From NCBI GenBank assembly GCA_045595605.1, contig JAZOAS010000149.1:5462-69461 (forward strand): 64,000 bases of DNA, in the 5' to 3' direction. Position 1 is the stretch's first letter. Every line of letters begins with the position of its first letter. The position numbers and the translations under genes were made by a program. The notes under the pieces are model-generated. The model searched no databases, was not told the DNA's origin, and saw only the letters and a program-made list of their open reading frames with translations. Source of the DNA: Eubacteriales bacterium (GTDB taxonomy: Bacteria > Bacillota > Clostridia > Oscillospirales > JAAYXM01). Shown here in pieces: positions 1 through 64,000 of the stretch.

Positions 1-432
1 CCTTCCTTTGGGTGAATACCTGTCGATATGCGCGAGAATCGGCTTGATTCCGCGCTGTATGATTTCGGAAACAAAATCGAACATCCAGTAGGGCCATGGC
101 TCGGGCGGGAATTCGAGAAGCATATAGCTTGTGCCCTCGATACAAAGCTTCGAAAGCTCCGGAAGCTCTGAAAGCCCTATCGCGAGCTGAACCTCTGCCC
201 CTTTTACGATTTTAATACCGCTTTCATTTTTTGACTGAAGTCTTGCAAAGCACTTCTCCCGCCGAAGCAAAAACTCTTCGATTGTGTCATTTTGTATATA
301 AAAGTGAGGAGTTGCGATTATCGTATCAATCCCTGCCTCTTTCGCGTTCTCAAGCTGAGAGAGACTCACCTTGGTATTTGCAGAGCCGTGGTCGGCGTGC
401 GGGAGAATATGTGCGTGAAAATCTACATACAT
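1..432 (-). CDS. CpsB/YwqE-type PHP-domain protein-tyrosine phosphatase (N-terminal 144 codons; continues beyond window start)
   Basis: Not in the ORF track because there is no stop in the window. Minus-strand ATG at 432..430. Hand translation MYVDFHAHILPHADHGSANTKVSLSQLENAKEAGIDTIIATPHF...ILAHIDRY shows the HxH metal motif and AH.ERY-like motif of CpsB-family phosphatases. It lies directly downstream of the BY-kinase on the same strand. Confidence 0.8.
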   Translation of the reverse strand, partial: MYVDFHAHILPHADHGSANTKVSLSQLENAKEAGIDTIIATPHFYIQNDTIEEFLLRREKCFARLQSKNESGIKIVKGAEVQLAIGLSELPELSKLCIEGTSYMLLEFPPEPWPYWMFDFVSEIIQRGIKPILAHIDRYSPKGR

Positions 433-447
433 AGGGGTATTATCTTT

Positions 448-1281
448 CTACTCTTTGGCTTTCTTTCTTTTTTCAGCTTCAGACGAAATCTCCTGCATCT
501 TTTCGCGGGCAGCGTGGGTACCGTAACCGTAATAGCCGTAGCCGTAACCGTAACCGTACTTGCGCTCGTATTTTTTCCTATAGCTGTACTTTGCAAAAAG
601 CTCTACCTTTTCGGAGCCGTTGAAAACGAAGCCGAGAACTTTTCCTCCGACACCGTAAATATCTTCTACTGTTTTTTTAATTGTTTGAAGCTGCGCCTTT
701 TTTTCGCGGACAACGAAAACTACACCGTCAATCTTTGATGCAAACGACGAAAGGTCCGATACGATGTGAACAGGCGGAGTATCAATCAAAATGAAGTCAT
801 ACTTCTCGCGCAAGGATTCAAGCATCTCTTCAAAACGCGAGGTCATAAAGAGCTCTGAAGGAGACGGCGGAAGCGTTCCCGCAGAGATTACATCAAGACT
901 TTCATACTCGGTTTTTACGATAGGAATTTCTTCAACAAATTCTCCAAGGTAATCTGACAGACCCGGCGAGAGCGGAACGCTTAAGTGATTATGCACCTGC
1001 GGTCTTCTCATATCGGCATCGATAACAAGAATCTTTTTATCCACCCCGGAAAAAGATATACCGAGATTTACACAGTTTGTTGTTTTTCCTTCGTTTGCAA
1101 CCGTACTTGAAAACGCAACAACCTTCTTTTCTTCACGAAGCATAAAGAGGAAGTTTGTTCTCATTTTTTTATATGCTTCAACAATGGCAAAATGGCTACT
1201 GTCCGAGAGGAGTCCTTTTTTTGCGTTGTTTTCAAGATTAGCGTCTTTTCTTAAAAGTCGGGAGATGCGCCTTTTCATCAT
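448..1281 (-). CDS. Bacterial tyrosine (BY) kinase, CpsD/YwqD/Wze type
   Basis: Walker A-like SSTVANEGKTT, Walker A' ILVIDADMRRP and Walker B FILIDTPP. C-terminal Tyr cluster YSYRKKYERKYGYGYGYGYYGYG. Confidence 0.9.
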   Translation of the reverse strand: MMKRRISRLLRKDANLENNAKKGLLSDSSHFAIVEAYKKMRTNFLFMLREEKKVVAFSSTVANEGKTTNCVNLGISFSGVDKKILVIDADMRRPQVHNHLSVPLSPGLSDYLGEFVEEIPIVKTEYESLDVISAGTLPPSPSELFMTSRFEEMLESLREKYDFILIDTPPVHIVSDLSSFASKIDGVVFVVREKKAQLQTIKKTVEDIYGVGGKVLGFVFNGSEKVELFAKYSYRKKYERKYGYGYGYGYYGYGTHAAREKMQEISSEAEKRKKAKE

Positions 1282-1283
1282 AA

Positions 1284-2018
1284 TTACTTCGCCCCCTCTT
1301 TCTTTTTGCTCTTTGATTTCTTTTTCTTTGAGACTTCCTCCAGAAGCTCAAATGAGGGGATAACGCCTATAATAGGAAAGTTTTCAAACGCCTCTTCAAG
1401 GTCAAACTCGTCGTGAACTCTGCCATCAAAAAATTCTTTGAGGATATAAGTTCCAATGGAGAGGATAGCGCCGATAAGAGCACCGAGAACGGTGTTCTTC
1501 GGGATATTCGGAGCAGACGGGGAACGCGGAAGGGTTGCTGTATCAACGATTGTAACTCTACCACCGCTTATAACTCTTTCAATTTCGCCGGGAGCGACCT
1601 TTGTTATTGTATCCGCAATAATCGCAGCCTCACGCGGGTCAGTATGCGTAACGGAGATTCTGAAAATTTCCGTTGAAGAAACCGACTCTGCTGAAATCAT
1701 TCCTCGTACCTGCTCAAGAGAATAACCAAGGCCCGATTCCTTCGCGACCTTACCAAGAACCGTACGGCTATCAAGAATAACAACACAGGTTTCAAGAAGC
1801 TCACGCGAAACATAAAGCTCGTTTGAAGTAACGGATGTACTCTTTTTCTCTGCCGTACCAGAAACATGCAAAAGCGCGGTAGAAGTATATACAGGGGTCA
1901 TGTAGTATGCACTGACGACATAAAACAAAACTCCGCCAAGCAGTATTGCCGCGAGTATTTCCCTGATGTGCGAAAGCAACATAAACAGGGTTTTTTTGAA
2001 ATCAAGTTCCATATGCAC
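1284..2018 (-). CDS. Wzz/CpsC/YwqC-type chain-length determinant / BY-kinase transmembrane activator
   Basis: N- and C-terminal TM segments flank a periplasmic-type domain. There is a 2-nt gap to the kinase gene, the classic cpsC-cpsD order. Confidence 0.85.
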   Translation of the reverse strand: MHMELDFKKTLFMLLSHIREILAAILLGGVLFYVVSAYYMTPVYTSTALLHVSGTAEKKSTSVTSNELYVSRELLETCVVILDSRTVLGKVAKESGLGYSLEQVRGMISAESVSSTEIFRISVTHTDPREAAIIADTITKVAPGEIERVISGGRVTIVDTATLPRSPSAPNIPKNTVLGALIGAILSIGTYILKEFFDGRVHDEFDLEEAFENFPIIGVIPSFELLEEVSKKKKSKSKKKEGAK

Positions 2019-2195
2019 TTTCCTCCAACCAAAGAAGCTTTCTAAAAAAGCTTCCCTATACTCAATCCCATTAGCCTTGTGTTCTTATCAACTGATAAAA
2101 CACGGCGCAAAAATACATTTGCGCAAAACTACCATTATGATAATAATATCATATTAAAATTATTTTGTAAAGAGAAATCACACTTTTTTTTGCTT

Positions 2196-3407
2196 CTATT
2201 CAAGAAAATTAGTTATTATTTTCTCCGCTGCAAGAGACGGGTCTTCATTATTTTCTACTTTTTCGTCAGAAAAGCGCAGATATCGCTCTTTTCTTCGCTC
2301 ATAAAGCGCCGCAACATCCTTTGAAAGCGGTCTTCCATCCGTTGAGAGACTTTTCAAATCCCTTTCAATCAGATAGATTTTTCCGTTCTGGGATAAAGCA
2401 TCGCGGTTTTCTTCTCTCTCGACAACTCCACCACCGGTTGCAATTACAAGCCCGCTTTCCTTTGCGACCTCAGCGACAACGCGCTTCTCTATCTCGCGGA
2501 AAGCGCCTTCCCCCTGCTCGGTTATGATTTTTGAAGGCGCGCCGTAGAGCTTTTCAATTTCGCTGTCCGTATCTACAAACCTTCTCGAAAGCGCTTCTGC
2601 AACAAGCTTTCCGACCGTGCTCTTCCCGCTTCCGGGCATTCCGATAAGAATAATGTTTGAAACGGAGCGACTTACCGACATGACAGCCTCTTCTATGAGG
2701 CTTTCTGAAAGCTTTTTGCCGAGGAACAGCTCTGCCGCGCGAAAGCCCTGAGCCGCGAGCATATAAAGCCCGCCGACATTCGGGATTCCCAAAGCTTCGG
2801 CATCAAGTAAAAAGCGCGTCTTCTGCGGGTTATATACGACATCCGCTACTCCCGCGCACTTCGGAAAGCGCGCAAGGTCTATCGGCGCGGTCCCGTTTTT
2901 AGGATACATGCCGACAGGCGTTGTGTTTATTACTATTTCCGTATCGGAGAGGGTATAGACATTGTCATAGTTTACCTCACCGCTTCTCGAAACGACCGTG
3001 ACACTTTCAACCCCAAGCCTTTTAAGCGCAAGGCGCGCGGTTTTTGAGGTTCCGCCGCTTCCGAGGACGATTACCTTTTTTCCGCGCACCGCGATTTTTC
3101 CCGCTTCCAGCATATACATAAACCCGAAAACATCGGTATTGTCGCCACACACCTTGCCGTCGCGGTATGTAACCGTATTTACGCACCCCGCCTCTTTCGC
3201 GGTGTCGGAAACCTCGTCACAGAGAGAAAACGCAAGTTCCTTGTACGGAATCGTGACATTCATTCCCGAAAGCTCGCCGCTTTTTATAAAAGTTTCCGCC
3301 TCTTCGCGACCTTTCGCGTAGTATTCATATTCGTAATCGCCGAAGACACTATGTATCTGCTTTGAAAAGCTGTGGCGCAAGGTTTCGCCCAAAAGCCCGA
3401 ACTTCAT
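2196..3407 (-). CDS. aroE-aroK: Bifunctional shikimate dehydrogenase (AroE) / shikimate kinase (AroK) fusion
   Basis: The N-terminal ~270 aa is AroE-like (MKFGLLGETLRHSFSKQIH..., NVTIPYK, GSGGTSKTA NAD(P) loop). The C-terminal ~150 aa is AroK-like with P-loop IILIGMPGSGKSTVGK and FVDTD. Confidence 0.85.
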   Translation of the reverse strand: MKFGLLGETLRHSFSKQIHSVFGDYEYEYYAKGREEAETFIKSGELSGMNVTIPYKELAFSLCDEVSDTAKEAGCVNTVTYRDGKVCGDNTDVFGFMYMLEAGKIAVRGKKVIVLGSGGTSKTARLALKRLGVESVTVVSRSGEVNYDNVYTLSDTEIVINTTPVGMYPKNGTAPIDLARFPKCAGVADVVYNPQKTRFLLDAEALGIPNVGGLYMLAAQGFRAAELFLGKKLSESLIEEAVMSVSRSVSNIILIGMPGSGKSTVGKLVAEALSRRFVDTDSEIEKLYGAPSKIITEQGEGAFREIEKRVVAEVAKESGLVIATGGGVVEREENRDALSQNGKIYLIERDLKSLSTDGRPLSKDVAALYERRKERYLRFSDEKVENNEDPSLAAEKIITNFLE

Positions 3408-3535
3408 TTTCCTTCTCTCCTGTCTGTTTTTTGCTTGCTTAAATTATAGCACATTCCGAAGCTTTTTAAAACCCTATTTACAAATAGTATAATTTGACAT
3501 ATAATATACATATTGCAAAATTTGGGGGTATTTAC

Positions 3536-4222
3536 ATGAATACAAATTTTCCGAGAACGCTCTCTCTTCTCCGAAAGGAAAGCGGGATGAGCCAAAGAGC
3601 CGTAGCCAAGGCGCTCGGCGTTTCTCAGGCAGTTCTCTCTCATTATGAAAACGGGCTCCGCGAGCCGGGGCTTGAGTTTGTCGCAAAGGCGGCGGATTAC
3701 TACAAGGTCTCCTGCGACTTTCTGCTTGGCAGAACGATGTCGCGAGAGGACTATACAATAAAGCCGGAGGATCTTCCCGATATGTCCGAGGAGAAAGACA
3801 ATGTCCTTCGCGGTAGCGTGCTTGCCGCACTTTCGAAAAAGCTTGTCGTAAACTCCGTAAGCCTTATTTTTGACATCGTCGGAAAGGCAAAGAGCAAGAA
3901 GCTCATTTCGGAGACTGCCATGTTCTTTAATATGGCGATTTACAAGGTTTTCCGCACGCTGTATAGCGCTTGTGGCAAAAACAGCGAGGACTTTTTCTCT
4001 GTAAACGACAAAGTCTGGCGTGATCTTGCAAACGCCGAAATGGCGATGAATTCCTTTAATATAAAATGTGCCGCGGAGAATGTTAAAATCGGCGACGATG
4101 CAGAGGAGTCAAAGCTTCCCGAGCTCTCGCCCGAATACATTTCAAGCGAATATCCCGCACTCACGCAGTCGCTTCTTTCCGTTCTTCAGACTGCGGGAAA
4201 AAGACTCGAAGAGAGGCTTTAA
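3536..4222 (+). CDS. XRE-family helix-turn-helix transcriptional regulator with uncharacterised C-terminal domain
   Basis: HTH LRKESGMSQRAVAKALGVSQAVLSHYENGLREP. I prefer ATG 3536, preceded by GGGGGT at 3524..3529, over the track start 3494. Confidence 0.75.
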   Translation: MNTNFPRTLSLLRKESGMSQRAVAKALGVSQAVLSHYENGLREPGLEFVAKAADYYKVSCDFLLGRTMSREDYTIKPEDLPDMSEEKDNVLRGSVLAALSKKLVVNSVSLIFDIVGKAKSKKLISETAMFFNMAIYKVFRTLYSACGKNSEDFFSVNDKVWRDLANAEMAMNSFNIKCAAENVKIGDDAEESKLPELSPEYISSEYPALTQSLLSVLQTAGKRLEERL

Positions 4223-4225
4223 GCT

Positions 4226-5326
4226 ATGAAGGAGAAAGCTCACATCTTTTATTTTGACTATCTGCGAATCCTCGCGGCGTTCTTTGTCGTCTTCATGCAT
4301 GTCGCATCAGGCCCAATGCGAGGCGAAATGACCGCAGGCTGGCACGGTTTAAACATCCTGACAAGCCTTTCGTTCACGGCAGTTCCACTCTTTTTTATGA
4401 TGTCGGGATATCTTCTCCTCTCAAGCGAAAAAACGGCAGATATTTCGCTTCTTTTCCGTCGCCGTCTGCCAAGACTTGTGCTTCCGCTTATATTCTGGAG
4501 CATTGTCTCGGTAATCTTCAAGCTTTATCTTGACGGTAGCCTTTCACTTATGTCCTTCTGGAGACATCTCCTCTCCGCACTCTCCGAGCCTGCGTGGGTT
4601 CATTTGTGGTATATGTATATGCTTATCGCATTCTACATTCTCTCGCCCTTCCTCCGCGCAATGGTTTCAAGCCTTACGAAAGGCGGGCATATACTTCTCT
4701 TTTCTCTCTGCGCACTCATCTCACTCCGCTCGATTCTCGCTGCAATTTTCCCTGCTGAATGGGACCGTTTCTTACAGATAGACATAATAAACAAGCTCGA
4801 GCTTTTCGGCGGGCACCTTGCGACCTTTATCCTCGGATATTACCTCGGCACATCCAAAAAGAAGGTTTCAAACCTTCTTCTCGCTTTGCTTTTCACTGCA
4901 GTGCTTCTCTCAATCATCCTCGGAACATATTTTATCTCATCTGCAAAGGGCGCATATCTTCAGGACTTCCAGCGCCAAAGCGCAGGCTTTGAGGTTGTTC
5001 TTGCAGCGAGCCTTTTCCTTCTTTTTAAGCAAAACACAAAAAGAGAGACCCCGTCGGGCATACTTTCCGAGCTTTGCGCACTCTCACTTCCCGTATATCT
5101 TATGCACAACCTGATTCTTTTCTATATAAACAAAATCGGATACGGCGCGGTTTCGTTTGTCGATACGCTTAAAATCAGCGTTCTTCTGTTTGGCGCGTGT
5201 ATTATCCTTTCAAAAACACTTACCACAATACCCTTTATCTCGTTTGCAAGCTCGGGAATCTCCTTCCGCGATGCAAACAAGTCCTGCAACTGGGTATATA
5301 CAGTTAAAAAGTTATTAAAGAAATAG
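4226..5326 (+). CDS. Acyltransferase family 3 integral membrane O-acyltransferase
   Basis: About 10 predicted TM helices and the N-terminal FDYLRILAAFFVVFMH motif typical of acyltransferase_3 (OatA/WecH-like). Confidence 0.8.
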   Translation: MKEKAHIFYFDYLRILAAFFVVFMHVASGPMRGEMTAGWHGLNILTSLSFTAVPLFFMMSGYLLLSSEKTADISLLFRRRLPRLVLPLIFWSIVSVIFKLYLDGSLSLMSFWRHLLSALSEPAWVHLWYMYMLIAFYILSPFLRAMVSSLTKGGHILLFSLCALISLRSILAAIFPAEWDRFLQIDIINKLELFGGHLATFILGYYLGTSKKKVSNLLLALLFTAVLLSIILGTYFISSAKGAYLQDFQRQSAGFEVVLAASLFLLFKQNTKRETPSGILSELCALSLPVYLMHNLILFYINKIGYGAVSFVDTLKISVLLFGACIILSKTLTTIPFISFASSGISFRDANKSCNWVYTVKKLLKK

Positions 5327-5357
5327 AAAAAGCCTTCCCTTCCGGGAAGGCTTTTTT
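5326..5357. terminator. Bidirectional rho-independent terminator
   Basis: A5-AGCCTTCCC-ttcc-GGGAAGGCT-T6: a 9-bp GC-rich stem flanked by an A-run and a T-run, between convergent genes. Confidence 0.75.
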
Positions 5358-5358
5358 A

Positions 5359-5466
5359 TCAGAATTGAAAACCGATTATAACGGCGAGGGTAAGTATTCC
5401 AAGCGCTATTACGCCCTCTAAAAGCTTTACCGAAACTTTTGCGCCTTTATAAATGTTGTTCTGCAT
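5359..5466 (-). CDS. Possible 35-aa single-TM micro-protein distal to the sugar ABC operon
   Basis: Hand translation MQNNIYKGAKVSVKLLEGVIALGILTLAVIIGFQF. The ATG is 4 nt after the mglC-like stop with AAGGAAG upstream, and it is followed by the 5326..5357 terminator. Below the ORF-track cutoff. Confidence 0.3.
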   Translation of the reverse strand: MQNNIYKGAKVSVKLLEGVIALGILTLAVIIGFQF

Positions 5467-5470
5467 AAAG

Positions 5471-6535
5471 TTACTTCCTTACAAGGTATTTTCTCATATC
5501 TATCGCGCAGGCGATAAGGATTATAAGTCCTTTGATTACATACTGCAGATTCTGGTTTACCGAGAGGAAGGTAAGACCTACAAAGATAATTCGCAGTAGC
5601 ACGACACCCATAATAACTCCGCGGATTTTTCCGATACCGCCGACAAACGAAACGCCGCCGATTACACACGCCGCAATCGCGTCGAGCTCGTAGTTAAGAC
5701 CGGTGGCGGCGGAGTTTGAGCCGATTCTCGCGCCCTCGATAAAGCCCGTCACGCCATACAGCGCACCCGCAAGCGTAAAGACTAAAATTATCGTCCGCGT
5801 TACATTTACGCCCGACACATGCGCAGCTTCAGAATTTGAGCCGACGGCAAACATATTCTTGCCAAAAGCCGTCTTGTTCCACACAAACCACATAATCACG
5901 GTTATAGCGAGCGAATACCACACGAAATTCGGTATCGCACTTCCGCCGATTTTGAGAAAGCTTCCGTTTATGAACTCCGTATAGCTCGAATCAAGCCCTG
6001 AGATTGACTGACCGTTGTTCGTTCCGAGCGTGAGGTACATAAGCAGTCCGCCGTAGATTATAAGCTGGGTGGCGAGCGTTACGATAAACGGGTGAAGGTT
6101 GAATTTCGCCGTACAGAAGCCGTTTACCGCGCCGAGAAGCGCGCCTATCGCGATTACGAGCAATATTACAACAAACACAGGAATCGTCGGAAGCGACGGG
6201 AACATCTTGTTCGCATACCCCGTAGCCTGCAATAGCGACGCCGCAACGCACGCGCACGCGCCGACTGCGCGACCTGCCGAAAGGTCAGTTCCCGTAAGTA
6301 TAATCGCGCCCGCAATTCCGAGCGCTATCGGCAGGTTTGCGGCAGAGAGCGAGATTATATTGACGATTGACCCGGGCGAGACGAAGCGCGGGCGGTAAAT
6401 TGCTATTGCGATTATCACTATTACAAGAAAAATGTAAAGGGCGTTATTTATGAGAAACTCGCGCCGTCTTCTCCGTCTTTCCCCCTGCGGCTCGTCTCCG
6501 AAATTCCCGAGCTTGAATTTTGATTTCTTTTCCAT
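5471..6535 (-). CDS. mglC: Sugar ABC transporter permease (MglC/RbsC family)
   Basis: Polytopic membrane protein with the branched-chain/ribose-type permease layout. Third gene of a binding-protein/ATPase/permease operon. Confidence 0.8.
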   Translation of the reverse strand: MEKKSKFKLGNFGDEPQGERRRRRREFLINNALYIFLVIVIIAIAIYRPRFVSPGSIVNIISLSAANLPIALGIAGAIILTGTDLSAGRAVGACACVAASLLQATGYANKMFPSLPTIPVFVVILLVIAIGALLGAVNGFCTAKFNLHPFIVTLATQLIIYGGLLMYLTLGTNNGQSISGLDSSYTEFINGSFLKIGGSAIPNFVWYSLAITVIMWFVWNKTAFGKNMFAVGSNSEAAHVSGVNVTRTIILVFTLAGALYGVTGFIEGARIGSNSAATGLNYELDAIAACVIGGVSFVGGIGKIRGVIMGVVLLRIIFVGLTFLSVNQNLQYVIKGLIILIACAIDMRKYLVRK

Positions 6536-6544
6536 GTGACACCT

Positions 6545-8041
6545 CTATACATATTTTGTTGCAAGCCGCATTATTTCTTCCTGGGTTGCGTTTTTTGCAT
6601 CCACCTCGCCCGCAATCCTTCCTCCCGACATGACGAGTATCCGGTCGCACACGCCGAGAAGCTCTGGCATCTCGCTTGACACCATGATAACCGCGCGCCC
6701 TTCGGCGGCGAGGTCGCCTATTATGCTGTAAATCTCATACTTTGCGCCGACATCAATTCCGCGCGTCGGCTCATCGAGCAGGAGAATGTTCGGCTCGGTG
6801 AGGAGCCAGCGCCCGAAAATGACCTTCTGCTGGTTACCGCCCGAGAGCGAGCGGATTTTCGTCTTCTGCGACGGGGTTTTTATCCGAAGCGAGCGGATAT
6901 ACCTATCGCACGCATCGCGCATACCCTTTGCATCAAGCCAGAGCTTCCATTTTCGGTAGCGTTTTCGGCTTGAAATCAACATATTTTCCCGTATATCGAG
7001 GATGCCGAAGATTCCGTTGCGGCGGCGCTCCTCTGTCAGAAACGCGAAGCCGTTTTTTATGGCGTCTCTTGCGTTTCTGTTTTTTATTTCGCGGCCATTT
7101 AAAAGTATTTTCCCGCTTTTTCGCTCGGCTATTCCGAAAAGGTTCTCCAAAAGCTCCGTCCTTCCCGCACCGTCAAGCCCTGCAATGCCGAGAATTTCGC
7201 CCTTTTTAAGCTCAAACGAAACCTCCGAAAGGTTTGAGTGGCGGGATGAGAGCTCCCGCACCTCCAAAAGCACCTCGCCGGGCTTATTTTTCTTCTCAGG
7301 AAAGCGGTTTGTAAGCTCCCTGCCCACCATAAGCTTTATTATCTTTTCCATAGTAAGGTCGCGCGCGGACTCCGTCGCGATATACTTTCCGTCGCGCATG
7401 ACGGTTACCTCATCGGCAATACGGAGGATTTCCTCCATTTTATGCGAAATATATATTATTCCGCACCCCTCAGCCTTAAGCATTCCGATTATCTCAAAAA
7501 GGCGCTCGACCTCTTTGTCCGAAAGCGACGAGGTGGGCTCATCAAAAACTATTACCTTCGCGTTATACGAAACGGCTTTTGCAATCTCCGTCATCTGGCG
7601 CTGGGCAACGGGCATCGTCTCCATTATCCTTTTTGGCGAAACGGTCATTCCGAGACGGGAAAAAATCTCACGCGTTGCCTCGTTCATCTTCTTATCCGAC
7701 ACAAGCGGCCCGATTTTCGGATACCTTCCGAGCCACAGATTCTCAGAGACCGAGCGTTTGAGCGCAAGCTCAAGCTCCTGGTGCACCATCGCAACTCCGC
7801 CGTCAAGCGCCTCTCTCGAGCTCTTGAAGGAGACGGGCTTTCCCTCAAGAAAAATCTCCCCGCTATCCTGCGAATATATCCCGAAAAGGCACTTCATAAG
7901 CGTGCTTTTTCCCGCGCCGTTCTCGCCCATAAGCGCGTGTACAGTTCCTCGGCGCACTTTTAACTCTGCTCCGTCAAGCGCCTTTACACCGGGAAAGCTT
8001 TTTGAGATGGAGCGCATCTCAAGAACAATATCATTTTCCAT
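6545..8041 (-). CDS. mglA: Sugar ABC transporter ATP-binding protein, duplicated ABC domains (MglA/RbsA family)
   Basis: Two ABC cassettes: GENGAGKST ... LSGGNQQK and a second Walker/LSGG set. Length 498 aa. Confidence 0.9.
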   Translation of the reverse strand: MENDIVLEMRSISKSFPGVKALDGAELKVRRGTVHALMGENGAGKSTLMKCLFGIYSQDSGEIFLEGKPVSFKSSREALDGGVAMVHQELELALKRSVSENLWLGRYPKIGPLVSDKKMNEATREIFSRLGMTVSPKRIMETMPVAQRQMTEIAKAVSYNAKVIVFDEPTSSLSDKEVERLFEIIGMLKAEGCGIIYISHKMEEILRIADEVTVMRDGKYIATESARDLTMEKIIKLMVGRELTNRFPEKKNKPGEVLLEVRELSSRHSNLSEVSFELKKGEILGIAGLDGAGRTELLENLFGIAERKSGKILLNGREIKNRNARDAIKNGFAFLTEERRRNGIFGILDIRENMLISSRKRYRKWKLWLDAKGMRDACDRYIRSLRIKTPSQKTKIRSLSGGNQQKVIFGRWLLTEPNILLLDEPTRGIDVGAKYEIYSIIGDLAAEGRAVIMVSSEMPELLGVCDRILVMSGGRIAGEVDAKNATQEEIMRLATKYV

Positions 8042-8046
8042 ATCAT

Positions 8047-9111
8047 TTATTTTCCTGTAAATATTCCGTACGGAATACGGATTTTTGATACATTGTCGTC
8101 AATATTCATATTTTCCGTTCCGTCCATTACATCCTTGCCCTCGCTTATATTCAGCGCAAGGTGAGCTATCGCCTTCGCCATACCCTCGGCGTCCTGCTTT
8201 ATTGTTCCGCTCATCTTACCGTTTTTTATGAGCGATACTGCGGCATCCGTCGCGTCAACTCCGAAAACAGGGATGGTCTTTCCGCCCGTTGTGTTGTACC
8301 CCGCGGTATTGAGCGCAGTTATCGCGCCCTCTGCCATTCCGTCGTTATTGCAGATGACGGTCTCAACCATATTCTTGCCGTTTTCCGTATATTCAGTGAG
8401 GATTGTCGTCATATATTCGTTCGCGGCTGAGGCTGACCAGTTTCCGTTCTTATCTACAAGATACTTGTCACGGTTGTTTGGGTTATAAAACGAAAGCTCC
8501 GGTTTTCCGCCCTCGCGAAGAAGGCGGTTTGCATCCTCAACGGCATACTTTGTTCTGTATTCCGCCTCGGCATTGCCCTCCTGCCCCTTAAACATTACAT
8601 ACGAAATCTTCCCGTCACCGTTTAAGTCCGTCGCGTCGTAGTTCTCTAAAAGGAATTTTCCTATCATCTCACCCTGCATGTGTCCCGCCTCGGCGGCATC
8701 CGTACCTACAAAGGCGCACTTTTCATAGCTTGCAACGACATTGTCGGAGACCTCGCGATTGAAGAAAACAAGCGGGATATCCGCGGCTCTTGCCTGATTT
8801 ACTATGGCGTATGCCGCGTCGTCAGAGCCCGTTTCAACAATGTTTACCACAAGCATAGTCGCGCCCTTTGTTATCGCCGTCTGCACCTGCTCCGCCTGGG
8901 TCGTCTGGCTTGAGTTTGAGTCATAGTCCTGATACTCAACGCCGATTGCCTCAAGCGCATTATCAAGCGACGCTCTTACCGTCGAGATATACGGGTCTGA
9001 ATATGTGTAGTAAAAAACAGCGACCGACTGTTTTTCTCCTCCGCCTTCCCCGCACCCGCAAAGGCCGAATACGAGGGTGGCTATAAGCGAAAATAAAAGA
9101 AATTTTTTCAT
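8047..9111 (-). CDS. mglB: Galactose/glucose-type periplasmic-binding lipoprotein (MglB-like)
   Basis: Lipobox LVFGLCGCG and type-I PBP fold sequence. I prefer ATG 9111 (GGAGAGG SD) over the track start 9144. Confidence 0.8.
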   Translation of the reverse strand: MKKFLLFSLIATLVFGLCGCGEGGGEKQSVAVFYYTYSDPYISTVRASLDNALEAIGVEYQDYDSNSSQTTQAEQVQTAITKGATMLVVNIVETGSDDAAYAIVNQARAADIPLVFFNREVSDNVVASYEKCAFVGTDAAEAGHMQGEMIGKFLLENYDATDLNGDGKISYVMFKGQEGNAEAEYRTKYAVEDANRLLREGGKPELSFYNPNNRDKYLVDKNGNWSASAANEYMTTILTEYTENGKNMVETVICNNDGMAEGAITALNTAGYNTTGGKTIPVFGVDATDAAVSLIKNGKMSGTIKQDAEGMAKAIAHLALNISEGKDVMDGTENMNIDDNVSKIRIPYGIFTGK

Positions 9112-9294
9112 TATTACCTCTCCTTTTTTTGCGTTTGTTTTCATTATGTCCCTAACTTGCGAGATGAATACAAAAAGACTAAAAAAAGATATTTTTGAAA
9201 ACTCACCGTATAATCTTATATATAATATACGAATAGTTTTCGCATTTTTAATGATTTTACGGCAATACTATCTTTTGAAAGGAGATTGATTATT

Positions 9295-9777
9295 ATGAAA
9301 AAAATTATTTTTTTACTTCTCGCGAGCTGCCTTTTGCTGACCGGCTGCGGTGAGGAGACAGGCACTACCGACGCCGGTGCATCCATGGCCCAGAACCAGC
9401 AGACAATGGCAAAATATTCTGACGATAACTTGAGCTTTGACATCCCCGAATCGTGGCAGAAAAACTTTAAAGCCGTAACGCGCGATGTCGGTTCGTCCGG
9501 TAACACCTACCCGCAGACCGACTTCTACTATACCGAGGGCGACCGCGACATCCGCCTTATGACAGTCGGAAAGTTTACGCGCGACCAGTGGGACAAGATG
9601 ATGAGCGACGGCAAGGTTTCAGATTCTGCAATGCTCGGTGAGTCGGGCGACAAGAAGCATGTCTATTCTATCTTCTATGAGGACCACGACTATATAGAGG
9701 ATAATATGCTCAAGGACTCGCTTACCAAGATTCGCGGCGAGGCAGAGGCGATGAGAGATAAGATGATGATAAAGTAG
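9295..9777 (+). CDS. Hypothetical lipoprotein
   Basis: Signal peptide plus lipobox LLLTGC. GGAG lies 10 nt upstream of ATG 9295 (the track start 9286 is a TTG). I recognise no family. Confidence 0.6.
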   Translation: MKKIIFLLLASCLLLTGCGEETGTTDAGASMAQNQQTMAKYSDDNLSFDIPESWQKNFKAVTRDVGSSGNTYPQTDFYYTEGDRDIRLMTVGKFTRDQWDKMMSDGKVSDSAMLGESGDKKHVYSIFYEDHDYIEDNMLKDSLTKIRGEAEAMRDKMMIK

Positions 9778-9848
9778 CGGAATTTGTCGAGCGGTTTTTC
9801 TTCCAAATATTTCCATTTTATGGTAAACTCTTTTTGGAGGGGATTGCA

Positions 9849-10643
9849 ATGACAACAAAACGGGACAAGCTTACAAGGCGCGAGAAGATAGTTTATCTTC
9901 CGCTTTCAAAGATAGAAAGAAACCGCGACCAGCCAAGGCGTCGGTTTGACTCAGAAAGCTTAAACGAGCTCGCCGCAAGCATTCGCGAAAACGGGCTCCT
10001 TCAGCCGATAACCGTACGGCAGGAAGGAAAGAGCTATATGCTCATATCAGGCGAGCGGCGCCTTCGCGCTTCTCACATCGCAGGAATCGACGAAATTCCC
10101 TGTATTATAATAGATGCAGAAAGAGATGAGCTCGCGTCCCTTGCGCTTATCGAGAACTTACAGCGCGACGACCTGAATTTCTTTGAAGAAGCGCTCGGCA
10201 TCTCTCGTTTTATAAAGCTTTCATCCCTTACTCAAGAACAGGCGGCGGAGAAGCTCGGAAAATCGCAGGCATCAATTTCAAACAAGCTCAGGCTTTTAAA
10301 GCTCGGAGACCGCGTCATCTCGTACCTTCTCTCTTTCTCGCTGACAGAGCGCCATGCCCGCGCACTTTTAAAGCTGAAGTCTGAAGAAGCGCGCATTTCG
10401 GCTCTTAATCACATCAAAGAGAACAATCTCAATGTCGTTGAAGCTGAAAGCTATATTGACTCTCTCGTGAATCCGAAAAAGGCAGAGAAGCAAAACGAGC
10501 AGTATGTCATCCGCGATGTGCGCCTCTTTTACAATACGGTTGACCGCGCGCTTGAAACTATGCGCCGTTCAGGGCTAAAGGCCGATTTTTCAAAAGATGA
10601 AGACGAAAACGCGATAAATCTGCAAATCAGGATTTTTAAATGA
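9849..10643 (+). CDS. ParB-family paralogue (Noc/ParB-like nucleoid-associated protein)
   Basis: ParB N-terminal box LPLSKIERNRDQPRRRFD, GLLQPITVR, SGERRLRA, and HTH QEQAAEKLGKSQASISNKLRLLKL. ATG 9849 follows GGAGGGG. Confidence 0.85.
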   Translation: MTTKRDKLTRREKIVYLPLSKIERNRDQPRRRFDSESLNELAASIRENGLLQPITVRQEGKSYMLISGERRLRASHIAGIDEIPCIIIDAERDELASLALIENLQRDDLNFFEEALGISRFIKLSSLTQEQAAEKLGKSQASISNKLRLLKLGDRVISYLLSFSLTERHARALLKLKSEEARISALNHIKENNLNVVEAESYIDSLVNPKKAEKQNEQYVIRDVRLFYNTVDRALETMRRSGLKADFSKDEDENAINLQIRIFK

Positions 10644-10644
10644 A

Positions 10645-10660
10645 TGTTCCATGTGGAACA
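10645..10660. promoter_or_regulatory. parS-like 16-mer TGTTCCATGTGGAACA inside an 11+2+11 palindrome; may also act as the terminator of the ParB-paralogue gene
   Basis: It differs from the Firmicute parS consensus TGTTNCACGTGAAACA at 2 positions and has symmetric TGTTCCA/TGGAACA arms. It starts 2 nt after the stop codon and is followed by TTTT. Confidence 0.45.
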
Positions 10661-10684
10661 TTCATTTTGCGACAAAAAGAGATT

Positions 10685-10700
10685 TGTTCCACATGGAACA
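10685..10700. promoter_or_regulatory. Second parS-like 16-mer TGTTCCACATGGAACA (reverse complement of the first), followed by T7
   Basis: It shares an exact 18-mer (AATGTTCCATGTGGAACA) with site 1 in inverted orientation, 40 bp away. Confidence 0.45.
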
Positions 10701-10782
10701 TTTCTCTTTTTTTGTGTTGCACAAAGGGGAATAAAGTGGTATAATTATACTCAGTAAACTATAATCAGGCGGTGAGAAGTAA

Positions 10783-11553
10783 ATGGCTAAGATTTTTGCT
10801 GTGGCAAACCAGAAGGGCGGAGTCGGAAAGACTACGACCTGTGTTAACCTTGCCGCATCGCTTCATTCGCTTAAAAAACGGGTGCTTCTCGTTGATATGG
10901 ACCCTCAGGGTCATTCGAGCATCGGCTTCGGCGCGAATAAGCGCGACGAGCTCCCGACAGCTTATGACCTTATAATAAACTCCACCCCTATTTCTCACGT
11001 TATACGGAAAACGCCTTACGGCGACCTTCTCCCCGCAAGCACAAACCTTGCCGCGGCTGAAGTTGAACTCGTTTCCGTTGCAAACCGCCACTTTATTCTC
11101 CGCGATGCTCTAAGCGAAGTTGCGGATAAATACGACTTTATCATAATTGACTGCCCGCCGTCGCTCGGTATGTTGACTATCAACTCTCTCTGTGCGGCAA
11201 ACTCGGTTATTGTCCCTGTAGATTGCGGTTTCTACGCGCTCGAAGGTCTTTCCGCGCTCACGGGAACGATGTCAACTATCAAAAAGTCGCTTAATCCCGA
11301 GCTTGACATCGAGGGTGTTCTGCTCACGATGTTTGATTCGAGAACGAACCTTTCAGTGCAAATTGCACAGGAAATCAAGCGTTTCTTTCCAAAAAAGGTC
11401 TTTACTACGACGATTCCGAGAAATGTAAGGCTTGCCGAAGCTCCGAGCCACGGCAAACCCGTTATGGAATATGACCGTCACTCGCGCGGGGCAGAATGTT
11501 ATATGAACCTTGCCGCAGAAATCATCAAGAAACACAAAAAGGAGGCTCTTTAA
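10783..11553 (+). CDS. soj: ParA/Soj chromosome-partitioning ATPase
   Basis: Deviant Walker A MAKIFAVANQKGGVGKTTT and length 256 aa. It lies immediately upstream of parB. Confidence 0.95.
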   Translation: MAKIFAVANQKGGVGKTTTCVNLAASLHSLKKRVLLVDMDPQGHSSIGFGANKRDELPTAYDLIINSTPISHVIRKTPYGDLLPASTNLAAAEVELVSVANRHFILRDALSEVADKYDFIIIDCPPSLGMLTINSLCAANSVIVPVDCGFYALEGLSALTGTMSTIKKSLNPELDIEGVLLTMFDSRTNLSVQIAQEIKRFFPKKVFTTTIPRNVRLAEAPSHGKPVMEYDRHSRGAECYMNLAAEIIKKHKKEAL

Positions 11554-12420
11554 ATGGCTAAAAAAGGGCTTGGCAAAGGGCTTGACGCCTTATTTGTAAG
11601 CGATCTCAACGCGACCTCCGAAATCTCCGAACAGCCTAAAGAAACCGAAATCAGAATTACCGATATCGACCCGAACAAAGCTCAGCCGAGAAAGCTTTTC
11701 TTCGACGATTCACTCGAAGAGCTTGCAGAATCCATAAGAACTCACGGAATATTGCAGCCTCTCGCTCTTCGTCGCCGCGAAAACGGAAGATACCAGATTA
11801 TCGCGGGTGAGCGCCGCTTCCGCGCCGCAAAGCGCGCAGGGCTCAGCTCTGTTCCCGCCGTTATAATTGAAGCTGACGACCGCGAGGTTGCTGAGCTTGC
11901 GCTTATCGAGAACTTACAGCGCGAGGACTTAAACCCCGTCGAAGAAGCAGAGGGAATCAAAGCTCTGCTCGATGAATATAATCTCACACAGGAGCAGGCG
12001 GCAGAACGCCTTGGAAAATCCCGTTCAACGCTCACGAATATGCTCCGTCTCCTCGCTCTCTCCCCCGGCGCGCTTGCTTATCTCCGCGAAGGCAAGATTG
12101 AGCGCGGTCACGCAAAGGTTTTACTTGCGCTTGACCCCGAAAAGCAAGAGGAGGCCGCCGCAATAGTTTATGACAACAGCCTCAATGTCCGTCAGACCGA
12201 GGCTCTTGTAAAAAAGCTCTCAGCAAGCGAGGCTACACCGACGAAGGATGCGGAAACCGTAGCGGTTGACTATATCGCGGCTCTTGAGCGCGACCTCACA
12301 AAGTCGCTTGGCAGAAAGGTTCGCGTGCATCACGGTAAGCGCCGCGGAAAGCTTGAGCTTGAATATTACGGAAACGACGATTTGGAGCTTCTTATCAAAG
12401 CTCTCGGCCGCATAAAGTAG
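11554..12420 (+). CDS. spo0J: ParB/Spo0J chromosome-partitioning protein
   Basis: GLGKGLDAL N-terminus, ParB boxes GILQPLALRR and AGERRFRAA, HTH QEQAAERLGKSRSTLTNMLRLL. Confidence 0.95.
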   Translation: MAKKGLGKGLDALFVSDLNATSEISEQPKETEIRITDIDPNKAQPRKLFFDDSLEELAESIRTHGILQPLALRRRENGRYQIIAGERRFRAAKRAGLSSVPAVIIEADDREVAELALIENLQREDLNPVEEAEGIKALLDEYNLTQEQAAERLGKSRSTLTNMLRLLALSPGALAYLREGKIERGHAKVLLALDPEKQEEAAAIVYDNSLNVRQTEALVKKLSASEATPTKDAETVAVDYIAALERDLTKSLGRKVRVHHGKRRGKLELEYYGNDDLELLIKALGRIK

Positions 12421-12430
12421 GAGGCTTCCC

Positions 12431-12874
12431 ATGAACGAAACTCAGAAGAATACGAAGCGCTCGCTTGTGATATACTGCATCTCGATTTTTATCTGTGCAG
12501 TTGCTATCATCCTTCTCGCTTCTTTCTCGCAGGCAAGAATTACCCGCGAAGCTGACGCTATAAAAGATAGGCTTGCATCAGCCGAAACCCTTGCCGCAGA
12601 CAGCAAAACCCGTCTTGACGCGGTTATGACCGAAAACACACGCCTTACAGACAAAGTAAAGGCCCTCACAACAGAGAACGACGACCTGAAAATTTACAAA
12701 GAAAAGGCTTCAAAGCACCTTGAGGCAGAGAAAAAGCTCAACCATCTTCTCTCCTTAAAATTGCAGAAGAAGACAAACTCACTAAAAATCGCAAAAAAGG
12801 CATTCGACGAGGCAGGATATGTTGATTTCCTCTCTCCCGACAGCCTTACAGTATATAATAATTACATCAAATAA
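12431..12874 (+). CDS. Membrane-anchored coiled-coil protein downstream of spo0J
   Basis: One N-terminal TM (LVIYCISIFICAVAIILLASF) followed by heptad-rich sequence. It starts 10 nt after parB. Family not recognised with certainty. Confidence 0.6.
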   Translation: MNETQKNTKRSLVIYCISIFICAVAIILLASFSQARITREADAIKDRLASAETLAADSKTRLDAVMTENTRLTDKVKALTTENDDLKIYKEKASKHLEAEKKLNHLLSLKLQKKTNSLKIAKKAFDEAGYVDFLSPDSLTVYNNYIK

Positions 12875-12890
12875 AGGAAAGTGAACAAAA

Positions 12891-14168
12891 ATGCTCGATA
12901 TTAAAGTAATCAGAGACAATCCGGAAAAAGTCAAAGCGGCTCTCAACCGCCGTTGTAAAGACTATTCTGCAGAGGTTGACCGCGTCCTTGAGCTTGATAC
13001 CCGCCGTCGCGAAATCATCGGCAAGAGCGAGGCTATCAAGGCTACTCAGAACGCTGAAAGCAAGAAGATTCCGCTTCTCAAGAAGGCGGGAGAGGACACA
13101 ACAGCTATCTTCGCTGAGCTTAAAAAGCTTGCAGACGAAATCAAGGAGCTTGAAGGCGAGCTCAAAACTGTTGAAGACGAGCTCAACACAGCTCTCCTCG
13201 TTATCCCGAACACTCCGAATGACTCTATCCCCGACGGCCCCGACTCTGACTCAAATGTCGAGATAAGACGCGACGGAACTCCGCGCAAGTTTGACTTCGA
13301 GCCGCAGGCTCACTGGGATATCGGCGAGAACCTCGGAATCCTCGACCCGACTACTGCCGCAAAGGTTACGGGCGCTCGCTTCCACTTCTATAAGGGCGCA
13401 GGCGCGGCTCTTGAGCGCGCAGTCATCAACTTCTACCTCGATACACACACAAGCCGCGGATATACCGAAGTTTTCCCGCCGTTTATGGTAAACCGCGCAT
13501 CTATGACAGGTACAGGTCAGCTTCCGAAGTTCGAGGAGGACGCTTTCCACCTCGGCCGCGAGGATTACTTCCTCATCCCGACAGCTGAAGTTCCGGTTAC
13601 CAATATGCACCGCAGCGACATCCTTGACGGCGAGAACCTTCCGATAAAGTACTGCGCATACTCCGCTTGCTTCCGTGCAGAAGCAGGAAGCGCGGGTCGC
13701 GACACTCGCGGTCTTATCCGTCAGCACCAGTTCAACAAGGTTGAGCTTGTTAAGTTTGCTAACCCCGCAAACTCATACGATGAGCTTGAGTCTCTCACAA
13801 ACGATGCTGAGTTCGTCCTTAAGTCTCTCGGACTTCCCTACCGCGTTGTATGCCTCTGCGCAGGTGACCTCGGCTTCTCCTCTGCTATGACATATGACAT
13901 CGAAGTATGGATGCCGTCATACGACAGATACCTTGAAATCTCCTCTTGTTCAAACTTTGAGGACTACCAGGCTCGCCGCGCATCTATCCGCTTCAGGGAA
14001 GAGGCAGGCGCAAAGCCCCAGCTTCTCCATACGCTCAACGGTTCAGGCGTTGCTATCGGCAGAACGGTTGCAGCTATCCTCGAAAACTACCAGAACGCTG
14101 ACGGCTCCGTTACTATTCCTGAAGTCCTCCGCAAGTACATGGGCGGCAGAGAAAAGATCGAAAAGTAA
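12891..14168 (+). CDS. serS: Seryl-tRNA synthetase
   Basis: [16 protein letters not shown]-terminal coiled-coil arm and class II motifs ([30 protein letters not shown]). Confidence 0.97.
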
Positions 14169-14205
14169 TTACAATTCGTATAATTAGTATAACATAATAC
14201 GGTTT

Positions 14206-14245
14206 ATAATCAGAAACACCGCCAATCGGCGGTGTTTCTGATTAT
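14206..14245. repeat. Perfect 18-bp-stem palindrome (ATAATCAGAAACACCGCC-aatc-GGCGGTGTTTCTGATTAT) with no flanking T-run
   Basis: Read directly. CGGTTTAT occurs on both sides, at 14200..14207 and 14252..14259. Confidence 0.6.
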
Positions 14246-14268
14246 ATTAGTCGGTTTATCTCTTATCT

Positions 14269-14299
14269 AAAAAAGCACCGCCGAAGCGGTGCTTTTTTT
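14269..14299. terminator. Bidirectional terminator between serS and potD
   Basis: A6-GCACCGC-cgaa-GCGGTGC-T7. Confidence 0.75.
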
Positions 14300-15326
14300 A
14301 ACCCATACTTGCCTTAATCTCTGTCCAGAGCTCGTCGTAAATCTTTGTTTTCTCGCCGAGAGAAGAGAAGATTTCAAGGTCGTACTTTGTTACATCGGGG
14401 TATGCTGTCGGGTCTTTTCCTGCCTCGCCCATAAGCTCGCGCGCCGGAGTTGACGGTGAGGAGTAGCCGATGTACTCAGCATTCTTTGCCGCGATGTCCG
14501 GGCGGCACATAAAGTTTATAAACTTCTCAGCAGCTGCCTTGTTCTTGCAGTTTGCCGGAATACACATCGAATCGAAGAAGATGTTTGAGCCTTCCTTCGG
14601 GATTACATACTCAAGGTCTTCGTTATAGCCCTTGCAGTAAACCGCGTCACCCGCATACACGAGCGCAAGCGCCGCTTCCCCGCCTATCATCTTGTCCTTT
14701 ACCTCATCTACTACCCAGGTGAGAACGAGCGGACACTGGTCGATAAGCTTCTGCTTTGCTTCAGAAAGCGCCTTTTCTTCAAGAGTGTTTAAGCTGTATC
14801 CGAGATACTTGAGCGCAATACCGATAGCGTCGCGCTGGCTGTTCATCATGATGATGTTCTTTTCGTACTTACTATCCCACAAAGCACCCCAGCTGTCAAT
14901 CGGGCCGTCAACCATCGTCTTATTATAAAGGATACCGACGGTTCCCCATGTATAAGGGACGGAAAACTTGTTTTCGGGGTCGAATGAGAGGTTCTTATAC
15001 GCATCGTCTATCGCCGAGTAGTTTGTGATGTTCGCAAAATCAATCGGCGCGAGAAGGTCCTCTTCAATCATTCTCTCAATCATATAGTCCGACGGGATGA
15101 GGACATCGTATGCGTTGTTTGAGTTTTTGACTTTTGTGTACATATCCTCGTTTGTCTCGAACATCTCGTATATAACGCGGATATTCTCCTCTTCCTCGAA
15201 CTGGTCGATTACGCCCGGAGCAATATAGTCGCCCCAGTTATAAACCCTTACAACCTCGCGGTCATCACCGCAGGATGAAAGAAGAAGGCACATTACCGCA
15301 AGAAACGCAAGAAGAACTTTTTTCAT
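14298..15326 (-). CDS. potD: Spermidine/putrescine ABC transporter substrate-binding lipoprotein
   Basis: Lipobox LLLSSCG, PotD-like sequence, last gene of the potABCD order. Confidence 0.9.
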   Translation of the reverse strand: MKKVLLAFLAVMCLLLSSCGDDREVVRVYNWGDYIAPGVIDQFEEEENIRVIYEMFETNEDMYTKVKNSNNAYDVLIPSDYMIERMIEEDLLAPIDFANITNYSAIDDAYKNLSFDPENKFSVPYTWGTVGILYNKTMVDGPIDSWGALWDSKYEKNIIMMNSQRDAIGIALKYLGYSLNTLEEKALSEAKQKLIDQCPLVLTWVVDEVKDKMIGGEAALALVYAGDAVYCKGYNEDLEYVIPKEGSNIFFDSMCIPANCKNKAAAEKFINFMCRPDIAAKNAEYIGYSSPSTPARELMGEAGKDPTAYPDVTKYDLEIFSSLGEKTKIYDELWTEIKASMG

Positions 15327-16114
15327 ATTCTTATCCCCTTTTTCTTTTCTTTTTCTTTCTTTACTGCTCCGAAGTTTGCAAGAAGCAGAATTACAAAGAT
15401 AACTGTGAACATAATGGTCGAAAGCGCGTTGATTTCAGGCTTTATTCCCCTCTTTGCCATTGTGTATATTGAGATTGAGAGGTTGCTTACGCCGTTTCCG
15501 GTCGTAAAGAAGCTTATGATAAAGTCGTCAATCGACATTGTAAGCGCAAGCAGAAAGCCTGTTCCGATACCCGGCAGAAGCTCCGGGAAAATAACCCGCC
15601 AAAACGAGTTCCACGGCGTACAGCCGAGGTCCTGAGCCGCATCGTACAAGCTCCAGTCAAGCTGGCGAACTTTCGGGAGCACGCTTAGTATTACATAAGG
15701 AATACAGAAGGTTATGTGCGAAATCAGCATCGTGAAGAAGCCAAGGTCAAGCCCCATAAGCGTAAACAAGAGCATGAGCGAGACGCCCGTAACGATTTCC
15801 GCATTTAGCATCGGGATGTACGCAAGCGAGAGGACGATTGACCCGCCGCGAGAACCGCGCATACCAAGTCCGTACGCCGCCATAGAGCCGATAACCGTCG
15901 CAATAAGTGCGGCAAGAAGACCGCAGAGGAGTGTGGTATAGAGCGCTGACATAATCGCATCGTTTGAGAAGAGCTGACGGTACCAGTCGAGCGTAAAGCC
16001 CTTCCAGACAGCGCGTGACTTTGACTCGTTGAACGAATAGACCATAAGAACAGCTATCGGAGCATACAAAAACGCAAGAACGAGACCGATGTAAACCTTT
16101 GAAAGCTTTTTCAT
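15323..16114 (-). CDS. potC: Spermidine/putrescine ABC transporter permease
   Basis: 6-TM MalFG-type permease with a 4-nt overlap to each neighbour. Confidence 0.9.
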   Translation of the reverse strand: MKKLSKVYIGLVLAFLYAPIAVLMVYSFNESKSRAVWKGFTLDWYRQLFSNDAIMSALYTTLLCGLLAALIATVIGSMAAYGLGMRGSRGGSIVLSLAYIPMLNAEIVTGVSLMLLFTLMGLDLGFFTMLISHITFCIPYVILSVLPKVRQLDWSLYDAAQDLGCTPWNSFWRVIFPELLPGIGTGFLLALTMSIDDFIISFFTTGNGVSNLSISIYTMAKRGIKPEINALSTIMFTVIFVILLLANFGAVKKEKEKKKGIRI

Positions 16115-16944
16115 CGCAAAATTCTACCCCCGTTCCCTGTGTTTTCAACATCTCCGCGGTTTATAAAGTACATAAACGCAAGAACGATTACCATTATAAT
16201 AACGCTTATCGCGCTACCGAAGTGCCAATCGTTGACCACGCGGAACTGCTGTTCAATAATATCGCCGATGAGCGGAACTTTTCCGCCGCCCATGAGCTGA
16301 GAGATTACGAAGGTCGTAACGCTCGGAACGAAAACCATGGCAATTCCCGAAAGAATACCCGGAATTGAGAACGGAAGCGTTACTTTGATAAACGCCTGAA
16401 CACTGTTCGCACCAAGGTCAGCCGCCGCCTCAAGAAGACTCGTATCAAGCTTCAAGAGCGTAATATATATCGGCATTATCATAAACGGGATATAGTTATA
16501 GACCGTTCCGAGAATAACCGCGCCCTCGTTATAGAGGAAATGAACCTTCTTAAAGCCGAGGCTTGTTATAACCGTATTAATAAGGCCTGTATTCTCGAGA
16601 ATTGAGAGCCAGGAGTATGTACGGAGGAGAAAATTCATCCACATCGGAAGGAGAATGAGGATAATTATTATGAAATTGTATCTCGATTTGCTCCTTGCGA
16701 GGATGTATGCGACGGGATAGCCGCAGAGAATGCAGATTATCGTAGAAACAATCGCAATCTTAAAGCTTCGGAGAAGAACACCCGCATACATCGGGTCAAG
16801 AAGCCTTGTGAACGATTCTACCGTCAGGGCAAAGCCCGCATCGGTCTCTTTCGTGAACGCGAAATAGAAAACTATCGCAAGCGGAAAAAGGATAAACACC
16901 GCTGTCCATACATAAAGCGGAATCAAAAATACAGTCTTTTTCAA
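16111..16944 (-). CDS. potB: Spermidine/putrescine ABC transporter permease
   Basis: MalFG-type permease with EAA-like loop LEAAADLGAN. Confidence 0.9.
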   Translation of the reverse strand: MKKTVFLIPLYVWTAVFILFPLAIVFYFAFTKETDAGFALTVESFTRLLDPMYAGVLLRSFKIAIVSTIICILCGYPVAYILARSKSRYNFIIIILILLPMWMNFLLRTYSWLSILENTGLINTVITSLGFKKVHFLYNEGAVILGTVYNYIPFMIMPIYITLLKLDTSLLEAAADLGANSVQAFIKVTLPFSIPGILSGIAMVFVPSVTTFVISQLMGGGKVPLIGDIIEQQFRVVNDWHFGSAISVIIMVIVLAFMYFINRGDVENTGNGGRILR

Positions 16945-18047
16945 TTCTCAACCCCCGCTTCTTCCGTATGAACCGGCTTTTCAACCTTTTTCTTCAAATC
17001 AGGCGAATTTTCGCTCTTGTGCATAACCTGAATGTCCTCGGGAGCTACGCGAAGCGATACACGGCTTCCCGGCGGGCAGTTTACGGTAGATTGCGCGAGG
17101 ATAATCTCGCCGTGGCAGTCAACGCGCATTTCATAGTGAACGCCCTTGAATATGGACGATACAACCTCGCCGCACGGATACTCCGCAGAGAGCGCTGAGA
17201 GCTTGACATCCTCGGGTCGCAAAACGACATCAACCGGCGCATTTTCGCCAAAGCCCGCGTCAACACACGGGAAGATATGGTCGAGGAACGAAACCTCGTA
17301 ATCTCGAATCATCTTCGCGGGGAGGATGTTGCTGTCGCCGATAAAGTCTGCAACGAAAGCGTTTTTCGGCTCGTTGTAGATGTCCTGGGGCGTGCCTATC
17401 TGCTGAATCTTACCGCCGTTCATGACAACGATAGTGTCAGACATGGTATGCGCTTCCTCCTGGTCGTGAGTGACATAAACAAAGGTAATTCCGCTTTCCT
17501 GCTGAATTCTTTTCAGCTCAATCTGCATCTCCTTGCGAAGCTTTAAGTCAAGCGCGCCGAGAGGCTCGTCGAGAAGAAGAATATCAGGCTTGTTGATGAG
17601 CGCGCGCGCTACTGCAACGCGCTGCTGCTGACCGCCCGAGAGCGTCGTGACATCGCGGTCACGGAAGCCTTTTAAGCTCACAAGCTCGAGCATCTCGTCA
17701 ACATCGCGGTCAATTTTCTTCTTATCCCACTTCTTTATATTCGGACCAAAGGCGATATTCTCGCCTACCGTCATCTTCGGGAAAAGGGCATAGCGCTGGA
17801 AAACGGTGTTGATGTTTCTCTTATGGGGCGGGACATCGTTGATGCACTTGCCCTGATAAAAGACATTTCCCTCACTCGGCTTCAAAAAGCCGCCGATGAT
17901 GCGGAGAAGCGTGGTCTTACCGCAACCGGAAGGGCCGAGAAGCGTAAGAAACTCGTTCTTCTCAATATAGAGATTTATCCCGTTTAAAACATCCATACCG
18001 TCAAAGGTTTTATAAATGCCCGAAAGCTCAAGAATTCTTTCTCCCAT
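16941..18047 (-). CDS. potA: Spermidine/putrescine ABC transporter ATP-binding protein
   Basis: [30 protein letters not shown], and a C-terminal TOBE-like domain. Confidence 0.92.
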   Translation of the reverse strand: MGERILELSGIYKTFDGMDVLNGINLYIEKNEFLTLLGPSGCGKTTLLRIIGGFLKPSEGNVFYQGKCINDVPPHKRNINTVFQRYALFPKMTVGENIAFGPNIKKWDKKKIDRDVDEMLELVSLKGFRDRDVTTLSGGQQQRVAVARALINKPDILLLDEPLGALDLKLRKEMQIELKRIQQESGITFVYVTHDQEEAHTMSDTIVVMNGGKIQQIGTPQDIYNEPKNAFVADFIGDSNILPAKMIRDYEVSFLDHIFPCVDAGFGENAPVDVVLRPEDVKLSALSAEYPCGEVVSSIFKGVHYEMRVDCHGEIILAQSTVNCPPGSRVSLRVAPEDIQVMHKSENSPDLKKKVEKPVHTEEAGVEN

Positions 18048-18098
18048 CTCAATCTCCTATATATAACAAAAAGTTTAGTATAAGTGTTCTTTTAAGGC

Positions 18099-18641
18099 TT
18101 AAAAATTAGGCGGCGAAGAAACCCAGATTATCTGCGCTGTCGATTTGCCGCGGTTTTTTATGCTGTGCTGTTTGTCGGCCGCGAAATAAAACGCGTCGCC
18201 CTTTCTGAGCTTCTCGGTTTTCATACCGAGGCGGAGAGTAATCGTCCCCGAAAGGACATACCCGAACTCCTCGCCCGCGTGGGGCATATCAACCGGCGTT
18301 TCCTGACCGGGAAGTATCTCGTATAAAATCGGCTCCATTTCGTTTCTCTGCGCCGTTGAGACAAGCCAGGTTCTCTTTCCCGTTTCGTCTTCCTTTTCGC
18401 ACATATCCTCGCTCTTATACACAACCGGCGTAGAATCCCCCGTCTGAGCGAAGAACTCTTCAAACGAAGTACCGAGCGCATCGAAGATATCCGAGAGCGT
18501 CGCAAGGCTCGGCGAGGTCTGGTTTGATTCAAGCTGAGAAATAAAGCCCTTTGAAAGCTCACAGCGGTCTGCAAGCTCCTGCTGGGTGAGGCCGTAATAA
18601 AGCCTTAAAAGCTTTATTCTGCCACCGATATCAATATTCAT
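18099..18641 (-). CDS. XRE-HTH / cupin-domain transcriptional regulator (PuuR-like)
   Basis: HTH GRIKLLRLYYGLTQQELADRCELSKGFISQLE plus a C-terminal cupin (GEEFGYVLSG...GDAFYF). I prefer ATG 18641 (AAAGGTGA SD) over the track start 18677. Confidence 0.8.
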   Translation of the reverse strand: MNIDIGGRIKLLRLYYGLTQQELADRCELSKGFISQLESNQTSPSLATLSDIFDALGTSFEEFFAQTGDSTPVVYKSEDMCEKEDETGKRTWLVSTAQRNEMEPILYEILPGQETPVDMPHAGEEFGYVLSGTITLRLGMKTEKLRKGDAFYFAADKQHSIKNRGKSTAQIIWVSSPPNF

Positions 18642-18770
18642 AAAAATCACCTTTTTCAAAACGGCAAAAACCCACATCGCAAAGCTTCTTTTGCGGTGGG
18701 TTTATCTGCGTTTATTTCCCCCTCGACGAGGTTTCGTAAAAATAAACTTTATGTTTGATATTAGAGTTAC

Positions 18771-18799
18771 AATATAACATATATATACGGATTTGTCAA
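18771..18799 (-). promoter_or_regulatory. Sigma-A-type promoter for the XRE-cupin/pot operon
   Basis: Minus strand TTGACA (18799..18794), 17-nt spacer, TATATT (18776..18771). Confidence 0.55.
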
Positions 18800-18869
18800 T
18801 AGGTTTTCGATATTTTTCGCGCCGGAGATGGAAGATTTTCATTTTCAAAAATTCTTAATTTGTATGTCC

Positions 18870-19075
18870 TGCCGGACGGGCCTACTTTTGATTGCAAAAG
18901 TAGCAAAACCGGGGAGAACTCACGCCTCGCTCCCGCGAGGCAAGAAACCTCCCCGCTCTCACTGCGGTTCGGTCACGCCGCGGTTCTAACAGTCCACTGG
19001 ACTGTTATTCATTTCCGCGACGACATTCGTCTTCGCCTCACTACCCTCCGCTCGCACCAAATTAACTCTCTACAA
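18870..19075. repeat. GC-rich multi-hairpin intergenic element of unknown function
   Basis: Hairpins: CTACTTTTG-attg-CAAAAGTAG (18882..18903). Nested CGGGGAG...[GCCTCGC-tccc-GCGAGGC]...CTCCCCG (18910..18955). TAACAGTCC-act-GGACTGTTA (18987..19007). GCGGTTC direct repeat (18964/18979). The overlapping 101-aa track ORF looks like a translation artefact. Confidence 0.5.
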
Positions 19076-19110
19076 TGTGTCAGTTTGTTATATGCGGTTT
19101 GTGCAGAGCG

Positions 19111-19139
19111 AAAAAGAAGAGCCGAAAATTCGGCTCTTC
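19111..19139 (-). terminator. Terminator of the amino-acid ABC operon
   Basis: Minus strand GAAGAGCCG-loop-CGGCTCTTC followed by T5. Confidence 0.75.
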
Positions 19140-19174
19140 TGATTTTGCGGTGCAGAGGTTTTTAACATCCTCTT

Positions 19175-19903
19175 TTATAATACTTTTCCTAAAAATGCCT
19201 GAAGTCGTGGACTCTTCGGGTTACCGAAGATTTCATCAGGTGTTCCCGACTCTGCTATAACGCCCTCGTCCATAAACAGAACGCGCGTTGCAACTTCCTT
19301 TGCAAAGCCCATTTCGTGAGTAACGACGACCATCGTCATTCCCATATCCGCAACCTCGCGCATAATCTCAAGAACCTCGCCGACCATCTCGGGGTCGAGA
19401 GCTGATGTCGGCTCGTCAAAGAGCATAACATCCGGGTTCATCGCAAGCGCTCTTGCAATCGCGATTCGCTGCTGCTGACCGCCTGAGAGCTGACCGGGGT
19501 AAGCGTCTGCCTTTTCGGGAAGACCTACTCTTTCAAGAAGCGCGAGAGCTTTTTCCTCTGCCTCTTTGTCCGTCATAAGCTTGAGCTTTACTGGTGCGAG
19601 CTTTATGTTGTCCTTAACCGTCATATGCGGGAAGAGGTTGAACTGCTGGAAAACCATTCCCATTTTCTGGCGGAGCTTGTTTATATCGTTCTTCGGGTCG
19701 GTGATGTCCGTCCCCTCAAAGAAGATGTGTCCGTCTGTCGGCTGTTCGAGGAGATTCAGGCAACGGAGAAATGTTGACTTTCCCGAGCCCGACGCGCCGA
19801 TGATTACGACCTTTTCGCCTTTTTTGATCTCTTCGTTTATATCCTTGAGAACGAGATTGTCCCCAAACGCCTTCTTTAACCCTTTAACGCTTATCACTTG
19901 CAC
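19175..19903 (-). CDS. Polar amino-acid ABC transporter ATP-binding protein (GlnQ/ArtP type)
   Basis: [37 protein letters not shown]; 242 aa. Confidence 0.92.
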
Positions 19904-20663
19904 GCAACCTCCTTTCGAGAATTCCGAGAAGCTTTGTAAGAATCATAACAAGAACGAGGTAGATAACCGCAAGGCTTATATACGGAATAACCGCGGTATA
20001 TGTCTTTGAAACGATTACCTGCGCCGCCTTTGTAACATCCTGAAGCGCGATAACGGTAACGAGCGATGTCTCCTTGAGGAGCGCGATGAGCTCGTTTCCG
20101 AGCGCGGGGAGAATGTTCTTAAACGCCTGCGGAAGGATTATGCTCCACATAGTCTGCCAGTAGTTAAGACCAAGGCTTCTGCCCGCTTCCATCTGACCTG
20201 CATTTATAGACATAATACCCGAGCGCGCAATCTCCGCAACATACGCACCCGAGTTTATACCGAGCGTGATAATCGCGCAGATGACCGTCTGCGAATCAGA
20301 CTTCGGAACCATTACGACAAAGCCCATTATAAGAAGCTGTACCATAAGCGGAGTTCCGCGGAGAACGGTTACATAAATCTTGCAGATACTGTTAAGTATG
20401 CGAAGGAAAAAGTTTGGGCGTCCTCGTGCACTATCGTGAGTTGAGCGGATAATCGCAACTATCATACCGATTATAACACCGATTATAAGCGCGCCGATTG
20501 TTACGAGGAAGGTCGTTGCAAGACCGTCGGTAAAGAACTTCCATCTGTTTTCATATATAAAAACCTGGAAAATCTGGAAGCAGAAGCGCTGGAGACCCTC
20601 GGGGAGGGCGAGAATCCATTCGGGAGCATCTGCTATCCACTTTGCAAAAGTAAGAACTGTCAA
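19884..20663 (-). CDS. Polar amino-acid ABC transporter permease (HisM/GlnP type)
   Basis: Polytopic protein with the EAA-type loop [23 protein letters not shown]. Confidence 0.88.
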
Positions 20664-20694
20664 AGCGATTCAGTCCCCTTTCCTAAAATACTTT

Positions 20695-20728
20695 TACTCA
20701 TAACAAAGAGGGCGGAAGTTCCGCCCTC
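20695..20728 (-). terminator. Intra-operon hairpin after the binding-protein gene (partial terminator/stabiliser)
   Basis: Minus strand GAGGGCGG-aactt-CCGCCCTC followed by TTTGTTAT. This is the usual position for differential SBP expression. Confidence 0.45.
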
Positions 20729-20750
20729 CTGCTTTGTTTTATGTTTTAAA

Positions 20751-21491
20751 TTACTCAGCCTTGATGTACTTGCCGATGATTTCATCGAGCTTGCCGTCAG
20801 CCTTGAGTTCTGCAAGAGCAGCGTTGACCTTGTCAAGAAGCTCTGTGTTGTCCTTTGCGATAGCTGCTGCATAGTCTTCTGTGATGTACTCTGTGTCGAG
20901 GAGCTTGAGGCCTTCGTTTGCTTCAACAAATGCCTTTGCCGGCTCGTTGTCGATAACAACACAGTCAACCTGGCCGTTCTGGAGAGCTGCAACTGCGAGA
21001 GCACCGTTGTCATAACGAGCTACAGCGTCTTCGCCGTAGTCGCCTGCACAGTAGATGTCGCCTGTTGTGCCTGTCTGAACGCCGATCTTCTTACCTGCGA
21101 GATCGTCGATTGTAGCGATAGCGCTGTCCTCTGTAACGATAACAACCTGAACGCCTGTTGCGTAAGAATCTGAGAAGTTTACAGCTTCCTTACGCTCGTC
21201 AGTAACTGTCATACCTGCAAGAACGATATCAACAGCGCCTGAAGAAACAGCTGTGATGAGTGACTCAAAAGCCATGTCCTTGATTTCGAGCTTCATACCG
21301 AGCTTCTCAGCAACCGCAGCTGCGATTTCAGCGTCGATACCAACAACATTTCCTGCATCGTCCTTAAATTCGTACGGCGGGAAAGCTGCGTTTGTGCCCA
21401 TTGTGAGTGTCTCTTCTGCCGGAGCGTTGCAAGCTACAAGAGCAAATGCCATAACAGCAGCAAGAGCAAGTGCTAAAATTTTCTTTGTCAT
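20751..21491 (-). CDS. Polar amino-acid ABC transporter substrate-binding lipoprotein
   Basis: Lipobox ALVACN and a type-II PBP (family 3) sequence. Confidence 0.9.
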   Translation of the reverse strand: MTKKILALALAAVMAFALVACNAPAEETLTMGTNAAFPPYEFKDDAGNVVGIDAEIAAAVAEKLGMKLEIKDMAFESLITAVSSGAVDIVLAGMTVTDERKEAVNFSDSYATGVQVVIVTEDSAIATIDDLAGKKIGVQTGTTGDIYCAGDYGEDAVARYDNGALAVAALQNGQVDCVVIDNEPAKAFVEANEGLKLLDTEYITEDYAAAIAKDNTELLDKVNAALAELKADGKLDEIIGKYIKAE

Positions 21492-21623
21492 TTTATATGA
21501 CCTCCCAAAATTTTCTTTGTGAACATTTATTCACCGATGTAGAATAATTATACCACTACACTTTACTTTTGTAAAGTAAAAAATATAAAAATAAAACGGT
21601 GCCCTCTTCGGACACCGTATATT

Positions 21624-23111
21624 TTATCTGTAATATAACTTTTTCGTCTGTCTTCTCGGCTCACAGGTGAGGTTGATACCGAGCTTTCGATACACATCGA
21701 GGTCAACCTGCGAGAGGATAACCGTTGAATGAGCTTCGCATTTTCTGAGCTCTGAGAGCTTTGAGGTTGCAAGCGCGGCAATCTCGTTCTGCGCCGCCGC
21801 AACGGTGAGCGCAATCAGCACCTCGTCGGAATGAAGACGCGGGTTATGGTTGCCTAAGATGCCGGTCTTGAGCGTCTGAATCGGCTCTATAACCTCGGGC
21901 GGAATGAGGTGGATTGAATCGTCGATATTTCCGAGCGCCTTGACGGCGTTGAGAAGCGCTGACGCTGACGGACCGAGGAGCTTTGTGTTCCTGCCGGTAA
22001 CGATTCTGCCGTCGGGAAGCTCTATCGCAATCGCCGGCTCTCCGTCGCTCTCCTCGCTCTTTGCAAGCGCCGCGCCGACAACCGCGCGGTCATCAGGCGT
22101 AATTCCCGCCTGCTTCATGAGGAGCTCGACCTTCGTAACAGCGGAGTCAGAGCCGCGACCAAGCTTCATATCGCACATTACATTGAAATATCTTCTTATA
22201 ATCTCTTCCTTTGAAGCGTTGCGGGTAGCCTCGTCGTCAACTATGCAGTAGCCCGCCATATTAACGCCCATATCCGTCGGAGAGTTGTACGGGCTCTTAC
22301 CGAGAATCTTCTCGAACATCGCGCGGAGCACCGGGAAAACCTCAACATCGCGGTTGTAGTTTACCGTAGTCTCACCGTAAGCCTCGAGGTGATACGGGTC
22401 AATCATATTTACATCGTCAAGGTCCGCCGTAGCCGCTTCATACGCGAGGTTTACGGGGTGTTTGAGCGGGATATTCCAAATAGGGAAGGTCTCAAACTTC
22501 GCATACCCTGCCGAAATACCTCTCATATATTCGTGGTAAAGCTGGGAAAGGCACGCCGCCATTTTACCGCTGCCGGGGCCCGGAGCCGTAACAACAACGA
22601 GCGGGCGGGTGGTTTCGATATAATCGTTCTTTCCAAAGCCCTCTTCGCTTACGATATGAGAGATATTTACGGGATAACCGTCGATTGAATAGTGGAGATA
22701 TACCTTCATACCGAGCGTTTCGAGCTTTCTCTTGAACGCAATCGCAGACGGCTGTTCGTTAAAGCGCGAGATACATACGCTTCCGACATAAAGCCCGACT
22801 GCGCGGAACGCATCTATAAGACGGAGAACATCGCTGTCATATGTAATACCGAGGTCGTTTCTGACCTTGTTCTTTTCGATATCGGTAGCGCTTATGACTA
22901 TAACGAGCTCTACATCGTCAGAAAGGGTTTTGAGCATCTGCAGCTTACTGTCCGGCTGGAAACCGGGAAGAACACGGGACGCGTGATAATCGTCGAAGAG
23001 CTTACCGCCGAATTCAAGATAGAGCTTACCGCCGAATTTTTTAATACGCTCGCGAATCTGCTCCGACTGACGCTTGATATACGCGTCATTATCAAATCCG
23101 AGTTGCCACAT
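21624..23111 (-). CDS. DUF1846 / UPF0371 family protein
   Basis: 495 aa. The N-terminus FDNDAYIKRQSEQIRERIKKFGGKLYLEFGGKLFDDYHASRVLPGF matches my memory of the UPF0371 family. Confidence 0.75.
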   Translation of the reverse strand: MWQLGFDNDAYIKRQSEQIRERIKKFGGKLYLEFGGKLFDDYHASRVLPGFQPDSKLQMLKTLSDDVELVIVISATDIEKNKVRNDLGITYDSDVLRLIDAFRAVGLYVGSVCISRFNEQPSAIAFKRKLETLGMKVYLHYSIDGYPVNISHIVSEEGFGKNDYIETTRPLVVVTAPGPGSGKMAACLSQLYHEYMRGISAGYAKFETFPIWNIPLKHPVNLAYEAATADLDDVNMIDPYHLEAYGETTVNYNRDVEVFPVLRAMFEKILGKSPYNSPTDMGVNMAGYCIVDDEATRNASKEEIIRRYFNVMCDMKLGRGSDSAVTKVELLMKQAGITPDDRAVVGAALAKSEESDGEPAIAIELPDGRIVTGRNTKLLGPSASALLNAVKALGNIDDSIHLIPPEVIEPIQTLKTGILGNHNPRLHSDEVLIALTVAAAQNEIAALATSKLSELRKCEAHSTVILSQVDLDVYRKLGINLTCEPRRQTKKLYYR

Positions 23112-23277
23112 TGCCTTTTTCCCCCTTTATTTTTATCTAACTTAATTATTTTATCATATAAACAATATTATTTCAACCTCGATTATTTTTCTGTTTTTGA
23201 TTGTGTATTGTATAGTTTGGCATAGTTATAACGGTTTGTTTTAATTATGTCATCCCAATTATCCCGATTTCCACCCC

Positions 23278-23322
23278 AAAAAGTTGTCAAGCACAAAATT
23301 AAATTTGTGATATACTATATAT
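23278..23322 (+). promoter_or_regulatory. Promoter-like module P1 (AAAAAGTTGTCA-21-TGaTATACT), paralogous to the dnaA upstream module
   Basis: It aligns with 27114..27160 with only a few mismatches and has an extended -10 TGATATACT. Confidence 0.5.
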
Positions 23323-23398
23323 GAATTGCACAAACAATACAAATATATTATAATGAAAGAAAACAAATACCTATTAGCTCAAATAGGAGGATGAAAAA

Positions 23399-23803
23399 AT
23401 GCAGGTTAAAATCATGAAAATTACAATAGTTGTATTACTTTTAGTTGTGCTGGTAATGGGCTGTTTGGCATATCTCCAATATAGTAATATGTTCATAATA
23501 GACGAAAATAGCTATTTTAGTGATTTCTATGTCAAAGGCGATAAAGCATACATAGAATGTGTAATGGTAATCAAAAGCCCACGAGATTGCGACATCCGTC
23601 TTCTTGGTACTTTCCCGGAAGACGAAGGAAAACTTTTAAAGTATCCCTCACTTTTTGCCTATGATACGGAAGGCGGAAGTGATACTTTTCATCTGGAACG
23701 CGGAAGAAACCGTTTCGAAGTAGTTTTCATCGGTGACTATGCCGGTACATATCAAAAACAAAACAAACTTCTGCCGGAAATAGAAATCATTACATTGAAT
23801 TAA
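23399..23803 (+). CDS. Hypothetical small signal-anchored protein (AT-rich orphan, ORF-A)
   Basis: GGAGG 8 nt upstream of the ATG, one N-terminal TM (ITIVVLLLVVLVMGCLAYL), no family recognised, visibly AT-rich relative to its neighbours. Confidence 0.55.
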   Translation: MQVKIMKITIVVLLLVVLVMGCLAYLQYSNMFIIDENSYFSDFYVKGDKAYIECVMVIKSPRDCDIRLLGTFPEDEGKLLKYPSLFAYDTEGGSDTFHLERGRNRFEVVFIGDYAGTYQKQNKLLPEIEIITLN

Positions 23804-23868
23804 AAACCTCGCTTCGCTTGTGATTTTATCCACTCACTGTTGATTAGCAGTGAGTGGTTTTTTATTTT
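23795..23868 (+). terminator. Terminator module T1 (paralogous to 26986..27062)
   Basis: CCACTCACTGTT-gatt-AGCAGTGAGTGG (23830..23857) plus TTTTTTATTTT. The similarity to T2 starts at the last two codons (LN*). Confidence 0.7.
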
Positions 23869-23916
23869 CACCTTGTTTTTGTCGGGGATGCCATCCCCTA
23901 CGCTATCTTTCTGCAT

Positions 23917-23949
23917 AAAAAAGAGCCCGACTGTGTCGGACTCTTTTTT
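23917..23949. terminator. Bidirectional terminator after jag
   Basis: A6-GAGCCCGAC-tgt-GTCGGACTC-T6, with one mismatch in the stem. Confidence 0.7.
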
Positions 23950-23950
23950 G

Positions 23951-24709
23951 TTATCTGTCTTCGCGTCTTCTGTAATTGCGGGCATCCGGACCTGTGTAGT
24001 TGATGATAACGCGGCGGTTCGGCTCAACGCCGACAGAAGATGTTGAGATATTCTCCATTCCCTGGAGAGCGACATGAACGATATGTCTCTCATAAGCGTT
24101 CATCGGCTCAAGAGCCTTGTTTCTCTTATACTTGAGAACCTGGCTTGCTGCACGACGAGCGAAACGGTCGAGAGATTCTGATCTCTTTGCGCGGTAGTTT
24201 TCTGCATCAAGAGTAATTCTCTTCTTATCAGAGCTTCCGCGGTTGATTACGAGGTTTGTGATGTGCTGGAGAGCGTCGAGAGTCTCACCGCGGCGACCGA
24301 TTATTCCGCCGAGGTTCGGGCCTACGATGTCGAGAGTTACAAAGCCGTCTTCGCCTGCCTTCTCTTCTACATGTGCATCGTCGCAGATGTATGAAAGAAC
24401 TTTGTTGAGGAACTCTGCAGCGTCAGAATCTGAAGCTGCAGAAGCCTTTGCGGGCGCTGCTTTCTTTTCCTTTTTCTCCTTCTTCTCGGGAACGGGAGCG
24501 GGTGCAACCTCTTCCTCTTCGTCGTCGCCGTCGAGGGAAAATTCCTTCATAAGAATTTTTGCAGGAGCTGCGCCGATTCCGAGAAAGCCTGATTTCGGGT
24601 TCTCAAGAACCTCAACAGTTACATCTTCTCTCTCAAGACCGAGTTCACGAAGGCCTTTTTCAATAGCCTCATCTATCGTTTTTCCTGTTACTTCAATTTT
24701 ACGCGCCAT
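23951..24709 (-). CDS. jag: Jag/KhpB RNA-binding protein (Jag_N, KH, R3H domains)
   Basis: N-terminus GKTIDEAIEKGLRELG, an acidic/lysine-rich linker, KH (GRRGETLDALQ) and R3H (ERHIVHVAL). Conserved position after yidC. Confidence 0.88.
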   Translation of the reverse strand: MARKIEVTGKTIDEAIEKGLRELGLEREDVTVEVLENPKSGFLGIGAAPAKILMKEFSLDGDDEEEEVAPAPVPEKKEKKEKKAAPAKASAASDSDAAEFLNKVLSYICDDAHVEEKAGEDGFVTLDIVGPNLGGIIGRRGETLDALQHITNLVINRGSSDKKRITLDAENYRAKRSESLDRFARRAASQVLKYKRNKALEPMNAYERHIVHVALQGMENISTSSVGVEPNRRVIINYTGPDARNYRRREDR

Positions 24710-24711
24710 TT

Positions 24712-25584
24712 CTATTTTTCTCCTTCTGAAGCCTTTTTCTCGGCTTTCTTCTTATAATATAAAGTAAGCAACGGCTCCTGAACTGCTGAAAGGATGTTGC
24801 TGATGATCCAGTAGAGACCGAGACCCGCGGGAACAACGAATGCGATATATACCGACATTGCCGGCATCATAACATTCATAAGTCCGTTTGTCTGCTTTGT
24901 CTGCTCATTAACCGGTGCACCCTGTGAGCGGCGCATAAGCCAGCCTGAGAACCAGGATGTGACACCCGAAAGAATCGGAATAATCCAGAGCGGTGTGATG
25001 TACTTGAAGTTCGGGATAGCCGCAAGGTCAATTCCGAGGAACTCAAAGTTTACACCGTTTAAGTTCGGAGCAATTTCAGTAAAGAGATTGCCGTAGTCCT
25101 TTACATAAGACGCAACGCCCATTTCAAGCATATATGCGCTCTTTGCGGCGGCGCCTGTGATTCCTTGTGTAACTCCGTTTGCGGTAAGAACCTCTGCCAT
25201 CTTCGCAATCTGGTCGGTAGTGATACCGAAGATGTAAGTAAGCGGCTGACGGACGACGGAATAAAGACCTATCATGATAGGAAGCGTTATGAGAAGCGGA
25301 AGGCATCCGCCGAACATCGAAACGCCCTCTTTTTTATAGAGCTTTGAAACTTCCATCGAATATTTTTCTTTGTCGTTCTTGTATCTTCTTTCAAGCTCCT
25401 TGAGCTTCGGCTGAAGCCTGTTCATCTCAAGCATGCTCTTCTTGCTCTTCATCTGGAACGGAAGGATGATGAGCTTTGAAAGAATGGTAAACAAGATAAT
25501 GGCAATGCCATAGTTATTTATGAGGTTGTAGCACCATTTTAGGAGAATTCCAAAAATGTCTGACAAAAAACCCATAGTTTTCAC
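24712..25584 (-). CDS. yidC: Membrane protein insertase YidC/SpoIIIJ
   Basis: Short Firmicute-type YidC with the conserved TM layout and a basic C-terminal tail KKKAEKKASEGEK. Confidence 0.92.
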   Translation of the reverse strand: MKTMGFLSDIFGILLKWCYNLINNYGIAIILFTILSKLIILPFQMKSKKSMLEMNRLQPKLKELERRYKNDKEKYSMEVSKLYKKEGVSMFGGCLPLLITLPIMIGLYSVVRQPLTYIFGITTDQIAKMAEVLTANGVTQGITGAAAKSAYMLEMGVASYVKDYGNLFTEIAPNLNGVNFEFLGIDLAAIPNFKYITPLWIIPILSGVTSWFSGWLMRRSQGAPVNEQTKQTNGLMNVMMPAMSVYIAFVVPAGLGLYWIISNILSAVQEPLLTLYYKKKAEKKASEGEK

Positions 25585-25605
25585 CTTCTTTTACTTTTTA
25601 GTTCC

Positions 25606-25818
25606 CTACGGAACAGGATCGTATCCGCTTTTCTTCGAAAACGGGTGACACCTGAGTATTCGCCTTACGGCAAGGTATCCGCCCTTTATCGCGCCGTATT
25701 TTTCAAGCGCCTCCAAAGCATACTGCGAGCAGGTCGGATAAAACCTGCAGCACGGCGCTTTGTACGGCGAAATACATTTCCGATAAAACTTCACGATTAA
25801 AATGAGAAGACTCTTCAT
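25606..25818 (-). CDS. yidD: Membrane protein insertion efficiency factor YidD
   Basis: 70 aa with [27 protein letters not shown], the hallmark YidD motif. Confidence 0.88.
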
Positions 25819-26162
25819 TTCTGCTCCTCCGAAAGAATGCCCAGACTTCCTGCCAATTTGAGCAGATTCTTCTCTATATCCGAATAGCCGACTTCGCTCG
25901 CGCGGACTCTTGCGACAACAATCATGTCAAAGCCGGGCGCAAAGAGGGCTTCGTTTCTCCGATACGCCTCGCGGATGCGACGGCGCACGCGATTTCGCAC
26001 AACTGCCTTGCCGACCTTTGTGCTGACCGTAATACCTAAACGGTTTGAGGCATTTTTATTTTTCCTTGCGTACATCGCAAGTACGGGAGTTACCGCGTTC
26101 TTTCCTTTGCGGTACAAAAAACGAAAATCCCTGTTGAGTTTGATAGACACCGTGTTTTTCAT
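25815..26162 (-). CDS. rnpA: Ribonuclease P protein component
   Basis: 115 aa, basic, with the RNR-like motif [11 protein letters not shown]. It sits between rpmH and yidD. Confidence 0.9.
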
Positions 26163-26285
26163 AAAAATTTCTCCAAATAAAAAGAAAAAGCCCGAAACGG
26201 ATAAATCCGAAGGCTACATGGGCTAAATCTTTTTGGGTGCGGACACTTCCGCAAAATTTTACGCTACCGCACCATTTCTCCTGAC

Positions 26286-26420
26286 TTAGTGAGTAAGCCT
26301 TGCTCTACCCTTTGCACGGCGAGCTGAAAGAACCTTGCGACCGTTGCGGGTAGCCATTCTCTTGCGGAAACCGTGAACCTTTGAGCGATGAAGCTTCTTC
26401 GGCTGATAAGTACGAACCAT
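26286..26420 (-). CDS. rpmH: 50S ribosomal protein L34
   Basis: Hand translation [44 protein letters not shown] (44 aa) with a GGAGGTG SD. The track ORF 26305..26493 is in the wrong frame. Confidence 0.95.
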
Positions 26421-26491
26421 TATTTTGCACCTCCATTACTTTATACTGAAAAGCCTTGTTTAGCACACTTTTCGATACAGTGTCATTAAAC

Positions 26492-26521
26492 ATTATAAAA
26501 TAAAGAGGGGCAAGATGTCAA
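26492..26521 (-). promoter_or_regulatory. rpmH operon promoter
   Basis: Minus strand TTGACA (26521..26516), 18-nt spacer, TATAAT (26497..26492), preceded by AAAAAAGTTGT. Confidence 0.6.
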
Positions 26522-26610
26522 CAACTTTTTTTCTCTTCACGGAAAAGTTGTGTTACCATTTGAAAATATACACTAAATATGGTAGAATAAAAAATAGGAG
26601 TTGGCTTGAT

Positions 26611-26994
26611 ATGAAATTTTTCCTGAAGCTCATATCCTTTATTCTTGTTATTATTTTCATAATATGGGGTATTCCAATGATAAAATGTGAATACCTTACA
26701 GCAAGGTATGGACATGAGTTTGATCTTGAAGAACCATATAAACAAAATAGTTTAATTCCCAAAACACAATCTTTTAAAGTTATGTCATACGGCAAAGAAT
26801 GGGCGGAGCTTTATTGTATAGGTGAAAATTATTCTATGGGTAACATATTGATCTTCAAAAAAACAGACGACAAGTGGACATATGACAGATGGGAAGAATG
26901 TGTCTGGACTGCACTTGGCGGCAGTGCTGATGGTGATATATGGCCATACTTCTGGCACAATACAAAATATGCGCTTATGTCCAAATTAAATTAA
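26611..26994 (+). CDS. Hypothetical small signal-anchored protein (AT-rich orphan, ORF-B) inserted between rpmH and dnaA
   Basis: TAGGAG 10 nt upstream of ATG 26611, one N-terminal TM (LKLISFILVIIFIIWGIPMI), Trp-rich ectodomain, no family recognised. The track start 26515 would overlap the rpmH promoter. Confidence 0.5.
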   Translation: MKFFLKLISFILVIIFIIWGIPMIKCEYLTARYGHEFDLEEPYKQNSLIPKTQSFKVMSYGKEWAELYCIGENYSMGNILIFKKTDDKWTYDRWEECVWTALGGSADGDIWPYFWHNTKYALMSKLN

Positions 26995-27062
26995 AAACCT
27001 CGCCTCTATGTGATTTTACCCACCCACTGCTACTTTAGCAGTGGGTGGGTTTCTTCTTTTTT
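26986..27062 (+). terminator. Terminator module T2 (paralogous to 23795..23868)
   Basis: CCCACCCACTGCT-acttt-AGCAGTGGGTGGG (27019..27049) plus a T-rich tail. Confidence 0.7.
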
Positions 27063-27087
27063 CGCCCTTTTTCCCCTTTGTGAAATG

Positions 27088-27128
27088 TGTCAAAAAGTTG
27101 TCAAAAAGTTGTCAAAAAGTTGTCAAAA
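27088..27128 (+). repeat. Tandem 11-bp repeat (TGTCAAAAAGT) x3 plus one partial copy, upstream of dnaA
   Basis: Read directly. Units at 27088, 27099, 27110 and 27121 (partial, TGTCAAAA). Confidence 0.95.
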
Positions 27129-27160
27129 TTTAATTAAAATTTGTGCTATACTATATATAT
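27114..27160 (+). promoter_or_regulatory. Promoter-like module P2 upstream of dnaA (AAAAAGTTGTCA-21-TGcTATACT)
   Basis: Extended -10 TGCTATACT. A second TGCTATAAT lies further downstream, near 27200. Paralogous to 23278..23322. Confidence 0.5.
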
Positions 27161-27242
27161 ATTATATGAAGAATTTGTGTTTACTTTTTGCACAATTTCT
27201 GCTATAATAAATCTATAATAATAAAGTGGGGGAAAATCATCT

Positions 27243-28550
27243 ATGAACAACGCAAGCGACATCTGGAATAGCGTTCTGCGTGTTATGAGAGAAGAACTCA
27301 AAATGAGTCAGACCACGCTCAATACCTGGTTTGACGACATCGAAGCGGCGGAGTTTTCAGACAACTCTCTGCTCCTTCTCACAACGGCTGAATTCAAAAA
27401 GGGCATAATCATTCAGAACTACTCCGAAATGATTAAAAATGCGCTCTTTGAAATCTTCTCCGTTCCGATTGAATTCAATCTTCTTACCAAGGACGAATAC
27501 GAGGCTCTGAACGGTCCTTCGAGAAAGACTACTCCGATTGATTACGAATACTCCTTTGAGAAGTTCGTCGTCGGTAACTCGAACAAGTTCGCTCACGCGG
27601 CAGCGAAAGCTGTTGCGTCTGATCCGGGCTCATCCTATAACCCGCTTCTCATCCACGGTGAGAGCGGTCTCGGAAAGACTCACCTGCTCTACGCTATTGC
27701 AGGCACTATCAAGAAAAATAACCCGGGCGCAAAAATTACATATGTAAAAAGTGAAGATTTTACAAACGAGCTTATTTCCGCTCTCCAGCGCCATAACCTT
27801 GAGGACTTCCGCGATAAGTACAGAAACTCGGACATCCTCTTGGTTGACGATATCCAGTTCATCGCGGGAAAGGACAGCACGCAGGAGGAATTTTTCCATA
27901 CCTTCAACGCGCTATATGAAGCTAAAAAGCAGATTGTCCTTACCTCAGACCGTCCGCCGAAGGAAATGGCAAAGCTTGAGGACAGACTCCGCACCCGTTT
28001 TGAGTGGGGTCTTCTTGCGGATATCGAACCGCCTGATTTTGAGACGAGAATGGCTATCATAAGCCTTAAGGCTAACCTTATCGGTCTTACGCTCACCGTA
28101 GAACAGAAAGAGCTTATTGCAAACAATGTCACGGCAAATGTCCGCCAGCTTGAAGGTGCTGTACATAAACTTTTAGCTTATCGCGACCTTCTTCAGGATG
28201 TTGACGGCATGCAGGCGGCAGAACGCGCCATACGCGATATTTTCGCCGAAAATCCGTGGATTAACCCGACACCCGAGTTCATTATCAAGGCTGTCGCAAA
28301 ATACTTTGAAATCAACCCTGAGGACATCACAGGCAAGGACCGCTCTCAGAAGATGGTCGAGCCGAGAAAGATTGCGATGTATATGGTCCGCGATATGACT
28401 CACCTCTCCTTCCCGAAGATGGGCGAGGTTTTCAATAAGGACCACTCAACAGTAAAGCACGCCATCGACTCTCTCGAGGAACAGCTTAAAGATGACTCGG
28501 CTCTCAGAGAAAAAATTCAGGATGTAAAAAGCTCTGTTCTGACACCGTGA
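27243..28550 (+). CDS. dnaA: Chromosomal replication initiator protein DnaA
   Basis: AAA+ GESGLGKTHLL, box VII, and C-terminal DNA-binding domain FNKDHSTVKHA. Confidence 0.98.
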   Translation: MNNASDIWNSVLRVMREELKMSQTTLNTWFDDIEAAEFSDNSLLLLTTAEFKKGIIIQNYSEMIKNALFEIFSVPIEFNLLTKDEYEALNGPSRKTTPIDYEYSFEKFVVGNSNKFAHAAAKAVASDPGSSYNPLLIHGESGLGKTHLLYAIAGTIKKNNPGAKITYVKSEDFTNELISALQRHNLEDFRDKYRNSDILLVDDIQFIAGKDSTQEEFFHTFNALYEAKKQIVLTSDRPPKEMAKLEDRLRTRFEWGLLADIEPPDFETRMAIISLKANLIGLTLTVEQKELIANNVTANVRQLEGAVHKLLAYRDLLQDVDGMQAAERAIRDIFAENPWINPTPEFIIKAVAKYFEINPEDITGKDRSQKMVEPRKIAMYMVRDMTHLSFPKMGEVFNKDHSTVKHAIDSLEEQLKDDSALREKIQDVKSSVLTP

Positions 28551-28785
28551 TATCCACAGTTTCCCTGTGGAATCAACAGGGATAAGTTTCGGATAACTTT
28601 TTGTGTTTTATTTTCTGTGGAAAGAGAAAAATTTATCAACAAAGTGCTGTTGATGTAATTTTCGCTTTATTTAAGTACTTAGACATACTTTTACACAGTT
28701 TCCACAGCCTATACTAATAATACTAAAAATATATTATATTCTTTTTTTATTAAAAATATTCCTCTTAAAGAAAGGAAAATTAAAA
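28550..28785. other. oriC core: DnaA-box cluster plus AT-rich unwinding element in the dnaA-dnaN spacer
   Basis: DnaA-box-like 9-mers versus TTATCCACA: ATATCCACA 28550..28558 (8/9) and TTATCAACA 28633..28641 (8/9). Weaker boxes are gTtTCCACA 28698..28706, TGTGGAAAG 28616..28624, TTCGGATAA 28588..28596 and TGTGGAATC 28566..28574. An almost pure A/T stretch follows at ~28711..28770. Confidence 0.7.
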
Positions 28786-29895
28786 ATGAAATTTGTATGC
28801 GAAAAATCTGTTCTCATGTCTGCCATCACAAGAACATCCTGGGCTGTTGCTTCAAAGAGCGCAGTTCCGGTTATGGAAGGTCTTCTTATTGATGCATCTT
28901 CTGAGCTTACTCTCACGGGTTATGACCTTTCAACCGGAATCAAAGTAACCGTTCCGGCAGAAATTCAGGAGACAGGAAAAATCGTTGTAAATGCGAGAAT
29001 TTTAAGCGATATTATCCGCCTTCTTCCGGATGAGCCGGTTACCTTCTCAACAGACGAGAATATGTTTGCAACGGTTGTTTGCAAAAATGTCCGTCACGAT
29101 GTTGTATGCATGTCAGCAAAAGATTTCCCCGCTCTTCCCGAGATTGAGAAGAAGTTTTTCCTCTCTCTTGCTCAGAGCGATTTGAAGCAGATGATTTCGC
29201 AGACGATTTTTGCTATAAGCGGTGATGAGTCAAAGCCGGTTCACACAGGCTCTTTGTTTGATGTTGACGGGGACAAGGTTACCGTCTGCTCGGTTGACGG
29301 CTTCCGCCTTTCTTACAGAAGCGCTGCCTGTGAAAATGAGAGCGAAGAGGTTAAATTCTCTTTCGTTGTTCCGGGCGGAACTTTAAAGGAAGTTGAAAAG
29401 CTCTGCGAGGAGTCTGACGCGAAGGCTTCAATCTGCGTAGGTCAGAAGCATATTATCTTCGAGCTTTCGGGATGTATGATTATTTCCCGTATCCTTGACG
29501 GCGATTTCCTTAACTACAAGAACGCTGTTCCGAAATCCTCAGCTTTCAAGGTCCGCGTTAACCGCCGCGACCTTATTTCCGCTATTGAGCGCGTTTCAAT
29601 TCTCATAAGCGAGAGAATTAAGAACCCGGTTCACTTAAACTTTACCGAAAAGACACTTCACATAAGCTGCCGCACGCCTATCGGCTCTTCAAAGGACGAA
29701 TGTGCGCTTTTAAATGCAGGCGATACTCTTGAAATCGGCTTTAACCACAAGTATCTTCTCGATGCTCTCCGCGCGTGTCCCAATGACGAGGTTGAGCTTG
29801 AGCTCAATACCCATGTCGCTCCGATTATAATTACTCCGCCTGAAAGTGACGAGTATTTACACCTCATTCTCCCCGTAAGACTCAAGGCTGAATAA
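28786..29895 (+). CDS. dnaN: DNA polymerase III beta sliding clamp
   Basis: 369 aa, MKFVCEKSVLMSAI..., conserved position after dnaA. Confidence 0.97.
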   Translation: MKFVCEKSVLMSAITRTSWAVASKSAVPVMEGLLIDASSELTLTGYDLSTGIKVTVPAEIQETGKIVVNARILSDIIRLLPDEPVTFSTDENMFATVVCKNVRHDVVCMSAKDFPALPEIEKKFFLSLAQSDLKQMISQTIFAISGDESKPVHTGSLFDVDGDKVTVCSVDGFRLSYRSAACENESEEVKFSFVVPGGTLKEVEKLCEESDAKASICVGQKHIIFELSGCMIISRILDGDFLNYKNAVPKSSAFKVRVNRRDLISAIERVSILISERIKNPVHLNFTEKTLHISCRTPIGSSKDECALLNAGDTLEIGFNHKYLLDALRACPNDEVELELNTHVAPIIITPPESDEYLHLILPVRLKAE

Positions 29896-29897
29896 AA

Positions 29898-31007
29898 ATG
29901 AAAATCAAAAAGCTGTTTCTTGAAAATTTCAGAAACTACAAAAGCGCAGAGGTTTCGTTTTCCGACGGTCAGAACCTCATTTTCGGTGAGAACGCCCAAG
30001 GGAAAACAAACTTATTAGAGGCGATTTTCTATCTTTCGTGTCTAAAAAACTTTCATTCCTCACGCGATTTTGACGCTGTAATGCTCGGTGAGAGTGAGGC
30101 AAAAATAATCGGCGGGTTTGAAGCCTACGGCAGAGATATGGAAGTTGAGCTTCGCATAAAAAACGGCTCGCGCCGCCTTTTTGTTAACGGAATCGAAGAG
30201 AAGCGACCGTCAAACCATATAGGGCTTATAAGAACGGTTGTTTTCTCACCCGATGACTTAAAGCTTATAAAGGACGGCCCCGCACTTCGCCGCAGGTTTT
30301 TAAACATCGCGATTTCGCAGATGCGACCGTCATACATAAAAGCTCTTGCGGAGCATAACAGGATAATTGAAAACAAAAAGCGCATTTTAAAAATGGAGGA
30401 AGGAAGAGAGAAATATCTCGATTTTCTCGACATTTTAAACGAAAAGCTCGCTGAGAATTACGCTTACATAATCCGCGAGCGAGGCGAATTTTTAAAAAAG
30501 AGCGCAGAGATTGTAAAGCGCGTCGGGTTTGAAATTTCGTCGGGAAGGGAAGAATTTTTGCTTTCCTATTCTCCCGCAAGCTCAATTGAAGAAACAAACG
30601 ACCCCGATAATGCAAAAAAGCTTTTAGCTCACCTTTGCGCGAGAAAAAGCGCCGAGCTTTCGTCGTTTTCCTGCCTTATCGGCGCTCACCGAGACGATTT
30701 TTCGGTATCAATCAACGGCAAAAGCGCGCGCGATTTCGCGTCACAGGGGCAGATTCGCTCGGTGGTGCTCGCGCTTAAGGTTGCAGAGCACGAGATTCTT
30801 GAAGAGGACTCGGGTGAAGCTCCGATTCTTCTGCTCGACGATGTGTTGAGCGAGCTTGATACGAGCCGCCGCGCGTTTTTGATTAACGATGTAAACCGCG
30901 GTCAGACGGTAATCACCGGCTGTGACAGGTCGATGTTCTCTGAGCTTTTACACGGTAAGATTTTTACCGTTTCAAAGGGCGAAATTATAGACGAAAAGAA
31001 CAAATAG
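29898..31007 (+). CDS. recF: DNA replication and repair protein RecF
   Basis: N-terminal Walker A GENAQGKTNLLEA and SMC-like signature LLLDDVLSELD. Confidence 0.95.
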   Translation: MKIKKLFLENFRNYKSAEVSFSDGQNLIFGENAQGKTNLLEAIFYLSCLKNFHSSRDFDAVMLGESEAKIIGGFEAYGRDMEVELRIKNGSRRLFVNGIEEKRPSNHIGLIRTVVFSPDDLKLIKDGPALRRRFLNIAISQMRPSYIKALAEHNRIIENKKRILKMEEGREKYLDFLDILNEKLAENYAYIIRERGEFLKKSAEIVKRVGFEISSGREEFLLSYSPASSIEETNDPDNAKKLLAHLCARKSAELSSFSCLIGAHRDDFSVSINGKSARDFASQGQIRSVVLALKVAEHEILEEDSGEAPILLLDDVLSELDTSRRAFLINDVNRGQTVITGCDRSMFSELLHGKIFTVSKGEIIDEKNK

Positions 31008-31020
31008 AGAGGAGAGTTTT

Positions 31021-31284
31021 ATGTTTCTTCATATTGGTCGGGGAAAGCTCATTTCAAAAAGCTCGATAATCGGCGTTTTTGACCTTGAGATAACCTCACA
31101 GTCAAAGAGAACCAAAAGCTTTCTCTCAAAAAAGGAAAAGTCAAACCATGTTATAAATGTGTGTGACGATATTCCCCGTTCCTTCATTGTAACCCGCGAG
31201 GATAATAAGGAGCGTGTATATATATCGCAGATTTCTCCGCAGACACTGCAGAAAAGATGCGAAAACCTCATAGAAGAAGAATAA
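31021..31284 (+). CDS. remB: DUF370 protein (RemB/YaaB-like)
   Basis: 87 aa lying between recF and gyrB, like B. subtilis yaaB/remB. It has the N-terminal (F)LHIG...I...IIGVFD pattern. Confidence 0.75.
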   Translation: MFLHIGRGKLISKSSIIGVFDLEITSQSKRTKSFLSKKEKSNHVINVCDDIPRSFIVTREDNKERVYISQISPQTLQKRCENLIEEE

Positions 31285-33258
<1,974 letters not shown>

Positions 33259-33277
33259 CAAGAGAGGTAAAATATAA

Positions 33278-35764
33278 ATGGCTACTAAATCAAATAAAAA
33301 TGATAAACCGCTTAATCATCTTGAAATCGAAAAGATTATAGATGTTGAGCTTAATGCTGAAATGAAAAGGGCGTACATTGACTATTCAATGTCCGTTATC
33401 GTCGGTCGTGCGCTCCCAGATGTACGCGACGGCTTAAAGCCCGTTCACAGAAGAATACTCTATACGATGTACGAGGACGGCTTAACACCCGATAAGGCAT
33501 ACCGTAAGTCTGCGACAACCGTCGGTGATGTGCTCGGTAGATACCACCCGCACGGCGACAGCTCCGTTTACGATGCAATGGTCCGTATGGCGCAGTCCTT
33601 CTCTCTCCGTTATCCTATGGTTGACGGTCAGGGTAACTTCGGCTCGGTTGACGGCGACCCCGCCGCTGCATACCGTTATACTGAGGCGCGTCTTTCAAAG
33701 ATTGCGCTTGAGATGCTTGCCGATATAGACAAGGAAACGGTTGACTTCGTACCGAACTTCGACGGCTACCACGAAGAGCCGTCTGTTCTCCCGTCGCGTA
33801 TTCCGTCGCTTTTAGTCAACGGAAGTAACGGTATCGCCGTCGGTATGACTACAAACATCCCGCCGCATAACCTCGGCGAGGTAATTGACGCGGTAATCGA
33901 GATTATCGATAACCCCGAAGCAACTCTTGCCGACCTTATGGAGCATATTAAGGGTCCGGACTTCCCGACCGCAGGCGTAATTATGGGTATGGCGGGCATC
34001 CGCGCCGCTTACGCGACAGGTAAGGGTCACCTTAAAGTCCGCGCGAAAACTGAAATCGAAGAATTTGACAACGGTCGCTTCCGCATAGTTGCAACTGAGC
34101 TTCCGTATATGGTCAACAAGGCTCGCCTTATTGAGCATATCGCAGAGCTTGTAAAGAATAAGACGATTGAGGGTATTACAAATATCCAGGATGAGTCTAG
34201 CCGTGAGGGTATGCGCGTTGTTATCGAGCTTTCGCGTACCGCAAACCCGCAGGTTGTTCTGAATTCACTCTTTAAACATACTCAGATGCAGTCAACCTTC
34301 GGCGTAATTCTCCTTGCGCTTGTTGACAATAAGCCGAGAACGCTCTCTCTCCGAGATATTTTGGACCAGTACATAAACTTCCAGAAGGAAGTTATCAGAA
34401 GAAGAACTGCATTTGAGCTCAAAAAAGCTGAAGCAAGGGCTCACATCCTCGAGGGTCTCCGCATCGCGCTTGACCATATCGACGAGATTATAAAAATCAT
34501 CCGCACAAGCTACGATGATGCAAAGGCTCGCCTTATGGAAACCTTCAATATGAGCGATGTTCAGGCTCAGGCTGTTCTTGATATGCGCCTTGCGCGTCTT
34601 CAGGGCCTTGAGCGCGAGAAAATTGACGCTGAATATGCAGAGCTTATGAAGAAAATTGCTTACTGCAAGGAAGTTCTTGAATCAGATGCTCTCGTTGCGG
34701 GCATTCTTAAAGATGAGCTCACTGTCATAAAGGACAAGTACGGCGACCCGAGAAGAACGGAAATCTGCCCGATTGATGACGAGATTGATATTGAAGACTT
34801 AATCCCGGTTGAGGACTGTGCATATACGCTCACGCACCGCGGTTATATTAAGCGTATGCCGGTTTCTGTTTACCGCTCGCAGAACCGTGGCGGCAGAGGT
34901 GTTTCGGCGATGAAGCAGAAGGAAGAGGACTTTGTTGAGACAATGTTCACCTCTTCAAGCCACGACTGGGTGCTCTTCTTCACAACCCGCGGAAGAATGT
35001 ATCGCCTCAAGGGCTATCAGATTCCCGAGTCAAGCCGTACGGCTGTCGGTATGAATATAGTTAACCTCATCGCATTCGAGCCTGACGAAAAGGTTACGGC
35101 GATGCTCTCCATAAAGGAGTTTGACGATGAACACTTCCTCGTAATGGCAACGAGAAACGGTATCGTAAAGCGTATTGCGCTCTCAAGAGTTGACTCAACG
35201 AGAAAGGCGGGCGTTCGCGCAATAGGTCTCGATGATGACGACGAGCTTATCTCAGTTATGCTCACAGACTCTGAAAGTGAGCTCATGCTTGCAACGAGAA
35301 AGGGTATGGCTATCCGCTTCAAAGCATCCGACATCCGCGCAACAGGAAGAGAGGCAGGCGGTGTTTACGGTATCGACCTCCGTGAGGGAGATTACCTCAT
35401 CGGCGCTGCCGCAGTACGCGAGGGCAAGGATATCTTGACCGTTACGGAAAAGGGTATAGGAAAGAGAACTCCTGTTTCCGAGTACCGTCTCCAGAGCCGT
35501 TACGGCAAGGGTATAATGAACTATAACATAAGCGATAAGACAGGCGAAATCGCAAGCGTTATAATGGTTGACGACAGCGAGGATGTTATGATAATATCTA
35601 ATGACGGTATTATTATAAGACTTCCTGCACGCGACATAAGCTGTCTCGGACGAGTTACGCGCGGCGTAATCCTCATGCGCGTTGCTGACGATGTAAGCGT
35701 TATCTCCGTCGCCGCCGCACCTCACGAAGAAGAGGAAGAAGCAGCGGCTGAGGCTGAAGAATAA
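33278..35764 (+). CDS. gyrA: DNA gyrase subunit A
   Basis: Active-site region [28 protein letters not shown], and an acidic C-terminal tail. Confidence 0.98.
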
Positions 35765-35773
35765 ATTAAAAGA

Positions 35774-35803
35774 CGGGGCAGGCTTTGCCCTGCCCCGATT
35801 TTA
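35774..35803 (+). terminator. gyrA terminator
   Basis: CGGGGCAGGGC-ttt-GCCCTGCCCCG followed by ATTTT. Confidence 0.8.
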
Positions 35804-35928
35804 GTCTCAAAGAGGATGTCCCCACTCGCTCGCCAAAATAAATTTTGGCAACCGCTCGGGGATGACATGCAGGCGCCGTCGGCGTCTGTGACAGCAAGTC
35901 TGATAAGACAACTCAAAGGATAATTAAT

Positions 35929-36369
35929 ATGAAGAAAGTAACCATTTATACCGACGGCTCCTGCTCCGGCAACCCCGGACCCGGAGGGTGGGGCGCGATA
36001 CTCGAGTATAACGGAATAGAAAAAGAGATGTCGGGCGGCAGCCCCGATACTACAAACAACAAAATGGAGCTTTCGGGCGTTATTGAGGCGCTCTCTGCGC
36101 TCCGTGAGCCGTGTGAGGTAGAGCTTTTTACCGACAGCCGATATGTGGTTGACGGTATCGAAAAAGGCTGGGCAAAGAAATGGAAAGAAAACGGCTGGAT
36201 GAGAAACCGCCGTGAAAAGGCGCTCAATCCTGAGCTGTGGGACAAGCTCCTTACCCTTCTTGATGAGCATAAGGTCACCTTCCATTGGGTAAAGGGGCAT
36301 GACAGTAACGAAAAAAATAACCGCTGTGATACTCTCGCGGTTTTAAAATCAAAGGAATACATGGAGTGA
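35929..36369 (+). CDS. rnhA: Ribonuclease HI
   Basis: 146 aa with [46 protein letters not shown]. Confidence 0.9.
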
Positions 36370-36374
36370 AACAA

Positions 36375-37538
36375 ATGATATATGCAGATAATTCGGCAAC
36401 AACGCGTGTAAAACCCGAAGTTTTGGAGAAAATGTTGCCGTTTTTCAAAGAGCAGTACGGAAACCCCTCAAGCCTCTACACTTTTGCGTATGATGCAAAG
36501 CGCGCAGTTGAAGATGCAAGAGAAAAGGTTGCTTCCGTAATCGGTGCGAAGAGCCGTGAAATCTTCTTCACAAGCTGCGGAAGCGAGTCTGACAACTGGG
36601 CTATCCGCGGTGTTGCGGATAAATACGAATCAGGTCACATCATAACCTCGGCGATTGAGCATCCCGCAGTTATGAATACCTGTAAATATCTCGAGAAAAA
36701 GGGATATGAGGTGACTTATCTCCCCGTTGACGAGCTCGGCAGAGTTTCGGCAGAGGATGTAAAAAAAGCTATCCGCAAGGATACGATTCTTATAAGCATA
36801 ATGACCGCAAATAACGAAATCGGCACAATTCAGCCGATTGCCGAAATCGGAAAAATCGCAAAAGAGAACAAAATTCTCTTCCATACCGACGCTGTTCAGG
36901 CGTACGGACACATTCCGATAAATGTTGACGAGATGAATATAGACCTTCTCTCGCTCTCGGGTCATAAAATCGGTGCTCCGAAGGGTATTGGTGCGCTTTA
37001 TGTGAGAACGGGTATAAAGCTTACAAACCTCATCTGCGGCGGCGGTCAGGAAAAAGGCAGACGCGCAGGAACGGAGAATGTTCCGTATATCGCAGGTCTT
37101 GGCGAGGCGGCGCGCCTTGCAAAAGAAAATATGGAAGAAAATGTAAAAAAACTTACAGAAATGAGAAAAAGGCTCATTGAAAGGGTTACAAAAATACCTT
37201 ACACAAAGCTCACGGGCGACCCGGAAAACCGTCTCCCCGGTCTTTGCAGTATAGTTATCGAAGGAATCGAGGGCGAGGCACTGCTGCTCAATATGTGGAA
37301 CGAGGGCATCTGCGCAAGCTCAGGCTCTGCCTGCTCTTCAGGCTCGCTTGACCCGTCGCATGTCCTTCTCGCAATCGGACTTCCCCATCACATCGCCCAC
37401 GGCTCACTCAGGCTCTCACTCGGCGAGGACAATGAGGTCGGCGATGAAATTAAGATTGCCGAAGCGGTCGAGCGTGTTGCCGAGAAGCTTCGCGCAATGA
37501 GCCCCGTCTGGGAAAACGGCAAACCGATGTGGGCATAA
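36375..37538 (+). CDS. nifS: Cysteine desulfurase (NifS/IscS type)
   Basis: PLP-Lys region [17 protein letters not shown] and catalytic loop [10 protein letters not shown] prefer ATG 36375 (GGAG 8 nt upstream) over the GTG at 36366. Confidence 0.9.
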
Positions 37539-37562
37539 AATTTTAAATTAAGGAGAAAAATT

Positions 37563-37997
37563 ATGTATAGCGATAAAGTTTTAGACCATTTCCAGAACCC
37601 GCGCAATGTCGGAGAAATCGCCGATGCAAACGCTGTCGGTCAGGTTGGCAACTCCAAGTGCGGAGATATTATGAAGATGTATATGAAGATAGAAAACGAT
37701 GTCATCGTTGATGTATCGTTCAAGACCTTCGGTTGCGGCGCCGCGATTGCGACATCATCAATGGCAACCGAAATGGTAAAGGGAAAAACCGTCGAAGAGG
37801 CGCTCAAGCTCACAAACCGCGCGGTTGCAGAAGCTCTTGACGGACTTCCACCTGAAAAGCTTCACTGCTCAGTTCTTGCGGAGGAGGCTATCCGCTCCGC
37901 AATCGGCGACTACTACAAAAAGACAGGCCGCGATACCTCAGAGCTCGGTCTCTGCGACGGAAACTGCGAGAATTGCTGTTCTCACGGTCACCACTAA
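37563..37997 (+). CDS. nifU: Fe-S cluster scaffold NifU/IscU
   Basis: HFQNPRNVG, CGD, and the three conserved Cys (GNSKCGD, FGCGAAIA, LHCSVLAEEA). Confidence 0.9.
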   Translation: MYSDKVLDHFQNPRNVGEIADANAVGQVGNSKCGDIMKMYMKIENDVIVDVSFKTFGCGAAIATSSMATEMVKGKTVEEALKLTNRAVAEALDGLPPEKLHCSVLAEEAIRSAIGDYYKKTGRDTSELGLCDGNCENCCSHGHH

Positions 37998-38082
37998 GTA
38001 TAAAACAGGATAAATTCAACTGACCGTTATCAAAAAACGGTCAGTTTTATGTGTAAAAGATGAAAGGATACATATATATAAT

Positions 38083-39471
38083 ATGGAAAAAACTCTCACA
38101 GAAAACAAAATGGGAACCGCGCCAATCGGCAGACTTCTTATGGGAATGGCGATTCCCATGATGATTTCGATGCTCGTACAGGCGTTTTATAATGTCGTTG
38201 ACAGCATCTTCGTCGCGCAGATTTCGGAAAACGCTCTGAGCGCAGTTTCGCTTGCATTCCCGCTCCAGAATATTATGATAGCCTTCGGCGGCGGTACGGC
38301 GCTCGGTATGAACGCTATTCTCTCCCGCGCGCTTGGCGAGAAGAGACAGGACGAGGCTGACCGCGCGGCAAATACGGGAATCTTCCTCTCAATTATGTCG
38401 GCGCTTGTCTGCGCGCTTATAGGCTTTTTCCTCACCCGCCCGTTCTTTGAGCTTATGACGGATGTCACGGAAATCGTCGATTACGGAACAGACTATGCAA
38501 GTATCTGCCTTATCTTCTCAATAGGTATCTTCTCACAGTTCTGCTTCGAGCGACTTCTCCAGTCAACGGGAAAAACCTCGCTCGCAATGGTCTGCCAGCT
38601 CATCGGCGCGGTTATAAACATAATCCTCGACCCGATTCTCATTTTTGAAAAGGGTGAAGTTCTTTTCGGTGGCGCGTTCACGATGCCGATAGGCTTCGGT
38701 CTTGATGTCGCGGGTGCGGCATATGCAACGATTTCAGGTCAGATTATCGCGGCGATTGTTGCGATTATCCTCAATATCACGGTAAACCGCGAGATAAACA
38801 TCTCTATAAAGAAAATCCGCTTCAACGGAGAAACAGCGGGAAAGATTTATACAATCGGTTTCCCGTCAATTCTCATGCAGTCGGTCGGTTCGGTAATGAA
38901 CTTCTGCCTCAATCAGATTCTTCTTGGCTTTTCTACCACCGCAACCGCAGTTTTCGGCTCATACTTCAAGCTCCAGAGCTTCATATTCATGCCCGTTTTC
39001 GGTCTCAATAACGGTATGATTCCGATAATTTCGTACAACTACGGCGCGCGTCGCCCAGACAGAATCAAGAAGACGATAACCGTCGCGATAATTACCGCGA
39101 TGTCGGTTATGGCTTGCGGAACGATTATTTTTGAGTTCTTCCCCGAGATTCTTCTCGGCTTCTTCAACGCATCCCCTGAGATGCTTACGCTCGGCATCCC
39201 CGCGCTTCGTATAATCGCAACCCACTTTATCGTTGCGGGCTTCTGTATTATAGTAAACTCCGTCTGTCAGGCGATAGGAAACCCGTTCCATTCGCTTATT
39301 ATCTCAATCTGCCGACAGCTTGTCGTTCTTATTCCCGCGGCATATTTGCTCTCAAAAACGGGCATACTTAATCTTGTCTGGTTTGCTTTCCCGATTGCGG
39401 AAGTCGCGTCGCTTATCATGTGCCTTATCTTCCTGAAAAGGACTTTGGAAAAGGTTCACGCGACAGAATAA
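38083..39471 (+). CDS. MATE-family efflux transporter
   Basis: 462 aa, 12 TM, with the N-terminal pattern LLMGMAIPMMISMLVQAFYNVVDSIFVAQ. Confidence 0.88.
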   Translation: MEKTLTENKMGTAPIGRLLMGMAIPMMISMLVQAFYNVVDSIFVAQISENALSAVSLAFPLQNIMIAFGGGTALGMNAILSRALGEKRQDEADRAANTGIFLSIMSALVCALIGFFLTRPFFELMTDVTEIVDYGTDYASICLIFSIGIFSQFCFERLLQSTGKTSLAMVCQLIGAVINIILDPILIFEKGEVLFGGAFTMPIGFGLDVAGAAYATISGQIIAAIVAIILNITVNREINISIKKIRFNGETAGKIYTIGFPSILMQSVGSVMNFCLNQILLGFSTTATAVFGSYFKLQSFIFMPVFGLNNGMIPIISYNYGARRPDRIKKTITVAIITAMSVMACGTIIFEFFPEILLGFFNASPEMLTLGIPALRIIATHFIVAGFCIIVNSVCQAIGNPFHSLIISICRQLVVLIPAAYLLSKTGILNLVWFAFPIAEVASLIMCLIFLKRTLEKVHATE

Positions 39472-39491
39472 AAATTTTTCAAAGAAAACTG

Positions 39492-39520
39492 TTGACAAAC
39501 GGAAAAATTTTTGATATTAT
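39492..39520 (+). promoter_or_regulatory. tRNA operon promoter
   Basis: TTGACA (39492..39497), 17-nt spacer, TATTAT (39515..39520), about 18 nt before the tRNA 5' end. Confidence 0.65.
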
Positions 39521-39538
39521 TTATAGGCTGTTAAAAAT

Positions 39539-39614
39539 GCTGGTGTAGCTCAATTGGCAGAGCAGCTGATTTGTAATCAGCAGGTTGTAGGTTCAAGTCC
39601 TATCACCAGCTCCA
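39539..39614 (+). tRNA. tRNA-Thr (anticodon UGU), CCA encoded
   Basis: Hand-folded cloverleaf: acceptor GCTGGTG/CACCAGC, anticodon stem GCTGA/TCAGC, loop TTTGTAA, T-loop TTCAAGT. Confidence 0.92.
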
Positions 39615-39621
39615 GCTATAT

Positions 39622-39707
39622 GGAGGAGTTCCCGAGCGGCCAAAGGGGGCAGACTGTAAATCTGTTGTCTTTCGACTTCGGTGGTCCGAATCCACCCTCC
39701 TCCACCA
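39622..39707 (+). tRNA. tRNA-Tyr (anticodon GUA), long variable arm, CCA encoded
   Basis: Acceptor GGAGGAG/CTCCTCC, anticodon loop CTGTAAA, T-arm GGTGG-TCCGAAT-CCACC, 86 nt. Confidence 0.9.
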
Positions 39708-39712
39708 GAAAA

Positions 39713-39741
39713 TGACCTGATGCTTTGCATCAGGTCTTTTT
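39713..39741 (+). terminator. tRNA operon terminator
   Basis: GACCTGATGC-tt-GCATCAGGTC followed by T5. Confidence 0.8.
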
Positions 39742-39742
39742 C

Positions 39743-39903
39743 AATGATGTTTGCCTACGGCAAATGATGTTGACTTCGTCAATGATGTTCGCTTCGCGAA
39801 TGATGTGTGCCTTGTGGCACATTTGGCAAACATCGCATCATTGCAAGTTAACGAGCAACATCATTTTGAACAAAGAGGAAAACATCATATCGCCGTAGGC
39901 GAT
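39743..39903. repeat. Array of the 9-mer AATGATGTT (4 direct, 3 inverted copies) interleaved with mini-palindromes
   Basis: Direct copies at 39743, 39763, 39781 and 39799 (AATGATGTG). Inverted copies are AACATCATT at 39857..39865, AACATCAT at 39881..39888, and a split copy in 39828..39842. The spacers are small hairpins: TTTGCC-tac-GGCAAA, TTGAC-ttc-GTCAA, TTCGC-ttc-GCGAA, ATGTGCC-ttgt-GGCACAT, ATCGCC-gta-GGCGAT. Confidence 0.85.
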
Positions 39904-40006
39904 GCCTCATTGAAAAAAGTTCTTGAATAAGAAGTTCACATAGAAAATATGTTACCTTTAGTCGCTCTTTCGAAAAAACGACCGTCGTTTTTTGTTTTAC
40001 CAAACC

Positions 40007-40035
40007 TTGACACTTCTCTTTTCGGAGAATATACT
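40007..40035 (+). promoter_or_regulatory. Promoter of the GNAT gene
   Basis: TTGACA, 17-nt spacer, TATACT. Confidence 0.55.
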
Positions 40036-40065
40036 TGTAACCGAGAAAATTTAAGGAGTTTTACT

Positions 40066-40593
40066 ATGGAATTTAAGCTTCTTTCTTCAGTCGAAAAAGA
40101 AAAATACGAAGAAGAAATTCTTAATATGCTCAAAGACGCGGATGATGACTTTCTTCCCCCGCTTTCAAAGCGCAATGTAAACCGTGAGACCAATCGGAAC
40201 ACCTTTTCGGATGTGCGAAGCGAGCAGAACATCCGCAATTACTGCTCTGCAATGCTCAAGGAATCGGTTCTCGCCATTTTTGAGGGAGACGCACTTTGTG
40301 GGTTTGTATCGTTTGCGGAAAACCTCAAAAATGAGATCATTACGGAAACTCCGAATATCTATATAGGAACAGCAGTAATCGCCGCAACCCTTCGCGGAAA
40401 AGGTGCGCTTACAAAAGCATACGACCATCTTTTCAACGACATATTCCGTGACAGAAATATCTTCACTCGAACCTGGTCAACAAATGCCGCGCATATAAAA
40501 GTCCTCTCGAAATTCTCTTTTGATGAAATCAAGAGAATTAAGGACGACCGTGGTGAGGGAATTGATACAATATATTTCTTAAAAAGAAGATAA
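40066..40593 (+). CDS. GNAT-family N-acetyltransferase
   Basis: AAGGAG 8 nt upstream of ATG 40066. Acetyl-CoA motif region VIAATLRGKGALTKAYDHLF. The track start 39949 would include the promoter. Confidence 0.7.
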   Translation: MEFKLLSSVEKEKYEEEILNMLKDADDDFLPPLSKRNVNRETNRNTFSDVRSEQNIRNYCSAMLKESVLAIFEGDALCGFVSFAENLKNEIITETPNIYIGTAVIAATLRGKGALTKAYDHLFNDIFRDRNIFTRTWSTNAAHIKVLSKFSFDEIKRIKDDRGEGIDTIYFLKRR

Positions 40594-40595
40594 AA

Positions 40596-40625
40596 GGAAT
40601 GAGCCTTCCGGCTCATTCCTTTTTT
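40596..40625 (+). terminator. GNAT gene terminator
   Basis: GGAATGAGCC-ttcc-GGCTCATTCC followed by T6. Confidence 0.8.
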
Positions 40626-40666
40626 GTCGTAATAGTACAAAAATATGGTAAAAAACACTTCGCTTC

Positions 40667-40695
40667 TTGACCTTTTGTATATGAAGTAGTATAAT
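40667..40695 (+). promoter_or_regulatory. Exopolysaccharide operon promoter
   Basis: TTGACC, 17-nt spacer, TATAAT, about 50 nt upstream of the first EPS gene. Confidence 0.6.
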
Positions 40696-40747
40696 GTATG
40701 ATAGCATAGGTGTATTGTAAAATCCGATTGATCGGGGGAAATATATT

Positions 40748-42004
40748 TTGGAAAAGTTTGAAAAAAAAGTCTGGCTTGCCACACCGACAATGCACGGTGA
40801 AGAGCTTGAATATGTTAAGCAGGCGTATGATACAAACTGGATGAGTACGGTTGGCGAGAACATCAACGAGGTTGAGCGTATTGCCGCCGAAAAAGCGGAA
40901 ATGAAATATGCCGTCGGGCTCTCCTGCTGTACTGCGGCGCTCCACCTTGCGGTGAAGCACGCGGGCGAGACGCTTTACGGAAAACCCGCGATAAGCCACG
41001 GTGCTCTTGAGGGAAAGCGCGTTTTCTGCTCGGATATGACATTCGATGCAACCCTTAACCCCGTTGTGTATGAGGGCGGTATCCCTGTCTTTATTGATAC
41101 TGAGGACTCGTCGTGGAATATGGATCCCAAGGCGCTTGAGCGCGCATTTGAGATGTACCCCGATGTAAAGCTTGTCGTTTATGCCGAGCTTTACGGCTTC
41201 CCCGGAAGAATTGATATTATAAAGGAAATTTGCGAGAAGCACGGTGCGCTTTTAATCGAAGACGCGGCTGAAGCTATGGGCGCAACCGTAAACGGCCGTC
41301 AGTGCGGCTCGTTTGGCGACTACTCTGCCGTAAGCTATAACGGAAACAAGATTATTACGGGCTCCGCCGGCGGATGCCTTCTCACGAATGATATTGAGGT
41401 TGCAAACAAGGCGCGCAAGTGGTCAACTCAGGCGCGTGAGAATGCGCCGTGGTACCAGCACGAAGAGGTTGGCTATAACTACCGTATGAGCAATGTCATC
41501 GCGGGCGTTGTCCGCGGTCAGTATCCGCATCTTGAGGAGCACATTGCTCAGAAAAAGGCGATTTACGAGAGATATCGCGACGGCTTTGCCGGTCTCCCCG
41601 TGAAGATGAACCCGATTACGGACGGAACCGAGCCGAACTACTGGCTCTCGGCTATGATTATTGATAAAGAGTATATGTGCAAGCAGGTAAGAGACGATTC
41701 ATCTGCACTCTACATAAAGGAAAAAGGAAAAACCTGCCCGACGGAGATTCTGGAGAAGCTTGCGAGCTTCAACGCCGAAGGTCGCCCCGTCTGGAAGCCG
41801 ATGCACATGCAGCCGATGTACAGGATGCACGAGTTTGTAACGCTTGACGGAAGCGGTCGTTGCAGAACAAACGCGTATATCGCAGGCGGTGCTGAGGATG
41901 TCGGCGCGGATATCTTCGCACGCGGACTGTGCCTGCCCAGTGACAATAAGATGACAAAAGACGAACAGGATAAGGTAATTGAAATCGTAAGGTCGTGTTT
42001 TTGA
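40748..42004 (+). CDS. DegT/DnrJ/EryC1-family PLP aminotransferase (EpsN/PglE-like sugar 4-aminotransferase)
   Basis: N-terminus VWLATPTMHGEELEYVKQAYDTNWMSTVGENINE, PLP-Lys region SYNGNKIITG. TTG start as in the track. Confidence 0.88.
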   Translation: MEKFEKKVWLATPTMHGEELEYVKQAYDTNWMSTVGENINEVERIAAEKAEMKYAVGLSCCTAALHLAVKHAGETLYGKPAISHGALEGKRVFCSDMTFDATLNPVVYEGGIPVFIDTEDSSWNMDPKALERAFEMYPDVKLVVYAELYGFPGRIDIIKEICEKHGALLIEDAAEAMGATVNGRQCGSFGDYSAVSYNGNKIITGSAGGCLLTNDIEVANKARKWSTQARENAPWYQHEEVGYNYRMSNVIAGVVRGQYPHLEEHIAQKKAIYERYRDGFAGLPVKMNPITDGTEPNYWLSAMIIDKEYMCKQVRDDSSALYIKEKGKTCPTEILEKLASFNAEGRPVWKPMHMQPMYRMHEFVTLDGSGRCRTNAYIAGGAEDVGADIFARGLCLPSDNKMTKDEQDKVIEIVRSCF

Positions 42005-42636
42005 TGTATAGAAAGTTTTTTAAGCGCCCGATAGATATATTTTGCGCGCTTGCGGCAATAAGTGTATTTTCGTGGTTATACATAATTGTTGCGATACTCG
42101 TCCGCGTAAAGCTCGGAAGCCCTGTTTTATTCAAACAGGACCGCCCCGGAAAAGACGGAAAGATATTTAAACTGTATAAATTCCGCACGATGACGGACGA
42201 GAGGGACGAAAACGGCGAGTTATTGCCGGATGATGTCCGCCTCACGAAGTTCGGAAAACTTCTCAGAAAGACGAGTCTTGATGAGCTCCCCGAAGCGTTC
42301 AATATCCTCAAGGGCGATATGAGCGTCATCGGCCCAAGACCGCTTCTTGTGGAATATCTGCCTCTCTATAACGAAAAGCAGAGGCGCCGTCATGAGGTTC
42401 GCCCGGGGCTCTCGGGGCTTGCACAGACAAGTGGGAGAAATGCCATAACCTGGGAAGAAAAATTTGATTTGGATGTAGAGTATGTCGATAATATCACATT
42501 TTTCGGAGATTTGAAGCTCGTTTTCAAGACGGTATGGTGTGCATTTGTGAAGAGCGAGGGTATAAACTCCGAAAATTCCGCAACAATGGAATACTTTACA
42601 GGAACACCGGAGGAAAGTGTGGAGGCTCAGAGTTGA
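41995..42636 (+). CDS. Small bacterial sugar transferase (EpsL/PglC-like undecaprenyl-phosphate sugar-1-phosphate transferase), initiating enzyme
   Basis: 213 aa, a single re-entrant helix, then KFRTM, DELPQ-like DELPEAFNILKGDMSVIGPRP, RPGLSGLAQ. Confidence 0.9.
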   Translation: MFLMYRKFFKRPIDIFCALAAISVFSWLYIIVAILVRVKLGSPVLFKQDRPGKDGKIFKLYKFRTMTDERDENGELLPDDVRLTKFGKLLRKTSLDELPEAFNILKGDMSVIGPRPLLVEYLPLYNEKQRRRHEVRPGLSGLAQTSGRNAITWEEKFDLDVEYVDNITFFGDLKLVFKTVWCAFVKSEGINSENSATMEYFTGTPEESVEAQS

Positions 42637-43214
42637 ACAGGAATGTTATTATAATTGGAGCGAGCGGACACGGTCGCGTAATAGCTGATATTGTCAGGGC
42701 AAATGGCGATAAGGTCCTGGGTTTTCTTGATGACGATGAAAGCAAGGAAACGCTTGGTAAAATAGCTGATTACGGAAAATACAGCGATGCGGAATTTGTA
42801 ATCGGAATCGGAAACACGGCAGTAAGAAAGAAAATGTCAGAACTTCCGCTTAAGTGGTATTCTGCGATACATCCTACAGCTGTGATTTCCCCTTCTGTGG
42901 AAATTGGTGAAGGGTCTGTTGTTATGCCAAATGCCGTAATAAATGCAGAAGCAAAAATCGGTAATCATTGCATAATAAACAGTGGTGCGATTGTAGAGCA
43001 CGACAATACAATTGGTGATTACTGCCACATTTCTGTCGGCGCAAAGCTTGGCGGAACGGTTGAAGTTGGGAACGAAACTTGGGTAGGAATAGGTGCAACG
43101 GTTATAAATAATATAAGCATCTGTGGCGGTTGCGTCATAGGTGCAGGTTCCGTTGTAGTGAAGAATATCACAGAACCCGGAACATATATCGGCATTCCGG
43201 CAAAGAGGAAATGA
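42633..43214 (+). CDS. NeuD/PglD/EpsM-family sugar N-acetyltransferase (left-handed beta-helix)
   Basis: IIIGASGHGRVIADI Rossmann-like N-terminus and hexapeptide repeats. I prefer TTG 42633 (GGAGG upstream, TTGA overlap with the upstream stop) over the track start 42534, which overlaps 100 nt. Confidence 0.85.
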   Translation: MNRNVIIIGASGHGRVIADIVRANGDKVLGFLDDDESKETLGKIADYGKYSDAEFVIGIGNTAVRKKMSELPLKWYSAIHPTAVISPSVEIGEGSVVMPNAVINAEAKIGNHCIINSGAIVEHDNTIGDYCHISVGAKLGGTVEVGNETWVGIGATVINNISICGGCVIGAGSVVVKNITEPGTYIGIPAKRK

Positions 43215-43239
43215 GTAGTTTTTTATGGGGGGTGAACCG

Positions 43240-44334
43240 ATGAAAATACTTATACTTGCAAATAATGATGTCGGTCTTTACCAATTCAGGCGAGAACTGA
43301 TAGATGCTCTCTTGGAAAATAACGAGGTTGAGATTGCTCTGCCGTACGGCAAGCTTGTGGACCTGCTGAAAGAAAAATGCGTTTTTTTTGATACGCCAAT
43401 GCAGCGAAGAGGGATGAATCCTTTAATTGATGCCAAATTGTTCTTTCAATACCGAAAACTTCTTAAATCAGAGAGACCGGACCTTGTAATAACTTATACG
43501 ATCAAACCAAATATATACGGTGGGATTGCAAGCCGTCTTTTAAAAATACCGTATGGAGTAAATATAACAGGGCTTGGAACTGTTTTCCAGAGAAACGGTA
43601 TGGCACTCAGACTTGTAAAGCTTTTGTATAAGCTGGCGTTAAAGAAGGCGAAGGTTGTTTTTTTTGAAAACGCCGAAAATAAGAAAATACTGGTTTCTAT
43701 GGGGCTTGTAAAAGATGAAAAATGTTGTGTGTTGAATGGTGCAGGAGTAAATCTTGATACATATAAAGTGCAGGAATACCCCGAAGACGGAGAAAAAATA
43801 AGATTTCTTTTTGTCGGCAGGGTTATGGAAGAGAAAGGAATAAATGAGCTTATCGAGGCTATGAGAAGATTGAGAGCCGATGGAGCGAAGTGTGTCCTTG
43901 ATGTTGTTGGTGGTTTTGAGGAAAACTACAAAGAAACGCTTCAACAATGTGAAGAGGAAGGTTGGCTTAATTATCACGGATATCAGGAAGATGTAAAGCC
44001 TTTTATAAAAGAATGTCATTGTTTTGTATTGCCCTCCTGGCATGAAGGTATGGCAAATACAAACCTGGAGTGTGCATCAACCGGAAGACCGGTTATAACC
44101 AGTAATATTCCCGGATGCAGAGAGGCTGTGATTGATGGCGAAAGCGGATTTTTATGTGAAGCAAAAGATTCAAGAAGCCTTTCTGAAAAAATGGAGAAAT
44201 TTTTGGAATTGACTTTTGAAGAACGAAAAACAATGGGTGCTTGCGGTCGCAAGCACATGGAAGAAAACTTCGATAAAGAGATGGTCGTTAATATGACCGT
44301 AAATAAGCTATTTGAAGCTTGTAGAGAGCAATAA
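43240..44334 (+). CDS. Glycosyltransferase family 4
   Basis: GT-B/GT4 C-terminal motif LPSWHEGMANTNLECASTGRPVITSNIPGCREAV..GESGFL. ATG 43240. Confidence 0.85.
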   Translation: MKILILANNDVGLYQFRRELIDALLENNEVEIALPYGKLVDLLKEKCVFFDTPMQRRGMNPLIDAKLFFQYRKLLKSERPDLVITYTIKPNIYGGIASRLLKIPYGVNITGLGTVFQRNGMALRLVKLLYKLALKKAKVVFFENAENKKILVSMGLVKDEKCCVLNGAGVNLDTYKVQEYPEDGEKIRFLFVGRVMEEKGINELIEAMRRLRADGAKCVLDVVGGFEENYKETLQQCEEEGWLNYHGYQEDVKPFIKECHCFVLPSWHEGMANTNLECASTGRPVITSNIPGCREAVIDGESGFLCEAKDSRSLSEKMEKFLELTFEERKTMGACGRKHMEENFDKEMVVNMTVNKLFEACREQ

Positions 44335-44356
44335 ATTGTTCAGGGAGTTCTAAAGT

Positions 44357-45589
44357 ATGATGCTTAAAAAAATATTAATGATAAGTAATCATGATATCTG
44401 GGGCGATTTAAACACTTTCTCGCCGATGCTTAAAATATTGCAAAAACTTAGCGCGGAAGGTGTTCACGTCGATTTCGTTACAACAGAAAAAAAGAAGGAA
44501 TATGATGAAGCATCACAGAAGTTTGGTGAACCGGTAGAATATATAGCAGATAATATAATTATAGACAGAATAAAGGTTTTCTCGCCGAGAACATTGGCTT
44601 TTCTTTACAGAAACAAGTTCCTTAAAAGATTGTTTTCAAAATTAATGACAGAAGTTTTATTTCCGATAAAAGTATATAATAAATACAAAAACTGCAAAGG
44701 CTATGACATTGTTTATGGATATGAGATATACGGAGTAAAAGTTGCGAAAAAGTTATCCGAAAGGTATAATAAGCCACTTGTAACAAGGTTTCAGGGGAGC
44801 TTTATCAGGTCGTGGGAAGAGAAATTCGGGGTTAGATATTGCAAAAAAAAGTACAAGTTGCATTATCGGGCACTTGAAACAAAGGCAGATCTGATAATAA
44901 TGACAAACGATGGAACTGAAGGGGATAAAACACTCAAATCTCTTGAGAACGCAGAAAATATGAGGTTCTGGCGCAATGGATTTGACTTTTCCCCTCTGTC
45001 TGAAGATAAACCCACATTGCGAACAAGACTGAATTTGGAACAAGATGTGTTCTATACTGTGTCTGTTTGCAGACTGGCAAAGTGGAAACGATGTGAAAGG
45101 ATAGTGGAAGCATACAAAAATCTTGGGATTTCTTCGTCAAAGATCAAGCATCTTTTCGTTGGAGATGGCGAAGAACGGCAGCGACTTGAAGATTTGATTC
45201 GCTCATATGGACTCGGAGAGTATTTTGTTTTCTGTGGAAGTCAGCCACATGAGAAGGTTAAGGAATATTTGCAGGCTTCAGATGTGTTTCTCTCGTTCTT
45301 TGACAGCACAAATTCGGGAAATCCGTTGATTGAAGCAATTAAAATAAATCTCCCTATCATTACATATGATGTCGGAGATACAAATACTGTTATTACAAAC
45401 GGAGAGAATGGTATTTTGCTTAACGAACCGAACCCGGAGCTGATTGCAAAGACGATAGAAGAGCTCTTTTCAAATGAGCAATTGAGAGAAAAGCTTATCG
45501 AAGGAACAAAAGAATCTTCGAATATGTTTTATTCGTGGGATGTAAGAGTACAAAATGAGTTGGACGAATTGAAGAGATTGGTTCGGTAA
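44357..45589 (+). CDS. Glycosyltransferase family 4
   Basis: C-terminal GT4-like FVGDGEERQRLE...GNPLIEAIKINLPIITYDVGDT...GENGIL. Confidence 0.8.
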   Translation: MMLKKILMISNHDIWGDLNTFSPMLKILQKLSAEGVHVDFVTTEKKKEYDEASQKFGEPVEYIADNIIIDRIKVFSPRTLAFLYRNKFLKRLFSKLMTEVLFPIKVYNKYKNCKGYDIVYGYEIYGVKVAKKLSERYNKPLVTRFQGSFIRSWEEKFGVRYCKKKYKLHYRALETKADLIIMTNDGTEGDKTLKSLENAENMRFWRNGFDFSPLSEDKPTLRTRLNLEQDVFYTVSVCRLAKWKRCERIVEAYKNLGISSSKIKHLFVGDGEERQRLEDLIRSYGLGEYFVFCGSQPHEKVKEYLQASDVFLSFFDSTNSGNPLIEAIKINLPIITYDVGDTNTVITNGENGILLNEPNPELIAKTIEELFSNEQLREKLIEGTKESSNMFYSWDVRVQNELDELKRLVR

Positions 45590-45602
45590 AGGTGTAAAGA
45601 GT

Positions 45603-46361
45603 ATGTCACAAATTATAGTTTGCTTAAGATACGATGACTGGGGCGCTTATGAAGAAGCAATGCAATATGATATGAAGTTGATCGATATTGCAGATAAATA
45701 TAATTGCCCAATTACATTATCCGTAGTTCCGCAGGGAAAAAACCTGAAAAAGCATAAAAGAGAGTTGTTCAGCAAGAAATTTTATAACGCGCTTCGGGAA
45801 GAAAAAATTGAGATTGCATTGCACGGGTATAAGCACAAGCGAGGGATTCTAGAAAAGCTTCTTCATGTATATGGAGAGTTTGGAAAGAAACCGCTGTTTA
45901 TTCAAAAAAGACAGTTAAAAAGAGGCACATATAACCTTGCGGAGCAGCTCGGACAAAAAGTAAAAGTATTTGTTCCTCCGTTTAACACGTATGATAAGAA
46001 TACAGTAAAAATATTGGCAGAAGAAGGTTTTGAACTGATTTCAGACGGGCCGTCGGCGAACAGAATGTTCGGGCGTGATGCAACAAGCGGAAAAATAAAG
46101 CGGTTGCCGTTTACTTGTGGAATAGAAAGTATACTTGATCTTGTGGAAAAGATAGATAAAGCGGAAAGTAGTGCTACATACTGTATTGTTGCATTGTTTC
46201 ACTATTATAACTATAGCATTGATAAGGTAGAAGAGTTGGTTTCACAGCTCTCTGAAAAGAACAATGTATGTTTTTCATCTCTGAAAAACATACAAAAAAG
46301 CATCGGATTGAAGAATATATCTGAAATGGAGTCAACCAAAGAGAAATATTATCGTATATAG
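45603..46361 (+). CDS. Polysaccharide deacetylase-like protein (DUF2334/NodB-fold, tentative)
   Basis: CLRYDDWG and ALHGYKH resemble the D-D and H-x-x-H metal motifs of this fold. Assignment is from memory only. Confidence 0.45.
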   Translation: MSQIIVCLRYDDWGAYEEAMQYDMKLIDIADKYNCPITLSVVPQGKNLKKHKRELFSKKFYNALREEKIEIALHGYKHKRGILEKLLHVYGEFGKKPLFIQKRQLKRGTYNLAEQLGQKVKVFVPPFNTYDKNTVKILAEEGFELISDGPSANRMFGRDATSGKIKRLPFTCGIESILDLVEKIDKAESSATYCIVALFHYYNYSIDKVEELVSQLSEKNNVCFSSLKNIQKSIGLKNISEMESTKEKYYRI

Positions 46362-46373
46362 GCGGTTAACTAG

Positions 46374-47834
46374 ATGAAAAACGGAATTTTTAGGGATGTA
46401 AGTGTAATTACAATATCTAAAATTGCAAGCGCGTTGATTTCATTCATCAACACAGCACTTTTGTCCCGTTTCAGAACATTAAGCGAATATGGCACATATA
46501 CACAGATGATTTTGGCGATTTCTTTAGTTGTCACAATCTGCGACCTTGGTCTCCCGTATGCTGTTACATATTTTGGGTCAAAAGCCGAAAATGAGTGTGA
46601 CAGGAGACACTTTTTCAGCGTATTTTATACAGTAGATACCGTAATGAGTATTCTTATCGGAATAATAATGATTGTAGCTGTTCCGATTTTGAAGCAGTAC
46701 TTCAACAATGACTCGTTTTCGCTATATTGGTATTTTCTGCTCGCCTATCCGTGGATAAGAATTATTGATGCTACAATGGAAAATGCATTGGTTATCGCAG
46801 AGAAAACATTATGGATAGCGATATATAGGTTGATTTACGGCGTGTCCTCGTGTCTTATAGTTGTAATTATAAAGGTACTGGGGCTTGGTTTCAACGAGTA
46901 TATGGTTTCATATACAGTTGTTTTAAGTTTATTAACTGTAACTGAGTATATTCTTCTTTCAAAAGCATTTGGTAAGCTTAAGCCAGCATTTGATAAAAAA
47001 CTGGTCAAAGAGGTTTTGAAATATGCATTGCCGGTAGGCTTGGCATCCGCGGTAGGAACGATTAATATTGAACTTGATAAATTGGTTATAGGAAATCTGT
47101 GCTCGACAGAAGAGCTCGCGATATATGCAAATGCTTCAAAAGTTTTGCCGGTTGGATTAATCGCAACAGCTATTAGTATGGTAACATTGCCTTTGATAGT
47201 AAAAAAAATATCAGAAGGCAAAAAACAAGAGTCCATAGAGATCTGGAACAAGGCGATTAAAATTTCTATTGATATCATCTCCACTATAGCTTTTGCTTTG
47301 ATTGTTTTTGCTCCGGAGGTTATTACTTTTATTTATTCTGAAAAATATGTTTCGGGAACAGGAATATTCAGAATATACTGCATTTCGTACATAATTGACT
47401 GTACATATTGGGGAACAATGCTTAATGCAACGGGAAAAACAAAAAATATACTGTATTGTTCAATCATTTCGTGCACGGTAAATGTTATTTTAGATATAGT
47501 ATTGTATAAGGTGCTTGGAACGGCTGGACCTGCTATTGCAACGATAATAAGTCAAGCAGTTTTGTGCCTGACGCAGACACTTTTCGCAAAGCGAGTATTA
47601 AAAGTAAAAAAACTATTGTGGATACGACCTGTTATTCCGGTCATATCACGAAATATCGTTATAACAGCACCATTTGCGTTATTGCACTCTTATTTAAGGG
47701 CATATACACAGATTAATGGTGTCGTTCTTGCTTTTGCTGTTGGCGCAGTATGGATGGCAGTATATGTGCTGTTGGAAGGAAAAAAGATTTATGGTCAGTT
47801 TGTTGCCCTGAACAGTCAGATAGACAAAAGTTAA
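46374..47834 (+). CDS. wzx: Wzx-type oligosaccharide flippase (MOP superfamily)
   Basis: 486 aa, about 12-14 TM, typical polysaccharide-biosynthesis-protein layout. Confidence 0.85.
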   Translation: MKNGIFRDVSVITISKIASALISFINTALLSRFRTLSEYGTYTQMILAISLVVTICDLGLPYAVTYFGSKAENECDRRHFFSVFYTVDTVMSILIGIIMIVAVPILKQYFNNDSFSLYWYFLLAYPWIRIIDATMENALVIAEKTLWIAIYRLIYGVSSCLIVVIIKVLGLGFNEYMVSYTVVLSLLTVTEYILLSKAFGKLKPAFDKKLVKEVLKYALPVGLASAVGTINIELDKLVIGNLCSTEELAIYANASKVLPVGLIATAISMVTLPLIVKKISEGKKQESIEIWNKAIKISIDIISTIAFALIVFAPEVITFIYSEKYVSGTGIFRIYCISYIIDCTYWGTMLNATGKTKNILYCSIISCTVNVILDIVLYKVLGTAGPAIATIISQAVLCLTQTLFAKRVLKVKKLLWIRPVIPVISRNIVITAPFALLHSYLRAYTQINGVVLAFAVGAVWMAVYVLLEGKKIYGQFVALNSQIDKS

Positions 47835-47901
47835 GGTTGAAGGAAGTATTGTTATTATATTAAGTTCCGGCGAAAGAAATCAGGAGATTAGAGGAAAAGT
47901 A

Positions 47902-49101
47902 ATGAGTGTAGTTTTAATAGCATTATTGATAGCGTCAAAGTTGTATTATTTTAATATATTTTCTTTAGGTGTATATAATTTTACACTTTCTGATATGTGT
48001 CTGGCTATTTGTTTATTTCAGCTTTTTTTCAAGAATGGCAAAAAAAGCATCAGGGACAAAGATACAGCGGGCGTTATTAAAGGAATTATTTTAATATCAG
48101 TTGCGGGTGCGTTATTGAATTGTTTTTCGTCGTTTGCAATAGGTTCAAGCCTTACCTCTACGGTAATGAATCTCATAAAACGCTGGCTTTCGATGCTCAT
48201 AATCCCGATATATATTTACAGATTTGTTCCTCCTGAGAAAAGAAAAAAAACAACTAATTGGGTTCTGACTGTCATTATTATATACACATTAACAAACCTG
48301 CGAGGGATCATTTCGTCGGATGCTGTTCGCTATACAGCAGAAGGAACGGTAAACCCCAATATTATAGCAGGTGTCTTTGGTGTGCTTCTTATTTATATGA
48401 TTAATTCGGAGTATAAGCCGTCATTTAAAATTCCTATGATATTGATATCTGCGTTTATGGTGCTGGCGTGTTCATCGAGAGGCGGCGTTCTGGCTCTTGC
48501 AATTACAATGCTTTTTATGCTTCTCTTCATGAGTGACAGCACAATAATAAAGAAATTTCAAATCCTTTTAGTGGCTATAGCTATAATAGCGGTTGGCTTG
48601 GCGTTAGGCAAAAAGTTTTTGCCTCAGGCTACAGAACGAATTATTGATTCTTTTGTTGGTGGTATCGACAAGACCGCAAGTTACCAATCAAGAATGGGAA
48701 CATTCTGGGAACTAATGGGTATGATGTTTGAAAACCCTAAGCTTTTGTTTTTGGGAACGGGATTTGGAAACGGAAATTTGCAGCTGATTACCGCCCGGTA
48801 CGGAAACAGGATTTCAACTGCTGATAATATGTATGCTGACTTGTTTGTATGGTGCGGATTGATAGGAGCACCCTTTATTATTGCAGGCATTGTCAAGACA
48901 CTTAAGTTAGGAGCAAAGGCCCTAAAAGTAATCCCAAATTCAATGGTGCTTATCACAATATACATATTGGCATTGGGATTTACTCAGGATGCGCTTTTCG
49001 AGCCGACAGTAGGATGTCTGTACTATACAATTCTGGGACTTGAGATTGTCAGATATGTTGACAGCGAAGCTTTTAACAAGCAAAAAATGACAAAGAATTA
49101 G
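47902..49101 (+). CDS. wzy: O-antigen ligase/polymerase-like membrane protein (Wzy)
   Basis: 399 aa polytopic protein with a large loop containing SSRGG and a Wzy_C-like region. Confidence 0.7.
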   Translation: MSVVLIALLIASKLYYFNIFSLGVYNFTLSDMCLAICLFQLFFKNGKKSIRDKDTAGVIKGIILISVAGALLNCFSSFAIGSSLTSTVMNLIKRWLSMLIIPIYIYRFVPPEKRKKTTNWVLTVIIIYTLTNLRGIISSDAVRYTAEGTVNPNIIAGVFGVLLIYMINSEYKPSFKIPMILISAFMVLACSSRGGVLALAITMLFMLLFMSDSTIIKKFQILLVAIAIIAVGLALGKKFLPQATERIIDSFVGGIDKTASYQSRMGTFWELMGMMFENPKLLFLGTGFGNGNLQLITARYGNRISTADNMYADLFVWCGLIGAPFIIAGIVKTLKLGAKALKVIPNSMVLITIYILALGFTQDALFEPTVGCLYYTILGLEIVRYVDSEAFNKQKMTKN

Positions 49102-49116
49102 AGAAAGGACTCTTTT

Positions 49117-50178
49117 ATGATAAGAATAATTTCTCCGGTAAATGAAGATGAAAACCGCGCGGGGGCTGTTGCTTTTACTTGTTCACGCATAGCAAGGTCA
49201 ATCAAAGAAGCTTTTTCTGATAGCTTATCATACGCTTTTTCTTCTGAAAACAAAGCAGTTCAGTTACTGAAAAGTATATATCTTATTTTTAAAACCTATA
49301 TATGGTTGCTTAAAGGCGATATTGTTGCGTTTATTTATCCTACAATACCGCTATATCCTGCGACATCGAGAATAAAATATCATATTTCCTCTTTGTTCTA
49401 TAAAATAATGTTCAAAATAAAAAAGATAAGTGGCGGGAAGCTGGTTTTTATTATTATAGATTTGCCGAAGGAGCAGGAGGAGAGTTTTAATACCAAACAT
49501 ATACAGATATCCTATGATAAGTTTCTTAAGTTTGAAAACAGGATAATCGAAGAGGCATCCAAAATTATTTATTATTCAGAAGGATTTAAGAAGTTAATTG
49601 AAGATAGAGAAATAAACAGCAACGCAGAGAGTTTTGTTTGTTCGGTTGGATATGCGCCCCAGGGGATACCGAAAGGTGACGGTAAGCCCACAAAGATTTT
49701 TTATTCGGGTGAGCTTACACGGAGCTATGAAAAAAACAAGCTTCTTGAGATATGTAATTGCCTTACCGAAAATGAAGAATTGATTGTTTGTGGCAAAAAC
49801 GGTGAATGGCTTAACGAATTAAAAAATGGCAGAGTTTCCTATAAGGGATATGTTGATTCAAAAAAGCATGATGAAATTGCAGGACAGTGCGACTTCGGGC
49901 TTATTGTATATCCTGATGAGGGGTATTATCGGTATGTGACACCGGCAAAGTTAAATGTTTATATTTCGCTTGGTCTTCCTGTCCTTGCAATTTCCAATTT
50001 AACCATAAAAAAGGTTTTTGAGACATTCAAGGCAGGAGAAAGTGTTTCTGAAGAAGAATTTATTCCGACATTCAGAAAATGGTGCGACGAAAAACTATAC
50101 CGTGATTATCGGAAAGTATATAATGAAGTGGATTATCATGCTCTTTATTTAGATTCGATTCGCAGAGCTTTTCAGTAA
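49117..50178 (+). CDS. Putative glycosyltransferase (galactofuranosyltransferase-like C-terminal half), otherwise hypothetical
   Basis: The C-terminal pattern YRYVTPAKLNVYISLGLPVLA resembles sugar transferases of lactic-acid-bacterial eps loci. Weak assignment. Confidence 0.45.
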   Translation: MIRIISPVNEDENRAGAVAFTCSRIARSIKEAFSDSLSYAFSSENKAVQLLKSIYLIFKTYIWLLKGDIVAFIYPTIPLYPATSRIKYHISSLFYKIMFKIKKISGGKLVFIIIDLPKEQEESFNTKHIQISYDKFLKFENRIIEEASKIIYYSEGFKKLIEDREINSNAESFVCSVGYAPQGIPKGDGKPTKIFYSGELTRSYEKNKLLEICNCLTENEELIVCGKNGEWLNELKNGRVSYKGYVDSKKHDEIAGQCDFGLIVYPDEGYYRYVTPAKLNVYISLGLPVLAISNLTIKKVFETFKAGESVSEEEFIPTFRKWCDEKLYRDYRKVYNEVDYHALYLDSIRRAFQ

Positions 50179-50198
50179 GGGTATGTGGGGGTGTTAAT

Positions 50199-51359
50199 AT
50201 GAAAATGACATATGTCAGCGACTCTATATTCTATACGGATGGAGAGAATTATTACTGCAAGGTGTATTTTTCTCCTGATGAAATTGTGTCTTTATGTCCG
50301 AGAGTCGAACATTTGTTTGTTATCGCCCGTATAAGAAAAATCAACCCGAAAGAAAGCTATAAGTTAATATCCTGGTCGAATTGCTCGGTAGAGTTTATAA
50401 ATGTAGAAGATAAAAACAAAATAAAGCAAATAAGAAACATATTCGAAGTTTCAAAAAGACTGAATAGTATCAGCGATATTTCGTATTTGAAATTTTGCTT
50501 TATATCTTCATACATTTATGGCTTGCAGATCAAGAAAAAGCATAACGGGAAGATTTATTTCAGTCAGATGGTGGGAGATCCTGACTGCATCTTATCGTTT
50601 TCCTCCTCGAAAGTTAAGAAGCTGTTGTTATCGGCCCTGAACTTTTTTCAGAAAAAGCTTTATTCTGCTATTGCCAAAAAAATGGATTTGCAAATATTTG
50701 TTTCGAACAAACTCAAGGAAAAGTATGCAGTAGAATCGGTAAAATCAATAGTTGTTAATGAAAATCGCTTCAGAGAAGCAGATATTGTTGATTTGAAAAA
50801 TGCTGAACCGAACACTATTGGAAAAGGCCTTAAGTTAGTTTTTGTTGGCAGGCTTTCGCCGGAGAAGAGGGTGCAAGACCTGTTGTTCGCACTTAAAAAA
50901 CAAAGTGAGGTAAGTCTTAATATTATAGGCGACGGTCCGCAAAAAGAAGAGCTGGAAGCTTTGACTATACAGCTTGGATTAAATGAAACGGTCGCATTTT
51001 CGGGAAGAAAGGAATGGGGAGATGAACTTTTTTCCGAATTGAAAAGGCATGATATCCTGGTTCTTCCATCTGAAAACGAGGGACTTCCCTTGGTTATTGC
51101 TGAGGCAATGAGTTGTGGGTTGCCTGTAATAGCTTCAAATGTCGGAGGAATCCCTGAAATAGTCAGAAATGAAGTGAACGGGCTATTATTTGAAAAAGGC
51201 GATCTGAACATGTTGGAAGAAGCCATTAACAGAGTTAAGGATGGCGAGTTCAGACTTAAATTAGCATCAGAATCTGTGAAGACAGCACATGAGTTTTCGT
51301 TTGACAATCAAACAAAAATCTTGAAAAATGAGCTGAAAAAAATACTGAAGGAAAATTAA
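50199..51359 (+). CDS. Glycosyltransferase family 4
   Basis: FVGRLSPEKRV...LPSENEGLPLVIAEAMSCGLPVIASNVGGIPEIV..EVNGLL. Confidence 0.85.
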   Translation: MKMTYVSDSIFYTDGENYYCKVYFSPDEIVSLCPRVEHLFVIARIRKINPKESYKLISWSNCSVEFINVEDKNKIKQIRNIFEVSKRLNSISDISYLKFCFISSYIYGLQIKKKHNGKIYFSQMVGDPDCILSFSSSKVKKLLLSALNFFQKKLYSAIAKKMDLQIFVSNKLKEKYAVESVKSIVVNENRFREADIVDLKNAEPNTIGKGLKLVFVGRLSPEKRVQDLLFALKKQSEVSLNIIGDGPQKEELEALTIQLGLNETVAFSGRKEWGDELFSELKRHDILVLPSENEGLPLVIAEAMSCGLPVIASNVGGIPEIVRNEVNGLLFEKGDLNMLEEAINRVKDGEFRLKLASESVKTAHEFSFDNQTKILKNELKKILKEN

Positions 51360-51360
51360 G

Positions 51361-52503
51361 ATGAAAAATGTTTTGGTTTTAGAATTTATAACATCTTTTG
51401 GCGGCGTCCAGGCAGTCTATAAAAACATATTGCCTGAAATGGCAAAGGAAAACAAAGTTTTTTTCTTGAATCCATATAGCGAAATGGATGATTTGGAAAT
51501 TGGACAACTTGATAATATCGAAGTTGTAAAAATGTTATTAAATTCTGAAAAAGCTCTTGGCTGGAAGCGCGGAGTTTTCAGCAAAATATTAATTTGTTTG
51601 AAATATGGAGTCAAATATCTGGCGTATTTTTTCAAAATTGCAAAGTTTGTCAGGAAGAAAGAGATAAACCTATTATATGTCAGTGGTAAGAAAGAATTTT
51701 TATTTGCATATTTGATCAAATGTTTTTGTGGTGTCCCGTATATATATCACGCTCATGGATTTGGAAAAGTCACAGACATTAATCGCTTTACAAAGATTGC
51801 AATTAATAATGCAGAGTATGTTATATGTGTTTCCAATGATGTAAAGAGTAAAATACAGAAAAGTGGAATAGAAAGTGAGAATATTGTTGTTATTAACAAT
51901 GGATTGAGCTTGCAGAGTGCTGAAGAAAAAATAAAGAACGCAAAGCGTTCCGATGAAAGAGAAAAGGGTTTTTTGGTCGTCTTTGCCGGAACGATCCAGG
52001 AACAAAAAGGTGTCCTGACATTGGTAAAAGCAGTTATGCAGTTAAGAAAACAAGGATGCAATATTAAGCTTAATCTTGTGGGCGTCTGCAATAATGAAAG
52101 TTACATGAAAGAGATCAAGAATGAGGCTTCGGCGGAAGTGGTTTCTATTTGCGGATTTGCCGAAAATATCTATGAGTATTTCCTCAATGCCGACCTTATT
52201 GTACTTCCGTCAAAAGAGGAAAGCTTTGGCATGGTTCTTTTAGAGGCAATGTATGCAAGAAAGGCGGTTATAGGCTCAAATATAGGTGGCATACCTGATA
52301 TCATCGTTGATGGACAGACGGGATATATATTTGAGTGTGATAATCATATTGATTTAGCAGAAAAGATACTGAAAGTATATGAAGACAGGGATTTGTGCTG
52401 CGCACTGGGTGAGAAAGGCTTTGCTCGTGTGTGCGAGGTATTTACTGCTGAAAAGCAAGGGAAAAGGATTAATGCATTAATTAACGGTGAGGGGAATAAA
52501 TAA
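51361..52503 (+). CDS. Glycosyltransferase family 4
   Basis: FAGTIQEQKGV...LPSKEESFGMVLLEAMYARKAVIGSNIGGIPDII.DGQTGYIF. Confidence 0.85.
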   Translation: MKNVLVLEFITSFGGVQAVYKNILPEMAKENKVFFLNPYSEMDDLEIGQLDNIEVVKMLLNSEKALGWKRGVFSKILICLKYGVKYLAYFFKIAKFVRKKEINLLYVSGKKEFLFAYLIKCFCGVPYIYHAHGFGKVTDINRFTKIAINNAEYVICVSNDVKSKIQKSGIESENIVVINNGLSLQSAEEKIKNAKRSDEREKGFLVVFAGTIQEQKGVLTLVKAVMQLRKQGCNIKLNLVGVCNNESYMKEIKNEASAEVVSICGFAENIYEYFLNADLIVLPSKEESFGMVLLEAMYARKAVIGSNIGGIPDIIVDGQTGYIFECDNHIDLAEKILKVYEDRDLCCALGEKGFARVCEVFTAEKQGKRINALINGEGNK

Positions 52504-53600
52504 TGGTTATCATAATCCGAGATAATGAGTGTATTGAACCAAGAATAAAGACATATGAGGGTTTTTTGACAAAGAACAACATTCCTTTTCTGACATTGGG
52601 TTGGGACAGAAAAGGCATTTGTTCAGATGATGAACACCATATTTTCTTTAAAAAACGGGCAGAATATGGGAAAAAGATATTCAATATATTGCCGAAGATT
52701 GAATGGATGCTCTTTGTAAACAAACAGCTGAGGATAAGAAAAAAAGATATTAGTGTAATTCATGCATGCGATGTTGATGCTGTTATACCCTCATTTAGAT
52801 TTGCAAAGAAAAGAAATATAAAGATAATTTTTGATGTTTTCGATTGGATTAGCTCGGAGCTCGATAACAATTTTGTTTTCAGCTATATTGAAAAACTTGA
52901 GAACAAATATTTTGAGAAAAGCGATTTTGTAATTATTTGTGAAGAAGAGCGAAAAAAACAAGCCGCGACACTTGCAAAAAATTTACTTGTAATGCCGAAT
53001 ATTCCATATAAAGATTATGTACCTGATGTTTCAGTAATAGAAGAAGTAAAGAGAAGGAAGCGTGATTACAAGTTAACTCTTGGATATGTTGGTGTTTTTG
53101 ATTATAACAGAGGGCTTGAAGACCTTCTGAGGGCAGTAGGAGAAGCCGAGGATATTTCTCTTGAAATTGCAGGATACGGTGGCCTCATCGAAACAGTTGA
53201 AAATGCTGCAAAAAAGTATAAAAACATACATTTTTGGGGTTCGGTTGAATATGATAAAGGACAGACCATCCTTTCCCAAACAGATGTTGTTGTAGCCCTT
53301 TATTACCTAACAAATCCGGTTCATCGTTTTGCTGCGCCGAATAAATATTATGAGGCATTAAAGCTGAATAAACCGCTTTTGACAACGAAAGGAACCTTAG
53401 TAGGCGAAAAGATTGAAAAGTATAACACAGGAATCGTTGTTGAGGAAGGGGTCAGTTCGATTCTTGAAGCGGTGAATATTTTCAGCGACATATCAAAACT
53501 TGAGGAATTGTCCGAAAACGCCCGTAAGCTTTGGGAAAATCACTACAAAGATTATATTGAAAATTTCCTGGAAAAAGAATATAAAAAAATATGCATCTGA
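52503..53600 (+). CDS. Glycosyltransferase (GT-B fold)
   Basis: GYVGVFDYNRGLEDLL ... NKYYEALKLNKPLLTTKGT: a degenerate GT4-like C-terminal half. Confidence 0.65.
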   Translation: MVIIIRDNECIEPRIKTYEGFLTKNNIPFLTLGWDRKGICSDDEHHIFFKKRAEYGKKIFNILPKIEWMLFVNKQLRIRKKDISVIHACDVDAVIPSFRFAKKRNIKIIFDVFDWISSELDNNFVFSYIEKLENKYFEKSDFVIICEEERKKQAATLAKNLLVMPNIPYKDYVPDVSVIEEVKRRKRDYKLTLGYVGVFDYNRGLEDLLRAVGEAEDISLEIAGYGGLIETVENAAKKYKNIHFWGSVEYDKGQTILSQTDVVVALYYLTNPVHRFAAPNKYYEALKLNKPLLTTKGTLVGEKIEKYNTGIVVEEGVSSILEAVNIFSDISKLEELSENARKLWENHYKDYIENFLEKEYKKICI

Positions 53601-53617
53601 AACGGTGGGTGAAGCAG

Positions 53618-54799
53618 ATGGTAGAGTCTAATAAGATTTGTTGTGGTTGTGGTATTTGCGAAAGCCTTTGTCCGACAAATGCTATCAGGATGGAAAAGGA
53701 CACATTTGGTTTTATGCTTCCTAAGGCTGACGAGAGCAAATGCATAGGTTGCACTGTGTGCAATAACAGGTGTCCAATGGGGTCAGAAGAAGCAAAAAAC
53801 GAATTTAGTCAAAAGTATTATGCAGCAGTTTCCAGAGACCATGTTTCCTTGAAAGACAGTGCATCAGGCGGAGCTTTTTTTGTGTTTGCAAAAAAGATAA
53901 TAGAAGAAGGCGGAGTTGTTTTCGGTTGCATACTTGATGACGAACAGATGCCCATCATTACATATGCAGAGCGCATAGAGACCCTAAAAAAAATGCAAGG
54001 TTCGAAATATGTGGAAGCAGAAGCGAAGGAATCTTTTTCGGAGGCAAAAAGATTTCTTGATGAAGGAAGACGAGTTTTATATTCCGGAACGCCATGCAAA
54101 GTGGCTGCACTAAGGCAATATCTTAATAAAGAATATGACAAGCTCGTTTGCTGTGAAATAATATGTCACGGCGTTGCAAGCAGGGAGCTGTTTCGTGATT
54201 ACCTTGATTATTTGTCAAGAAAGCTTGGAGGAAGAATTATAAGTGTATCCTTCAGGGACAAGAAAAAAGGATGGGGGAATTTATTAAAAATAACCTATGA
54301 AAAGGACGGGAAAGTTCGCGAAAAGTTCTTGTCGTATGCAGAGAGTTCCTACTACTATTATTATGTAGTGAACGCAACTTACAGAGAATCATGCTACGAA
54401 TGCCCGTTCGCAAAGATAAACCGAGAAGGCGATATTACCATCGGTGATTTTTGGGGTGGACGCGCCCTTATTCAGAATGTTGACCCCGATCTTGGCGTTT
54501 CCGCAATTATTGTTTCTTCGTTAAAGGGTCAGAGCATATTTAATGAATGTTTAGATTTATTCAGTTATGTTGAGACAGAGATGGAAACAATGACGAAAGA
54601 AAACCCAAACCTTTTGCACCCCTCTGAACGGGGTTCTGAAGCAGATTTGTTTTGGAAAACATATTCTGATGGTGGATTTGAAGCCGTGGAGAAGTTGCAC
54701 AAACAGATGCATAGTAAGAGTATATTAAAAGAAAAAATCAAAAGAATACTTCCGATGTCATGTATTAAGATTATAAGAAAGATGAGAGGAACTGTATGA
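53618..54799 (+). CDS. FrhB/FdhB-like (coenzyme F420 hydrogenase beta-subunit family) Fe-S flavoprotein with N-terminal 2x[4Fe-4S] ferredoxin motif
   Basis: CCGCGICESLCP and CIGCTVCNNRCP ferredoxin motifs, then an FrhB-like body (GSKYV, CEIICHGV). ATG 53618 preferred. Confidence 0.75.
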   Translation: MVESNKICCGCGICESLCPTNAIRMEKDTFGFMLPKADESKCIGCTVCNNRCPMGSEEAKNEFSQKYYAAVSRDHVSLKDSASGGAFFVFAKKIIEEGGVVFGCILDDEQMPIITYAERIETLKKMQGSKYVEAEAKESFSEAKRFLDEGRRVLYSGTPCKVAALRQYLNKEYDKLVCCEIICHGVASRELFRDYLDYLSRKLGGRIISVSFRDKKKGWGNLLKITYEKDGKVREKFLSYAESSYYYYYVVNATYRESCYECPFAKINREGDITIGDFWGGRALIQNVDPDLGVSAIIVSSLKGQSIFNECLDLFSYVETEMETMTKENPNLLHPSERGSEADLFWKTYSDGGFEAVEKLHKQMHSKSILKEKIKRILPMSCIKIIRKMRGTV

Positions 54800-55866
54800 A
54801 AACATTAACGATAACACTCCATGATACAGATAATTGTGGTTCTTCATTACAGGCGTTTGCTCTCCAACAGTTTTTGTTGAAAAACGGCATCGAAAATGAA
54901 ATAATAGATTATACCCCTCAATATTTGAAGTATAACGGAAGTAAAATTAGAGCTTTTGCAAAAAAAGTGCTTTTCTTCTTTCCTACAATAAAAAAGGATA
55001 GAAAGTTTAAGCTATTTAAAAAAGAGCATCTAAAAGTTACAACTGAAAAATACTTCACGCTTGAAGAGCTAAAAAATGCAAAGCTGACGGCAGATTGCTT
55101 CATTACTGGGAGTGACCAGTTATGGAATGATACCTTTATGTGTGGAAGAGACCCTGCATATTATTTGGGGTTTACTGATGAGAATAAAGTTGCATATGCA
55201 GTCAGCTTGGGAAAAGAAAAAGTCAGTTTGGAAAACAAAAAAACAATAGCCACTTTTTGCTCAAACTACAAATGGATTTCCGTAAGAGAACCATCGAGCA
55301 TTGCTGAGGTATCAAGTGTTACAAAAGTACCGGTGAAGCATGTTTGCGACCCCGTTTTTTTAAACACAAGAAGTACATATTCAGCAATAGCCCGAAAAGT
55401 GAAAGTAAGCGATAAATATATTCTGGTTTATTTGGCGCAGGCGGTTGATAAAGAAGCAATGAATTTGATGCTTGCCTGTTTGAAAGAAAAATTGAATTGC
55501 AAAACTATTTTGATAGGAACTTGTGTTAAAAAGTGCAAATGTGATGTTCATTTAAAATCAGCATCGCCTGAAGAATTTTTATATCTGATAGAAAACGCAG
55601 AATATGTCATTTCAAATTCATTCCACGCAACGATGTTTTCGCTTATATTCCAAAAACAGTTTTCAACATTGTTACCAAAAGATAACAGTGCCAGGATAGT
55701 ATCTGTGCTGGAAGATCTGGGATTGCAAAGTCATGGATTGGAAAAACCGCATTATGCAGATAATGATATCACAGCGGAAGAATATGAAGTGATTGCGAAG
55801 AAATTAGATAATTTCTCAAGAGAATCAGGAAAAGCATTACTTCAACAATTAGGAAACTTATGTTAG
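54796..55866 (+). CDS. Polysaccharide pyruvyl transferase (CsaB/WcaK family)
   Basis: TLHDTDNCGSSLQAFALQQFL N-terminus, GSDQLWN, SNSFHATMFSLIF. 4-nt overlap with the FrhB-like gene. Confidence 0.8.
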   Translation: MKTLTITLHDTDNCGSSLQAFALQQFLLKNGIENEIIDYTPQYLKYNGSKIRAFAKKVLFFFPTIKKDRKFKLFKKEHLKVTTEKYFTLEELKNAKLTADCFITGSDQLWNDTFMCGRDPAYYLGFTDENKVAYAVSLGKEKVSLENKKTIATFCSNYKWISVREPSSIAEVSSVTKVPVKHVCDPVFLNTRSTYSAIARKVKVSDKYILVYLAQAVDKEAMNLMLACLKEKLNCKTILIGTCVKKCKCDVHLKSASPEEFLYLIENAEYVISNSFHATMFSLIFQKQFSTLLPKDNSARIVSVLEDLGLQSHGLEKPHYADNDITAEEYEVIAKKLDNFSRESGKALLQQLGNLC

Positions 55867-55880
55867 GGTAAGGAGGGATT

Positions 55881-57068
55881 ATGTTGAGAGAACAAGAAAG
55901 ATTTTTATCAATCCTTTCTGATTATATATACAACCGCCAAACTTTGCTCGATGAAAATATTAATTGGAGCGAATTAATAGAAATAGCTAAAAAACATCAA
56001 CTGCTTGGTATAATTATAGAGCAGGCGAGTGGAAATAAAATTGACGCTTCAGCTAAGAATATATTGGTAAATCATTTTGCACAGATGATAAAGGTTAAAA
56101 CAATACAGGAGCAATGCCTTTCAGAGGTAGAGGAATACCTTAATAGTAATAATATACAACATTGTATTGTTAAAGGAAGTGTTGTAGCTAAGTACTATTA
56201 TCAAGAGCATCACCGCTCAATGGGGGATATCGATATCATTGTTAATTCAAACGATAGAGAAAAAGTGCACGAGTATTTGATTTCGATGGGGTTTGAAAAC
56301 AAGTCAAGAAACATAAATCACGAATGGGTATATATGAGAGGGGTTTGTGAGATAGAGCTACATGACAGGTTAATATATCCAGAGGTCTTTAATAAGAGTT
56401 GTGAGGAGAAATTCTTCAACAATCTTTGGGATCATGTAAAGAACAACGAGCTTGAACAAAATTTTCATTTTCTCTACTTGATATATCATTTAAAAAAGCA
56501 TATGACTTCTACTGGAGCAGGCTTCAGGCAATTTGTTGACTTATGTCTTATGTTGAAAAATTGTTCGGAGTTAGACAAACCCCTTATTATTAAATATCTA
56601 AAACAGACAGAAATGACAGAGTTTGCAAAAGTGATTTTTTCGTTTTGTGCATACTGGTTTAATGATAAATCGTTACGCTTTTTCGAAGGGGATTTTAAGT
56701 TGGGCCCTGAAGTGATGAAAAGACAGACAGAGATAATTTTTCGGAACGGAGTCTTTGGTGGCAACAACGAGGACAACAGAATTAACGTATCCGTAAATAA
56801 TCTTCGTTTCAGTAAATTTAGATTGATTTCAAAATTTCGGGTTATCTTAATGCAGTTATTTCCCAGTTATAACAATCTAATAGCAACGAGTAAATACGAC
56901 TTTTTGCGTAAGAGACCGTATTTATTACCGTTTGCTTGGGTGTACCGTTTTTGTATTAACGCAAAAAAGGGGAATATAAAGTCTTTTTTTGAGAAAAAAG
57001 TAAACTTTGCTTCATTAGAACAGCAAAAGAAGAGAGAAGAAGATTTAGAGCAGTGGAAAATAATTTAA
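55881..57068 (+). CDS. Uncharacterised nucleotidyltransferase family protein (NTP_transf_5-like)
   Basis: VKGSVVAKYYYQEHHRSMGDIDIIVNSNDREKVHEYLISMGF matches the KG...R.MGDIDLLV signature of that family as I recall it. Confidence 0.6.
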   Translation: MLREQERFLSILSDYIYNRQTLLDENINWSELIEIAKKHQLLGIIIEQASGNKIDASAKNILVNHFAQMIKVKTIQEQCLSEVEEYLNSNNIQHCIVKGSVVAKYYYQEHHRSMGDIDIIVNSNDREKVHEYLISMGFENKSRNINHEWVYMRGVCEIELHDRLIYPEVFNKSCEEKFFNNLWDHVKNNELEQNFHFLYLIYHLKKHMTSTGAGFRQFVDLCLMLKNCSELDKPLIIKYLKQTEMTEFAKVIFSFCAYWFNDKSLRFFEGDFKLGPEVMKRQTEIIFRNGVFGGNNEDNRINVSVNNLRFSKFRLISKFRVILMQLFPSYNNLIATSKYDFLRKRPYLLPFAWVYRFCINAKKGNIKSFFEKKVNFASLEQQKKREEDLEQWKII

Positions 57069-57093
57069 AAAAGGCGTCTAAATTGATAACAAC

Positions 57094-57124
57094 AAAAGCC
57101 TCGGTGCATTGCACCGAGGCTTTA
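57094..57124. terminator. Bidirectional terminator between the EPS locus and rsmG
   Basis: A4-GCCTCGGTGC-att-GCACCGAGGC-TTTAT. Confidence 0.75.
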
Positions 57125-57133
57125 TCTTAAATT

Positions 57134-57832
57134 TTACAGTGGGCTTGCTTTTATTTTTGCAAAGCGGCGGGGATATTTTTTGGGGGTTTCCGATACCTTC
57201 TTTATTATGAGCACCGTATGGGTAATATCCGAGTCATAAAGCGGGTAGTCAAACCTCTTCTCAATCTTACCGCCGAGTGTTTTTATCGCGTTCTTTGCGC
57301 GGTTTATTTCCTCTTCGCAGTCGGATGCCTTCATCGCAAGCATTACTCCGCCGACCTTTACAAACGGAAGGCACATCTCAGAGAGCATCGAAAGGTCAGC
57401 TACTGCGCGCGAAACTGCGATGTCGTATCCTTCGCGATAGCCTTCTATGTTCGCCTGCTCCTCAGCGCGCGCGTGGAGAAGCTCGACATCGGAAATTGCG
57501 AGCTTTTCACAAACTGACGAGAGAAAATTTATTCTTTTTCCGAGCGAGTCGAGAAGAGTAAGCGAGATATCGCTCTTTGCAAGGCGAAGCGGAAGACCCG
57601 GAAAGCCTGCACCGCAACCGACATCTATAACGCGCTTACCCGAAAAGTCATAAGAGGTAAGAAGCGCGAGCGAGTCGGCGAAGTGGCGGATGCAAACCTC
57701 GCGCGGTTCTGTTATCGCCGTGAGGTTCATGACCTTATTTGTTTCGATAAGCTCGTCTGCAAAGGTAATAAAGGGCTTTGCCGAAGCTTCAATATCAAGA
57801 CTTTTGAAAATATCGTTAAGTAAAGCTTCCAT
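57134..57832 (-). CDS. rsmG: 16S rRNA (guanine527-N7)-methyltransferase RsmG (GidB)
   Basis: SAM motif VIDVGCGAGFPGLPL, 232 aa, downstream of mnmG. Confidence 0.92.
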   Translation of the reverse strand: MEALLNDIFKSLDIEASAKPFITFADELIETNKVMNLTAITEPREVCIRHFADSLALLTSYDFSGKRVIDVGCGAGFPGLPLRLAKSDISLTLLDSLGKRINFLSSVCEKLAISDVELLHARAEEQANIEGYREGYDIAVSRAVADLSMLSEMCLPFVKVGGVMLAMKASDCEEEINRAKNAIKTLGGKIEKRFDYPLYDSDITHTVLIIKKVSETPKKYPRRFAKIKASPL

Positions 57833-57834
57833 TT

Positions 57835-59709
57835 TTACTTATTTCCCCTCTGTTTAAGATAAAGCAGGAGCGCCGCAATATCGGCAGGGCTGACGCCTGA
57901 GATTCGTGACGCCTGACCGACGGATTTCGGGCGGATGTTTGAAAGCTTCTGCCTTGCTTCCGTGCGGAGTCCGATGAGCGACATATAGTCGATGTCCTCG
58001 GGAAGTGTTTTCTGCTCAAGCTTTTTGAACTGTTCAATCTGCGACATACTGCGCTTTATGTATCCGTCGTACTTCAGCGAGATTTCGACCGTTTCGATAA
58101 TATTCGGAGAAAGCTCTTCTCTCTTCTTGTCAAACGGAGAAAGTGCCGCATAGTCAAGCTGTGGGCGGCGGATGAGATCCGCAAGGCTCGCGCCGGTAGA
58201 GAGCGGGCTCGTTCCGCGTTCCATAAGAAACTCGTTTATTTCTTTTCCCGGAGGGATAACCGTCTTTTCAAGGCGGGTAAGCTCGTCCTCGCTTGCCTTT
58301 TTCTTGTTTATCATTCGCTCATACTTCTCTTTTGAAACAAGCCCGAGCGCATACCCCTTTTCCGTAAGGCGCAAATCGGCGTTATCCTGACGGAGATAGA
58401 GGCGGTATTCCGAGCGCGAGGTCATCATACGGTACGGCTCGTTTGTTCCCTTTGTGACGAGGTCGTCGATGAGCGTTCCGATATATGACTCTGACCTGTC
58501 AAGTGTAAACGGCTCTTTGCCGAAAAGTGAGTTTGCGGCATTTATTCCTGCGATAAGGCCCTGGACCGCGGCCTCTTCATAGCCTGAGCTTCCGCAGAAC
58601 TGACCCGCGCCGTAAAGACCGCGGACGGCTTTGACCGCAAGAGTTGCATCGAGCGCTGTCGGGTCGATGCAGTCATACTCTATCGCGTAGGCGAAGCGCA
58701 TAATTTCGGCATTTTCAAGCCCTTCGATAGAATGGACTATAAGAAGCTGGACATCCTCGGGAAGCGAGGAAGACAGCCCCTGAATATACATTTCGTCGGT
58801 GGAAAGGCCCATCGGCTCAACAAAGAGCTGGTGGCGCTTTTTATCCGCAAAGCGCATTACCTTATCTTCAATAGACGGGCAGTATCGCGGACCGACGCCT
58901 TTTATATTTCCGGAAAAGAGCGGTGAACGGTGGAGATTTTCGCGGATTATGCGATGGGTCTCCTCGTTTGTGTATGTAAGGTGGCAGATACGGAGGTTCT
59001 GAAGCTTGCGCTGCGTATCAAACGAAAACGGAGCAATATCCTCATCCCCCGGCTGCGGTTCCATTTTTGAAAAGTCGATTGACCTTGCATTGATTCTCGG
59101 TGGAGTTCCCGTTTTGAATCTTCTGAGCGGAAGCCCGAGAGAAAGAAGGTTCTCTGTAAGCTCGGTTGCGGCAAACATACCGTCAGGACCGCCCTCGCGG
59201 GAGCTTTCGCCGACGGTCGTCTTACCGCCGAGATATGTTCCCGTTGCAATAATGCACTTTGAAACGAGGTACTTTCCTCCCGTTGCGGTGACAACGGCGG
59301 AGACTTCGCCGTCAGTGACCTCAACCTTTACGATTTCAGCCTGAAGAAGGTGGAGATTCTCACACTTCTCAAGCGCTTCCTTCATTCGCGCCTGATACGC
59401 GCGTCTGTCTGCCTGAGCGCGGAGAGAATAAACGGCAGGACCCTTGCCACGGTTGAGCATACGGTACTGGATACAGGTATCGTCAGCAGCCCTACCCATT
59501 TCGCCACCGAGGGCGTCGAGCTCGCGGACGAGATGACCCTTTGCCGTACCGCCGATAGCGGGGTTACAGGGCATATTTCCGACGGAGTCAAGGTTTATGG
59601 AAAAGCAAATAACGCGCGCGCCAAGTCGCGCCGCAGAGAGCGCAGCTTCACAGCCCGCGTGCCCCGCGCCGATAACGGCAATATCATATTTTCCTGCGAT
59701 ATATTCCAT
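57835..59709 (-). CDS. mnmG: tRNA uridine-5-carboxymethylaminomethyl synthesis enzyme MnmG (GidA)
   Basis: FAD motif YDIAVIGAGHAGCEAA, 624 aa, conserved throughout. Confidence 0.97.
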   Translation of the reverse strand: MEYIAGKYDIAVIGAGHAGCEAALSAARLGARVICFSINLDSVGNMPCNPAIGGTAKGHLVRELDALGGEMGRAADDTCIQYRMLNRGKGPAVYSLRAQADRRAYQARMKEALEKCENLHLLQAEIVKVEVTDGEVSAVVTATGGKYLVSKCIIATGTYLGGKTTVGESSREGGPDGMFAATELTENLLSLGLPLRRFKTGTPPRINARSIDFSKMEPQPGDEDIAPFSFDTQRKLQNLRICHLTYTNEETHRIIRENLHRSPLFSGNIKGVGPRYCPSIEDKVMRFADKKRHQLFVEPMGLSTDEMYIQGLSSSLPEDVQLLIVHSIEGLENAEIMRFAYAIEYDCIDPTALDATLAVKAVRGLYGAGQFCGSSGYEEAAVQGLIAGINAANSLFGKEPFTLDRSESYIGTLIDDLVTKGTNEPYRMMTSRSEYRLYLRQDNADLRLTEKGYALGLVSKEKYERMINKKKASEDELTRLEKTVIPPGKEINEFLMERGTSPLSTGASLADLIRRPQLDYAALSPFDKKREELSPNIIETVEISLKYDGYIKRSMSQIEQFKKLEQKTLPEDIDYMSLIGLRTEARQKLSNIRPKSVGQASRISGVSPADIAALLLYLKQRGNK

Positions 59710-59846
59710 AAAAAGACTCTCCTTTGTTCAATACAGAATATTATACTATAAAACCGTAATTTCTGCAACGGAAAATAACAGGCGAACTTGTAAAAAGGCA
59801 GGAGATATGGTAAAATAAAGAAAAAAGACCCAAAGGAGAAAGTAAA

Positions 59847-61652
59847 ATGAAAAAGCTTATTGCGGTGATACTTTGTGCCGTTATGCTCACATCTCTTCTT
59901 CCGATGTCTGCTTTTGCGGCGAGCGGAACTCTTGTTCGCGAAGAAGAGCTTGCGAGAGATTTGAAAGCGCTTGGAATATTCAAGGGCGTTTCGGAAACTG
60001 ATTTCGCGCTTGACCGCGCGCCGACGCGAACTGAAGCTCTTGTTATGCTTATCCGCGTTCTCGGTCGTGAGAATGAGGCGCTTGCAAAGGGAGGACGGCA
60101 TCCGTTTTTGGATGTTCCGCAGTGGGCTGATAAATATGTAGGATATGCTTATGAGAACAACCTCACAAACGGCGTATCCGCTACAAAGTTCGGAAGTAAC
60201 AGCGTAGCCTCGGCGTCTATGTATATAACCTTCGTTCTCCGCGCGCTCGGATATTCCGATTCCAACGGGGATTTCACCTGGGATAACCCCTTTGCTCTCG
60301 CCCGTCAGACGGGAATCATGAGCGGAAACCCCGACATTATGAAATTCCTCCGTGCGGATGTTGTGCTTGTCTCTTATGCGGCGCTTGAGGCGCAAATCAA
60401 GGGAACACGCAAGACGCTTGCTCAGAAGCTTATTGAAGCGGGAGTGTTCACTGTTGAAGCTTACGACAGATACTATAATGTCTCCGAGTTTGAAAACGAA
60501 GGAATGAGCAAGATGCTCACAGCTGAAGAGATTTATGCGAAGTGCTCCCCCGCCGTTTTCTATATTGAGGTGTATGACCAGAGCGGAAAGCCTTTTGCAA
60601 TGGGCAGTGGCTTCTTTATAGACTCTGACGGTACGGCTGTAACAAACTACCATGTTATTGAGGGGGCGGCAAGTGCAAAAATCCGCCTTTCCGATAGCGG
60701 AAAAGTCCACAGAATCGAGAGTGTTTACGATTACAGCGCTGAGGAAGACTGGGCGGTTGTAAAAGTTAGCGGCAAGGACTTCCCATATCTCGAAATTGAA
60801 AAAGAAGAAGCCGTGCGCGGCGGACAGGTTGTTTATGCAATCGGAAGTCCGCAGGGGCTTGAAAACACAATTTCAGAAGGGCTTGTCTCAAATCCGAACC
60901 GTATTATCGGAGATGCGCAGTATATCCAGATAAGCGTTCCGATTTCTCAGGGTTCATCGGGAGGCGCGCTTATAAATCAATCAGGAAAGGTAATCGGCAT
61001 CACCTCTGCAATATGGGCAGAGGGTCAGAACTTAAACCTCGCGCGTCCGATTTCGGTAATTGAGGGCTACAATAAAGAAAAAGACCCCCACAACCACACG
61101 GGACAGTTTGAAAACAGTCATCTCCCGGTTGGCGAAGTTGATGTCATAGGCGTTCCGAGAGCGGACGTGGCACGAGAGGTTCTGCATCGGTGGATTGCAA
61201 ATAACAGCAACATAACAATCGGTAATATGCTGGCATACGGCGGAGTATATGAAGCTGACGGCGGAAAAGCAGGGCTCTATATTGCGTATGACTCCGGAGA
61301 AAATCTTTTCTATCTTCTTGGCGAATACAATTTTGACGGCGGTGACAGCTTTGGCGTAGTTCTTGCTTTCAGCCCCTATGACGATGAGGTTTTTACAAAG
61401 TATGAGTATTACCCTGAAGGCTGGGACCATGCCGATGTTTCGGAAGATCAGACATTCAGCAAAGATGATTTTAGCCAGGACTTTGGCTTTGAATTTAAAC
61501 AGGCGGTGTTTGTGGATGAAAAAGAGTTGCACCAGAATAATGCCGCATCGCTTGTGCTTGATTGTCTCTGGTTTGTAGATGATATTATGAGAAGAAATCT
61601 CACAGGATACGGACTCCGTGGCGTTGTCGATCTCGGATTTGTGTATTTCTAA
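59847..61652 (+). CDS. Secreted SLH-like-repeat / trypsin-like (S1C) serine protease with uncharacterised C-terminal domain
   Basis: Signal peptide ending SAFAAS. Two SLH-like segments (FKGVSETDFALDRAPTRTEALVMLIRVLG; GVSATKFGSNSVASASMYITFVLRALG). Protease His (TNYHVIEGA), Asp (DWAVVKV) and Ser (SQGSSGGALIN) regions. The last ~190 aa are unassigned. Confidence 0.75.
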   Translation: MKKLIAVILCAVMLTSLLPMSAFAASGTLVREEELARDLKALGIFKGVSETDFALDRAPTRTEALVMLIRVLGRENEALAKGGRHPFLDVPQWADKYVGYAYENNLTNGVSATKFGSNSVASASMYITFVLRALGYSDSNGDFTWDNPFALARQTGIMSGNPDIMKFLRADVVLVSYAALEAQIKGTRKTLAQKLIEAGVFTVEAYDRYYNVSEFENEGMSKMLTAEEIYAKCSPAVFYIEVYDQSGKPFAMGSGFFIDSDGTAVTNYHVIEGAASAKIRLSDSGKVHRIESVYDYSAEEDWAVVKVSGKDFPYLEIEKEEAVRGGQVVYAIGSPQGLENTISEGLVSNPNRIIGDAQYIQISVPISQGSSGGALINQSGKVIGITSAIWAEGQNLNLARPISVIEGYNKEKDPHNHTGQFENSHLPVGEVDVIGVPRADVAREVLHRWIANNSNITIGNMLAYGGVYEADGGKAGLYIAYDSGENLFYLLGEYNFDGGDSFGVVLAFSPYDDEVFTKYEYYPEGWDHADVSEDQTFSKDDFSQDFGFEFKQAVFVDEKELHQNNAASLVLDCLWFVDDIMRRNLTGYGLRGVVDLGFVYF

Positions 61653-61664
61653 GACATACCGCTA

Positions 61665-61694
61665 TTGACTTTTGGTCTTTTGGCGTGATATAAT
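61665..61694 (+). promoter_or_regulatory. scfA promoter
   Basis: TTGACT, 18-nt spacer, TATAAT with an upstream TG (TGATATAAT). Confidence 0.6.
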
Positions 61695-61731
61695 ACTAAA
61701 AAAGATATAAAACTTTACGGAGGCTTTTAAA

Positions 61732-61881
61732 ATGAACCATATCAAGACTTTAAAAACTCGTGACCTTTGCCAGAGTGCAAAAAACGGTGGTTGCGGTGAG
61801 TGCCAGACTTCTTGCCAGTCTGCTTGCAAGACAAGCTGCGGTATCGCAAACCAGAAGTGCGAGAATTCTTCAAAGAAGTAA
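61732..61881 (+). CDS. scfA: SCIFF (six-cysteines-in-forty-five) ribosomal peptide precursor
   Basis: Below the ORF-track cutoff. Hand translation MNHIKTLKTRDLCQSAKNGGCGECQTSCQSACKTSCGIANQKCENSSKK with a GGAGG SD. It carries the family signature GGCGECQTSCQSACKTSC. Confidence 0.9.
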   Translation: MNHIKTLKTRDLCQSAKNGGCGECQTSCQSACKTSCGIANQKCENSSKK

Positions 61882-61894
61882 GAAAAACTTTCAA

Positions 61895-61924
61895 AATACC
61901 GCCGTATATACGGCGGTATTTTTC
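61895..61924 (+). terminator. Hairpin plus T-run between scfA and scfB (probable attenuator)
   Basis: AATACCGCCG-tata-CGGCGGTATT followed by TTTC. Confidence 0.5.
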
Positions 61925-61943
61925 GTGAGGAGTAAAAAACACT

Positions 61944-63320
61944 ATGATACATACATACAAAATGGGCGGGCTCAATATCGTTCTCGATGTTTTCTCAGGC
62001 TCTATCCACGCGGTTGACGATGTAACTTATGACATTATAGAAAATTTTGAGGAAAAGTCGCGCGAGGTGCTTCTTTCCGAGGTTTCAAAAAAGTATGAGG
62101 ACATCGACAAAGCCGAAATTGAGGAGTGCTACGACGAGATATGCGCTCTTCGCGACGAGGGAAAGCTCTTTTCAAAGGACGATTTCCGCGCTATCGCGGG
62201 CGAGCTCAAGGAGAAGACCTCGGGCGTTGTAAAGGCGCTCTGTCTTCATATTGCCCACACCTGTAACTTAAACTGCTCATACTGTTTTGCAAGTCAGGGT
62301 AAATACTCGGGCGAGCGCGCTGTAATGAGCTTCGAAACGGGCAAGCGTGCGCTCGATTTCCTTATCGAAAATTCAGGCACGAGACGAAACCTCGAGGTTG
62401 ACTTCTTCGGCGGCGAGCCCCTTATGAACTTTGAGGTTGTAAAGAAGCTTGTTGAGTATGCAAGAAGCGTTGAAAAGGCAGCGGGAAAGAACTTCCGCTT
62501 CACGCTCACGACAAACGGTATGCTTATAGATGATGATGTCATAGATTTTGCAAACCGCGAGATGTCGAATGTGGTTTTAAGCCTTGACGGCAGACGCGAG
62601 ATTCACGACCGCTTCCGCGTTGACTATAACGGAAAAGGAAGCTTTGACCGGATTGTTCCGAAGTTTCAGAAGCTGGTGAAAGCGCGCGGCGGGAAAGAAT
62701 ATTACATGCGCGGTACATTCACCCACGCAAACCCCGACTTTTTGGAGGATATAAAGACGATGCTCGACCTTGGCTTTACGGAGCTTTCTATGGAGCCTGT
62801 CGTCTGCGCGCCGGGGGATTCGGCGGAGCTTACAAGGGCTGACCTTGAAATCGTAAAAGAGCAGTATGAACAGCTTGCATACCTTATGCTCGAGCGCGAA
62901 AAGCAAGGCAAACCCTTTACCTTCTATCACTATATGATTGACTTAACCGGAGGACCCTGCATCTACAAGCGAATTTCGGGTTGCGGTTCAGGTACGGAGT
63001 ATATGGCGGTCACGCCGTGGGGCGACCTTTACCCCTGCCACCAGTTCGTGGGAGACGAAAAATTCTGCCTCGGAAACATCTTTGACGGCGTTACAAACAC
63101 TGCCGTTCAGGATGAATTTAAAAAGTGTAATGTCTATGCGCACTCAGATTGCGACAACTGCTGGGCAAAGCTTTATTGCTCGGGCGGCTGTGCCGCAAAC
63201 GCTTACCACGCGACGGGTAGCGTCACGGGAATTTACGAAAGTGGCTGTGAGCTTTTCAGAAAGCGTATGGAATGCGCAATTTTCCTTGAGGTTTCACGAA
63301 GCCTCGGTGACGAAGAATGA
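61944..63320 (+). CDS. scfB: SCIFF radical-SAM/SPASM maturase
   Basis: CNLNCSYC radical-SAM triad, GGEPL, and a C-terminal SPASM Cys pattern (GCGSG...CHQF...CDNCWAKLYCSGGCAANA). Confidence 0.92.
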   Translation: MIHTYKMGGLNIVLDVFSGSIHAVDDVTYDIIENFEEKSREVLLSEVSKKYEDIDKAEIEECYDEICALRDEGKLFSKDDFRAIAGELKEKTSGVVKALCLHIAHTCNLNCSYCFASQGKYSGERAVMSFETGKRALDFLIENSGTRRNLEVDFFGGEPLMNFEVVKKLVEYARSVEKAAGKNFRFTLTTNGMLIDDDVIDFANREMSNVVLSLDGRREIHDRFRVDYNGKGSFDRIVPKFQKLVKARGGKEYYMRGTFTHANPDFLEDIKTMLDLGFTELSMEPVVCAPGDSAELTRADLEIVKEQYEQLAYLMLEREKQGKPFTFYHYMIDLTGGPCIYKRISGCGSGTEYMAVTPWGDLYPCHQFVGDEKFCLGNIFDGVTNTAVQDEFKKCNVYAHSDCDNCWAKLYCSGGCAANAYHATGSVTGIYESGCELFRKRMECAIFLEVSRSLGDEE

Positions 63321-64000
63321 GAACGCCGATTTGTGACTTTCTGAGAGAGTACGCGGAAAGAGAAGCCGTAAGGCTTCATATGCCGGGGCATAAGGGGAAA
63401 ACGGTGCTCGGTCCTGAAAAACTTGACATTACCGAGATTCACGGCGCGGATGTTCTCTATTCAGCCTGCGGGATAATAAAGGAAAGTGAAGATATCGCAT
63501 CCTCGCTTTTCGGAAGCGGGAAAACGCTTTACTCAGCCGAAGGCTCGTCGCTCGCTATCCGAGCGATGCTGTATCTTATAAAACGATACGCCACCGAAAA
63601 GGGCGAGAGGGCAAAAATCCTTGCCGGGAGAAATGCACATAAGACATTTATAACTGCATCTGCAATTCTCGATATTGATGTGAGATACATAGCCCCCGAT
63701 GAGATTTCCGCGCAAATTGCGGCGGAAAAACCGACGGCGGTATATGTAACAAGCCCCGATTATCTCGGAAAGTGTGCCGATACCAGGAATCTTTCCGAAA
63801 CTTGCCACAAAAACGGCGCAGTTCTGATTGTTGACAACGCCCACGGCGCATATTTAAAATTTTTGAAAGAATCACGCCACCCCATAGACCTCGGCGCGGA
63901 TATGTGCTGTGACTCGGCGCATAAAACGCTCCCCGTTCTCACGGGCGGTGCGTATCTCCACATAGCAAAGGGTGCTCCTGCGGAGTTTTCGGAATACGCA
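63317..64000 (+). CDS. PLP-dependent Orn/Lys/Arg-decarboxylase-family (major domain) protein, N-terminal 228 codons; runs off the window
   Basis: ATG overlaps the scfB stop (ATGA). Hand translation MRTPICDFLREYAEREAVRLHMPGHKGK...DNAHGAY...CCDSAHKTLPVLTGGAYLH, with HMPGHK and SxHK PLP-Lys motifs. Confidence 0.75.
   Translation, partial: MRTPICDFLREYAEREAVRLHMPGHKGKTVLGPEKLDITEIHGADVLYSACGIIKESEDIASSLFGSGKTLYSAEGSSLAIRAMLYLIKRYATEKGERAKILAGRNAHKTFITASAILDIDVRYIAPDEISAQIAAEKPTAVYVTSPDYLGKCADTRNLSETCHKNGAVLIVDNAHGAYLKFLKESRHPIDLGADMCCDSAHKTLPVLTGGAYLHIAKGAPAEFSEYA

Follow-up and report, generated by a model that had tools for sequence, protein, structure and literature searches.

Why do two small open reading frames, ORF-A and ORF-B, on either side of the resident genes between jag and rpmH share their flanks with the region upstream of dnaA? 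We addressed this question in a window of 64 kb, the whole stretch of DNA that was analysed (Table 1). An earlier note regarded both genes as orphans of no recognised family, either carried in cassettes duplicated around the origin or recruited to dnaA-type control. Comparison with related Oscillospiraceae genomes points elsewhere: ORF-A and ORF-B are likely immunity genes of a clade-specific polymorphic toxin-immunity family, the toxins being predicted.

Table 1. Features of the two cassettes and their surroundings, in window positions.
Feature	Position	Strand	Description
Insertion A: ORF-A cassette and AT-rich flanks	23160..23945	+	Between the DUF1846 gene and jag; GC 0.347
P1 distal promoter	23277..23322	+	AAAAAGTTGTCA unit (23278-23290), 21-nt spacer, extended -10 TGATATACT (TATACT at 23311-23316)
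P1 proximal promoter	23326..23354	+	TTGCAC-17-TATAAT; homologue of the toxin modules' proximal promoter
Putative toxin-deletion scar	23355..23385	+	Toxin 5' UTR/start remnant (23355-23368); toxin last codons and stop, GCTCAAATAG (23377-23385)
ORF-A	23399..23803	+	134 aa; membrane-anchored beta-sandwich protein (AlphaFold model)
T1, module terminator	23794..23868	+	Last two codons and stop, conserved 28-nt 5' motif (23802-23829), 12-bp hairpin (23830-23857), T-run
jag-yidC-yidD-rnpA-rpmH operon	23951..26420	-	Resident genes between the two cassettes
rpmH promoter	26492..26521	-	TTGACA-18-TATAAT, 12/12; conserved in relatives
Likely ORF-B promoter	26560..26588	+	TTGAAA-17-TGgTAGAAT
Insertion B: ORF-B and T2 cassette	26585..27046	+	In the rpmH|dnaA junction; GC 0.355
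ORF-B	26611..26994	+	127 aa; membrane-anchored protein
T2, module terminator	26985..27062	+	Hairpin (27018-27050) and T-run
P2, distal dnaA promoter	27083..27160	+	Three exact and one degenerate AAAAAGTTGTC units (27083-27126), 21-nt spacer, TGCTATACT (TATACT at 27147-27152)
Proximal dnaA promoter	27180..27208	+	TTTACT-17-TGCTATAAT; conserved in all relatives examined
dnaA	27243..28550	+	

As the earlier note described, the two genes are small, AT-rich (GC 0.363 for ORF-A and 0.341 for ORF-B versus 0.472 for jag-rpmH and 0.474 for dnaA) and mutually unrelated (BLASTP E 0.068). Structure prediction with AlphaFold, which the note had proposed, recovered an N-terminal helix in both (residues 2-29 of ORF-A, pLDDT 84.8; residues 2-36 of ORF-B, pLDDT 81.5), but neither fold matched a solved immunity protein, and a fold search with the ORF-B model returned no match at all. 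Neither protein had a match in Pfam or NCBIfam.

Comparison of the origin regions, also proposed earlier, revealed two insertions. The limits of insertion A were set against L015 and L025, where the DUF1846 gene and jag are likewise neighbours: homology ends at 23159-23161 and restarts at 23946-23951, and L015 carries 70 bp in its place. Homology to L012, the closest species (DnaA 94% identical), stops at 26584 and restarts at 27047; here L012 carries a 1864-bp toxin-immunity module in place of insertion B. In most relatives the rpmH|dnaA junction is 245-305 bp long and holds no gene. The L012 module at this junction is intact and flanked by two copies of the promoter element P, L013 carries only one P there, L017 has another module, and L075 shows the order ORF-B-T-P-dnaA, as in the window. 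The junction appears to be a hot spot, a recurrent landing site in the clade, and a cassette position beside the replication origin is unusual.

In related Oscillospiraceae MAGs, homologues of ORF-A and ORF-B close operons headed by proteins of ~390 aa, and these modules occupy several unrelated chromosomal sites. The ~390-aa proteins have their N-terminal half in common, and their C-terminal toxin domains are swapped. Two toxins of one genome are 61% identical over residues 1-204 with unrelated C-termini; L011_401 and L007_163 are 86% identical over their N-termini, and the C-terminus of L007_163 is Pfam Tox-WTIP (46.3 bits; Pfam cut-off 25 bits). The N-terminal half had no match in any library searched, and no secretion or trafficking domain was recognised in it.

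ORF-A homologues (66-90% identity) lie 10 bp 3' of toxin genes of 384-395 aa in L001-L005. The toxin domain linked to ORF-A (residues 207-386) shares 52% identity with the C-terminal end of an RHS protein, and it also occurs on proteins with RHS_repeat/TEN_YD-shell, WXG100 and PF13699 (DUF4157) domains. In L077, an RHS protein with this domain precedes a 135-aa gene that shares 30% identity with ORF-A (E 7e-14), which suggests that ORF-A is the cognate immunity protein of the domain. We therefore predict that ORF-A confers immunity to the 'type 1' toxin C-terminal domain and is an orphan here. ORF-B homologues are always the terminal gene of toxin-immunity operons (L006, L007, L010, L011, L080), the order in the first four being toxin, a 141-147-aa gene and the ORF-B homologue, and none was found immediately after a toxin. 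A profile search with ORF-B gave 445 cluster representatives, with a Pfam domain in 0/10 tested. The 470-bp ORF-B and T2 cassette (26592-27061) is 86.6% identical to L006 5982-6452, at another chromosomal locus than in the window. Judged by its position only, ORF-B is probably a second, orphan immunity-type gene. Both genes are called orphans from the 64-kb window, and a cognate toxin could sit elsewhere in the genome. Homologies, synteny, boundaries and covariation are observed here; toxicity, its neutralisation and the expression of the genes are inferred.

Upstream of ORF-A, we found remnants that match both ends of a toxin gene. The start remnant, with ATG changed to ATA, matches L001 4789-4802 at 13/14 positions, and 23377-23393 is identical to L002 5981-5997 (17/17). 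The intervening segment of L002 (4827-5980, a 387-aa toxin) has no counterpart in the window, and a search of the 64 kb found no toxin gene. These junctions suggest that a toxin gene of ~1.15 kb was deleted between P1 and ORF-A, and only because of this apparent deletion does ORF-A lie directly 3' of P1. Loss of the toxin with retention of the immunity gene is recurrent, as it is also seen in L078, L079 and L010.

The 3' elements T1 and T2 (23794-23868 and 26985-27060) are 80.5% identical over 77 nt (E 1.7e-12 within the window), and their homology starts at the last two codons (TTR AAT TAA), so their proposed paralogy holds. The stem changes listed in the earlier note (T:A to C:G and U.G to C:G) are correct. 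Across seven T copies, drawn both from the window and from relatives, base pairing holds in 99% of stem cells and 5/14 pairs have changed on both sides, a result matched by 0/500 shuffles, and slid registers pair only 31-45%. The hairpins of T1 and T2 (-22.4 and -31.1 kcal/mol; z -5.2 and -7.8) are both followed by T-runs, and the L075 copy orthologous to T2 (92%) adds a compensatory T:A to G:C pair. The hairpin is under selection, and T is an ordinary, well-maintained intrinsic terminator of the modules. ORF-B homologues with T end in ...LMSKLN or ...RRMN and those with another 3' end in ...KYR, which argues for a recombination junction inside the last codons. T1 also contains TTATCCACT at 23826-23834, as the earlier note reported. 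This is a single 8/9 match to the DnaA box that drops to 7/9 in T2, and the window holds 22 one-mismatch matches versus 10.9 expected; the box is therefore best read as probably due to chance.

T follows homologues of ORF-A (L002, L003/L004, L078) or ORF-B in L002, L003/L004, L006, L075 and L078, and it is absent from the relatives' dnaA loci except in L075. Hairpin terminators are common and only 64 kb of this genome could be inspected, so T and P might be generic repeats dispersed genome-wide (REP-like, or a stereotyped promoter-terminator pair) and uninformative beside these genes. The earlier note had named this as one of two refuting cases. We give it almost no credence: the window holds two copies of each element and no third, all beside cassette genes or dnaA, and every copy found in relatives sits on a toxin-immunity module, on dnaA or, in one case, on another gene. 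A search for the T pattern gave one true match in a metagenome collection, at a locus with the order ORF-B-T-P-dnaA, and viral contigs yielded none.

P1 (23277-23338) and P2 (27113-27174) are likewise paralogous, as had been noted, with 75.8% identity over 62 nt (E 2.5e-8). The P2 layout also stands 5' of dnaA in L012, L013, L025 and L075; L029, L014 and L017 have a degenerate version there. The AAAAAGTTGTC unit occurs only in P1 and P2 within the window, and only in the rpmH-dnaA spacer within ~200 kb of relatives' dnaA loci. P2 appears to be the clade's own distal dnaA promoter, real and conserved, and the module promoter P its paralogue; copying may have run from dnaA to the module or the other way. 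The 11-bp repeat of P recurs in prophage att regions. P precedes toxin genes in L001, L002 (two copies), L003/L004, L012 and L078, and also a third gene type in L002. The P1 proximal promoter, also marked by a promoter scan, is identical to L002 4780-4814 at 32/35 positions; the ~85-nt leader lying between the two promoters of relatives (L002 4699-4779) is missing from the window.

The rarity of the unit makes a shared regulator conceivable, and together with the P1/P2 homology and the P copy on the third gene type it fits a local duplication of the dnaA promoter and its upstream terminator, with the small genes under dnaA-type control and co-expressed with the initiator. This reading is unlikely, because in other genomes P and T border these gene families away from the origin and P1 is closer to foreign copies than to its own P2: it is 92% identical to the L004 toxin-gene promoter (4658-4706) and the L012 dnaA-distal promoter (3660-3710) versus 76% to P2. 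T1, too, is closer to the terminator of the ORF-A homologue in L078 (86%) than to T2. Furthermore, ORF-A adjoins P1 only through the putative toxin-gene deletion, and relatives' dnaA loci apart from L075 lack T. ORF-B has no P; its likely promoter is unrelated to P and lies mostly within resident rpmH-proximal sequence common to L012. The P-ORF-T layout is a real cassette layout. P0, the element 5' of ORF-B, is not paralogous to P1 and P2. Under the toxin-immunity reading, P1 and P2 resemble each other because the module promoter is paralogous to the dnaA promoter and both keep exchanging sequence.

P and T could also serve as recombination sites, instead of or besides expression signals, with the AAAAAGTTGTC units as arm-type sites of a tyrosine integrase and cassettes without their own integrase captured in trans beside dnaA, as with cis-mobilisable elements or integron cassettes. 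The exact two-unit 21-mer occurs in 28 viral contigs versus 1 and 0 for two near-variant controls. At least seven prophage contigs, unrelated to one another, have several units in both orientations on either side of a tRNA-derived core, immediately 3' of a tyrosine integrase gene. The direct P copies around the L012 module, the single P of L013 and the abutment of T2 on P2 point the same way. However, neither the window nor any of the bacterial loci fetched yielded such an integrase, a single P accompanies the modules at other loci, and no modules were found in viral contigs. The bacterial units are only tandem, in a single orientation and a fixed 21 nt from the extended -10, an arrangement that resembles a promoter; one phage group has this arrangement 5' of terS, far from any integrase. 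Homologous recombination between copies of P would account for L012 just as well. We consider this role highly unlikely.

We favour a toxin-immunity module that would begin with distal P, in which one to four AAAAAGTTGTC units are followed after 21 nt by TGnTATAMT. Next would come a structured ~85-nt leader, the proximal promoter and a ~390-aa toxin whose N-terminal half is conserved and whose C-terminal toxin domain can be exchanged; one or more small membrane-anchored immunity genes and finally T would complete the module. Such modules may shift chromosomal site and exchange parts through recombination at their conserved ends, the left being P with the toxin 5' half and the right T, from a few codons before the stop. 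One module would have inserted between the DUF1846 gene and jag and later had its toxin gene cleanly deleted, leaving P1-ORF-A-T1 with promoters, ribosome-binding site and terminator, and at the rpmH|dnaA junction nothing but the terminal ORF-B-T2 cassette would remain. Anchored and facing outward, the immunity proteins may guard the cell against toxins of relatives that still carry modules.

Integron cassettes and cis-mobilisable elements are modular units at different sites, in which unrelated small ORFs have a common conserved, hairpin-forming 3' element. The unrelated small ORFs of the window likewise have a common hairpin-forming 3' element and are modular at various sites, but they have their own promoters and no adjacent integrase, and T, with a T-run behind it, acts as a terminator.

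Polymorphic toxin systems with orphan toxin/immunity cassettes, such as Rhs and the CdiA-CT/CdiI orphan modules, are closer (PMC3482391, PMC3150448, PMC3967940). Both have a conserved N-terminal toxin part with recombining C-terminal domains, a downstream immunity gene for each domain, arrays of immunity genes at the 3' end and recombination via conserved flanks, and the toxin domain here is common to RHS and WXG100 proteins. In contrast, the present toxins are short (~390 aa) and stand-alone, with their own double promoter and structured leader, an N-terminal half unrecognised by any library and no main rhs or cdiA gene upstream. Their modules are dispersed, repeatedly at the rpmH|dnaA junction, with a promoter paralogous to that of dnaA.

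Orphan immunity genes kept without a cognate effector are known from Serratia Rhs immunity (PMC10539506) and from Bacteroidales (PMC12247911). As there, the gene and its expression signals are intact, the toxin gene is absent and the inferred role is protection from toxins of non-self relatives. Unlike those cases, the host is of Gram-positive type (Oscillospiraceae), a T6SS plays no part, the genes stand singly beside essential operons, scattered instead of gathered in a dedicated immunity island, and the apparent loss of the toxin is directly visible as a deletion scar.

ORF-A and ORF-B, the two small AT-rich genes on either side of the rpmH-jag operon, have GC contents of 0.36 and 0.34, compared with about 0.47 in the genes around them. 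Their proteins show no relationship to one another. Neither matched a Pfam or NCBIfam family, and ten distant relatives of ORF-B gave no Pfam match either. The structure prediction suggested in the earlier note produced confident models for both proteins, each with a long N-terminal helix, but Foldseek returned no significant match in the PDB: ORF-A forms a generic beta-sandwich (best PDB E-value 0.02), and the best value for ORF-B was 0.5. Homologues of ORF-A fell into 21 clusters and those of ORF-B into 11, all confined to a small group of animal-gut Oscillospiraceae MAGs, and none of the genomic contexts recovered for them was at the origin. ORF-B belongs to an unannotated family with 445 cluster representatives. 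One of its homologues, P0023 (147 aa), carries a C-terminal extension, NESESFFMNFKVEKDKVYIE, similar to the start of the ORF-A soluble domain, which suggests that on this contig an ORF-B gene is fused to, or stands directly before, an ORF-A-type gene.

We found ORF-A homologues 10 bp behind genes encoding proteins of 384-395 aa at loci L001-L004 of relatives; at L005 the gene is truncated. Two of these proteins from one genome, L002_387 and L002_402, have 61% identity in residues 1-204, after which they show no relationship. Likewise, L011_401 and L007_163 share 86% identity over 78 N-terminal residues and differ in their C-termini. The C-terminus of L007_163 matched Pfam Tox-WTIP (46.3 bits, cut-off 25), a domain described among polymorphic toxins (PMC3482391). 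The ~390-aa proteins are predicted toxins that show the defining polymorphic-toxin architecture. Their N-terminal half had no Pfam or NCBIfam match and no recognised secretion or trafficking domain, and a PDB sequence search found nothing for either toxin type.

The C-terminal domain linked to ORF-A-type genes (type-1 domain, residues 207-386) precedes these genes, and it is also C-terminal on RHS_repeat/TEN_YD-shell, WXG100 and PF13699 (DUF4157) proteins. It is 52% identical to the C-terminus of a protein named RHS by NCBI. At L077, the gene after a 571-aa RHS protein with a C-terminal type-1 domain encodes 135 aa and aligns with ORF-A (30% identity over 103 residues, E = 7e-14). A toxin domain and a downstream gene that travel together across delivery scaffolds are the standard toxin-immunity signature (PMC3482391, PMC3150448). 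Since the pair of type-1 domain and ORF-A-type gene is kept across scaffolds, ORF-A is predicted with high confidence to be the cognate immunity protein of the type-1 toxin domain. ORF-B homologues were never directly behind a toxin in the loci examined. They come last in operons with a ~390-aa gene and a 141-147-aa gene (L006, L010, L011) and are the final gene of related arrays at L007 and L080. ORF-B was assigned as an immunity-type gene by this position only.

Several other genes accompany the modules, that is, the units of P element, leader, proximal promoter, toxin gene, immunity gene(s) and T element. An M16-family (insulinase-like) peptidase gene lies beside toxin modules in two distant relatives (L007, L017), and L007 has DUF4176 fragments as well; they could help to process or export the toxin. 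At L079 and L080, lipoproteins of 312-326 aa with an LRP1-like beta-propeller domain are placed between toxin genes or their remnants and ORF-A or ORF-B homologues, and are probably another immunity type of the same arrays. The ORF-A-type module of L001 is adjoined by an integrative mobilisable or conjugative element with a large serine recombinase, a ParB-like gene and a relaxase gene.

Positions of the features in the window and in the compared loci
Sequence	Position	Strand	Feature	Remark
Window		-	DUF1846 gene	first in the gene order
Window	23399..23803	+	ORF-A
Window	23951..26420	-	jag-yidC-yidD-rnpA-rpmH
Window	26611..26994	+	ORF-B
Window	27243..28550	+	dnaA
Window			dnaN, then recF	follow dnaA
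Window	23160-23945		insertion with ORF-A	relative to L015, L025
Window	23277-23338		P1
Window	27113-27174		P2
Window	23794-23868		T1
Window	26985-27060		T2
Window	23277-23321		P	alignment with L002
Window			leader	missing from window in alignment with L002
Window	23322-23356		proximal promoter	alignment with L002
Window	23355-23368		toxin 5' UTR, ATG changed to ATA	13/14 vs L001
Window	23377-23393		final toxin codons and ORF-A ribosome-binding site	17/17 vs L002
Window	26592-27061		ORF-B cassette	aligned with L006
Window	23917-23950		second hairpin	between T1 and jag stop
Window	26492-26540	-	rpmH promoter and the preceding AAAAAAAGTTGTTGACA
Window	28551-28785		dnaA-dnaN spacer	likely oriC (DnaA-box cluster 28550-28700)
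Window	28550		ATATCCACA	DnaA-box-like
Window	28633		TTATCAACA	DnaA-box-like
L012	1818-1898		leader
L002	4699-4782, 7064-7150		leader
L001	4672-4752		leader
L004	4702-4785		leader
L006	4230-4315		leader
L078	2714-2796		leader
L013	1428-1540		insert between dnaA promoters
L017	4805-4925		insert between dnaA promoters
L025	4878-4925		insert between dnaA promoters
L007	739-1974		M16-family peptidase gene
L017	3440-4639		M16-family peptidase gene
L079	247-3026		beta-propeller lipoproteins
L080	2997-3935		beta-propeller lipoproteins
L001	6985-11231		mobile element
L100	10290-10600		P units, (pro)phage
L087	13210-13510		P units, (pro)phage
L093	3200-3450		P units, (pro)phage

Between P1, the element before ORF-A, and ORF-A itself, the 1.15-kb toxin ORF is absent and a deletion scar takes its place, in which the pieces listed in the table can still be aligned with L002 and L001. 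A tblastn search found no toxin gene in the 64-kb window. The reading frame of ORF-A is intact, with an AGGAGG, two promoter-like sites and a terminator. ORF-A would be an orphan immunity gene, its toxin gene absent within the 64-kb window. Loss of the toxin with the immunity genes kept was also found at L078 (last 24 toxin codons remain), L079 (last 61) and L010 (toxin split in two).

The earlier note had raised the question whether both ORFs are insertions, and the origin regions of relatives show that they are. Compared with L015 and L025, where the neighbouring genes are the same, the ORF-A segment is an insertion, because L015 has only 70 bp there. At the other end of the operon, the window is collinear with L012, the closest species (DnaA 94% identical), to 26584 and again from 27047. 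Between these parts L012 carries a P-leader-toxin (384 aa)-immunity (146 aa)-terminator module of 1864 bp, and the window carries ORF-B-T2 in 462 bp. The ORF-B cassette is 86.6% identical to one at a PrmA-linked locus (L006), and a metagenome contig (L075) has the same arrangement as the window. In most relatives rpmH and dnaA are only 245-305 bp apart, and L017 holds a different module at this junction, consisting of a 157-aa toxin, a 165-aa gene and an M16-like peptidase gene. These differing modules in relatives point to the rpmH|dnaA junction as a hot spot. The L012 module lies between two direct P copies and L013 has one P there, which fits insertion or loss via recombination between P copies.

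The 3' elements T1 and T2, which follow ORF-A and ORF-B, are 80.5% identical over 77 nt (E = 1.7e-12), with no third copy in the 64-kb window. Both have the features of intrinsic (rho-independent) terminators: hairpins of -22.4 and -31.1 kcal/mol (z -5.2 and -7.8), a T-run directly after each and a match in a terminator scan. Over seven T copies, 99% of the stem cells are paired and both sides have changed in 5 of 14 pairs. This covariation was reached by none of 500 shuffles, and slid registers were only 31-45% paired, so the compensatory change claimed in the earlier note is confirmed; the L075 copy has one further T:A to G:C pair. T also lies downstream of the last immunity gene at L002, L003/L004, L006, L075 and L078. 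When metagenome contigs were searched with the T pattern, one real locus and one match due to chance came up; viral contigs yielded none.

T copies do not cluster by the preceding gene, and the L006 copy, which follows an ORF-B-type gene, is nearer the ORF-A-type copies than T2. ORF-B homologues with T end in ...LMSKLN or ...RRMN, and those with another 3' end finish in ...KYR. Because the copies are ungrouped by gene and the ORF-B C-termini are split, the start of homology at 'LN*' marks a recombination junction inside the last codons.

T1 also contains TTATCCACT, a one-mismatch match to the DnaA box (8/9) that the earlier note had pointed out. We treated it as coincidental, since T2 has only 7/9 there and the actual cluster is in the dnaA-dnaN spacer; in the whole window, 22 one-mismatch matches were observed against 10.9 expected. 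The T1 match overlaps the conserved CCAC that opens the stem, and several consensus DnaA boxes kept between T1 and T2 were not found. The dnaA-dnaN spacer is AT-rich (GC about 0.29) and holds DnaA-box-like sequences, including TGTGGAA/TTCCACA motifs. Beyond T1 we observed a second hairpin, GAGCCCGACTGTGTCGGACTC, flanked at one end by A-runs and at the opposite end by T-runs. This is likely a bidirectional terminator serving jag; Rfam gave only a sub-threshold Thr_leader match there.

The 5' elements P1 and P2 (before dnaA) are 76% identical over 62 nt (E = 2.5e-8), and the flank paralogy described for both P and T is therefore real. No third P copy was found in the 64-kb window. P0, the sequence upstream of ORF-B, was rejected as a further P copy, as it is not paralogous to P1 or P2. 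P2 has three exact and one degenerate 11-bp AAAAAGTTGTC units and P1 has one; weak matches at 44737 and 51521 look like chance. In relatives, P stands upstream of toxin genes at L001, L002 (two copies), L003/L004, L012 and L078, and before one unrelated gene in L002. In modules it always consists of one or two AAAAGTTGTCA units, a 21-nt spacer and TGnTATAMT; in relatives a conserved structured leader (~85 nt) comes next, and then a second promoter, TTGCAA-17-TATAAT. Elsewhere, neither the window nor the DNA flanking dnaA in relatives contains the P unit. P and T each have two copies in the window, and the copies in relatives are tied to modules or dnaA, plus the one other gene.

A proximal dnaA promoter, TTTACT-17-TGCTATAAT, is kept in all relatives. 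The P-type distal dnaA promoter is present in the window, L012, L013, L025 and L075, degenerate in L029, L014 and L017, and absent in L015, L016, L020 and L030. P1 is 92% identical to the dnaA-distal P of L012 and to the toxin P of L004, and 76% identical to P2 of its own genome. Given this closeness to foreign copies, module and distal dnaA promoters are paralogues still exchanging sequence. Since the distal promoter occurs across species whose DnaA identity ranges over 74-94%, an origin of P at dnaA, with later copying by modules, is favoured over the reverse direction. The earlier note had pictured either a duplication around the origin of cassettes with the dnaA promoter and an upstream terminator, or a recruitment of the orphans to dnaA-type control. 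The cassettes are real and inserted, and their promoter is homologous to a dnaA promoter; they are toxin-immunity relics, not origin-specific duplications.

Variable inserts of 50-120 nt separate the distal P-type and proximal dnaA promoters in L013, L017 and L025. They are unrelated between species, and that of L013 has long inverted repeats. The rpmH promoter is a perfect TTGACA-18-TATAAT with AAAAAAAGTTGTTGACA just before it, similar to the P unit AAAAAGTTGTCA of the opposite strand in this spacer. The leader between the two module promoters has a consensus fold of 27 pairs with compensatory changes in 4, and its invariant loop UUGUGCGCG could form a pseudoknot with the 3' GUGUGCGCAG. It is absent from the window P1. 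We regard the leader as a candidate new cis-regulatory RNA. Rfam gave no relevant match in window 22900-29000 (E <= 1) or in L002, L012, L013 and L017 (E <= 0.1).

The exact two-unit 21-mer of P was found in 28 IMG/VR viral contigs; of the control 21-mers, the TTGACA variant had 1 match and the perfect Spo0A-box variant 0. The P unit AAAGTTGTCA occurs in (pro)phage contigs L083-L110. At least 7 low-GC prophage contigs, unrelated to one another, have a tRNA or tRNA fragment with several units around it in both orientations, and the cluster lies just past the 3' end of a tyrosine integrase gene. By their arrangement these clusters look like attP arm-type sites. About 15 related contigs have two units upstream of TGGTATAAT at a distance of 23 nt, in the interval from a sigma-region-4-like gene to terS and in the same layout as in P. 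We rejected the possibility that the modules are phage-borne, because the viral contigs contain no ORF-A or toxin relatives. Neither the window nor the bacterial loci examined yielded a prophage-type tyrosine integrase.

A Spo0A-box reading of the repeat is unlikely: the unit has TGTCAAA where the box would read TGTCGAA, and no tandem of perfect boxes occurs in the viral contigs. The 17-mer repeat was not found in published papers. Four candidates may be put forward for the repeat: the arm domain of an integrase, a regulator of the OmpR/PhoB/WalR type, for which TGTCA with an 11-bp period would stand in for the -35, an IHF-like protein, or a phased A-tract bend. It is possible, if rather improbable, that the AAAAAGTTGTC repeats are the site of a dedicated protein, shared with prophage att and terS-upstream sites, through either a dnaA-module regulon or att-like capture of cassettes beside dnaA. 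A regulon would link replication initiation to interbacterial warfare. Att-like capture would make the rpmH|dnaA junction a site-specific dock for integrase-less toxin cassettes.

Taken together, two 'orphan' genes become interpretable as relics of interbacterial conflict among uncultured Oscillospiraceae of animal guts, and the scar makes the loss of the toxin visible. The analysis also defines a stand-alone toxin family not described before, together with the promoter, leader RNA and terminator that belong to it. One of the most conserved bacterial gene junctions serves this clade as a recurrent landing pad for modules, and the promoter shared by dnaA and the toxin modules, with its 11-bp repeat in prophage att regions, is a testable lead to a DNA-binding factor. 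Orphan immunity genes are thought to be protective against non-self toxins (PMC10539506). The system is of a kind already known, polymorphic toxins with orphan immunity genes; what is new is the toxin family, with its regulatory parts and its repeated presence at the rpmH|dnaA junction.
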